Part shown: piece after piece, positions 1 to 64,000 of the stretch
How the letters are laid out: every line of letters starts with the position of its first letter
Numbering within the stretch: the stretch's first letter is position 1
Notes under the pieces: model-generated
Seen by the model: only the letters and a program-made list of their open reading frames with translations
What the model was told of the DNA's origin: nothing
Databases searched by the model: none
Position numbers and translations under genes: made by a program
Source: Zygnema circumcarinatum SAG 698-1b
Taxonomy: Eukaryota; Plantae; Zygnematophyceae
Assembly: GCA_037447605.1 (NCBI GenBank)
Contig: CM074804.1
Span: 2,852,001 to 2,916,000, forward strand
DNA: 64,000 bases
Direction: 5' to 3'

Positions 1-451
1 GCGGGGGGAGGCGCGGGGGCAGGTGGGTGTGGCAGCAGCAGGACATTGCGCTCTTGCAGGAGGCGCTGGTGTGCGGAGGAGTCTGGTGTTCAAGCTCAGA
101 TTTAGGGAGGGGGTCTTCTTTGAGCGATTTCATTGAAAATTTAAGTATTCAGGCTTCACAGAGCCAACAGTAGCAGAATTGAATTCAGATAAAAGGAAAA
201 GTAATGTGGAATACATCAATTATAATAACTACAAAATGTATAAACCCCATCGCCAAAGACTGTTTGATCCACGTCTATAAGCTTCTAGCAGTTTGTATCT
301 CGAAAGTTGAATGGCCGTCAATTCAATCATGAAGCCAGTCATCATGTGGCTTCATGTTCACATTCAGATAAGCCTAAAACGTAGCTTTTTGTCCTTTATC
401 GACTGGATAGACTGATAGACAAACGTTACTTGTTATTCTTATATTTTCCAG

Positions 452-2806
452 GAGATTCATGTCCGTACATTACCAAAGTATTTGAAGGCGGCGATACAAA
501 ACTGCTCCAATTCGGGGAAACCGATTGGCTCCCGGATGGCCGCATCATCCTTATTGACGGAACCAAGCCGTGCATTGTTAGTTTTTCGCCCTCCAAATGT
601 CCAGGTACAATGCATCTTTCTAACCTTCAGTTGAAAGGAAATCGCTCGATTTCGAGTCCTGTGGCCTTGCGGACATTTGGGTTCTCGTTGGTATGTTGAT
701 GCAACGAAATCATCATCTTTGACCACCCATCATGCATCATGTGTTGACTGTCATGCATTGACGTTTCTCTCATCATCATGCATGACCCATCATTACACAT
801 CAGATATCACACACATCATTCGACAAGCTTCAATGCATCAACAGTCATCCATCCATCATCAGTCCATCATCCATCGTAGATCACACATCACATATCGCAT
901 CATTCATCAGTCATCAAGCATCAAGACACCAATTTAGGATCCTTCACCAGCCACTACCTATCGTGCATCACACACCATTCAATATTAGCCGCAATCATGC
1001 ATGATCATCTTTGAATTGTTCTAAAGCGGCAATCCACGATTTCTCTATGTGATAGTAGAACCTTGTGGTTCGCGTATTAAAAAGTAGAGAACTAGTCTTT
1101 TCGCCGGCCTTGCAGAATGCACAATGGAAACTTTTGCAGGCGATTGTAACGTATCCGGATATGATGACGGCCGCGCAACATTGGCCAAATTTGGAACACT
1201 TTCTGACTTAGTCGCCGACCGACACGGCAACGTCTTCATCCTTGATAAGACGAATCATGCAATTCGCATGTACGTTGCGGCAACAGGTAGTTGTTGACAT
1301 CTTGAGGATAGTAATTGACTCATTCTTTCAGCTTTTCTATGTCTTGTAGGGGCTTCAGTCAAGTATTTGAAGGAGTAATTGATTGCATTTGTCATTATGT
1401 GCTGCAGGCAATGTAACAACTCTTGCAGGCGGAAAGTCCGAGTGTGAACCAGGTGATGACAAGTTCCATGAAGGTCTTGGTTACGTGGTCTATAACGAGG
1501 CCAACTGTTCGCTACTAGTGCTGGACAACTGGAAAAAGCAGATATGGGAAGTTAGACTGCCTGGAAACTGTAGTGATGCTGCTGCAGACGACAAAGCAGG
1601 AGACAACGATGGTTGGAATAACACCGGTGAGGATCATCCCCTTATCTTTTTAAATGTCATACTGTTCGTTCCAGAATATGTGGTCATGTTCCTCTGGTGT
1701 GTTTATGTGTGTATGCTGAGATTTGAATGGTTCTAAGGGTTTGCAGGATGGGCGAATATTGTTTTGGAGTGTGCCAAATGGGGAGGAGCGGCTCTGCTCG
1801 GCTCCCTCCTTACGTTGCTGGCAATGCGACCTGGCGGGGTCCGAAATGTATTTTTTATTCCAGTAATCATTGTGGTGAGCTACATGGACACTCTTATGCC
1901 CTAAACTTTTAAGACCTTTTTATGAGCAATACTTAAATAAATTAAGGAAAAAAAAGAAGGGGGAACATTTGGAACCAAATGCTATGTTATATAAACAAGA
2001 AGCCATTCAAATTGAATCGAATCGCCTAACAGCTTCACAAATCGTATTGGTATTGGTTTTCTTGGCTCCCTTTGTTCTCCTCTCTTCTCTTTCTTCTCTC
2101 TTGCAATCCCTAACTCTCACAATTCTCCCATGTAACCTGACATCAGCGCGATGTCGGGGTTTTGCTAACGCGCACATTATACAATGGGGCCCACACATTT
2201 CAGCACCTGATATCGTCCATTGGAGGCTCCTTCTCATCCGCATCTTCTACTATCTCTACTACTAGCACTACCACTCCCACGCCCACTCTTACTCCCGCAG
2301 ATGACGAGCACCATCCCCCCATCCCTAGAGGTGATATTGGGACAATTACGGCACAGCCCAACACACCATCATTTGGCATACTTCAAGCCTTCACCGCGCC
2401 CTTGAATAAATGGTGGAGAGAGGGAGAGAAGGAGGGAGTTGAGCAGCCTTCATTGATTGATCTTGATGCGGAGGTCCCTGAAATGCATGCTGCCCAGCTG
2501 CCACATGTGGAATTTCCAGAGGGGCAGTCATCTGTAGATGGAATTTCCGGACACTCTTGGGGAAATTTCGAGGAAGTTGGGAGCGTTTCTGGAGGGGGAG
2601 AGAAGCTGGAGATTAGAGAGGAGGAAGAGGAGGGAGCTTTGGAAGTCAATATGAGAATGGAGAGAGGGCTTGGGGGAGCCCATTTTGATCTTGTGACAGG
2701 AGCTGAATACGTTTCTAAGGCTGAGGAGGGCATAGGAGCCTCGACTCACAGATCGATTGCTTTTGTGGATGAGAAGGACTTGGAGAAGTGGGTCAGGAAG
2801 CTGTAA
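452..2806 (+). CDS. NHL-repeat (beta-propeller) protein with one TM segment and an acidic low-complexity C-tail; probably 5'-partial
   Basis: Phase-compatible GT-AG exons ~452-604, 1116-1286, 1408-1626, 1747-~1847/1863 and 2147-2806. NHL-like motifs: ETFAGDCNVSGYDDGRATLAKFGTLSDLVADRHGNVFILDKTNHAIRM and NVTTLAGGK. Hydrophobic segment WGGAALLGSLLTLLAM. Start codon not identified. Confidence 0.7.
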
Positions 2807-3852
2807 AAGCTCAGTAATGGAAGGATTTGTACCCCATCTTTTTTCAGGCAAGTTAGGCGGTTAGACGATATTTTCTCTCTCTCTTTTCTCTCGTCTCTCT
2901 TCTCTTCCGTACTCCTTTTCTCGCCTCTCTCCCCTCTCTCGTATTCTCGCATTTCTCCCCCTTCCTTTCTTCTCGGCATAGTCTGTCCCTTTTAGAAGGT
3001 ATGTTGTACACGAAAGGTCTTTTTAGGAGGGCTGCTTGGAGGGGAGTGAATTGGCGTTGGTCTCACGATGGCGACGACATCGCACGTAGATGGACAAAGG
3101 CAATATGTCGAACCACTGTGAACCGTTCGCAGTTGTCCTATGAACGAAAGACGAGCTTTGAACGGCGACGCGGGCTGGTTGGAGATGTTTGAAGGCCAAC
3201 GTGGAAAATACGGCTTTGAGGGTTATTGAATCGAACCGCTTACTTCTCAGATGGCTGCGATGAACTGCAAATAATGCGAACGGTTTGCACTGGGTTTTAG
3301 TGAAGGTATTGAAGGTTTTCGGCTTGGGGGGGGGGCAGGTGGGACGAGGGAATTCTGTAGCGAAGGCAAAATGGCTCAACTGACAGTCAAACCGCTTATC
3401 CTATTTTTCCTTGCACTTGGTTACTCAAATTTCGTAATTGCTTTCAGTTTTCTGTACCTTGGCAACGTTCCATTATGAGTTTCATTCAATTTTATTCTAT
3501 CTCGAATGCTTTACTTCGAAGCCAATTAAGCAGCGAAAAATTAAAAAAATGCAAAGAATATGTTCCAATATTAAATGTAAATTTGGCCAATAGGTAAACG
3601 TGTGATTGTTGAAATAGGTAAGATCCCAAAACCCTTAAAACCCAAAGAACTGCGTAAAAGGGAAGCAAAGACCCCCCCTGACCCCTTTAAACAGAAATTC
3701 TGAGCAGACTAGCGAGCCTATAGGAACGACCTCGCTCTGTAAAGAATCGCAGCCTTAAAACCCAAAATCCTGACTCCCTCCGCCCTCCTGCCGAATGCGA
3801 GGAGCCGAGCGCATTCACAGCTGCTCGATCCGGGCGTGAACGAAGGGCGCTT

Positions 3853-6800
3853 TTAGGGTTCTGGAAAGTGCTTGAGAAGAAACTCCCGAAGGTCCCGAAG
3901 CTCCCTCTGGCTGGCCTCATGGCTCATTCTGAAAGGAAAATAGCATACACACCATACATTCATGTGTCAGCAACAGCGTGTCTGCTCTCCCTCCCCCTTT
4001 TCCTCACTCTCTCAGCCTCTTCCCATCCCATCCCGCTTTTCCAATTCCACCCCCCTTCCTTTTAAATCTTCCTTTCCTCTTTTCTATGATCCCATTCTCT
4101 TGCTTTCCCTCGCCTCCTTTCGACCTCTTCATTTCTTCTACCTTCCACTTTCCCTTCTCCCTGCCCCCTCCCTCTCCCTCCCTTACCCACTTCTTCTTTT
4201 CATCTATCGTTCTCCTCCTCCCCCTCCAGCCGCTGTCCTACCAATCCCTACCTACCATGCACTCCATTCCTTTAGCAAAAAGAACAATCTAGCATGTCCT
4301 CTTTACCCACAGCCTTCCATCAAGCAACGGGTTGACACGATTTCCACTTGCTCTGAACCTCAAGTGCATAAAAGTTCAGCATTTGTTCTACAGAAGTTTA
4401 CTTATCTACATGAATCATACATTTTCTCTCACTTTTTGTTGCAAGACGAAAGAGAGAACCTTACCCCGGATAAGACTTGAACTCCAAGCTGGAAAATCCA
4501 AAATTCCGCAGCCTCTGTGCCGATAATTTTCCAAACATTTCGGGTACAAGCATGTCGTCTACCTCCTCATAGAATAACCAAATGCACTAAATCAGTTCAG
4601 TTAAATACTACAAGCTCTACGTTCATTCAGTTTGGGAAGAAAAAAGACTACATGGAAAATTCAGCAACTGAAAACCTTGAAAGACTGAAGCTAATGCGAT
4701 GATGTAAGGGAATCTCAAACGTTTGCAGAATCAACCTTTACTGCAGACGAGTGTCCTGCTGGAAGACATGCATAATAACGTGCCATTCATGTTCTCAGAT
4801 ACCGAAGAAGTGTCCTGTATGGCATTTTTCTGAAAGAAGGAAAAAACCCATGCAGTAGAAGGGTGCTTTTCTGCCCACCTGTCCCATGGCAGTGGAGGAC
4901 CGGAAGCCCCGCTGCTCGAGCTTCAACTTCACTGCCTGCTGGCATTGGGAGAGCTCTGCGGCAAAAAGTTATCGGGAAAAAGTGGTGAGGGAGAGGGAGA
5001 GGAAGGGGAAGAGGAAGAGAGAGAGGGACAGAGGGGAGACACGGGAAGGAGAGAGAGGGGAGTGGGGGGGATGGTGGCGAGGGGGGAGGGGAGAGCAAGG
5101 AAGATTCCGGGAGGGGCAGGGCGGGAGGGTGAGTGAGAATGTGTGGAGGGAGAGGAAGGGGCACAAAGCGTGGAAGGGAGGCAAGGAGGGAGGGAGGAGG
5201 AAGGGACAAAGAAAGTGAAGAAAAGAGAAAAAAACATGTGATTATACAGTCCCCATCCCGAGAACCCCAAATTGCAAAATTTCTTACATAACAACAGTTC
5301 CTGACATTAACCTCTTCACTTTATCAAGGAGGCTTTTCGGAGCTCCTTACTTTGCATTTGGCAGCCAGCCACTGAAACAGATCGCTGCAGAGAGGGGTGG
5401 AATCCCAGCAGTCTCCTTCCCATTGCTGAAACTCCCAACAGCTGTGCGGGAGGCGAGGTAGAGAGCGAGAGCCCCACCCTGGCTAAACCCTCCTACCGCA
5501 ACCTTCACGCCGGAGCTCTCTGCAAAAGTAAACCTATTTTTTTAAAGTTTTCAAGCCTTCACTATACGTTGTTTATGGCTTTCGAGGTTTCTTAGGACTG
5601 TAGGGGTCCTTAGGAGCCTTAAGAATTCGTTTAAGAATTACAAAGCTTTACTGCCTTTGGGGTATGACACCATCATGCACAACATAAAATGCGTGGAGCC
5701 CAAAATACAGTAAGCTTCAGCTGAGCCGTGTAAAACCAAACAAATAGAATAAAGCAAAAGTTACAAATTACATAATCGGAAATGTGTATGCATATATACA
5801 ATACCTGCATTCTCATATTCTGCCTTGAGCAGAGCCCCCACGTGTGCAGCAGCTCCATCAAGACCCTCCACATCTTCCGAGGCGTCAGGTGAAAGTCCTC
5901 GAATATCAAACCCTAAAACAAAAGGAACATCGAAAACGCTCATTACCAGAAGAACTCTTACATTCTAGACAAAATTCAGCTTGAATCGTGCAGCGCCTCA
6001 CACATTATCAACGCAACGTTGCCATTAACAGGTCAGGACTGGCCCTTCAGAACTTCTATTTTTCCTCAGCTTACAGGATGTCCCGGGATATCCGCCGTTC
6101 AGCGAAACTGGCTGAATTGGAGCCGAGGGGAGGACCCATTTTATCTGTTTCAATCATAATCAATGTAGAGAGAGAATTAGACTACTGCGTTGTTGTTGAT
6201 TAAAAGGGCTAAAGTCATACACTATCTTTCTCCCTCTTTCCCCCCTCTCCCTACATTCACCACCAGTAGAAAGCTGCTTCATCGAACACACGTACGACGA
6301 CGTAGAAACCCAGTTAAATATTACTGTACTGTACACAGAGAATCAATCTTTACTCTATGTTTGCATATTAGTTCAGGCAAAGCGATACACATCATGACTT
6401 GAGCAGAACTTTCAAAAAATGTCTGACGCAAGCAGAGAAGGCAGCATAGAAGAAGATAAAAGTGGAAACCAGCAAATCCTTTAGTAACTTCGTTTCTGCA
6501 GAAAGAAAGAGCCTCACATGAGGGAGATCCACCATCTCATCAATGTCCCCCCATCTGGCACCACCTTTTACTCCCGCAGCAGCATTATAGAAATTAATAA
6601 CAAGACAACAAATATAACTTGCCATAAAAAGGGAGAAAACGGTTTATTCTGCACTGCAGAATCGAGCTCTTGTACAATAGTTTAAAGCAACAAAGTGAGA
6701 AAGCAGTGGATGACATTTGTGCGCACCCTAAACCGGTATCCCCAAGCCCATGAAGCCACACTACTGTGACCGTGTGCTTCCCGGTGGCACGCTTATATAT

Positions 6801-7806
6801 TGTTGGCGCTGCAGGGGAAGCTGCATAAATAGAGAGAGAGGGAGAGGGGGAGAGATGGGGGGAGGGAGAGAGAGAGGGAGCGAAAGAGAGAGATAGTAGG
6901 AGAGAGAAGAAGAGAGAGGGAGAAAGAGAGAGGTAAGGAAGGACGGTGGGGGGAGAGAGGAGGAGAAGGAGAGAGAGAGGGAGCGAAAGGGAGAGATAGT
7001 GGGAGAGAGAGAAAGAAAGAGAGGGAGAGATAGAAAGAAAGAGAGAGCCGAGCACGAAACAAAGCATGATTAGTGACAAATTTGCATCACCAATGAATTG
7101 ATTCCCAGACACAGAAAGGACAATCGCCCTCGAATGTCTAGATGTTTGCAAATTCCTTTCGGAACACAATTGTAAGCGAATTTGCAGATTCCAGTTGAAC
7201 TTGTTCAAATCGTTTGCAAGATTCTTAAGAAAGCGTAGATTCAAAGGTCAAGAAGTTTTTAGTTCAAAAAGGTTTTTGCAGTCATAGACAGCGCACAAAC
7301 CTCTCCATGATCGGTCTAATGACTTACCGTCTTTTTTCTCTTTTAAACTGCAATTTCTACAAATGCACTGAAACCAGACCATGCCAAAGGCAACCTTTTG
7401 CATATCTTTTGAGTTTCTTGAACACACAGCATATGATCAACTCCTATGAAAAAAATCAAACATTATGCATTAACTCAAGAAATGTTTCCTTGTGAGAATC
7501 CCTCCAATCCATCCAATCTCTTCACAGCAACCTCCTCTGTAAAGCACCAATAAGCTCAGAGACTTTACCAAAAACTGCTGCCGTCGACATCTTACGGCTC
7601 CTGCTACTTTTAGGAGCAAAAACTTCGGGAACTTTTCTTCGAAGCCTCAACTCTAATCCTGAACCTGACGCTACACCTGCAATAGGCTTCGCTCGTAGAC
7701 CTTCCCTTGCAGATCCTTGCAGGAAACTGCAAACTTGGAAGTTTGCAACCTTGTGCAGGTGATGCAGACGCCCTACAGCTTGAGCCTGCATGCAGGGAGA
7801 CGCCAT
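3853..7806 (-). CDS. Acyl-protein thioesterase / lysophospholipase-like carboxylesterase (abhydrolase_2 family), 9 exons, with N-terminal transit-peptide-like extension
   Basis: Exons ~7806-7569, 6820-6727 (VVWLHGLGDTG), ~6554-6517, 6147-6075 (IKWVLPSAPIQPVSLNGG), 5912-5805 (FDIRGLSPDASEDVEGL), ~5519-5351 (VGGFSQGGALAL, nucleophile Ser), 4955-4879 (PVLHCHGT), 4562-4465 (VDDMLVP, Asp; EFKSYPG), 3928-3853 (MSHEA, His; TAA). The full Ser-Asp-His triad is present. Confidence 0.9.
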
Positions 7807-8872
7807 TGCCGCCTTCCCGCGCATGCCATGGCAAGAGAGACACGGCAGCTCCAGGCGCACCACTCCCTGCTCAACGTCAGACCAAAGCACACAAATCTGG
7901 AATTTGGAATTGGTTTTTCGCAAAAAACCTGGTTTTCGAAAAAACCTGGTTTTCCGCAAGAAACCCTGGTTTCCCAGCAAAGGTTCCGTTCCTTGACCTT
8001 CACATTTACCGTACGGTACTACCGTTCGCGCACAGCTTACACCGTTTAACGGCGCGTCAATCTTTGGAATTTACAGATCAAAACAAGTACTTCAAGTACT
8101 TCAAGTACTTGGGGGTATTCCAGTGGAGAATATGAAAAGTTATCATTCATGCTCGACATTGTAAAGTACGTATTTTGAAAATAAATTCCGGGCTATATGT
8201 CAAAGGTCGATACGCCATACTGTACGGAATCATTGGAGACGTCCATTTTCGCATATCGACGGCTCACGTGCGTCGATGGGCCGACAACAAAAAAGGTGTG
8301 CCATACGGTGCCTTACCAGTGGCCGCTTGTCCCGGTCGGTCGGTGCTTTGGGGCTGAACCTGGCACCAGCGGGACCAGGTACAGTGCACGGCCCTCATTG
8401 CGGTGAAAACCGAGAACCTGCACATGGGAACAGTTCGGTTTGGCCACAGTATTGGGGCTGTCTGGAAAGTGGACTCCTTGGCGCCTGTTCACACTGGGAC
8501 CCTCGGGAACATTGCTGGGACGAGGGGTCGACCATCGCCCAGGGCCGATCCGCCACGTGGACACCTGTTTATACGTGGCGACGTGTTATTGGTGGAATGC
8601 TCACGTAGTGTGCGAGGGCGACGCGGAGGGCGCCGGCTGGGCAGAGGTGTTGCTGCTGCTGCTGGAGGGGAGGGGAGAGGGGCGGGGGAGGAGGGCGAGA
8701 GAGGTAGGGGAAAGAGGAGCAGGAGCAGGCGAGGGAAGGGGAGGCGAGAGCAAGGAGAGGGAGGGGTGTGTGGAAGTGGAGGTAGGTGGAGAGAGGAAGA
8801 GCGAGAGAGAGAGCGAGAGAGAGAGAGAGAGGGGGAGAAAAGGGGGGTGAGGGACGGGAAGGACAGGCAGCC

Positions 8873-11557
8873 ATGGCTGACGCTGAGCGCGCTGCTGTGG
8901 GAAACGAATCCGTGCACCCCAAATCCGTGCACGGCGCCGCTCCGTTGGATCAGGAACGGAAACTGCTGCAAGGAATCCGGTACTCTCGGGGACGGCTGGA
9001 GCTTCTGGACCAGGTGACGCTGCTCGGCTTCAGCGCCGCGCTTTATGGAAACATCAATACCGTCTGGATTATCACCTTATTTTTTTATTAAGGTTTCCGT
9101 GCAAGCAGAAAGACCTTACCTTTGGCCTTTCTAAGATGTTAATTGTTGAGTTGGAAAAGGGGTTTAATCTGGGCATTCGATGCGATTCTGATATCCACAT
9201 GTGTGCCAGCATTGTAACGAAACGTGAATGTATGTGTGTGAGAGAATCAGGGAGGTGGCAAGAGAGCGGCAAAGGAGGGAGAAAAAGCAGGCTTGTAGAG
9301 AGAGAGAGAGATAGAGAGAGAGGGAGCGGGGGGGAGAGGGATGGAGGGATAGAAAGATATCAGTGTGAGGTAGAGAGAAAGTGGTAGAAACTCGAGAAAT
9401 CTCTTCAAAGTAATGGAGAGGATGAGTGTTCAAAGAGAAGTAGAAGAAGAAGAAGAAGAAGTTGATCGCATGTAAAGGATTGGACTTGGCATATGACGAT
9501 TGCCCTGCCCTTTTTGATTTAACCAATTACTTTGCTGACTAGCCTTTAGCTATTATTTTTTGCTCCCCCCCTTTTTTTTTCTTGCAGCGCAAACTTCCTC
9601 ACGAGAGCGTCTACATTGAAATTCCGGATGCGGAAACCGCATGGTGATCAAATCTGTTTAGTGTCTGCTCTCAAACTCTTGAAACCCTAATCCTAAACTT
9701 TCAGGCCTCATTCTGAATTTAAAACCCAAAATCGACCCTACCTTTGTTATTATATCCACTGTTATGCAATTCCTCAGCTGATCGGAAGTTCAATTTAATA
9801 TCAACTCACGTTTGGACATTATAAGTAAATTCTAAGTTTCAGCTGCAATAAATTGTGCCATGTTTGTGCACAGATTGATACTTAAATGAATTTTTCAAAA
9901 AAAAAAAGTGAATATTCAGCACATGAATAAACGAGAGTTAATAAACAAGTACTTTGAGACTGAATTAAAGACTTAATTTCATGTATAATTTACTTTGTGC
10001 TCCGCAGGCATGCCATAAAGGACATGGTGGTGCGAGGCGCTCCCGCCATCGCAATAGCGGCCGCGCTGGCACTGGCGGTGGAGGTGGTCAATAGGGAACC
10101 GTTCAGCACAACAGAAGCTGCACAGGAGCATATTCGGGAGAGGCTCGACTACTTGGTCACCAGGTATAGCAAAACTGAAATTAGAGCAGAGCGATCGAGA
10201 GAGGGATAGTGCGAGCGAGGGACCGGGAGGCAGGAAGAGAGAGAAGGGAGGTGGAGGGGGGCAGGTGGGGAGGTGGGGAGGTGGGGAGGGTGGAGGGGGG
10301 GAGCGGGGGGACGGGGGGGACGGGAAAGAGAGAGGGAGAGGGCGAGGGCGAGGATGGGTGAGGGGTGGGGAAGCCAAGGGACAAGAAGGGTAGGCGAAGG
10401 CATTGTACGTGGATGAAGAAGTACGGGAGGGAGAGTGAGAAAGGACGACAAGGGAGAGGCGGGAAGGAGGGGGTATATAAGTTGCAGTACTTCAATCTAT
10501 TTGTACCCAGTGTCCGCCCTTACTTCGTTTTCAGAATTGTAGTTGTCTCAGAACGTTCGGTCTCCTATCTTCAGCTTCATCCTCCATCCGGACCTTTGTT
10601 TCGCCCAAAAGGAGTCAAGAAGTGAGGAATAACATAAATATTTTTAGTTAATTTTCGCGTCGAGCTTTGTGATGAATCTTGCTTTCTCATGTGCAACCTT
10701 GGCCTTCCATGCCGTTAAATTTGCGCAGTCGCCCAACGGCCGTAAATCTTGCGGATGCAGCAAAGAAGCTGACGGAGGTGGTCAACAAGGCGGCGGCTGA
10801 GGAAGGGAAGCCGGACGGAGTTGTATATGTGAGGCTCTCTCCCACTCTCCCTGCCCCTCTCTCTCTCGCTCTCCCTTGCCCTCTCTCTTCCTCTCTCTCT
10901 CGCCGTATCTCCGAGGGCTGAGGGTTTAGGGTTCAATGTTTCGGGTTCAGGGTTTAGAGATCAGGGTTCATGCAAACACATGCAAATGAATCGGACTTCA
11001 ATCTTGCAATTCTGACAGTATACATGTAGAGTTTTGTTGAAAGTTGCCAAAGAAAGTGGATTTTTTTTGCTCCTATGTGGAGGAAATTTGTCCCAGAGCT
11101 TCACGCTTTTCTAGAAACCCTAAAAAGTGAAGGAACTACCACCAGTGTTGGAGAAATTGCCTATGCAAGCGGTTTTCGGAAAATGCCCAGATTTTGAAAC
11201 CTTAAAAACTTACAAACCAGTTCCAATTTCCAGTCAATGAAAAGTCAATGCCAAAAGTAGGCCGGAACTTTAGTGTATTAAAAAACCTTCTAGTAGATTG
11301 ATAGACCGGTGGAAAGATTGACAGGCTTTATTTCTTTAGACTTGTTGATAGATCAGAGAGAGTGCCAAGCACGCTACGATAATTAAACAAGTTGTTTTGT
11401 AGTTTTTAACTTCGCATTAATGGAGTTTGACAAATGAAGTTGAACTCACCAAAACTCACCAAACAATGTCAAGTCCCAAAGTCAATATCTGAGAGAGTTG
11501 AACATGCAACCCACTCAATTAACCCATACAATACAAGCTCAAACATCTCCCTCCCTT

Positions 11558-11589
<32 letters not shown>

Positions 11590-14500
11590 ACTCTCAAGCC
11601 ACAAAGATTTCTAACGACAATGTCCAGTTTGTGCTGCATTTTTTCTTGAATGTAGGCTTACGTCACCGCTGCAGAGGCCATGCTTGCTGCTGACGTGGCA
11701 TCCAATCGAGCCATTGGCGAGTACGGAGCCCGCGCCCTATTGGACGCTGCGCGGGCCGCGGGCGCGCGCCGGCTGACGGTGCTGACGCACTGCAACACGG
11801 GCAGGTGGGGGAGGGGGGCTATTGCGGCACTCAGCTTCAGTTTTCCTTGCAATTGCTTCAAAAATTCCTCCCTCTTTTTTCCATTTTTTTTGGCTAATTC
11901 TAAGGTCTGAGTAAGGAGTACGCATTCAAATCAGCTCAGAGAACTTTGCGTGATTATACTTAGAAATTTTATAAAGCTGGGAAGCAGCAGGACTATTTCT
12001 ATGCTACTGTGACATTATTTTTTCTTTTCTGAATCAGTTTGGCAACGGCTGCGTACGGAACGGCGCTGGGGGTCATACGAACACTGTTCTTTAACGGAGA
12101 CCTGGAAGCAGCTGTGTGCACGGAAACGCGTCCCTACAATCAGGTACTTCTTTCGTGAAGGAGGGAAAGCGAGAGAGAGGGGTGGGTAGAGAGAGAGGAG
12201 GAGATGCAGATTGAGAGGGAGGGGACGAGTGGAAAGACGAGGGTTGGAAGAGTGAGGGAGAGAGGGAGGGGAGAGGGATGATAATCGGTTTATACTAGGG
12301 ACGGAACAGAAAACAGTTATTCAACACATGAGCCTCCGATACTCTTATGAAGGCAGGCCTTCCGAGCCACCCTCTAGCAGCAAAAAAACCGCTATTGGTG
12401 TGCTGTCACTTCTGCTTTCTTCTCGTCTCAACTCTTCATCTGAGCTTTTCCACTATTCCCAAGGGACATGACCGAGAAGGCTGCCTATGCGAATCACAAA
12501 CACGTTCACACATACATAGTTATGTACTTACATACATACATACACATACATACATACGTTGGTGCATACACATACACATATACCTATGCATAGATGAATA
12601 CATATGTACATTTATGCATGTACGTCTGCACACATGCACACAGATTCATGCAGTGAGGGCATATGAATGTGTGCATATGTGCATGGTGCAGGGGTCCCGG
12701 CTGACGGCCTATGAGCTGGTGCACGACGGCATCCCCGCCACGCTCATCGCCGACTCCGCCGCCGCCTCGCTCGCAGCGAGGGGGGGAGTGCACGCAGTGG
12801 TGGTGGGAGCGGACAGAATCGCTGCCAACGGTCAGCTGCCCTCCTAGTCTGAGCGATCCACACGCATTACAGAGAGCGAGAGCGAACGAGGGAGGGAGAG
12901 GGAGAGAGGAAATGAGGGAGAGAGAGAGAGAGAGAGAGAAAGAGAGTGTGTGAGAGAGAGAGAGAGAGCGAGAGTTTCATTTGGAATCCTGAAACCCTAA
13001 AGAGCTGTGGTACAGGGGACACTGCGAACAAGATCGGTACCTACGCCTTGGCGCTGTCGGCCCACCACCACGGCGTGCCGTTCTTTGTGGCCGCTCCGCT
13101 GACCTCCGTTGACACGGAGATCGGAACTGGCAGCGCCATAGAGATCGAGGAGCGCGACCACCGCGAGCTGACCCACGCCTTGGGCGGCCACGGCCCGCGC
13201 GTGGCGCCGCACGGGATAGGAGTGTGGAACCCCTCCTTTGACGTCACGCCCGGCAGGCTCATCACGGGGATCATCACGGATAAGGTGAGAGAGGGAGGGG
13301 GAGGGGCAGGGGGAGGGAGGGCGGGGGACAAGGGAGGGGGAGGGAGAGAGTGGGGAGAGTGGGGGGAATGTTGGGAGGGCGGGGGAAAACGGGGGGAGGA
13401 GGGGCGTGGGGGCCGAGGTGGGGGGGGGGGAAGGGAGGAGGGACGGGGGAAGGGAGGAGGCAAGATAGGAGGGGGAGGGGAGAGAGGCGAGAGGGGTAGA
13501 GGAGGTGGAATGGAGGAAACGAAGGTAGGGGAGGAATTGAATGAGAACGGAGGGTTGAAAGGGGAAGACTATGGGAGGGTGGCAGAAGGAATTGAGGGAG
13601 AGGAAAAGAGAAGGATGGGCAAGAGGAGTTTCGCAAAGCGATACATTTATGCCTCTCTCTTCCCCCTTTTTTTTGGCAGGGCGTAATTACAAAAGCATCA
13701 GGAAAAAGCGAATTCGACATTCCTGCGTTCCTTGAACATTTGGAAAATCAGAACAAACTCAAAGGAATAGAGGAGGAAACTACCAATTCATTGCCGGTTT
13801 TAAACAAGGAGATCGCCGACAGCGGGGGGGAGGAGAAGATTGAGAGGGAGAGGAAGGCCCAGAAGGAGGAGTTGGTAAAGAGAGGATTTAAACCTTTATC
13901 TGTGGATGGGGTAGCTGCTTATTTAAGTCAACTTCCAGAGCTTGCGGAGAAATTGGGAGGAACAAGTAATGAATGGAGTGTTCGTGAAGTGGGAGACGGG
14001 AATTTAAATTTTGTTTACATCGTGGAAGGAACCAAGGGTTCGCTCGTATTGAAGCAGGTGAGGCAAACAACCATTCGAGCTAAGTTTTGCTTTGTGTTTT
14101 TCGTCTTAAAATTAGCTCTTAATTCTTTGTTTTGAAGAGTATGGAGGAGAGTTTCTAAGGTGCGAGGTTTTGGGGATCTTGGAGTTTTCTGGGTTTTGTA
14201 GGTTTACTTTGTGGCAGTCTTGTTAATGCTTTTATTTCAAGTCACTCCTAGTGGTTTTGCGTCCTTGAAAATGTTCAAGTGCTGACATACCCCCTTGGTC
14301 TCTCTCTTGTTCCCTCTCTCTCTCCCATCTTCATTCACACCCTTCTCTTCTGTTGCTGAACATCTCCCTTCCCCACCTCTTTCTCTCCCTTGTCTCTTCC
14401 TCCTTCAACCTCCCTCGTCCCTCTTCCTTCCTATTCTCTCGCTCTCCTCTTCATTGCTGCCTCCCTGTGCTCCCCCTACCCCTCCCCCTTCCCCTCCCCG

Positions 14501-16619
14501 TCCCCACCCCTGTCTCCCCTTCCCCCTCCCCCCTCCCCCCTCCCCCTCCCCCCCCCCCCACTACCAGGCCCTCCCCTACATCCGCTGCATCGGCGAGTCC
14601 TGGCCCATGACTTTAGAGCGAGCCTACTTTGAGGCGAGCGTCCTCAAGGAACACGGCCGCCTTGCGCCCTCCCATACGCCGCAGCTGCTGCTGTTCGACC
14701 GGCCCATGGCCCTCCTCGCCATGCAGTATTTGGCCCCCCCTCACATCATCCTCAGAAAGGGCCTCATAGCGGCCGTACAGTACCCTCTTCTGGCGGATCA
14801 CATTTCGACTTACCTCGCCAACACTCTCTTCTACACATCGCTTCTGTTTTTGTCGACTACGGAGCATAAAGCTGCAGGTAGGTCTAAAGGCCCCAAAACA
14901 AAGTGTTTGGGTGTTTGGTTTGTTTTCAGTCTTTGGTTGTCGGTAACATGTTCAAGTGGCAACATGTTGTCATGTGTCATGTTGCTTAACTCTTGTTGGC
15001 TACTAACACCGCTGTGTTCTGTTCTGATCCGTTCCGTTCTGTTCCGTTCCGTTCTGTTCCGTTCCGTTCTGACCCGTTCCGTCTCCGTTGAACAGTTGCG
15101 AAATACGCCGGCAACGTGGAAATGTGCCGTTTAACGGAGCAGGTGGTGTTCACGGAACCGTACTGTACGGCCGCCAACAACCGGTGGACCTCCCCGCAGC
15201 TCGACGGCCACGTGGCGGCCCTCCGCAGCGACCCGGACCTCGTGGTCGCCCTCGCGCCCCTCAAGGCCAAGTGAGTGAGGGCTAGGGTTTGCAGGGAGCA
15301 GGAGGGTGAGGGAGACAGAGTGAGTGTGGGAGAGGGAGAGAGAGAGAGAGTGGGAGAGAGGCAGAAGGGGCGGGGGAGGGGGAGAGGGAGAGCAGAGGCG
15401 GAATTTCAGGAAATGGGTATAGTAATACAAGGGGCTCTTGGAGCGCTTAGGTATTTAGGCTTATTATAGGAGGCGTATGGGAATGGAACGGACTGTGAAA
15501 CATTTTGGGTTATTTTTTTCTGCCCTTTTGATGGGAGCGCAGATTCTGTGAGAGGGCTCAGGCGCTGATCCATGGCGACCTCCACACGGGCTCCGTTATG
15601 GTAACGGAACAGAGCACATATGTCATCGATCCCGAGTTCGGGTTCTATGGGCCCATGGCCTTCGATATAGGAGCGTTTTTGGCCAACTTATTTTTGGCCT
15701 ATTTTAGCCAAAATGGCCACAGCAAAAAACCCGGCGACCGCGATGTGAGCTCTCCCTCTCTCTCTCCCTTCCCCTCTCTCTCGTTTTTTCCCCTTCCCTC
15801 TCCCTCCCACCCTCTCAAGCCTCACCTTCCTGGTCCGGAAAACTTAACTGATGGGCGATATTGTGGTTTCTTGACATTGTTCAACTGCGTTTTCCTGGGT
15901 ATTTATTTTGAGTTTATCCGGTCGTTGTGGCGGGAGTGTTCAGACCTACAAGGAATGGATCCTGAAGACAATAGTGGAGACCTGGGAGCTGTTTTCTGCC
16001 AAGTTTGTGGCTCTGTGGGAGAAGCATGCGGGAGAGGGAGAGGGAGAGGGAGAGGGAGAGGGAGAGGGAGAGAGAGGGGTGGGAGACGCATACCCCGCAG
16101 CGCTCTACCCCTCTCCGGGGGTTCGCAGACCAGCGCAAGAGGCCTTCCTGGCGGAGCTCTTCGCCGACTCGCTCGGATTCGCGGCGGCAAAGATGATTCG
16201 GTAAGGCAACTCTCCTTTAAGGTAACCCTAAAAAGTTACCAAATGGCACCAAGAACCCTAACAAGCGAGAGGGGGACCATAACCCCTTTACACATAAGTC
16301 CCGGCGTAACCTTAGGAATCGGAAGTCTTAGTGCTCTTGAAACCCTAGAAGTGAAGAGAATGTTACTGGTTCCGTGCGGATAACGTGCGTGTTCGAGTAA
16401 CTGGTCACGGAAACTGCAACTGAACTCATGTAACTTGCTTGCAGGCGGATTGTTGGAATCGCCCACGTGGAGGACTTGGAGAGCATCGCGGACCCGGACA
16501 TTCGGGCGAAGTGTGAAGGGAGGGCCCTCGCCTTCGCCCGCCGGATGATGAAGGAGAGGGCGGGGCTCTATGCCGCCGTGGCTGCCGTCGTGGCGGACCT
16601 CAGAGCTGCGGACCGTTAA
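8873..16619 (+). CDS. MTI1-MTK1: Bifunctional methylthioribose-1-phosphate isomerase / methylthioribose kinase fusion (methionine salvage, Yang cycle), ~870 aa
   Basis: 14 phase-consistent exons: 8873-9013, 9588-9643, 10008-10163, 10729-10828, 11656-11804, 12038-12143, 12692-12830, 13016-13284, 13680-14057, 14568-14877, 15096-15270, 15543-15744, 15944-16200, 16445-16619 (2613 nt). MTI motifs: [75 protein letters not shown] motifs: [58 protein letters not shown]. Confidence 0.93.
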
Positions 16620-17949
16620 ACTGCGGCACATGGAAATGGGGGCCGGTTATGGGAGGGTTAATTACGTTTTCAAAGTCGTTTTTTTGTTGTTAGTTGCGGC
16701 TTCCTATTGTCGATTTTAGCGAAGAGAGGATGGGGATACTTTTAGGGTTTAGGTTTCACAATTCAGGGTTTAGGGTTCGGAGGAAGGCGGGTGGTGACGA
16801 AAGAGACGGTGTCGAAAAGAAAAGAAAACGATGAGTATCCTTGAGGGAGACGTGCTTTGGACGTTGAGACATGGCCCGTTTGTATGTCGCAAGGAGGTCA
16901 ATCATTTGCTCAGTTGACCAGCGAACTTTGAGAATTTTGGGGAAACCTGGAAGTTAAATTACTTGAAAAAGTAGACTAGAGAAAAAGATAAACATTAAAT
17001 ACCGAAAAATCGGTCTCCAGTGAAGTAAATCATATGGTGTATGGAAAGTCCGTAGAAGTCACAGAGCGAGGCGTTTCTATGCTCCACATTTGCAGTTCGC
17101 TGGAACTCAATAAGGGGGAGTCAGACCTTGACCATAGGTTACGAAATTCCCGAATTCCTTATACTAAAAGTCACTTCTTTCGTGTACGAATTCCGGGTCG
17201 GGATCCGCGGCTCCGCCGTACACAGCCATACCGAAATGTGTACCTAGCAAATGCTTAATTCGCCCGACAGGCTTATGAAATTGATTTGGCTATTATCATG
17301 GTCTTACTCCCCCTATTCGGTGGTGGTCGTGGTGGCGCGATTTTAGCTCTCCGCCGTCCGATGAATGATCTGACGGCCCACAGCGCTTCCCAAGATCGGG
17401 GAACCGTGGCACATTTTTCCTGCACGTCCGTGCACCGCCGTACAACTGTCCCCTTGCCTATGCGACGTGGCGGAGACATTGGATGCCACGTGGCGGCCAT
17501 TACACGTGTTCCTTCCACGTCGTCACCCCGCAATCCAAACGATGGGACCGAGATCCACAGTAATGGATCCACAAAGAGTAGATCCGTACAAGGAGGAGGA
17601 ACTTCACGCAAACTTCAACCGAAAATCCGACTCCGGAACACCGAGTCTACCGCTGGGATCGTCGTTGATCACAGGGAAGTGGATTTAACTTGAACTATTG
17701 ATCCGATGAGTACGAGACGATGCTTAGCAAGCAGGCCACACCGACACCCTCACCCCTCCGAGCGCCCCCCTTCCCTCCGCCATTTTTCTCCCCCCCAGCC
17801 CCTCTCCATCTCCCTGCCTCTCCCTTCCTCCCCCCCTCCCTCCCTCACTCCCTCCCTCTCCAATTTTCTATTCCCTTCTTTAAATCGAATCTTCGGCTGA
17901 AAGCTGCTTTCTGAGGAGGGAGTACTAGGCAGAGCAAGCTTCCGGGAAG

Positions 17950-20900
17950 ATGACTCGCGGGGGTTCAGAGGCGCCGCTGCTGGGTGACGGGCGGCGCGAG
18001 GGTGGCGGCAGCTCTGCGGAGGGAGGTGGGCGCAGGGCTTAAGCCGTCCTGAAATTCATTGTCCCTTTTTTTTCAGACTTTCTCTCTCCTGTCTCTCTCC
18101 CCTCCCTCCTCCATGTTCCCGCTCCCTCCCTTTCACTCTCTCTCCACTTGTCCTTTCACCCCCCTCTCCCTCCTCTCCCTTTCTCTCCTTCTTTACCAGG
18201 CATTGCCACGTAGCGGATGACAGCTGGCAGCCGGGAAGGACGCAGGCTCAAAGGCGCGTGATGACGTGGCGGAGGCGCTAAAGCGCGGGCTGCCACTTGG
18301 CCGCCGCGTGGCAGCGCTCGGGCTCGGCAACAACTACGAGAAGGCCGCCGCGCTCGTCGACAAGGTGATGACACGTGGCGTGTGATGCAAATGCCGTCCG
18401 GTGATGTAGCCCCTCGGGTGATGTAGGGCCATTTGTGCATACATGCTCATCAACATCATCATCATTTAATCATAATTGTCAGGTTAATATTGTGAGTGTT
18501 TTCGGTTTAAGAAAAAAAAAAGAAAAAAAATAAAAATAAAAAAATTTATTATACAAGGCAAATTAAAATTTGGATTTTCTATATTCGGTTAAAAGGACGT
18601 TGTATTTTTAGAAAATTGTTTTTTTCTACAGGCAATGGATGGAGAGGGGCTTCCCGCGGGAGTGCTGGAGGGGCTGAAGGAGGGAGGAAGCAGAGCCCAT
18701 TTAAGCTATTTCCTTTCCACACTTTTTGAGCCGGTCTGGAATTTAAATCTGCTTCTGCTCTTCCTGCTTAACTTTGTCGAGGTGAGAGCCAGATGACAAC
18801 CTTCGCAATTATTATTTTTTGACTTTCGAGAGGTATTTCTGGCGGGGTAACTCTCTCTTTCTCCCTCCCCCTCTCGCTTGTCCTTCACTACCTTAGGGTT
18901 CTGGTTTTCTTTATTGATTTTCCTCTTCAATGACAGGTACCGTTATGGTGCAAAGAAACTTTTCCGAGTCCATGTGGAGATGAGGAGCATTTCGGACTCA
19001 GCAGAATTCCGTTCATTTCAAGGAAACTAAGTTTTGGACTGGAAGTGAGACACTTTCACATATTTTATTTTTTATTAAATTAAGTTATCAATTTATTACA
19101 TTTCTGATACGATTTTTTCATACATTAAGACACAGTCCATGACAATGTTTCCGCATTTCTCCTCCTTCTTTTTCAAGTTTATCCGTTTTTTTGTTGTATC
19201 TCTTTGTCGATTTAAGGGGATCCTCGGATCTCTTCCCCTCCCCCTCCCCCTCCCNNNNNNNNNNTCCCCCTCTCCTTTCCCCTCTCCCTCTCCGTTGCCC
19301 TTTCCTTCTCCCACTCCCTCTATTGAAGGTATTTAAAATCTTCATATATTTTTCTTTTTTTCTTAACAGCTCCTTACATTCACGGTGGTTGTGCTTCAAA
19401 CCTTTTGGCCTCTCTCTTACATGAAGAGGAAGGCATTTTTTGCGCTCGGATTCGATCTTGCGCGAGTAAGAAAATGTTTACCCCTTTATCCTCATTTTTC
19501 TACAATTTTTTTTTCTTTAACGCAAAATTCAATCCTGCTATTCATTGCGTATGTTAGGGTGGAACCGTGTTGCTTCCAACAGTCCGCTCCGCTTCTCGGA
19601 GTAAACAAAGAAAACGCAGCACTAGGATGAGAGGAGAGTTGAGTGGGAGGGGGAGAGAGACAGTGAGAGAGAGAGAGAGACGACTTTCAATCATACCCAG
19701 AATCCCGAAATGAAATCATTTCTCACTTCTTCCCCTTCCCCGTCCCTTTTTTTCTTTCCAAAATTCCTCGTTCCCTCATGTGTCTAAGCGCACCGTTACC
19801 GATCCGTTGCTGTGATCGGTTGCAGGTCGTTCTGTGCGCGCTGTTGAGCGTTGACCTGGTCTTCTACGCGCTCTATGTGTTTAATTTCCAGCGCGGACCC
19901 GTTGTAAATCTTCCGTTCCGTGCTGCTCCGTATCTCCGTATTCTTATCATTATTCTCAGTTCCACGTAAGTTACTTGTGATATGACAATATCGGTTTTTT
20001 ATTGTTTTCCAATCCTCAAATCTTAAAGATGACTAAAACCTTGAAATTTTGGGATCTCAAACGAACTGGTATGCTTAAAACCTGCGCCTTCTACCTTGTT
20101 TTCCCTTTCTCCTTCTCTCTGTTTCGTGATTTTAATGTATTTATCTTTATCCTTTTTGTTTCCGGCCACCTTTGTGCCCACAGGCAACTCGGATTTTCAT
20201 TTTCTTTCTTTGTTATCAAGATTTATATATTGATTTATTTGGTTTGTAGCTTATTTATTGCAGGAACCTTCGACGCATTGTTGTAATCTTTTTCGCGTCT
20301 TTTGTCAATTTCCTGGATATTGGGGTACGAACCATTTGCAAGTGGCTTTTGCCTTTTCCCTGTTCTTTTTTTGTCAGTTCAGCGTTTCTAAATCGCGTAG
20401 GCTCTTGATGGATACCAGATCCATATCGTTCCGGTAAAAACATACAGCTTACGACCAAAACGAGAGAGAGAGAACGAAACAGAGAGGGAGAGTATGTAAG
20501 CGAGAGAGAAAGAGCGCACGCGAGAGAGAGGGAAGGCGAGAGGGAGGGAGGGAGGGAGGGAGGGAGGGAGGGAGGGAGGGAGGGAAGGGGGGAGAGGGAA
20601 GCTGTTTCATAGCAGCAATGTGGGGTAAATGAGAGACTAATATTCCCAGTTTGCGGCGGGCAGGTGTTCCTTGCGCTGTACGTTCTGTTTTGGAGTTGGC
20701 TCGCGTACCTCCTCTTCGAGGACACCCCGCAGGGCGCGGCCTTCAGCTCGTACGGCGCGACGCTCTACCGCATGCACGCGCTGCTGCAGACGCAGGACTC
20801 GCCCGACGAGTGGCTGCCCGCCTTCAAGTCAGGACTACCACAAACCCTAACCCCTAACCCCAACCCTAGCCCTAGCCTTAAACTTCAAAGGAAACGCGAG

Positions 20901-23900
20901 CTGGACGAAACTCTCATCGAGCGCTGGCAATATCGTGAATGAAAGGACGTCCTAAAGCCTAAACTGGAAGGGTGCAAAGCCGCGTGAGTATGGCGCAGTT
21001 CCGAGCTCAGCAGCGGCGACAGCGGCGATGCAATCTGAGCGTGCCATCGAGTAGCACGCCGTATTATAGGTCACGTCACGTTCGCATGCAGCTGCATGAG
21101 AAGTTCACGACGTAGCGACGTCGGCGACGTCGGCGACGCCGTACGGTTTCGGCGCGTCGCGAGGTGGAAACCGTGCGAGGAACAGGTCATCGCCTTGCGG
21201 TCGCACGTCTGTCGTGCGACTGAGTCGCACAGCCAGGCACAGCGCGCCGCGGCAAAAGCGCGCGACGCCGCCGTTCAGCAGAGGCGTAGTCGTGACAACA
21301 ATCACTCCGCTGAATTGGGAATACTTCTCATATTGTTTGGCCCCCGCATATTGTCTCGATGAACAAAAAACCTCCATTTTAAAGCGTCTTGAAATATTGA
21401 AGCCTTACAAGATTATTCTTAATTTCTGGTTAGCCACCTACAAGCAGGGTATTAGGCTTCTAAAATTGCTAACTGCATCGGTGCTCTAGTTTTCTTGAAT
21501 CCAACATTTGGGAAACCGTAAATTGGAAACAAATTCTGTCTTCTTGTTCTATGCGTGTCGCAGGACATCGAGAATTTCGTGCATTTTCTTCATGGTGTAC
21601 CTCGTCTTCGGTTTGTACTTCATAATGAATTTGGTTCTGGCGGTCATTTTCGACAGTTTCAAAGAAAGGGTGACCTCTCTAAGCCTCCGCATCTTCCCCT
21701 CACATTCGGGCCACGAGGGAAGAGTTGAGTCTTTGAATGGTTCATGGTTTCTCTGGCCTTAGAAAAGCTGTAAAGGGACAATTGTGTCTTCAAATGTGGT
21801 GCTTCTCTTGATTCCATTATAAGATTCTAGGTCTGATTGAGATTCGTCTCCCTCTGTCTCTCTCACACACAAACACTCTGCCCCCTTCCTCTCTTTAACT
21901 AGATGATGTCCCCCACTTATTGTCCCTGTATGACGTCGTTCTCTCTCCGTTCATCACCCGCTTTCTCACATTCCCTCACTCTGCTTTTCTCTGTCCGTCT
22001 CTCACTGTGGGTGAAAATGCTTACAATCTCTCTTTCTCTCTCCCCCTCCGTGGGACCACAGTTGGGAGAAGACTATAAGAGGGAGAATGAGCGGCAGCGC
22101 CTCACGCTCGAGCACGTCTTCTCTCTGCTGGACGAAGATGTGAGGCTGAGGATAAACCCTTTCTGCCAAAGCTAAGGAAGAGAGAAAGGAATCAAAGAAA
22201 TGCGCCAAAGGTTGTTATGTTCAACTGGCTGAATGCAATAGACTATGTTCACCATGCAACTGCAGGGTTTGTGTTTTTAAGGTTTCACGAATCGTAGAAA
22301 TGGAGGGTAATTGGAGCAGGAACTATCATTCCTGTCTCATGCGCAAGTGTCCTGCCCTCTCCATTTCTCCCTTTCTTTCTCTCTTTCTGTCTCTCTCTCT
22401 CTCCCCCCTCTCCCTCTCTCCCTCCCCCCTCTCTCGCTCCATCTCTTCTGCGCATCGTCACTTTCCTCACTTCTTTCAAAACCACAAGCATCAATGCTTA
22501 GTTTACATGTTGTCTCTCTGCAGTTCTGACATAACAAATTTCACATTTACTCATCACATCACCATGCTGCATCGCATATCACATTATCCACAAGATTACA
22601 TTATCATTATTGCTTTCATAAAGCCAAATTGTATATGTCGTCGCGCTACAGGGCCGCGGATATCTCGATTTCCCTCAAATTTGTCGCCTGCTTGAAGAGC
22701 TGAACCGCTACAGGTGCATTTTTCTTTCCCCTTTCTTTTTGTCTTTTGTCTTTTTTTCATTTTTCTTAAAATTTTAAATCCCGAAGGCGTGCCCTGGAAA
22801 CCCTAATTTTGGCGGATGTGGCGGAGTGGGCCCGCAGGATGGTGCCCATGGTGAAGGCGGACCACATGGACGAAGTTTTCGCCACCATGGATGACTCGCA
22901 TGACAAGAAAGTGAGTGTTTTTAAGTTTTTAGTTTCAAGAGATACTAAAAACGTTGTTCGGGGAAAATAATTGTTGTGTTTTCTGGGTTTTCCGGGAAAT
23001 TTCGGGTACGATCCTTTGAAACTTGAAAATGCATCATTCGTTTGGTATTTAAAGTTTGAGAAAATCTGGTTTGAATTTTGGTTTCTGGGCGGGGCAAGTA
23101 TGGCAGATCTCGGTGGATGAATTTTTGGACTTATGCAGAATCATGAGCCTCCGATTCAGGGATCCCAACGAGGTCAGGAAATGCAAACGTTTTCACTCAT
23201 TTGTTTTTCAAATGGCAAGAAAGTTCAAGGGAGGTTTATGGTTTGAATGTCAATGTTTAATTCCTCATTCGTTTTAGATATTTTCTTTTTTTTTCACTTT
23301 TCTCTACCATCAAGAAAAAACCATCACACGAGCGTTTACTTTCTTTTAAGAAAGTTAACCTTATTTGAAGGCGTAAAGTAATTTCATTCTTCTTATTGGT
23401 TAGGAGGGAGATTAAGTGAAATCCTGCCTTATTTTCCTTCCCCTTCCTCGTTTGCCTTTCTCCGCTTGTCCTCTCTCTCTCCCTTTCCCCGTCACCCTCG
23501 TCCCCTCCTCCCATTCTGTATCCCTCCCCGTTACTGCCGCCATCCGTTCTACTTCCTATTTCCCCTNNNNNNNNNNAACATTTGGGAAACCGTAAATTGG
23601 AAACAAATTCTGTCTTCTTGTTCTATGCGTGTCGCAGGACATCGAGAATTTCGTGCATTTTCTTCATGGTGTACCTCGTCTTCGGTTTGTACTTCATAAT
23701 GAATTTGGTTCTGGCGGTCATTTTCGACAGTTTCAAAGAAAGGGTGACCTCTCTAAGCCTCCGCATCTTCCCCTCACATTCGGGCCACGAGGGAAGAGTT
23801 GAGTCTTTGAATGGTTCATGGTTTCTCTGGCCTTAGAAAAGCTGTAAAGGGACAATTGTGTCTTCAAATGTGGTGCTTCTCTTGATTCCATTATAAGATT

Positions 23901-26900
23901 CTAGGTCTGATTGAGATTCGTCTCCCTCTGTCTCTCTCACACACAAACACTCTGCCCCCTTCCTCTCTTTAACTAGATGATGTCCCCCACTTATTGTCCC
24001 TGTATGACGTCGTTCTCTCTCCGTTCATCACCCGCTTTCTCACATTCCCTCACTCTGCTTTTCTCTGTCCGTCTCTCACTGTGGGTGAAAATGCTTACAA
24101 TCTCTCTTTCTCTCTCCCCCTCCGTGGGACCACAGTTGGGAGAAGACTATAAGAGGGAGAATGAGCGGCAGCGCCTCACGCTCGAGCACGTCTTCTCTCT
24201 GCTGGACGAAGATGTGAGGCTGAGGATAAACCCTTTCTGCCAAAGCTAAGGAAGAGAGAAAGGAATCAAAGAAATGCGCCAAAGGTTGTTATGTTCAACT
24301 GGCTGAATGCAATAGACTATGTTCACCATGCAACTGCAGGGTTTGTGTTTTTAAGGTTTCACGAATCGTAGAAATGGAGGGTAATTGGAGCAGGAACTAT
24401 CATTCCTGTCTCATGCGCAAGTGTCCTGCCCTCTCCATTTCTCCCTTTCTTTCTCTCTTTCTGTCTCTCTCTCTCTCCCCCCTCTCCCTCTCTCCCTCCC
24501 CCCTCTCTCGCTCCATCTCTTCTGCGCATCGTCACTTTCCTCACTTCTTTCAAAACCACAAGCATCAATGCTTAGTTTACATGTTGTCTCTCTGCAGTTC
24601 TGACATAACAAATTTCACATTTACTCATCACATCACCATGCTGCATCGCATATCACATTATCCACAAGATTACATTATCATTATTGCTTTCATAAAGCCA
24701 AATTGTATATGTCGTCGCGCTACAGGGCCGCGGATATCTCGATTTCCCTCAAATTTGTCGCCTGCTTGAAGAGCTGAACCGCTACAGGTGCATTTTTCTT
24801 TCCCCTTTCTTTTTGTCTTTTGTCTTTTTTTCATTTTTCTTAAAATTTTAAATCCCGAAGGCGTGCCCTGGAAACCCTAATTTTGGCGGATGTGGCGGAG
24901 TGAATATCATTGTTCGAGAAAATAATTATTTATTGTTTTCTGGGTTTTCCGGGAAATTTCGGGTACGATCCTTTGAAACTTGAAAATGCATCATTCGTTT
25001 GGTATTTAAAGTTTGAGAAAATCTGGTTTGAATTTTGGTTTCTGGGCGGGGCAAGTATGGCAGATCTCGGTGGATGAATTTTTGGACTTATGCAGAATCA
25101 TGAGCCTCCGATTCAGGGATCCCAACGAGGTCAGGAAATGCAAACGTTTTCACTCATTTGTTTTTCAAATGGCAAGAAAGTTCAAGGGAGGTTTATGGTT
25201 TGAATGTCAATGTTTAATTCCTCATTCGTTTTAGATATTTTCTTTTTTTTTCACTTTTCTCTACCATCAAGAAAAAACCATCACACGAGCGTTTACTTTC
25301 TTTTAAGAAAGTTAACCTTATTTGAAGGCGTAAAGTAATTTCATTCTTCTTATTGGTTAGGAGGGAGATTAAGTGAAATCCTGCCTTATTTTCCTTCCCC
25401 TTCCTCGTTTGCCTTTCTCCGCTTGTCCTCTCTCTCTCCCTTTCCCCGTCACCCTCGTCCCCTCCTCCCATTCTGTATCCCTCCCCGTTACTGCCGCCAT
25501 CCGTTCTACTTCCTATTTCCCCTGCCTCTCCTCCTTCAACCTTTGCCCTCCTCCCCACCATCTTTCCCTCAACTCTCGCTCTCTTCTCTCCCATCCCTCT
25601 CCTACTTTTCTCATTCCCCACCCCCGCAACTCCCACTCCCCCTTTCCCTCCCCCCCACTCACCTCCTCATCCGCTCTCCTTCTCTCCCACTCTTTCGCTC
25701 TCCCCCTCTCCCCCAACTCCCACTCCCCCCCTCTCCCTCCCTCCCCCTCACCTCCTCATCCGCTCTCCTTCTCTCCCACTCTTTCGCTCTTTCGCTCTCC
25801 TCCTCTCCCCTTCTCCCCTTCTCTCCCCCTCACCCCCCCTCCCCCTCTCCCCCTCTCCCGCTCTCCTGATCTCCCGCTCTTTCGCTCTCCTTCCCTTCTC
25901 TCCCTCTCCCCCCTCCCTCCCTCCCTCCCTCCCTCCCTCCCCCCAGAGCCCCTTCCTGGAGAGGTGCGCCCCCACCCTTTGGCGGTCGCGCGGGGCGGAG
26001 CGCGTGAAGGCGTTCGTGCGCGGGCCGCACCTCGATAAAGTCATTTGGGCTGTGCTCGGAGTCAACCTTGTCATCATTGCCGTCGAGACCTCTGTACGGA
26101 TCAACCCTAAAGCGCTTTAAATTGCTGAACGCTGCCCCTCTCCCCTTCGCTTTTCTTTCCTTTTTAAAAATCAAACATTTTTTTGGCTAAGCTTTGCAAT
26201 GAATGGTGAAATGGCAATTTGATCATTTTTCCACATCTCAAATCGAATTTTGGATGGACTGGATGTTTTTGCAGCTCGATGTGAGCGACTCCAAACTGCA
26301 AAAGCTGTGGATTCCCGTGGAACATGCTATCGGTGAGTTCCGTTCGCCGTTCCGTTGAATTAAACAAAGTCGCTCCCTTCTCAAACGACTAGAATTCGTC
26401 CGAATTTCGCAGTATAGCAGTAGAACTGTGCCTCATGGAAACTGTTGGCGGTTACGGAACAGGGTGGCTCTATGTGCTGGAGATGGTCTTGAAAGTTTCC
26501 GTTTTTGGGTTCAACGCCTATTGGAGAGATTCGCAGAACCGCTTCGATTTTACCGTTACAATTCTCACGTGTGAGCTTTCATTTCAACTTGAACAGCTTC
26601 AGCTTTAACATGAACGAGCCAGGGAGACGAGAAATAGTGATGCTTTGGCTAATTGCGGGAGAGAGAGAGAGAGAGAGGGAGAGGGATCAGTGTCTTTAGA
26701 ACCTGAACGATTTCTTATTCTTGTTACTGCTTGAATTGTTTTTTGCCCGTTTTACCATTTGTTTGCTGGGCTGCAGTGGTGGGAGAGCTACTCCTGCTGC
26801 TGCTGCCAAACGGAGTGCCGTTCATTGACGACCAGGAATGGTGGGCTGCACTTCCTGCAACTTCGTCCATTTGCATTTGGATAAGTGGATTCCTTTCTCA

Positions 26901-29900
26901 GTTTTTGCCCTATCTTTCTATGTTGCGGAACCGATCAGAGCACCTGCAAAGTAGGAGGATGACCTGGCCCTCATAGAAGTGATTATTCTAATCACAATCA
27001 AGTTTACTTCTAATTCTGACTCCAACTCCTCCACCCTTCCACCCTGCCTCCTCCCCACTCTCGTCCCACTCCCCTTCCTCCCAATCTTTCTTTGCTATCT
27101 CTTTCGCATCCTTGCCGCTGCCCCTCTCTCCCTCCCTTCACCTCCCACTCGATCCCTCCACATCCACCTCNNNNNNNNNNCTCCCCCTCCCCCTCCCAGG
27201 ATCCGGTACCTGCTGATCGCGCGGCTGCTCCGCCTCACGCGGCTGCTGGCGGCGGTGCCCCGCTACCGTGCGATCGCGAGCGCGATCGTACGGCTCCTGC
27301 CGGGCCTCGCGCCGCTCGCCGCGCTGCTCGGCCTCACGCTCTGCCTCTTCGCCAGCGCCGGCGTGCAGGCAAGCTTCGACCCGCAACCCTAAACCCAAAA
27401 CCCTAAACCCTAAACCCTGCGGGTGGGCGGGCATGAAGCATTCCTCGGGTTGGAGTGGGTGTGAGGGAAGGGCGCGGTCAAACTGACCTTGAACCTTGGA
27501 CTCTCATACATTAGTGTCTAAACGCTGACTCTGAACTATGGATTTGATCCTGGGCCCCTCAACCAGGATCAAATCTGAATCTGATATGTAAATCCTATAT
27601 CAACTCCCTAAGTTCCGCAGTTGTGAGGGCAGCCATACATTATGAAATTTGGAATCTGACGGGAGGAGGGGCTCGACGTGGCAGCTCTATGGCGGGCTCC
27701 TGCACTACGGCAATCCCAAGTTGGAGGGCACTGACTACGACTCAAACGAGTACACTTCCCCTTCTCCTCTCCTCTCCTCTCCTCGCCTCTCCTCGCCTCG
27801 CCTCTCCTCTCCTCTCCTCTCCTCTCCTCTCCTCTCCTCTCCTCTCCTCTCCTCTCCTCGCCTCTCCTCTCCTCTCCTCTCCACTCCTCTCCTCTCCTCT
27901 CCTCTCATGTAGTATAGTATAGTGTAGTGTAGTGTAGTGTAGTGTAGTATAGTGTCATACATATAGTATAGTATAGTATAGTGTAGTGTAGTGTAGTATT
28001 AATGTAGTGTAGTATCATGTCATAGTGTAAGTATAGTGTAGTATATATAGTGTAGTATAGTGTAGTGTAGTGTAGTATGCAGTATACATGTACATATACA
28101 TATAGTATAGTGTAGTGTGCATGTAGTGTATGTAGTGTCAGTGTAGTGTAGTGTAGTGTCATGTAGTATGGTGTCATGTAGTGTAGTGTAGTATCATGTA
28201 GTGTCATGTAGTATCTCATGTAAGTATGCATATAGTATACATATAATGTAGTGTAATGTAGTGTACATGTAGTGTAGTGTAGTGTATAGTATCATGTAAG
28301 TATAGTGTCATCTCCTCTCCTCTCCTCTCCTCTCTCCTCTCCTCTCCTCTCCTCTCCTCTCCTCTCCTCTCCTCTCCTCTCCTCTCCTCTCCTCTCCTCT
28401 CCTCCTCTCCTCTCCTCTCCTCTCCTCTCCTCTCCTCTCCTCTCCTCTCTCTCCTCTCTCTCCCTCCTCTCCTCTCCTCTCCCTCTCTCCTCTCCTCTCC
28501 CTCTCCTCTCCTCTCCTCTCCTCTCTCTCCTCTCCTCTCCTCCTCTCTCTCCTCTCCCTCTCCTCTCCTCTCCTCTCCTCTCCTCTCCCTCTCCTCTACT
28601 CTCCTCCCTCTCTCTCCTCTCCTTCCTCTCCTCTCTCCCTCTCTCTCCTCTCCCTCTCCTCTCCTCTCCTCTCCTCTCCTCAGTATAGTATACAGTATAC
28701 ATATCATATCATATAGTATCATATTAGTATACATATAGTATCATATGCGTATCATATAGTATAGTGTAGTGTAGTATAGTGTAGTGTAGCTAGTATTTGT
28801 TAGTATAGTAATTCTCATTGTAAGTATAGTGTCATATTATCATATTGCATATAATATTAATTATATAATCATATAATTATATATTATATTACATATAATG
28901 TAACGTATTAATATTAATATTAATACGTATCATTATCATATCATATAATATAATTATAATATAATATATTAATATAATATTCATACATATTTAGTACATA
29001 TAATATTACATATTATACATATAATTATAATATAATATTAATATTAATATTAATACATATAATACATATAATATAATATAATATTTCATATTAATAATAT
29101 ATCATATCATATTAATATTATCATTTTTAATTATCATTTAATATTCATAATATTACATATAATATACATATTAATATAATCATATAATAATATAATATAA
29201 TATAATATAATATAATATATATTAATATAATATAATATAATATCATATAATTATCATACGTATAATATCATATTCATATAATTATAAGTATCATATTAGT
29301 AATATCATATCATATACATATAATATAGTATCATATAAGTACATACATATTAATATAATATACATATAATTATACATACATACATGTCATACATATAATT
29401 GTCATCCTTAGTACATATAAGTTATAACATACATATAGTACTAATACATATAAGGTATAATTTTACATTATTTTTACACATACATATGCATATCATAGTA
29501 TAGTGTCATATTTAGTATAGTGTACATGTAGGTGTAATATAGTGTGCATGTAAGTATACATATAATATAATATACATATAGTATAATATAGTGTAGTATA
29601 CATATAGTATACATATAGTATAGTATTCATATTCATGTAGTACATATGGTGTAGTATTGCATGTAGTATAGTATCATGTACATATAGTATAGTTTAAGTA
29701 TAGTATAGTGTAGTGTAGTATAGTGTAGTATTGCAGTATAGTGTAGTGTATAACATAGTCAGGTCCCTCCCCTCCCCTCCCCTCCCCTCCCCTCTCATCC
29801 CTCCCCCTCTCTCTCTCTCTCTCTCTGTGTCGTTCTTTCTCCTTCCACCCTTTGTGTACGCTCTCAGGGCGTTAGGGTACAAAGAGAGTGAGGGATTGAG

Positions 29901-31242
29901 GGTTTTGGCGGGGCCGAAGGTACTATTTGACGAACTTCAACGACTACGGCGCCGCCCTCGTCCTCCTCTTCAATGTTCTCGTCACGGAGGGTGGCGGCGC
30001 CTGGATGGAGGCAAGGGGCTGCAGGCAGACGGAGAGGAGGAAGAGGGAGCGAGGGGGGGAGAGAGAGATGGAGAGAGAGCGAGAGAAAGGCAGGGGAGGG
30101 AAAGGGTGGGGGGAGAGTGGAGGGTAGGAGGAGAGTCGAAGAAAAAGGGAGGAGAAAGAAAGGGAATGGGGAGTGGGGGGGAGGGAAGTGGGAAGTGGGG
30201 GGACGTGAGGGAGTGGGACCGGTAGAGGGAACATGCTCTGGAAAGTCAAACCTTAAACCTCAACCCTTAACGGACTTCAGAAACCCTGATTTCCTGAAGC
30301 ATAGTTTTCGGGTTCAGGCTCTGGCCGAAGCGAGCGGGAGCTGGACGCCGTACCTCTTCTTCAACGTCTTCTTTTACATTTGCATCGCATATGTGCTGGA
30401 GTTGGTGAGAAGGACCTTCAACCCGAAAATCTCGGGAAGCTCTAAAGCGCTGGGTCTTTAGATCCTGAGAGTCCGTACAAGCGTGTTCAAAATCACAACA
30501 GCTTTTCCAAACCACATTACGATGCATCCTTTCTCTCTTTCTCTCATCTCTCTCCTATCTCTCTCTCTCTGTGTGTGTGTGTCTTCTCTCTCTCCTCTTT
30601 CTCTCTCTCTCGCCCACTGTCTCGTGCGGCAGGTCGCCTCCTTTGTGTTGGACGCGTTTTTTGCGGAGAAAGTGGCGGCGGAGAAGCGTCTCCATGCGGC
30701 GTATGAGGTCAATTTTGCTTTCCTTCTCCGATTTTCAACTTCTTGGGTCCCTTTCGCTCGTCGAATTTGATTTCGATTAGAGTCCCAAATTCGTTTTCTT
30801 TTTCTCTCTCCTGACCTCTTTCCGCATGTACGATTTAAAATTACTTGAGTTCATTAAAGTTCATCGTTTTTCGTTGTCTTTTTTGGGGTTGCAGCGGACT
30901 GAGGAGGGGTATGAGGTGGAAGTCGGGTAGGTCCATTACCGCTCTCACTCTCGTTGGAAAATCGTTTTTCTTAGATGCTATTTCTATGCAAAACATTAGA
31001 AGATAATTCAAATCAAATAAGTAATAATCAGAAAACAGTCACTGTTTATACCCTTTTCTGACTCACTTTTTGCCTCTAAATTTGTTTGTTTTGTTTTGTG
31101 TATTTGTTTTTATTTATTTGACTTTTTCCATTTATATTGTCATATTTAATTGTTTGGTGCTGAATCCGGGTGCAGGAGGTCGAGCAATGCCTACCAAATT
31201 TTGGACCGAATGTTCGGAGACAGCCAAGTGCAGTCCTTGTGA
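17950..31242 (+). CDS. TPC1: Two-pore channel 1-like vacuolar cation channel (2x6TM, two EF hands) with divergent pore filters
   Basis: N-terminal dileucine motif EAPLL; YEKAAALVD (18246-18364); IS4 [11 protein letters not shown]; pore I exon 20664-~20827; IS6 [12 protein letters not shown]; EF1 [12 protein letters not shown]; EF2 DDSHDKKISVDE; [10 protein letters not shown]; IIS4 [16 protein letters not shown] (27200-27368); NFNDY pore II exon ~29920-30010; FVLDAFFAE; stop TGA 31240-31242. The gene contains three N gaps and a duplicated internal segment. Confidence 0.92.
23577..25522 (+). repeat. Near-identical second copy of ~21503-23566 (internal TPC exons), starting right after a 10-N gap
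   Basis: Identical ORFs at offset 2074 (21508/23582, 21903/23977, 22300/24374), then at offset 1957 (23056/25013). The second copy lacks ~117 bp, including exon ~22839-22910. Confidence 0.9.
27755..29760. repeat. Compound pentanucleotide satellite inside a TPC intron: (CCTCT)n, (TAGTG/TAGTA)n and AT-rich (TAATA)n, degenerate
   Basis: Directly visible. The error-like degeneracy suggests unpolished sequence. Confidence 0.9.
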
Positions 31243-32209
31243 GTCTTCGATGCATTCAGAGAGTGTGAACAAGACAAAAAAGGACAAAAGAGCCTTTTAC
31301 AGTTTTGGGGTTTTTCGCTTTTTATGCATGTTTTTGCCTTCCTTTGTAGAGGGCCTTTTTGCGCTCCATGACTCTATTTCTATGGAAGGGACCGTTCGTT
31401 AGACTCGACGATATGTCAGTGAAGGGACATGACACATTCTCACTTAAAGCATACACAAAATGAACACAACACAACACACAGTCCCATTGGACCAGCACAT
31501 AACTCATAAACACTTTTTTTATTTTATCAAAGTCCTCTTTACAATTCACTTCATTCTCTTTCTTTCATCCTGGGTTACTCTACTTTTATGCAGCACTTCT
31601 TTTTCTAGTCATTGTCTAAGCTTCCACAACACTCTTTCCTGAACCTTGTACAATTGTGACACTTCGCTTGACACTTCTCGTCTTCCTCAGACTTTCCTAA
31701 AAACTTTTACACATGCAGTTTTTCATTTATACAATCGTTGTACGTCATTCGTACATTTGTCTATATGTACAATATCAGTACACTTTTTGTACAATTTGCA
31801 GCATCAAAATCTATCTCAATCCCTCTCTTGATGCAAGGGTTGACATCTTTGGCCCTCATCAAACTAAAGTCTTCAACACTTATCAATCATAGGTGTTGTT
31901 CTTACCTTAGTCATCATATCTATCGTTTACTCAGTTGTGTGAACATACTTTAACTTTATCACTCTCTTGGTCACTAACTCTCCGATGAAATGATACTTCA
32001 AATTTATATATTTTGTTCCTTTATGATAAACTGGATTCTTAATTAATGCAATGCAACTTTGACTATCGCTCCATATCAGTAACTTCGGTTACAATTGTAG
32101 CAAGTGCTATAGCCACCACAGTGCCTTGCGCACCCTAGAGATCTCTATACGATTTTGCCATACCGACCATGGTACCGGTTGTATGAACTGACTGACATTT
32201 TGTGGCAAC

Positions 32210-32690
32210 GTGTTGTACGCGTATGTCGAATGGGTGCCGCTACATCACGTTCACGTGTCGAACATACGCTGCTTGGCTACGCATCCCGTTGAATGCGTTG
32301 GGCTCGTTAATCTAGGGTCTAAGACCCCGAACTGCTTGCCAAGTTCATCACAAAACTTTTGCCAATCACTTGATCAATTTGAGGGGCTAAGCTTTCATAG
32401 ACTTGATAAGCTTCGCTTCGCAGTGATGTATAAGCAAAGTTCACCCACCCAAGGGGTGGGCAACGAGTTGCGTGAAGGTAGCCCTTTACCTATCCCAACC
32501 ACTACTCTATGGGGCAATCAGTCTCGAGACGGTCACCCATTTGTCAATAGGTGCCGCTTTGGCCCTAATGTGCAAATTCCAATTGTGGGGAGGGATCAGG
32601 GACAAGATATTGGCAAGGGACATCCCCCATCACCAATGGGCATCCCTAAGGGAGATCCGCCGCCACAAAGAGAATTGTGAAGTTGCCAAC
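32210..32690 (+). pseudogene. Possible highly decayed non-LTR (LINE) retrotransposon fragment
   Basis: Frame-shifted peptides CLATHPVECVGLVNLGSKT / LLAKFITKLLP loosely resemble the post-RT GGLGL..ALLAKW motif of plant LINEs, with many stops. Weak evidence. Confidence 0.25.
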
Positions 32691-32827
32691 GGTTAGCGTC
32701 GCTTTACAAGCAGCAAGCCCGAGTTTATCTAAGGTTAAATAAGCAAGCTTTGACTACAGAGCTTTTAGCAGTTCCATCTGCAGGGGGAGGAGAAACTAAC
32801 CGTTTTTCGGTTTTTTTTTTTTCTTTT

Positions 32828-32922
32828 ATCATCATCATCATCAACAACAGCATCACCAACATCATCATCATCATCATCATCATCATCAACATCAACAACA
32901 ACAACAACATTGGCATCATCAT
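32828..32922. repeat. (CAT/CAA)n microsatellite
   Basis: atcatcatcatcaacaacagcatcaccaacatcatc... directly visible. Confidence 0.9.
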
Positions 32923-34138
32923 TCAGCCTTACCCGCCAAGTTCCATACTACAGTTTTCAAAATCCGTTATTTGAATGAATAACATTTGACTTTATGCAAC
33001 CCAGTTCCACCTCAATCTCATCGACTTCGCGCGCGGCCGCCCCTGCCCGAACCCTACAGAACCCTTCCGCTTCGTTATATTATTTTTTCTCTCACCTTTA
33101 TGCATCACAGAAAATTAACAATGTCACTTTCGCCCATTTACAAGACAAAAAAAAAAAAAAACGGGCCACCTAAAAATCAGTACCTGAAATAATTCAGAGA
33201 GAGTTATTGTGCTTTCTCCATCAAGCTCCACTATTTTTCCACCCTCTCCTCCTCTCTCACTCTCACTCCCTCTCCCTCTGCCTCTCCCTCGCCTTCTATC
33301 TCCCTAACTCTCTGTCACACACAACCTATACACGGGAATTGAATTCCCTGAGCACCTTTCGATTACGACTCCTCGATTTTGCCCCAAGTTTCCGAACGAG
33401 TCTTTCTCGAACGAGACTTTCAGGATGAGAGGAATATCTTGTCACATCCGTCCAATCGAAGCGAGAAAGTAAAAGGGAGTCGGGGGAAAAGAAAAAGAGC
33501 ACTCTCTGCTTGCCGGTTCAACTGTCTTCCCTCTCCCTCCTGCCCTCCCTCCCTCTCCCTCTCCCTCTCCGTCTCCCTTCACCCCCCCCCTCTCTCCCTG
33601 CTTCTCAAGCTCCCAACCTCGAGGACGAAGTGGGTACTTAGGCCTCGGTGGTATTTGGGCGTTCAGGATTCAGGATCTTCCAAGCTCTACGCCTCCCCTC
33701 CTCCTCCTGCGATCTCTAAGCTACTTACATCCATCCAAAATCCAAATTTCAAGTAACAACAAACTACCTCCACGCGTCCATCTCGCCTTCTCCCTTCCTC
33801 CTCTCACCTCTCTCTCCCCGCCCGCTGCTCCGCCCCTACCCAATAATTGTCAATCACTTCAACAAAATGATATTCAACACCCTTCCGTTCCCCCTTCTTC
33901 ATCTCCTCCTTTGCCCCTCCCCCCCCCCCTCCCCTCCTCTCCCTCGCTCCTCGAACAAATCGCCCAAACCAATCGATGCCAAAAGCGGTCGCACCACCAA
34001 TAAATCCACACCCTCATATCTAAACCTATCCTCAACCCTAACACTAACCCTAATCGTTACACCCACAATCCACCATTTCCCACTTCCTCTCTCCTCTCTC
34101 CCTCCACTTCATCCTCTCTCCTCCCCCCTTCCATCCTC

Positions 34139-37100
34139 CTAACTCTCCTCATTAATGAGAATCCTCTTGCAGGCCTCGTAACACATGAATGAGATTCCAG
34201 CTGCCGGCATGAGCTTAATGCAGCTCGCCCCTAGGCCCCTATATAGCCCTCGAAGGCCCTCCTTTTCCACAATAGAACTTAGGGCATGGAACACGTTTCT
34301 ATACACTACTCTCCCACTCACAGCTCCCACTTGCATCTGCTTCCTTGCTACCTCCAGAGGGAAGGTTGCCGCACTTGAAATGGCTCCCGCGGTAGAGCCC
34401 ATGATTAGGGTTGCAATATTCCCAATGTGCTCTTCCTTAGTCATTTTTCGGTAGCATTTTCGCAAGGTATCGTATGCGAAATAGTTAGTTGCAGAATAAG
34501 GGATCACCCCGATTAGGGAAGAAGAGAGACCACGGTAGAGCTCCCGTGGCCCCTCCTCTTCAACAATCCTCACGAATGCATGAAGAAGGTTATCATACAC
34601 ACCACGCTGCATCCCCCCAAACCCTCAAAATCGGTGTGACTGGGTTCTTGAGGGTAGTGAGATTAGTTGTAAATTGAGCTAAGGACTCGAACAAAGCTTA
34701 AGATTGACTTTATCCACGGAAGTCATCACTTATTGGAATAAAATATCAGCAGATTGTTATTCAAATACTCCCATCTACGACAAAGGAATCAGACAGAAAG
34801 GAGGGAAAAAACTGCCCACCTGAATTGTTAAGCGCGTTTTCAGAAGCTCCAAGGGATACGTTACAAGTGTCGAGCAGACGCCAGCTGTCGCCCCCGCGAT
34901 TGATGCAACCGGTAACGGAAACCGCGGCATGGAAGTAGACTTATCCGTAAGAATTTTCTTCACTGTATCATATGCAAACAACTATTCCAGAAAGAAAAGA
35001 AAAGACAACGGACACAAAGAAGATGTAAGAAGCAGGATAGAAGGCTGAGGAGGATTGGAAGGTTAGTAATAAGGTTACACCACTTTTTTCTGATGCAAAA
35101 AAAAAGTTCAGAACGAGTGTTATTCAAACATGTAATTTTTTTCAACTATGAAAAAGATGACAACTACGGTCTAAACAAGCGGCGTCCATGTGTCCACACT
35201 GACTTCAACATCCAATAAACGGATCGAACAGAAGCTATCCGTTGAACTATACCATAGTGAACTGTTTCTCAAATTTATAGTATACAATCCGGGTTCCTAC
35301 TGGATACATTGTCTCTCTCTCTCTCTCCCCATTCCTCGACCTCCTTCTCCTTCTCTCCCTCTTCACCTGTCTCCTTGTCTCTCGTTTCTGCCGTCTCCTC
35401 CTTCGTTCTCCTCTTTCTCCTCTCCGTAACTTTCCCTCTTCGTCCATACTACCTCTCACACTCACCTCACCTTCCATGCTTCAAACACTCACAATCTCTT
35501 CCTGCTTTCCAAGCCAGCTACATCTCCCTCCCTATTATCCCTCCCTACTGGCCCATTTCCATGCCCCTGCCTCCTCCATTCCTTTCCCACTTCTGTGCTT
35601 CCTTTCACCCAATTTTTCCCTTCCTTCATTCCTCCTGCCGTACCATTCCTTGCTCTCATCGCATTTTTCTTCCATATCCTTCACCTCTCTCTCCCATCTT
35701 TCCCCACTCTGAGCTTTTTCTCTCTCTCTCTCTGCTTATACATCTCTTCCAACCTCCCCCTCCCACTCAACCCTACCATAATCTACACTTGCTCTCTCCC
35801 CATCTCTCCCTTTGTCTTTCTCCCAAATCATTCTCTCTGTCCTTGTTTTCTCTCACCATCCTCAGCATCCCTTCTGTCTTTTCTCCCACCACTCTCATCA
35901 CCTCTCGTTACGTTTTTCTCTCTCCTCATCTCACAAATGAGATGAGATGAGAATAAATGATGATGAATGAGATGCCTCTCAGCACAACACAACGAGCAAG
36001 GCTACAACTTTTGCATACTCAAAAAATGACATTTTCTTCACCCTGGATCTCCCACAAAAAACGCCCTCTTTCTCCGCTCCTACTGAACTTCGCTTCGTTA
36101 CTGGGAACAAATTCCTGCTATGCTGAAATCTCTAAAGCCCAAAAGACCCCTCGAAACCCTAGAATCCTAATGCTGACAGGTCGGACAACGAAGAGGAACC
36201 AACACAGTACATATCTATGCTGATCTGTAAAACATAATCATATTTACAACTGTATGAAAGTGTTCTTTAATCATTCGGGAATATATGGAATACCAAATTT
36301 TGCACAAATAATGATTGTACTCCAAGCAAAGAAGTGAATCGAGTCATGCATTTAAATCGAGCAGAAACATCAATGACTTTCATGACTCTGTGTTTCAGAA
36401 TATGACGTAAAGGGTGTCTTTCAAATTGAAATCCGATTAAGCCATGTTAAACCCTTGAGATTTCAAACATGCGCAAAAAGGATGAAGATAGCATAAATAC
36501 AAGTACTCTAAATGACATAATAAGTTGAACCCTAAAACTTGACGTTATAGTATCGCACCGTTGGTTTGGCAGCAGAACACATATGAAACAAACAGAAGCG
36601 CACGCAAATCTCTGTAACTTTCCTAGCAGAAAACAAGGAATCCATAACAACTGATAGGGAAAAACCGGCCGGAAGAACAAACTAGGCAAAAAGTCGGCAA
36701 CAAGCGGAACTTCCCTTGCAGAAACCCGTCCTGAACTCAGAAACGGCTCTCCTGCTTCAAGCAGTAGCCAACTCAACCACTCCTTTCTCCCTCAATCCAC
36801 CCAAAACTCATCAAGAATTGTCCAAACTCCAAACAAAAAAACACAATTTTATCAAAAAAATCACTAGAATTCATTAAGAAAGCATCCAAAACCATATAAA
36901 ATTCAGGTAAACTCCACCAAACCGAGATCGAACTCCACCAAATTTGCCCTCACCTCAATAGCCTTGCTTGGCGCCACTCTAAGCACGTTCACGCCGTTCC
37001 CTCTGAACAGCCCCTTCCACCCCTCCGTCTCCATAATGTGCCCAAACACTTCAGGCAGAGTCTTCCCTGCGCTGCCCACCATAAGATGAGTTCTGATGGT

Positions 37101-37568
37101 CTCCAAGGGAGCAACAGCAGTTCTTGAAACCGCTCCTGAAAAGGCTCCACTCAGGAGCCTCTTGAGTCCTGCATGCTTAATTTTTATCCCTAACCTCCTC
37201 CTCTCTCCCACTACCACTCTACCTCTCCCGCTCCTCCCTCGCTGCGATCCCTCTCCCGTCTCTCTCTCGCTCTCTCTCTCCACTGCCTCCATGCCTCCCA
37301 CCAGCTGGCGTTGAGCGCTGCTGCTCTCCGCCATGGCTAAGCTCTTCAAGGTCAGGGACGGCTCGGCGCGTGTTATTGCAGGGACGGGGAGGCGGCGGCC
37401 AGGGAGGCCTTGAACCTCGGCGTGCAGGAGGTGAAGGGGGAGGTAGGGTTCAGGGAAGGCGCCCGGTGAGGGTTCAGAGCCGCCCCCTGGCACAGCCGCC
37501 ACTATGCTCATCAAGGCGGGCCCCTTGTACTCGTGCTCCACCAGCTCGAAGCGCAGCGGGTTTCGCAT
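34139..37568 (-). CDS. BT1: BT1 (Brittle-1)-type adenine nucleotide transporter, mitochondrial carrier family, paralog A (3 coding exons)
   Basis: Exons 37568-36954, 34981-34820, 34606-34139. Three carrier signatures: [27 protein letters not shown]. Also RGNGVNVLRVAPSKAIELFAYD and KLMPAAGISFMCYEACK. The start ATG (MRNPLRF) is tentative. Confidence 0.9.
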
Positions 37569-38140
37569 ATTGGAGGGAGGTGGAAAAAAAAAACCTTGCG
37601 AGAGGTAGGGCTGAGCTGTGAAGGGAGATGAGTCCTGGCGGAGCGATGAACGAGCGCGCAAAAATTAGGGTATCAGCATGTGACGTGGGACCTAGCTTGT
37701 GAGTGGTAGGGGGGAGGAGAGAGAGGGAGAGAGTGAGTGCGAAGAGGGAGAGGAAGAGGGCGAGAGAGGGAGGGGGAGAGGGAGAGCGAGAGGGAGAGGC
37801 CGAGGGCGGGGCGGCACGTGTCAAGCGGGCGGCTCGAGCCTTACTGGGCAGCGCGTGATTGGCGAGAAAGGCTATGGATGGGGAAAGTACTCGGGAGCCA
37901 TTTCGGACCGTCAGATCGTAACCGATCGGACGGCGGGGTCGCGCGCAGCAAGGAGGGGCCCGGGAGGGAAGCGAAGTGGATATGCCATGTGGCGGCGCGA
38001 TCGGACCGTCCGCTCGCATCGGACGGTCGAAAATGTACGATAGGGCGCCACGCTGGCGGGCGAGCGCGCAGGGCCGCCGCGTGCGCACGCGGGGGGCATT
38101 ATACGGACTGTACGGATGGTAGGGCGGGCCTTATCCGCGG

Positions 38141-38749
38141 CCGGACCAGGCATCGTCAAATAATAAGGGGATTTTTGAAAAATTCCATTGAATCTTGCGG
38201 CCTCTCTACCTCCCTCCTTGTTGCCTTGTTTCTTTCCAAGCATGAAATGCCGCCAATGACGAAAAGCAGAAGAAGTTGCTGGAGTTCCAACAAGGACACG
38301 AAAACACGTTTGGTCTCAAGGGCACCCATTGGCTCGGACTCAAAGACAGGCCTTGCGTGCGTTTCTCAGTTGAAGGGCTCATGCGTGACTTTCATTTGTT
38401 GGCATAATTGCCAATGGTTGACTTCTCGAGTTGATGCTTGAAGCAGTGGTGGAGTTCATGGATTCTTTATGCAGCCACTCTTTGTGGCGAGAAACAGTCG
38501 TGGGTGTGTCCACTGATGGCGATAGGGATGATGTGATAACATTCAAATGTTACTATGAGATAAAAACTTCGTCCAAATTACAAACCAAGTACAAATCCGT
38601 AATCCCTTGAACGAAACTCAAAATTATCCCTTGATGGAGTTTAAAACCCCGTAAAAGGGACAATGGCATTGAACTCACGATGGCGAGGCCATCAAATGTA
38701 CAAAAACGGGTTTTATAGGAATTCCTTTATTTGACGATGCCTGGTCTGG
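38141..38749. mobile_element. Putative non-autonomous DNA transposon (MITE-like), ~610 bp with terminal inverted repeats
   Basis: CCGGACCAGGCATCGTCAAATAA (38141-38163) is the reverse complement of 38727-38749 at 22/23 positions. No coding capacity; target-site duplication not clearly identified. Confidence 0.6.
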
Positions 38750-38921
38750 AGTCCAGATTCTGGTCTGGAGTACGGATGGGCAAAAATTCCGTACAAGGGA
38801 CTTTTAGAGTTAAGATTTCAGAATTAGAAAGTTATAATATCTAAGAGTTTCAGTTTTTAAGAACACTTTTAGAATTTTTCGTGCGACCATTGAAATTGAA
38901 CATCAGCCAACTTCAATGGTC

Positions 38922-39179
38922 CATGGATACAATCAACATCGGGAACCAAAGGAAAAGGTCACGAAGGACCGAAAGGCAAAAAAGAGAAAGCCTATAAACG
39001 GAAATCTACTTTTAGGTCACAATCTACTTCGTTACCACAATTGATGGCCTAGGCGTAGCTTGACGCTCACAGCTTTTTCCTATTGTCCTTAGTTCCTTTG
39101 CGACCAGTTCCTCGTGGTTCCCCATGCTGATTATGTCCATGTACATTTGATGACATCGCCATCGTGAGATCAACGCCAC
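38922..39179. mobile_element. Foldback/MITE-like element with ~70-bp imperfect inverted arms, member of a dispersed repeat family
   Basis: 38922-38991 (catggatacaatcaacatcgggaaccaaagg...) matches the reverse complement of 39071-39140. The outer end matches copies at ~3051, 38664 and 59718. Confidence 0.55.
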
Positions 39180-40180
39180 ACCTTCTCTGAGGAAAAATAA
39201 GTTCTATCAAGTTCTCCAAGTTTTACCGTAATACGGTACCGTGGAGCTTTGACATTTTGTGACGTGCTCAAGTTCAGATGATTACGGCACGACTCTACCG
39301 TATGGTTAAACTCTCACGGCGTCCGAAATCCGACCCCCCCTGAAAATGAGGGTAGTGTACGGTCTGGAACTTGGAAGTTGTACTGTACGGTACATAAGGC
39401 ACTGTACATTACATAGTGTTTTAAAGTACAAACTAAAACTGGAAGCTTTAGCGCCCATGCTTTGGAACACTCAACGAGGAGGGAGAGAAAAGAGAGAAGG
39501 GGGCTGGATACAACTCCGCCTATGGGCTGTAATTATTTGTGAAGTTGAAAGCCAACTTATCATCAATGTAGGGCGCAGAGTCCCCCTTGCATACCCCCCC
39601 TAGACTTCGCCCACAACGGCTATATCCAAGCTCTATGATACGAGAAAAGAAAAAGAAAAAGATGTATGTTCCAAGCTTCACCTTGAAAGGGGTCACATAG
39701 CAATTGACCCAAAAGTGGAGGGTTTCCCCCCTTAGCTAAAACCCTAAACCCTAACCTGCGCTATCCTACTAGGGTTCATGAGCTGTGGGTCCCTCCCTAT
39801 CCTTCATAGGGTGCATAAAGTTGAACCAAAAACTATGGCCTGAATAGGAGAGCACAAAGCTCAGCAAAACGCTTCTTTCTAACCATTGACAGCAGACACC
39901 CCCGATGACTGCGAGCGGCTGTCATGTCGTGTCACGTCATGCCACGTCATGTCACGTGATCCACAAGGGGCGCGAGTGAGCCGAACCCCACATTAAGCGG
40001 CCAAATTTACCACGAAAAAAGCTTCATCAAGTGGGAGTTCAATACCACTACCATGTACAGTAGCACGTAATGATGAATGAGAATCCGTGTCGAGATTGGG
40101 AGAGAGAGCAGAGGGAGACTTTCCGGAGACGGATTAGTGATGGAGCGCAGCTTTTAGGGGAGGAGAGGCTGGGACCACCT

Positions 40181-42368
40181 TCACCACCTGCGTGTGAGAG
40201 AGGGCTCAAAAAATGCCAAAACTTTTCTTTTTCTCTTCAGGAAGAAGCACAGTATTCATCTCCTCTCCCGATATCAATCGCCAGGCAGCGGCCTCCACTG
40301 CCAATCCTGCCATTGCTGGAGGCTTTTTGAGGACAAGTGGCATTCCCTCATTGGAGGCACCGATCATAGCGGCATCTTCAGGGATAACTCCGAGTAAGGG
40401 GAGACCCTGTAAGAGAGGAAAACATATGATTTAAAATTCAGGAAAAAATCCCTTTACTTTCGCTCCATGTAACTGGTATTAGATTCAAACCAAACACAGG
40501 CAAAGGATAGATAATGCACGGAGGAGAGATAATTGGTGAAGAGGCCTGCTCTACCTGCTTAACACTCCTCTTTGAACAGACTAATTCGATTGCTTGCTCT
40601 GGTTAGCATATGCCTCGAGTTTTGAATCCTTAAAAATACTCAGAGAGGTATAGGACTCACTATCTAGCAACAAACAGCACTAAGTTTGAGCCTCTATATT
40701 GAAGTTGTGAAGAAACAGTGGCACGCATAAATGCTCTGTACTCGGCAAGCTTTCTAAAGACAAGAAACCTTGACGCCTTAATTGCGTGTGGCTGCCTTTT
40801 AGTGACTGACAGAATTGGAAAATCCTGCTGTGACGGAAAAAGCTAGAAACCCTGCCTTCTGTGGTCAAAAAAATAGAATAGGAAGCAGGTAATGGAGAGA
40901 GTCGTTATCTTGATGAACAATCCCTCAGATACATCTAAACCACTACAATCTCACAATAAACTGCAGGACCAAGAAAGCTCCTTACATAAAGAAGAATATG
41001 TTATGAAGTCCTTGAAATGGATTAAATGTATGGAATAACGACTTACATTAAATTACAAAACAAGTTTCACATTTCATGAGGTTTTAACTAAATTTCCTTC
41101 TTGCAGTCTGGATTGATAGACCCCTAGGAGCACGCAATACCTCAGACTTATGCAAGCGGCAAAAGCAAAACACAACCTTTTTCTTATATGAAGCATCCTC
41201 AAAATTCACAACAGTGCAACTCCAACTTAGAAATGTAGCAATGCAGCTTCAGCGCGAATTTTCAGCGATGCAGCTTGAATCTAACGCAGCGATGCAGCTT
41301 CATAACAAAAAAAAAAATGTAACAGTGCAAACCTTACAAAGTTAAAGTCTTGAATTAAGTTCTCACCAGCATCTCGCGAACATCGCTGACAGACATCATC
41401 TGCCCGGCCTTTATAAGGTCCGATCGAACCCGGTTTATGAGCAATTTCACATCCGTAATACCATCACATTCTAGCAGGCCTGCAACACGGTCTGCATCTC
41501 GCAAGCATGTAACATCCGGCGTTGTAACAATAATAGCTTCATTAGCGGGAGTAATTGCAGTAATAAACCCGGCTTCAATTCCAGCAGGGCAGTCAAGAAG
41601 TATAAAGTGTGGGCACCCTTCTTCCCGGTCACGGAGACTCTCCACTAAAAGCAGCAAGCTTTTACCGCTGAACGTTAAGTCCACCTTCGAGCGCGGCTTC
41701 GATATGCAAAGAAGCTCAAAGTTCGGACACCTTTTGTCGCGAATGAGCGCCTGGTCGAGTCGCGCTTCTCCATTAATGACATCCTGAACCGTATACAAAA
41801 CTCTTGCTTCCAACCCTAACAAAAGGTCCAAGTTCCTGAGACCCACATCGCAGTCGATTGCAACCACCTTGAATTCGAGTCGAGCAAGAGACATTCCAAG
41901 GTTAGCTGTGATAGTGGTTTTTCCCACCCCTCCCTTCCCTGAAGTAACAACAATAACGCGAGGCATTGTACCCTTAAACTCCGGCTTTTTGGCCCACTGA
42001 AATACGGCCTTAGGTCCTCCCCCATTCTGCAACCAATGCACTGCGAGTCGCCGATCTGCAGCAGGCCTCGATTGCTGAAATCCGCCGCAAGTATCTCCGA
42101 AAAAAGCGCTTCTCAAACCGCCATTACTGCAGGCGGCTGCTTTGGGTCCTTCTTCCAGGGTTTTGCAGAATCCTGCGGAGCTTCTATCAGTCCTGCAGCT
42201 CACTCCCTCAGCAGCCATGGCTGCCTTGGCAAATAAGGGCATGCAGGCGCTGCCAGAAGATCTTGAAGCAACCACCATGGCTGGGACTGCTGCGGAAGCT
42301 GACGCAGACACATGGCGCAAGGAGCAGCTTCCAGCGCTCGCTGGAGAAAACAGGCCTGCTGCTGACAT
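40181..42368 (-). CDS. MinD: Plastid division site-determining ATPase MinD with N-terminal transit peptide (2 coding exons)
   Basis: Exon 42368-41367: Ser/Ala-rich ~120-aa extension, deviant Walker A TSGKGGVGKTT, DCDVGLRNLDLLLGLE, LDCPAGIEAGF, VTTPDVTCLRDADRV, INRVR. Exon 40406-40181: GLPLLGVIPED...SNEGMPLVL...AAWRL. Confidence 0.95.
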
Positions 42369-43731
42369 GGCTGCTCAGAGCTGCCTTTCAGAATCTAAGG
42401 GGGGAAGAGAGAGTGAGAGAGAGAAAGAGGACCCTGCAATGGTTGTCTTGTTGCAACAGCACACGATAAGGAGAAGCGAAGTGGGAGAAGGAAAAGGAGA
42501 GCAGGGTAGAGGGCGAGAGAGCGGGCGAAAGGAGAGGGAGGGGGAGAATAGCGCAGGGGCGAGCTCCAATGTATGGAGGCCCTGCGGGCAGACAGGCGGG
42601 CGGGCAAGGAGCCGTTGCAGGAGCGCAGCGCGCCCTCTCCCCTTTGAAAATGGGGCAGGCGAGCGCCCGCACGTGTGAACCCCGCACGTGCGACCGTGGT
42701 TCAAGAATCGAGAATTCAAGATGGCACCTACTGTACGGCCTACGCGTGAACGACGAGCAGTGCCGGCACGGGCCCTGTGTGAACACTGAACAGGAATAGT
42801 GTGAACGGGTCCGTATTGCTACCACTGTACGGCACAGGTTTCAGGGCCTTCAAAGCTCAGACGCCTTTGGGGTTCAGGAGCACGGAGTCCGTACAGGTTT
42901 GGTTTGCGAGTTGGCACCGGCCCTCGCCCAGCGGGTGGGTAGCCGTTGAGGGGCGATTTCAAAACAAAAAAAGGGGAAGGAATAGACGGCTTCGATGCGT
43001 CCCCAGGGACGGATGGAGATCGACGGTGAAGGAGGCCCCGAGTGCAGGTGTGCTCACCAACGGTGCGGATGAGTGCGTGCGGGCGAGGCCGCCATCCAAC
43101 GGTCAGTGTGCGTCGTTTCAAACGGCGTTTTGTCCTTTAGCTGGCCATGCGGTGGCGTCCAGTGCCTTCGGGCGGCGGTGACTGCCTCGGATGGCATTGC
43201 CTGCGCCGTACAGAGCTGCATTTTGGTGCACCTTGACTCGCGGAACATGCCGGCTCGGCAATAGCAAACGAGGTCAGTTAGGAAATTTAAGATGGACAGG
43301 GTAACAAAGTTTATGTCGCCGTATGGCAGTCAAAAATACTCTCAGAACTCAGTCAACCATTTTTGCCACCACAACTAAAAATTTGTTCCTAAAGGGATGA
43401 CCAGCTCACATGAGTTCAGCTAGCTGCAAACCTTCGGTACTAAAGAAGTGAGAAGGTCCAAATGACTGTGAACCCTAAACCCTAAAGAACTTTGCAGAAT
43501 AAACACTAAATGTCGCTCTGCCACTGTGATTGTGATCTGGACGCCTGTCCTAAACTGAATGCATTGAAAACAATAGAAGAATAGCGGCAATATTCTGATC
43601 AGCAATATTCCCTCCCGAGCACCCTAAACCACCCTAACCCTACCCCTAACCCTAACCCTAACCCTAACCATAATAATCCTAACCTAACCCTAGCTCTAAA
43701 CTTCAAGCAATACCCCGAAACGGGATTCCAT

Positions 43732-45156
43732 TTAACTAACTGTACATATGCTCTTGTCCGCGCCGTGCTCTGCCTCTGCATGCGCCACCAACGTCACCAC
43801 ATCCGCGAAAGCTCGTCCGCATCTCGGACACATCTCCCTCCCTTCGCCTCTCTCTCCCACACCGGTCAATCCAAATCCCTCCCGCGGCCCCCCTCCCGGC
43901 CCCCCTAAATGCATATTATCCACGTGCATGATGAGCTCCGGAACATCCCTAAATTGGGCGGAGCACTGCGGACACTGCTCACTACTCCCTTCCCCCCTGC
44001 TCCTTGCTGCTCTCACTTCTTCCTCCCTTTCTCTGCTTGCCGATCCTGTTGCCGACCCTGTTGCCGTTGCCGTTGCCGTTACTCTTCCCGTTTCCGTTCC
44101 AGTTGCCGTTGCCGTAGTGGATGACGGAGTCCCCCGCGCTACGGCAGAGAGAGCCTCCAGCCGCGTCCTCTCCCAATCCGTCTGCCGGCGATGGGCGGAG
44201 CCTCTCACAGTGTTGGCGGGCTCGTCTGCAGCACCGTGAGGAGGAGGAGGAGGAGGAGAACGTTTTGGGGAGATGTGTCTCTATGTCTCTGCTGAATCAT
44301 ATTTCCTAAGTTTTGGATCAAGCTCAGCCTGTCTCTCCGGGGTATTGACATGATGCTTTACAATGCTGAGAATTTTTTTGGTTGGTCAGTCCGTCATGCT
44401 GCTCAAACCATGCGACTGTAAACTAGTGCTTGAATTTCAACATTACTTAATGTGATACAAAGATGATATTCGCACCTCTGTTCCCTTTCAGTTGTGCACT
44501 TGCCCCTGCGCCCGCCCTCCTGCTCGCTGCTGCAGCAGCCGCCGCCGCAGCTGCAGCAGAGCTTGATCGAGAAGTTGTTGCAATTTTGGGCTTCTCCCTC
44601 AGTTCCACCCTTGCAGGTCCGGCTTTAGGGGAGGACGCATTTTGGGTTGGAGCTGTCAGTCCCGTTGATCTCTGAAAATTCTGCAAAAACCGCTCTCCAA
44701 ATATGCTGCTTGAAGTCGCAGAGTTTTTCTTTTTCTGCCCGCCGGTGCAGAGATGGTCGGGTCCAAAGCGGTGCTTCAAGCAGGTCTCCTGCTCGCAGTC
44801 GCGGCATTTGATTGTGTTGGAGAAGGAAAGGACCTCCTTGCAGTTCTTCACAGGACATTTCTTCTTCTTTGTGACCCTGCGCCACCACGGAGAACACATT
44901 TACATTTTATTAGGAATTTAACAAATTTCGAAAAAGGGGACACGCGCTTAAACTATGCATCATCCTTTCATACTCTAAATAGATGAAAGACTGTCCTTGA
45001 ACGATTTGCATGCAAAGCGGAAATCCTAAAGCTGAGAAAAAATTACAGAATAGGAACACAGCAAACACAGAAGGACCTCTGTCCAGAACCTTCATTCCAG
45101 CGTTTGATGATTAGTCCCTTCAACGAGACCCGCAAAAGTTGTCAACTTTCTCTCGC

Positions 45157-45232
<76 letters not shown>

Positions 45233-45582
45233 TCAGCATGTTACAATGCTTCCGACGCACACATCCCAACACAGATCCAAAAACATCCAGAAATTCACAA
45301 ATTTTCAGGCATTTGTACGATAAAAAAACCCATTTGCCAAAGCACAGGCCTCATACTTGGCATAGTTGGAGGGGTCGCAGCCTGACGTGGCGCTGTGGCG
45401 GTTCCACGCAGAGTTGGGCTCCTCCTCCGCCGAAATTCGGATCGCTTTCGCACAGAGGGGGCAGATGATGCACGTCACTTCGCCCTTCGCCGCTTTCAGA
45501 CACGCGTGCGAGGCGTAGGATCGATGATCAAGACATAAAATCTGAGTAGAAGGGAGGAGAAAAGTGCCATAGAGAGAGAGCG

Positions 45583-45623
<41 letters not shown>

Positions 45624-46131
45624 AACATCAGTGGGATGCGCTCTCGCAGAGTTTGCATGAATCTCTCTCTCCTCCCCATCTCCCTCTCTCTCTCTCTCAC
45701 TCACTCTCCCCCACTCCCGTCTCTCTCTCGCTCTGCCCCTATCTCCCCACTCCCCACTTTCCTCGCCTCTCCCCCCCCCCTCTATCTCTTTCGCTCTTTC
45801 GCTTCGTTTTAGGGTTTGGGAAATGCGGCAACTTCTTGGGTGGAACGAATGGGCCAAGTGGCAAACCCTAATTTTCTATTTGGGAACCCTAAAATAGATT
45901 TCAAAGAAGAGAAGCAACAAGCTGGCAGACGTTTGACAACGACAAAAGAAGAAAGTGAAACATAAATAATTGAGCTCATCAAAATGGAAAGCGAATACAA
46001 CAAAAAATTTGGGGCTTGCAATTTTGACCGACCTTCTCACATTTATCGCATTTGAACGGCAAAAAGTCGATGAGGCTGCAACTATCCACGGAGCAGTGCT
46101 TCCCCAAATCCGGAAACTCTGGCGTGCCCAT
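43732..46131 (-). CDS. SAP: Zinc finger AN1 and C2H2 domain stress-associated protein (SAP11/13-like; ZFAND2/AIRAP family)
   Basis: Exons 46131-46033 (MGTPEFPDLGKHCSVDSCSLIDFLPFKCDKC), ~45542-45358 (CLDHRSYASHAC, CPLC), ~44877-44476 (CPVKNC..CRDC..CLKHRFGPDHLC), ~44226-43732 (CPQC..HVDNMH; CPRC..HAEAEH; ends CTVS*). Confidence 0.92.
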
Positions 46132-47254
46132 TAACAAAAAAAAAAAAAAAAAAAAAAAAGGGGGAACCGGGGGGGAAGACAGGACACAGAGAATACTGAA
46201 ATAGTATTGACAAAAAAAATTGGAAAAAAATTGCCTTTGCAGTCGCTTGAGAGCGCGTGTACGGAGAGTGCCAGCGTGGCACTCGACCGTACCAATTCGT
46301 ACAGGACCGTACAACGCAGCTACTCGCATATCTTTGACGTTTTCTTGACGCAGTTACTGTACGCTTCACAGCATAGAAACTACACGTTTCGCAGGTTCTA
46401 GCTTACAAATATAACAGAACTGCGGTCACCATGGAGCCGAAGAATTCAGCCAATCATATTGTCGCTCGAGTGCACAATTCCCACGAGTTGCACACGTGTC
46501 CATCGCTCATTAGCCTCTGCCTCGTTAACAAACCGTACGTCCCTACAGCTCGGCACTTCTCCGTACGGTACGAACTGGAAAGATCTTGAGACGATGGAAA
46601 AAAGCGGCCGCTGAACGTCGTCGGCGACCCCGCATCTCCGCTGTCCGTTGCACGTGTGAACAATCTTCGCCGTCCGTTGCACGTGTGTTTCAACATTGCG
46701 GCTGCATTGGTAACCGTCTGTCCTGGTGAGTGAAGTCTTTTGCGTCCCAGATCGGTCCGCGGAGGGCAGGGGACCGTATATATAGCGTGAGGGATGAAGC
46801 AGGGGGGGCAGAAGTGGGAGAGGGCGAGGGAGGGAGCGAAAGGGCGAGAGAGGGAGAGGGAGTGGGAGAGAGTGGGGGGGGGGGGCAGAGGGAGAGGAAG
46901 GAGCCAGGGGCGCGGAAGTGGAGTGAGGGTCACACGACGGAGGGAGAGGGGTGGGGAGGGACGCGGAAGTGGGAGGTGAGGGCGACGGTGAGGAGAGGAA
47001 AAGTTTTGAGGGAAGGGAAACGAGTGTTTGAGGGAGGCAGTAGGGTGAGCTAGGGTAGGGAGGGAGCAGGAGAGGCGGAGTGAGGGGAGACGGGATAGAT
47101 AGAAAGAGAAAGAGAAGACGGAGAGAAAAAGGGAAGGAAGGGGAATAGAGAGAGGGGGCGGCGGCTTTCTTATCACCAGAAAGGTCCCTCCAAGATCCAA
47201 ATCTTCTTCTCTCCTTGGAATTTTTTCCTGTCTGGAAATTTCCAGCTTATCACA

Positions 47255-51716
<4,462 letters not shown>

Positions 51717-52779
51717 CAAATAACGCGAACATGAGTTGTGGTTTAGCGAATTGTTAGAGAGGGACTTGGCAGTTCCTTTTGTGGCGATTAAAAGTTGGGA
51801 GGGATAACGGTCGGCATTTGGTTAGCCTTCTCGTTTTGTTCGTTTTTAGGGGATCGGTGCGGGCATCTGCGAGAGTGGGAGAGAGAATGAGAGGGAGAAA
51901 GGAGAGGAGAGGGATAGATCGAGGGGAGAGAGAGAGAGAGAGAGAGAAAGAGAGTGAAAGTGAGAGAGTGGGTTATCAGGAGGCAAATGGTCGCATAGTA
52001 CGTCATGATTTCTAGGGCACTGTTGGGCTCACAAAAGTGAGCTAGACGTGTAACATTTCTGTTCGTTTCACTTTTTTATGTTCACGCTGCATGTCTAGAC
52101 ATTGTATTTAGAAAAAAACGCAATTTTGACCGATAAATGAGTTGGAACAGTTCCATGTGAAAGTGGAATTTTGTCGAGATTCTTTAAATTCTGTCGATTT
52201 ACGGTTTCTTTGTCTTTTGGCTGTTCTTGTTTCACGGAACTTGGCTGAACTGTAAGGTGCGCTCTGCGGGGACGGATGTTCGTAAAATCGCATTCAATAT
52301 TCGTTGTTCAGTACAGTACTCGGTATTAGGATTTTGGTATCGGTATTCAGTACTCAGTATTCGGTATTCAGTGTTCACCAAATTTGGGATTCGCTTGGCT
52401 GGAATTCGTTAATAAATTGTTGAAATATGCACAATATTCATGGTGCGACATATGTCCAATAGTGCGACGCGCATGCGCTATCGCACGCATTCATGTCGCA
52501 CTAAGGACAATGTGTCGCACTATGAGAACAATACCGCCAAAACTGCCCAAACCGCCCAAACCGCCCAAACCGCCTCACCTCCGCCTCGCATCGCCCCATG
52601 TACGAGACATTGTGCCGAGAACCGAAGCCACAAACTTCCTGATTTTCTTTTTTTGAAAGAAAAGAAAATTGTCAAACCATGAACTGGAATACCTTCGCCA
52701 GATTTACAATCTGTATCTCTTAAACTCTTTTCTTTTTTTCGACCCGACCCCGACGCTTATGCTGACCTTAGCCCTGCAA

Positions 52780-53040
52780 TCTTTCGTCCTGAACCTATCC
52801 CCTAACTCTCAACCTCAGCTGAATCCCAATTCTAAACCTGAACCCTGAATCCTAAAAATCTCAACCCAGAAACCCGACACCCATCGTTCTAGACCGTGAA
52901 CCCTGTTCCTTAGACTCTGAGCCCGAAAGCGTCTACCCTAACCCTTACCCTAAACCCTGAATCATCAACCCGAAACCCTAAACCCTAAACACTAAACCCT
53001 AAACCCTTAATTCTGAACCCTGAACCCTAAACCCTGAACC
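52780..53040. repeat. Degenerate interstitial telomere-like (AAACCCT/GAACCCT)n tract immediately upstream of the GT92 ATG; similar tracts at 53690-53900 and 54220-54840
   Basis: cgaaaccctaaaccctaaacactaaaccctaaacccttaattctgaaccctgaaccctaaaccctgaacc. Confidence 0.8.
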
Positions 53041-53047
53041 CGGTTCC

Positions 53048-56000
53048 ATGGATCCCTCGGCCTCCTCCGCGCGTTCCCGCGCTCCGCAGAGCGCTTTGGA
53101 GGAGCGGTCGGACCGAAAATATCAGAAAAGCGGAGCGCCTATTTTCAAGCCTTTGTTGACATACTTACAGCCGGCTCCTGTACGAAGAAACACTCTTTTT
53201 TAGCTTAGCCTAGCTTACTTTTTTTTTTTTTTTAAACATAATCTCAAAACCGCTTTCAATTTTTACCTCTTTTTCTTTTTGAAGTATCAGAGGGGTTCAC
53301 AAAATTTCTGGCCGAGCACGCATTGGAGAGGTCATCCCTTTTTTTTTCCGCTTGCTTTTCGTATTATTAGCGTGAGCAATGTTCCTTTCTTCCCCCCCTT
53401 TTTTTTTTTTTTTTTCATTTTTTCCTTGGGAAGAGGTCCAGGTGCCCCTCGTGCTTTTTGCAGCCCTTGTGGCGATCTTCACTCTCGCGGTGCGCCTTCA
53501 AGAACTGAAAAATATTGCCTTCTCTTCTCTTCTCGTGGTTTTTTTTTTTTGTTTGTTTCTTGCCTTCGATGACTTGTAAGGACTCAATAGACCGCAGTTT
53601 CTGAACCCCCTGAAAATGTTCAAACTTTAATCCCTGAATCTTAAATCCGGAACTTGAAGAAACCTGCTTGAAACCGTATTGCCCAAAAGCCCAACCCGAA
53701 ACCCTAAATCCTAAACCCTAAAATCCACGGCCTCAATAGACCGCATTTTCTGAACCCCCCGAAAATGTTCAAACTTTAAATCCTAAACTTGAAAACTTGC
53801 CCTAAACCGCACAACCCTAAACCCGAAACCCTGAACCCTAAACTCTAATCCTATGACCCTAGAAACCTAAACCCTGAACCCTAAACTTTAGACCTAAAAA
53901 TCCGAACGCCTCATTCGATTTATATTTTTTCATTTTTTGTCGCAGGTTCGAAATTTTAATTTGGGTCGGCAACTATCCGAACATGTAGCGGCTGTTCAGT
54001 TGCAGGCTTCGCAGTTGGAGGAGCAGGAAAAGACTATTGTGGAACTGAGAGAAAAAATTGGAACGGAAATTTTCATCCCTCAAATAAGTGATATGCCCGA
54101 AATGCAAAAAGCAATGGAGGTACGGAAATGTGGAAAATAGTTTAGTTTACGCTTCCGGGTTTAGTCTGCAAGCATTCAGGGTTGGAGACCAGAGGGTTTG
54201 AGATTTAAACTTGAAGGTTTGAGGAGTTAGGGTTAGGATCTAGGGCTTAGGGTTGCTGTCCTTTAGGGTTTACGTTTCTACGGTTGGGATTGAAGGTTGA
54301 GAATTTAGGGTTTGAAGTTAACCTTTTGGGCGAACATGCGAGTGACCTAGCACAGAACGAACGAAGGAGGAGGAGCAGAGAAAATCTGAAACATAAAATA
54401 CTAAAAAAAAGAGTACAAAAAGAAAAAAAAAAGGGGTAAATACTTTCAATAATAAACATCTGATCTGATCGATATTGAACTGAAATTTATGACAAACTGA
54501 TTATTTCTTTCTTTTTTCTTAAAAAAGAATCCCCGAGTCTGCCTGCCTTCCTGCTCAGGCCGTGATCGGTGTCGGGGACTCCGCGGACCGCCCCCTCTGG
54601 CCCAAGTGGCTGCCTCCAGAAAACGACAAAAAATGGCGCCAGCACTTCTTCCGGACGCGCGGGACGCGAGACTTACTGCAATTCAGGTACGGGGGGGGAC
54701 ATGGATTTTGGGCTTACAGGGGTTTTAGGGTTTGCAGGAATTTTTAGGGTTTTAGGGTCTTCGAGTTTTAGGGTTTTTAGTGTTTATAGATGGGTTTCGA
54801 AGATAAGAGTAAGGGTTTAAGGGATAGATAAGATAAAGGGTTTAGAAGCATACAAGTATACAAGCTTGCAGCCCACATTTGTAATTTGTTTTTGGTCAAA
54901 ACTGGAGATTTGTCGATTTTGGGCGGAAAGAAGCGGCGAGCTTATGAAGGACGGAGTTGTTGGGTTTAGGGTTTTGCGTCCTGGCGAAGGTGTTTAGGGT
55001 TTTGGAGCCGTTTGAAGGTTTTGTTGATCTTTGTGTTTCATACTGCTCTCCCTCCCTTCCCTCCACTCTGCCTGTCTCCCCTCCCTCTCTTCTCCCTCTT
55101 CCTCTCCCTCCCATCCTGCTTTCTCTGAACTCTCCTTCCTGATCTCCCTTCCTCCTTTCCCCTCGCCCCCTCTTCTCAACTCTACTTTTCCTTCTGCTCA
55201 CCTCCTCCCTTCACCTCTCTCTCACACTCTCTCTCGCTCACTCTCTCTCACTCGCTCTCTCACTCTCTCCGTCCCCCCCTTTTGTTTTTTTTGATATCTG
55301 CAGCTCCTACCGCCTGAGCCCTAAGAAATTTGGAATGGCCGCTTTGGCCTCCACACGTCTAAGGGAGCACCGCCAACTCCACCACTGCACGTGGTACGAG
55401 GCAGGGGGAGAGGGAGAGGGAGAGAAAGGGAGGGAGGGAGGGATTCAGGGCACTCTCCACATAGCGTACGAAGGGGATTTGAAAGAAAGCGCTCCCTATG
55501 ACCTCCATGTAAGGCCCCTTTCTCTCTCTCTCTCTCTCTCTCTCTCAACCACCTGAAACCCTAAAACATGTAAAAGCTATTTCTTTCTATGTGGGCCCAC
55601 CATAGCACTCCCTTATCGTCAAACCCTCTCCACACCTATTACAGCAACTAGTCGTTTGGCTATTTCTGTAATTATTCATTCATTCATTCATTTCTGCATC
55701 GTTTGGGCAGTACGAAGCGGTCGCTTTAATTTGCAATTTAACTTCGCCGACGGGGTCCGGCGGAGGGCACGTGGTCGCCGCGGTGGACTACGAGTCGTTT
55801 GTCATGTTCCGGGAAGAGGGAAATACCGTGAGTCTCCCTATAACGCCCCACTCTTAAATTAAACTTAAAGTTAAATTTACTTTTCTTTTTCATTTTATGC
55901 TGATTTGTTTGAATAAGGCCTACATAACTAAAATAAAAAAAAAATAAAAAAAATGAAACTTCTCCTTTTGTCTGCTTTCCTGTTCGTTTGCTGTCTTAGC

Positions 56001-58685
56001 ATTCAATGGAACCGTGTTCTAACGGTTCCATGTCGACGTTTCTGTGAGATTCACAGACTCACGACATTGAACTTCCGACGGAATTTCAGTACGAAATTGT
56101 GTACTGCAGCAACGCATATCACGACAAAATTATTGCTCGCGACGTAAGTTGAAATTCTCTCACAATTTCTTGCATCTTGTTTTTTCTAACCGGAAATATG
56201 GCTTTTTCCTTACCACGGTGTTACCTGGAGTATTTCTTGACTAAAATGTCTGTTTGCACCTCGATTTCCAGCATTCTTGGGCGGACAAAAGATAGATAAT
56301 TTGATGAAATTTGGGGTTTTGCCGTTTTTGGGGTACAAATAGGTTTGGGAGTGGATGGAATTCAATCGCGTTGTGCACAAAATCGACCATTTCTATGTCT
56401 ATGACGCGGGAGGAGTTGATGATGACGTCAGATCCACCCTCTCTCCGTACATTGAAGCCAACCTCCTCACAATCACAAACATTCGAGAAGTGCTTTTGTA
56501 CTCCATCAAGTATTGGGGACAGGTTGGAAATAAGTTTACACAACCTTTCCATTTTTTTACTTTTCTCAATTCTCAGATTTTGGTAGAAGGAAGTTTTCGC
56601 ATGCTCTTGGCTCTCCCTCACACTCTCTCCCTCGCTCTTCCTCTCGCTGCATCCTCGCTCTTCTCCTCTCCCTCTCTCCCCCTCCCTTTTCTTCTCCAAG
56701 CCCCTCCTCTCCCTTTTCCTTGTTCATATGGTGTTAGAAGCTTGCTTGAATTGGCTCCCTTCTTCTCAAGTACAATGCAATCTAACTATTCTCGTTTCTT
56801 TTTTTTTTTTGGGTACTTTCTTGGTCTCTGTTTGTATATTTCCTGCAGCCTCTCGGAAACATCGACTGCGTGTACCGGTCCCGGTTCACCGCCAAGTGGA
56901 TAATGATGGCCGACGTTGACGAGTGCGGCCGCAAATCTCTCCTTTCGGGTTGCAGGGTTTTGGAGTCTTTGATTTTAGGGTTTAGGCTTGTCGAGTTCTA
57001 CAAGCCTGAGATTGGTCCGCTGCTACCTGCCGTCTTTTTTCAACGTTTCTAAATGTGCAGCCGTAGTAGCATTCTTGAAGGCGCTTCAATCCCTATGTGT
57101 ACCCTAACATTCCTCCTTTCTGTCTTGTGGTTAACCAAACATTGTTCATGTTGTCTCATGCTTCAACCACTGCTCCTCATATCCATTATTCTCATATCTC
57201 CCCCCTTTTGCTCTTTTTTGAACCTTTCTCACCTCTCTCTCTCGCTCTCTCATTTCTTTCTTCCTTTCTCCCACTCCTCTCCATCCCGCCGTCCCTTCCT
57301 CTCTCTCCCCCCTCGCCCTTCCCCCTCCCTCCATCCCTCTCTCTTCATCTCTCTCTCTCTCGCTCTACCCCCTTTCTCCCTCCCTCCCTCTTTCTCCCTC
57401 CCCTCTCTCTCTCTCGCTTTCCCCCCTCCCCTCTCTCCCCTCCTTCCCTCCCTCCCCTCTCTCCCCTCCTTCCCTCCCTCCCTCCCTCCCTCCCCCCTCC
57501 CCCCTCCCTCCTCCCTCTCTCCCTCTCTCTCTCTCTCTCCCGCAGGTACCTCCACGTGGTCCCCCCCCACACCCTGGCGAGCCTCCTGTCCCGCCACGTG
57601 GCGAGCGCGTGGCTCACGCACGGCTCCTTCGTGTGGGACGTGCGCAAGTGCGCCAATTTGTCGCGTAGCAGCGGGCGGCGGCCAATGGCGGTGGAGCGGT
57701 TCCGCGTGCGCGAGAGTTCGCCCTTCTGCGCGGATCGAAATAAGTACCGCGACGCCGCGCTCTGCCTCGCCTTCTGGGGACATCGGAAATTCTTCGCCAA
57801 CCCGAGATTGGTACACGCACATACACTACACGCACACCTTTTTTTATTGGTGGGGGGGGGGAAGGGTTGGAACCACACCCCGCACTAAACACTTCCCTTT
57901 TTATAATTCCATTCTCCCACTTTTTTGTTGAAATGTTGAAATCCTTGTCCTCCCTCCTTTCCCTCTTCCTTTCTCCCTTCCTTCCCTTTTTGTAATTGCA
58001 TTGTACGTCTCCCCTCCCTCCCTCCCTCCCTCCCTCCCTCCCTCCCTCCCTCCCTCCCTCCCTCCCGCAGGTGGACGTGCCCGGGTGCCACGAGCTGCAG
58101 GCGGAGGGCGCGGGTGTGGACCTAAACGCGCTGACGGAGGCGCGGCACCACCATGTGCGCGGACTCGGGGCGGCCTTCCACGAAGGCGCGCTCTGCGACC
58201 AAACCCTGAACCCCGAGGAAATCGACAAAGAGTCGCACGTGTGGACGGAGGAGCTCCACGACATGGCCAAATTCGTCAAAGAATGTCCGATCGGAAGCCC
58301 CAAGGTACGGAAAAGCGGAAGCAGAAAAAGAGAGAGAAGGTTGTTTTTTTTTTTTTTAGGGTTTCGTGAAATGTTTTAGAGAGTTGACGGTGTGAGAGTC
58401 TCTTCTTTAGTGTTTTATTTGTCGTTGTTTTCAATCTTCTTGGAGGCTTTGAAGAATTCGATGTCTTTGAAATTCCAAGGTTGCCATATTTCAAGTTTCC
58501 GCGGAACTCTAAAAACTCAAATTTTGTACGGATTCAATGAATTTTGTAGGCGTTTCAAGGTTCCTGCAATTTTCTTTTACTTTTTTCACTCCGGTTCTAT
58601 TCCTGTTCCCGTTTCTGTTAACCCTTTTGCATTTCTTTATGTTGTCTTGCAGGATTGCTACGAAAAGGCGGTGAATAAGAGCTGA
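53048..58685 (+). CDS. Glycosyltransferase family 92 (DUF23), galactan beta-1,4-galactosyltransferase (GALS)-like type II membrane protein
   Basis: TM VPLVLFAALVAIFTLA (~53442-53489); coiled stem (53946-54119); SYRLSPKKFGMAALAS..CTW (~55304-55508); YEIVYCS; VWEWMEFNR..HFYVYDAGG (56343-56522); DCVYRSRFTAKWIMMADVDE (DxD, ~56849-56922); GHRKFFANPR; HELQ..ARHHHVRG; ends DCYEKAVNKS*. The first exons and start are tentative. Confidence 0.82.
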
Positions 58686-59312
58686 AAAAAAGAATATTGT
58701 TACATTATCAATTTTTTTTTCGTTTTCATGAAGGCAAAAAGAGGTGTAAATGGCGATTGTCTTTCAATTTGTAGTCAAATGTTTTCGGCTGATTGCGAAT
58801 GATGGAATTGAGATGAACTGTGAAATGAAATAAAATGAGAGTGCAAGTCCGCACCGAAAGAAAGAAAGTGGCATCGCATCATGCGCGAGTCGCCGTTGCT
58901 CCTCCGCGAATCAAACCACGAGCGAGCGAACACGCCCGCCGAGGGGCCGCGGCGATGGGAGCGATGGAACCGTGGCATTAAATTGAACATTTGTTGTTCT
59001 GCCTCGCGCTGCCTTGGTTCTCTTGTTAGCCGCGTCAGAATAATAGCTTTGATGTCTCCTTTCCTCAGCTTATAAGCGCAGACAGAGAGTGGGGGAAACA
59101 CAAGCATGAGGGAACTCGACATTTGTAATGTTTTCCGTGCAACTCGTACGGCGCACTATGACGCAAAGGCGAGGCGCCAACAGCCATTCATGTCATCGTC
59201 GTCATCGCCACTCGGCCGCACTCCGCCTCGACGGACGGCGTCCGGGACGTCTTTTTTTCATACGATTACTGAAAAATCTTACCAATAGTAGCAGTGTTGG
59301 GAAATGTTGAAG

Positions 59313-59399
59313 CAATAGGGCGTGTCAGACTTAAAAAATTCTCGTAATACTAAAAACTCGATATTCGTAACATTTTGTTAAGTCTGACACGCCCTATTG
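59313..59399. repeat. Perfect 22-bp inverted repeat forming an 87-nt hairpin
   Basis: CAATAGGGCGTGTCAGACTTAA (59313-59334) / TTAAGTCTGACACGCCCTATTG (59378-59399). Confidence 0.85.
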
Positions 59400-60134
59400 G
59401 AAAACTTTCCCCAATGCCTGCAGCATTCCAGCCTGCAAAAAAGTCTGTGCTTGCATCGGCGGCAGGCAGACCAGCAGGGACACAGGCGGCCGCAGGAAGC
59501 AGCCAGCCAGCAGGAGGTTTCGTCCGTACATGGCTTATATACGGCTTTTCCCAAAACCAATTTAAGGGGAAAATCTTTACCTTAGGCCAAATAACCTTAT
59601 TTGAGGATGCCTGCTCATCAGTCATCACTCGGAGAACGAGAGGACGGCGGCGTCTGGTAGGCGAGTCCTATTTCCTTTGCAGGTCCTCCGCATCATGAAT
59701 TCATGCGTGCGAGGGATGTGGCATTGATCTCACGATGGCGATGTCATCAAATGTACTTCGAGAGTTCAAGCTTAAGAAAAGAAAGAGAGAAATAGCATTG
59801 GCCTCACGTCCAGTTCAAGAAGAGTTCTGTGACCATTCCAACATCGAACTTTCCTACACAGCAGCCCCGTCTAAACAGTTACGTCATGCTCCTCCCAAAC
59901 AAATTTTAACAACAGGCTGCGGATCAAGATCCTCGTGCGTTGCCTTTTTATAGAAATGTCTTCGAACCTTAATTATGTGAAGTGAACTGAAACGGAAACT
60001 GATCGAACACATAAGCTGTTTAATATTGTGTTCTGTTCAGTTGCGCGAGGTGCGATTTAACCAATTAGAATGCACCACGTGGCCACTTTAAACACGCTGC
60101 GACACATACCCTATTTACAACAATACGTCCCGTA

Positions 60135-60965
60135 AAACATTCAAAACGAGCGCTGTCGTACATAGAAAACGACACGTGGCAATGACAGAATGGGAACGCG
60201 ATATACCCCATTTTCTGCGCATTCGATCCAACGAAACGCACAACCAATCAGGACGCGCGACGTGGCAACGTCAGACTCGCGGCAACTATACCCCATTTTC
60301 ATTAAATCCATCTTTGACAACCTAACCGAATCCGTACGCCACATAAAACATCAAAATCGAACGCTGTCGTACGTAGAAAACGACCCGTGGCAATGACAGA
60401 ATGGGAACGCGATATACCCCATTTTCTGCGCATTCGATCCAACGATACGCACAACCAATCAGCACGCGCGACGTGGCAACGTCAGACTCGCGGCAACTAT
60501 ACCCCATTTTCATTAAATTCATCATTCACAACCTAACCGAATCCGTACACCACATAAAACATCAAAATCGAACGCCGTCGCACGAAGTATCGACACGTGG
60601 CAATGACAGAATGGGAACGCAATATACCCCATTTTCTGCGCATTCGATCCAACGAAACGCACAACCAATCAGGACGCGCGACGTGGCAACGTCAGACTCG
60701 CGGAAATTATACCCCAATTTCATTAAATTCATCGTTCACAACCTAACCGAATCCGTACGCCACATAAAACACGCCGTCGTACGTACAAAGTGACACGTGG
60801 CAATGACAGAATAAGTACGCGATCTACCCCATTTTCGGCGCATTCGATCCAACGAAAAGCACAACCAGTAAGGACGCGCAACGTGGCAAAGTCAGACTCG
60901 CGGCAACTATACCCCATTTTCATTAAATTAATCTTTGACAACATAATCGAACCCGTCGTACGGAT
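60135..60965. repeat. Tandem array of ~4 copies of a ~200-211-bp unit
   Basis: The unit start C(A/C)CGTGGCAATGACAGAAT recurs at ~60174, 60385, 60594 and 60794. The copies are highly similar. Confidence 0.92.
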
Positions 60966-61710
60966 CAAAACGACCGCAAAGCTTTTGCCTACGGCAACGC
61001 AAAAACAAAAAATTCGATGTTCCTGTGAAATCCTCCCGTCGCGCACTTTCGCGTAAATATATATTCAAGTTCCGCGCGGGCCCGCCCTGCTCCCCACCCC
61101 CCCCGGCCCGGCCCGGTCCCTCCGCCGCCGACTTTTCAACCAAACGACGAAACCGCAAGTGCACTCACTCCCATTTCCAAAAAGTGATGTCCGTACGGAT
61201 CCATGGTGCCGTACAGATTCGTACCATTTGCGTCCGGCGCGCTAGCGCACCGCGACGTGCGCACGTGCGGGTGCTCCCTCCGACCCTCCCTCCCTCTCTC
61301 CCTCCCTCCCGCGCGCGTGGGCGCCACGCGCCGCTGCGTGCCGGGGGGGGGCGGGGAACGTGCCCGGGCGGGCCTGGGCCTGGGCCGCAGCTTCGCGACA
61401 GTCCGTCGGGAGTGTTGAGAGGAAGGAAATGAGTGAGGAAGGAAGGAGTTATGGGGTGTGAGAGAGATGCTCTGATGTCTGTTTGTTGATGAGGGGAGTG
61501 ATGTGAGTGAAGGGAGAGAGTGAGGTTGTTCGAGGGAACGGATTTCTCTTCTTTCCCTCGTCTAGATCACCCTTCGACTGTCCATCTTCTCCTCCTTCCC
61601 TTCTCCCCCTCGCCCTCCCCCCCTCCTTTATCCCCTCCCTCTCACCCCGTTTCCCTTCCCCCCCCCCCTTTCCCCCCTCCCTCCACCCCGATCCCCTCCC
61701 CTCTCCCACC

Positions 61711-63516
61711 ATGTCTCCCCCTCCCCCCTCCCCCGCCTTCAACCCCCACCGCCTCCTGTCCTGCCTCTACATCAGCCACTTCCTCTCGAGCTGGGGCGAC
61801 AACATGTGGGCCTTCGCCCTCGCCCTCCTTTTTGTCATCATCCGGCCCGACTCGCTCCTATTGGTCGCCCTCAATGGCCTCGTCGCGGCGGCCTCCGTGG
61901 CGGCGCTGGGAGTGATCGTGGGGCACTACGTGGACTCCCTCTCGCGCCGCGTCGTGGTGGAGGCTGCTCTCGTCATCCAGAACTCCTCAGTGCTTGTGGC
62001 GGCTCTAGGAGTGATGGCGCTTTTGGCACTCAACGGGGAACCGACTCCGCCGCTATTGAATGTCGCCAAGTGGCCAAATTTAGGGTTTGGGAACCCTGGT
62101 CTGGGGTGGGTGGGCGAGGGACGCTTCGTGAGGGAGGGAGTGGAGACTGCATGGGATGTGGTAGTGAAGGAGAGGCTTCGATTAGGATTGACTGATTCGA
62201 ATAATTTATTTGATTCGAGCATTCTACGGGCGGAAAGCCTTCCATTGGAGACAGCAGCAAGCCCCCATTCTCGCCTTCTGTTCCCTCTGTTGGTGCTCCT
62301 TATCAACGCCATGGCGGGAGTAAGTGCATTGGCAGATCTCGCTATAAACGTGGCAGTAGAGAGAGATTGGGTGGTGGTAGTGGCGAAGGAGGCGAGAGAC
62401 GAGGGCATGCTCGTCAAAGTTAACTCCCAAATGCGGCGGATCGACCTCGTGTGTAAACTGATGGCGCCCTCGGCAGTGGGTCTTTTGATGAGTCTGGTCT
62501 CTCCCTTCACCGCAACGTTAGTGCTAGCTTTATGGAATGTCGGGACTGCCTTTATTGAATACTACCTTTTGATGATTGCATACGAAGCTGTTCCAGCGCT
62601 GGCCCGTAAGAATGGGGGGGCGGGAGACGCGCACTCTGGTGGAGTGAAGGGTGACCTGGAGACCTTCCTGCTCGCCGGCTCTCCCTCAGAGAGAGTGGGG
62701 TTAGAAGGGGGAGAGAGGGAGAGAGAGGGGAGTAGCGGAAACGATATAAAGGGGAACAAGGAGGGAAGCTCCGACATAATAAATAATGGGGCGCAGAATG
62801 GAGTTAAGGGATTGAAGAGAGGGGGGGCGACAGAGAGGGAGAGAGGGTGTTTCGGCTCTCTCTTAGAAAGAGCTCAGAAATTCGGCAACGGATGGAGCGT
62901 GTACTGGAGGCAGGAGTCCCTCCTCCCCGCCATCTCTCTCGCCTGCCTCTACCTTACAGTCCTTAGCTTTGGAGCCCTAATGACTGCAGAGCTGAGCTGG
63001 CAGGGAGTCCCTTTCGTCATATTAGGGTCTGTGAGAGGAGTGGCGGCCCTCACAGGGATCGCGGGAACCCTACTTTACCCAATTTTGGAATCGCGGTTTT
63101 CGGCGGTAGTCTCAGGTTTATGGGCCACGTGGCTCCAATGGGTCTTCCTCCTCCTGTGTGTGGTGGGAGTCTTCTTCCAAGGGATGCTCTCCGCCTCTCT
63201 CCTCATGGTTGGAGTGATCCTCTCCCGTGTGGGCCTATGGATGTTCGATCTGTCGGTTGTCCAGATAGTGCAGATGTCGGTACCTGAGGGAGAGAGAGGG
63301 GTGGTGGGAGGGGTTCAGGGCTCCATACAACAAATTTTTAACATGTCGAGTTTTTTCCTGGCTATCGTGGTTTCCCGACCTGATGATTTTTGGATATTAG
63401 TTTTAATCTCCTTTGGCTTTGTGAGTATTGCGGCGCTCCTTTATACTGTTTATGCGCTTAGGAAGTTGGAGAGGTCGGGGGATTTGTCGACATGGAATGA
63501 AGGCGTTAGTGCTTAG
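61711..63516 (+). CDS. FPN: Ferroportin (SLC40A / IREG) metal exporter, intronless, ~601 aa
   Basis: Uninterrupted ORF from ACC-ATG at 61711: LYISHFLSSWGDNMWAF, IQNSSV, VAVERDWVVVV, NSQMRRIDLVCKLMAP, LYLTVLSFGALMTA, SRVGLWMFDLSVVQIVQMSVPEGERGVVGGVQ. Confidence 0.95.
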   Translation: MSPPPPSPAFNPHRLLSCLYISHFLSSWGDNMWAFALALLFVIIRPDSLLLVALNGLVAAASVAALGVIVGHYVDSLSRRVVVEAALVIQNSSVLVAALGVMALLALNGEPTPPLLNVAKWPNLGFGNPGLGWVGEGRFVREGVETAWDVVVKERLRLGLTDSNNLFDSSILRAESLPLETAASPHSRLLFPLLVLLINAMAGVSALADLAINVAVERDWVVVVAKEARDEGMLVKVNSQMRRIDLVCKLMAPSAVGLLMSLVSPFTATLVLALWNVGTAFIEYYLLMIAYEAVPALARKNGGAGDAHSGGVKGDLETFLLAGSPSERVGLEGGEREREGSSGNDIKGNKEGSSDIINNGAQNGVKGLKRGGATERERGCFGSLLERAQKFGNGWSVYWRQESLLPAISLACLYLTVLSFGALMTAELSWQGVPFVILGSVRGVAALTGIAGTLLYPILESRFSAVVSGLWATWLQWVFLLLCVVGVFFQGMLSASLLMVGVILSRVGLWMFDLSVVQIVQMSVPEGERGVVGGVQGSIQQIFNMSSFFLAIVVSRPDDFWILVLISFGFVSIAALLYTVYALRKLERSGDLSTWNEGVSA

Positions 63517-64000
63517 GGTAGGGTTTCAGAGCAATAACTGTTCTTATTCCCTTTAATATATTCAGTAGACAGAAAGAGGATGGGTGTAGGCAGAATGATA
63601 TACTCTTGCAACACTCGGACTTATATATGTCAAGAAAACCAAGAAGTCGGTTTTTTGGACCCATACAGAAATAAGCTTTGATTTGAAAAACCAGGTTCGC
63701 TGGTTTCTTTGTCCTTCCAATGTCCACACTTTTTGCTGCTTCTTGCTGCTGATACGTTGTTTTGCCGCAACTTTCAAAGACTGAGCCAGAGCTTCTACCT
63801 TTATTCTGCGGCACGGGATTCTCTGCTGATATCTAGTTTTAAGGCAGCATTTTTGAAGCTCTGCGAGAAAGCAAAGTACGTAAGATAGTTTAAAAAACGC
63901 CACCTTCGGTTTGCTGCTTTCCACCGTCCCACAAGTTTCTTTCGCCAATTCCTGGAAAAATAAACTCTGCCATTTCTTTTAGACCGAATGTGGCCTTGGT

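Follow-up and report, generated by a model that had tools for sequence, protein, structure and literature searches.

The mtnAK gene of Zygnema circumcarinatum, a probable copy of an ancient MTI-MTK fusion that appears to have been split in seed plants

The gene located at 8873-16619 on the forward strand of the window (the whole stretch of Zygnema circumcarinatum DNA that was analysed, 64,000 nt) is most probably, at a probability of about 0.88, the ordinary algal version of mtnAK, an ancient eukaryotic gene in which two separately folding enzymes, MTI and MTK, are joined by an ancestral fusion that was later split in seed plants. MTK yields MTR-1-P and MTI isomerises it (PMC7820975). In the mechanism proposed here, the C-terminal kinase would phosphorylate 5-methylthioribose with ATP to MTR-1-P as part of methionine salvage (Yang cycle), and the N-terminal isomerase would convert MTR-1-P to methylthioribulose-1-P. 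The variable and flexible linker would serve as a tether that provides 1:1 co-expression and proximity, probably with no closed tunnel between the two sites. The fusion would be older than the split between chlorophytes and streptophytes and would have been passed down via algae, bryophytes, lycophytes and ferns. In seed plants, a cut inside the junction exon would have given rise to the genes known from Arabidopsis as MTI1 and MTK1.

The 14 exons of the gene (Table 1) were spliced in silico to 2613 nt, which encode 870 amino acids followed by TAA, with no internal stop codon. All of the 13 introns are of the GT-AG type and their lengths range from 185 to 827 nt; a GA repeat is present in intron 7 at 12891-12930. 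The phase-0 intron at the end of exon 1 (LLDQ/R) is common to Selaginella, Closterium and Arabidopsis MTI1. Comparison of the 870-aa model protein with the whole window revealed no second copy of MTI or MTK. For the region 12692-16619, 48% of which is exon, seven sequencing runs of one organism contain a fraction of 0.40-0.57 of its words, a value which fits spliced RNA and is silent on the exon joints. From the gene model we infer that exons 8, 9 and 10 are spliced into one mRNA in Z. circumcarinatum.

Table 1. Exons of the Zygnema circumcarinatum mtnAK gene, positions in the window
Exon	Position	Strand	Encoded part and features
1	8873..9013	+	ATG start; MTI N-terminus, aa 1-47
2	9588..9643	+	MTI
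3	10008..10163	+	MTI; VRGAPAI motif; TIGR00512 match
4	10729..10828	+	MTI; SRPTAVN motif
5	11656..11804	+	MTI; HCNTG with the family's catalytic Cys (C197); TIGR00512 match
6	12038..12143	+	MTI; TRPYNQ
7	12692..12830	+	MTI; GADR with the family's catalytic Asp (D277); TIGR00512 match
8	13016..13284	+	MTI; ANKIG ... GIITDK; TIGR00512 positions 245-330, E 1.8e-36; best PDB match human MRI1 4ldq
9 (junction)	13680..14057	+	MTI C-terminal strand and helix, linker, MTK N-terminus with Gly loop
10	14568..14877	+	MTK; W-loop, W510; Arabidopsis MTK 2pyw, E 3.3e-46
11	15096..15270	+	MTK
12	15543..15744	+	MTK; HGD catalytic loop aa 670-672; IDPEF Mg-binding motif aa 688-692
13	15944..16200	+	MTK; in-frame GAGGGA repeat encoding a Gly-Glu run
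14	16445..16619	+	MTK; RR motif R813-R814 spanning the exon 13/14 joint; TAA stop

For the assignment of the domains, searches were run individually for each exon and natural full-length relatives (P0026, P0209 and P0165) were used as queries, while the joined 870-aa model was used in local comparisons only. With NCBIfam, the mtnA model TIGR00512 matched exons 3, 5, 7 and 8, the last of which reaches position 330 of 335 of the model, and salvage_mtnA was the best family for all four exons, above eIF2B and R15P isomerase. The match to the MTRK model TIGR01767 extends from residue 70 of exon 9, which aligns with model position 1, to exon 14 (position 390 of 401). A homology search with exon 9 yielded, under a length filter, 7 short matches. 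The Zygnema gene thus carries a complete MtnA at the N-terminus and a complete MtnK at the C-terminus in one reading frame, in agreement with the original prediction of an in-frame fusion of about 870 aa. Within exon 9, the stop-free frame leads from the tail of MTI (GVITK...FDIPAFL) via a charged linker of approximately 48 aa (about 13743-13886) to the start of the kinase at FKPL (13887) and to the Gly loop GDGNLN (aa 477-482); the best solved relative of this exon is Arabidopsis MTK (2pyw).

The motifs of both enzymes were found in the Zygnema protein. For MTI these are VRGAPAI, SRPTAVN, HCNTG, RPYNQG, GADR and ANKIG. A role in catalysis of the Cys and the Asp is cited for R15Pi, a relative of MTI, and is presumably carried over to C197 and D277 of the Zygnema protein. 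The motif set of Arabidopsis MTK comprises the G-loop (GXGNXN), the W-loop, HGD, DXE (IDXEF) and RR (PMC2194712); all five are present, at positions 477, 510, 670, 688 and 813. Moreover, in the alignment of 91 fused relatives, 92 of the 93 invariant and 119 of the 122 nearly invariant columns are kept in the Zygnema protein. Taken together, the conserved motifs and columns suggest that both halves are active, as kinase and as isomerase, and thus speak for the bifunctional part of the original prediction.

The same prediction had considered the enzyme as possibly channelling its intermediate, and this part found no support. Channelling would mean that the kinase passes MTR-1-P directly to the isomerase across a fixed interface, which might exist only in a dimer or a higher assembly, and that the fusion was kept for this reason. 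The two enzymes catalyse consecutive steps, and the fusion, with a constant order of the domains, has been kept in green plants, ochrophytes and a ciliate, which speaks for channelling. However, the distance between the end motif of MTI and the Gly loop of the kinase varies between 59 and 129 residues among the fusions (109 in Zygnema, median 84), and the linker is not conserved, with a column conservation of 0.25 versus 0.68 and 0.63 in the domains. A stand-alone MTI, furthermore, suffices in angiosperms and conifers. In the Selaginella fusion, modelled as a monomer with AlphaFold (mean pLDDT 92.8), the two halves superpose on 2pyw (rmsd 0.9) and on human MRI1 4ldq, but their relative orientation is not confidently predicted (pTM 0.61), the linker has values below 50 and no fixed interface between the domains is predicted. 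MTI is a homodimer. MTK is a homodimer as well (PMC2194712), and since a prediction for the monomer is blind to contacts within a dimer, a domain interface could still form in an oligomer. For this reason channelling, though regarded as unlikely, is left with a small share of the probability. In the best reading, the two enzymes are independent of each other, are linked by a flexible tether and would act without channelling.

It is very improbable that two neighbouring genes for MTI and MTK were misread as one in Z. circumcarinatum. When the linker was shuffled, 7.6% of the shuffled sequences were likewise free of stop codons, so that a pair of genes could give an open linker of such length by chance, and the open linker by itself is weak evidence for the fusion. 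On the other hand, the kinase would be left without a usable start codon. Exon 9 contains no in-frame ATG (those at 13906, 13969 and 13973 are all out of frame), in line with the original prediction that none lies ahead of the Gly loop of the kinase, and the sole in-frame ATG of intron 8, at 13368, is followed by stop codons ahead of exon 9. The junction exon and the introns on either side of it recur in Selaginella, and a second species (locus L001) has the junction exon as well, with an intron at the identical position directly 5′ of it. The fusion of Marchantia polymorpha is a single intronless ORF of 817 aa, and the ORFs of the fusion in transcriptomes of Netrium, a close relative, are complete. 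Comparative data, namely the 13 introns common to the Zygnema and Selaginella genes and the occurrence of the fusion in many relatives, provide the strong evidence for the gene model.

Relatives of the gene were gathered with the Adiantum fusion as query and scored as proteins with both an IF-2B and an APH domain. Such fusions were found in ferns, lycophytes, Ginkgo, a moss, liverworts, Spirogloea, Closterium, Netrium, Chara, Chlorokybus, many chlorophytes, Prasinococcus and ochrophytes. The records of land plants include Adiantum, Ceratopteris, Selaginella, Diphasiastrum, Ceratodon, Marchantia, Riccia and Calypogeia, those of algae Closterium, Chara, Chlorella, Volvox, Trebouxia, Coccomyxa, Chloropicon and Bryopsis; Psilotum, Pteridium and Netrium are represented by transcriptome ORFs and Ginkgo and Spirogloea by genome models. 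The fusion is also present in Tribonema and Chrysoparadoxa. In all 128 two-domain proteins that were fetched, MTI precedes MTK, and all matches from non-seed green plants are fused in this order. A query with the MTI half listed stand-alone MTIs as its best 120 matches, and those with a species name all belong to seed plants (Cryptomeria, Araucaria, Taxus (partial), Welwitschia and angiosperms); this list is limited by score, and non-seed plants may hold further stand-alone copies. Judged by these sequences, algae, mosses, ferns and Ginkgo normally have the fused gene; separate genes, as in flowering plants and conifers, are exceptional.

The positions of the introns point in the same direction. 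All 13 introns of the Selaginella gene match those of the Zygnema gene in protein position and phase. The first eight introns are common to the Zygnema gene and Arabidopsis MTI1, and the last five to the Zygnema gene and MTK of Turnera; for Closterium, Chlorella and a second Turnera copy the greedy mapper yielded partial intron maps only. Large trees were calculated for MTI and MTK as quick trees with SH-aLRT values only, in which deep branches are weak. In both trees, the seed-plant stand-alone enzymes are nested among fused streptophyte sequences. Both Zygnema domains lie among fused zygnematophyte and charophyte sequences, where, with modest support, MTI adjoins Closterium and MTK adjoins Netrium. 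The ochrophyte fusions fall within the same eukaryotic MTK clade (SH-aLRT 93) in trees calculated without the Tetrahymena protein. The nesting of the seed-plant enzymes among fused sequences argues for a gene that was inherited rather than fused independently, with a split in seed plants. On the evidence of introns and trees, the Zygnema gene is related by common descent to the other green-plant fusions, and its placement fits a zygnematophyte origin and speaks for vertical descent.

These data leave almost no room for an independent fusion of separate MTI and MTK genes in the algal lineage of Zygnema, named as an alternative in the original prediction: repeated fusion is possible in principle because mtnA and mtnK lie side by side in bacteria in either order, but the alternative is contradicted by the uniform order of the fused non-seed plant matches, by the position of both Zygnema domains in the trees and by the introns common to Zygnema and Selaginella. 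The other option that had been named, an ancestral state in the green lineage that was later split in land plants, is supported in its first part by distribution, introns and trees. The split, however, would have to be placed in seed plants instead, since the fusion is retained in liverworts, a moss, lycophytes, ferns and the Ginkgo model, and stand-alone forms were confined to seed plants in the sample of green plants. The domain-architecture search and the separate trees suggested with the prediction accordingly revealed the fusion in chlorophytes, charophytes and bryophytes, with the stand-alone enzymes of seed plants nested within.

The split was analysed further with a careful tree of 34 MTI rows. 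In this tree, the MTI part of the fused Ginkgo protein joins the stand-alone MTIs of gymnosperms (100/98), apart from those of angiosperms (100/100), and monophyly of all stand-alone MTIs was rejected (p-AU 0.0046). The linker of Ginkgo has a length typical for land-plant fusions. If the Ginkgo model is right, two fissions are the simplest reading. It is therefore somewhat favoured that MTI1 and MTK1 originated when mtnAK was split in the junction exon twice independently, once in the angiosperms and once in conifers and gnetophytes, and that Ginkgo kept the fusion; this reading depends on one Ginkgo gene model and on a sample without cycads, Amborella and a conifer MTK. Stand-alone MTIs end a few residues past the FDI motif and angiosperm MTKs begin at the F-x-P-L motif, which places the cut within the linker. 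Neither the 3′ ends of two conifer-like MTI transcripts nor the 3 kb around Arabidopsis MTI1 contained a remnant of MTK. No conifer MTK was recovered from metagenomes, where the two plant-like matches group with angiosperms. In the literature, covered in part, no description of the fusion in non-seed land plants or of the fission in seed plants was found, which does not establish that either is unpublished. The fission in seed plants, possibly in two events, is the sole part of the results that may be new.

The gene itself is ordinary, and the by-product of its analysis, a fused state that would be ancestral and a split state that would be derived, is of modest value. As the fused state appears to be ancestral and the split a derived trait of seed plants, the view of the Yang cycle centred on Arabidopsis would be reversed. 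For annotation it should be considered that non-seed plants hold both activities in one gene, which is often labelled by one of its halves. Two fissions, if true, would represent a replicated and datable natural experiment on keeping versus cutting a metabolic fusion. With the intronless copy of Marchantia, the activity of the halves, channelling and the cost of splitting are easy to address.

The fusion was named mtnAK by Salim et al. (2009) in Tetrahymena, where one cDNA spans both ends, as stated in the original prediction, and was also reported for Ostreococcus tauri, two Micromonas genomes and Phaeodactylum; its phylogeny was left open, and streptophyte algae and land plants were not named (PMC2759508). 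A review from 2018 repeats the fusion (PMC6302742), and public chlorophyte records carry the annotation of a fusion. The Zygnema gene is a further case of a fusion that was published in 2009 and is present in many public proteomes. The fusion itself is not new, and the proviso that documentation in green algae would lower its novelty therefore applies.

In bacteria, mtnA and mtnK (TIGR00512 and TIGR01767) belong to the same enzyme families and are often adjacent genes. Of more than 594 bacterial matches, the 80 best were analysed as loci and contained no fused ORF; the order K-A was present in 14 and the order A-K in two loci of Chloroflexota, in each case as separate ORFs. The mtnAK of Tetrahymena thermophila (XP_001031773, 779 aa) resembles the Zygnema protein in the N-terminal MtnA, the C-terminal MtnK and the same steps of the pathway, whereas the Zygnema copy is from a streptophyte, has 870 aa and a longer linker, and is interrupted by 13 introns. 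Arabidopsis MTI1 and angiosperm MTK1 (2pyw) are orthologous to the two halves, with all introns of the respective parts in common (8/8 for MTI in Arabidopsis, 5/5 for MTK in Turnera) and all MTK motifs kept. The last exon of Arabidopsis MTI1 corresponds to the 5′ part of the Zygnema junction exon, but unlike the Zygnema fusion, the two angiosperm enzymes are encoded by separate genes without a linker.

In Marchantia polymorpha, the mtnAK gene for the fused isomerase (MtnA) and kinase (MtnK) was found to contain none (0/13) of the introns common to the window alga and Selaginella. Because all 13 are missing, replacement of the intron-bearing gene by a retrocopy is suggested for this liverwort.

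In the window gene itself, a microsatellite in exon 13, located in frame, has added a Gly-Glu run to a kinase loop; this run was absent at the same site from the relatives checked. The exons of the divergent upstream neighbour are similar to those of an acyl-protein thioesterase or carboxylesterase, and the gene is unrelated to methionine salvage.

Coordinates of the features discussed
Feature	Position	Strand	Sequence feature
Divergent upstream neighbour of mtnAK	window ~4800-7000	minus	exons with VVWLHGLGDTG; LPVLHCHG
Exon 13 microsatellite	window ~16030-16075		GAGGGA
Marchantia polymorpha mtnAK	L085:1001-3454		

Two metagenomic proteins, P0021 (657 aa; cluster of 11 members) and P0034 (606 aa), probably of bacterial source, carry the enolase-phosphatase MtnC (TIGR01691) N-terminally, joined to MtnK, and represent a methionine-salvage fusion distinct from mtnAK. 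In proteins of ~800 aa from Musa (P0163) and Turnera (P0169, locus L088), MTK is present twice in tandem; the annotation has probably joined tandem genes into one.

Among the best 80 of >594 bacterial matches, mtnA lay immediately upstream of mtnK in two Chloroflexota loci (L002 and L003), where the two genes form separate ORFs that share a frame, and K preceded A in 14 other loci. By identity, L002 and L003 are not the nearest relatives of the eukaryotic domains. Their A-K order is that of the domains in the eukaryotic fusion.
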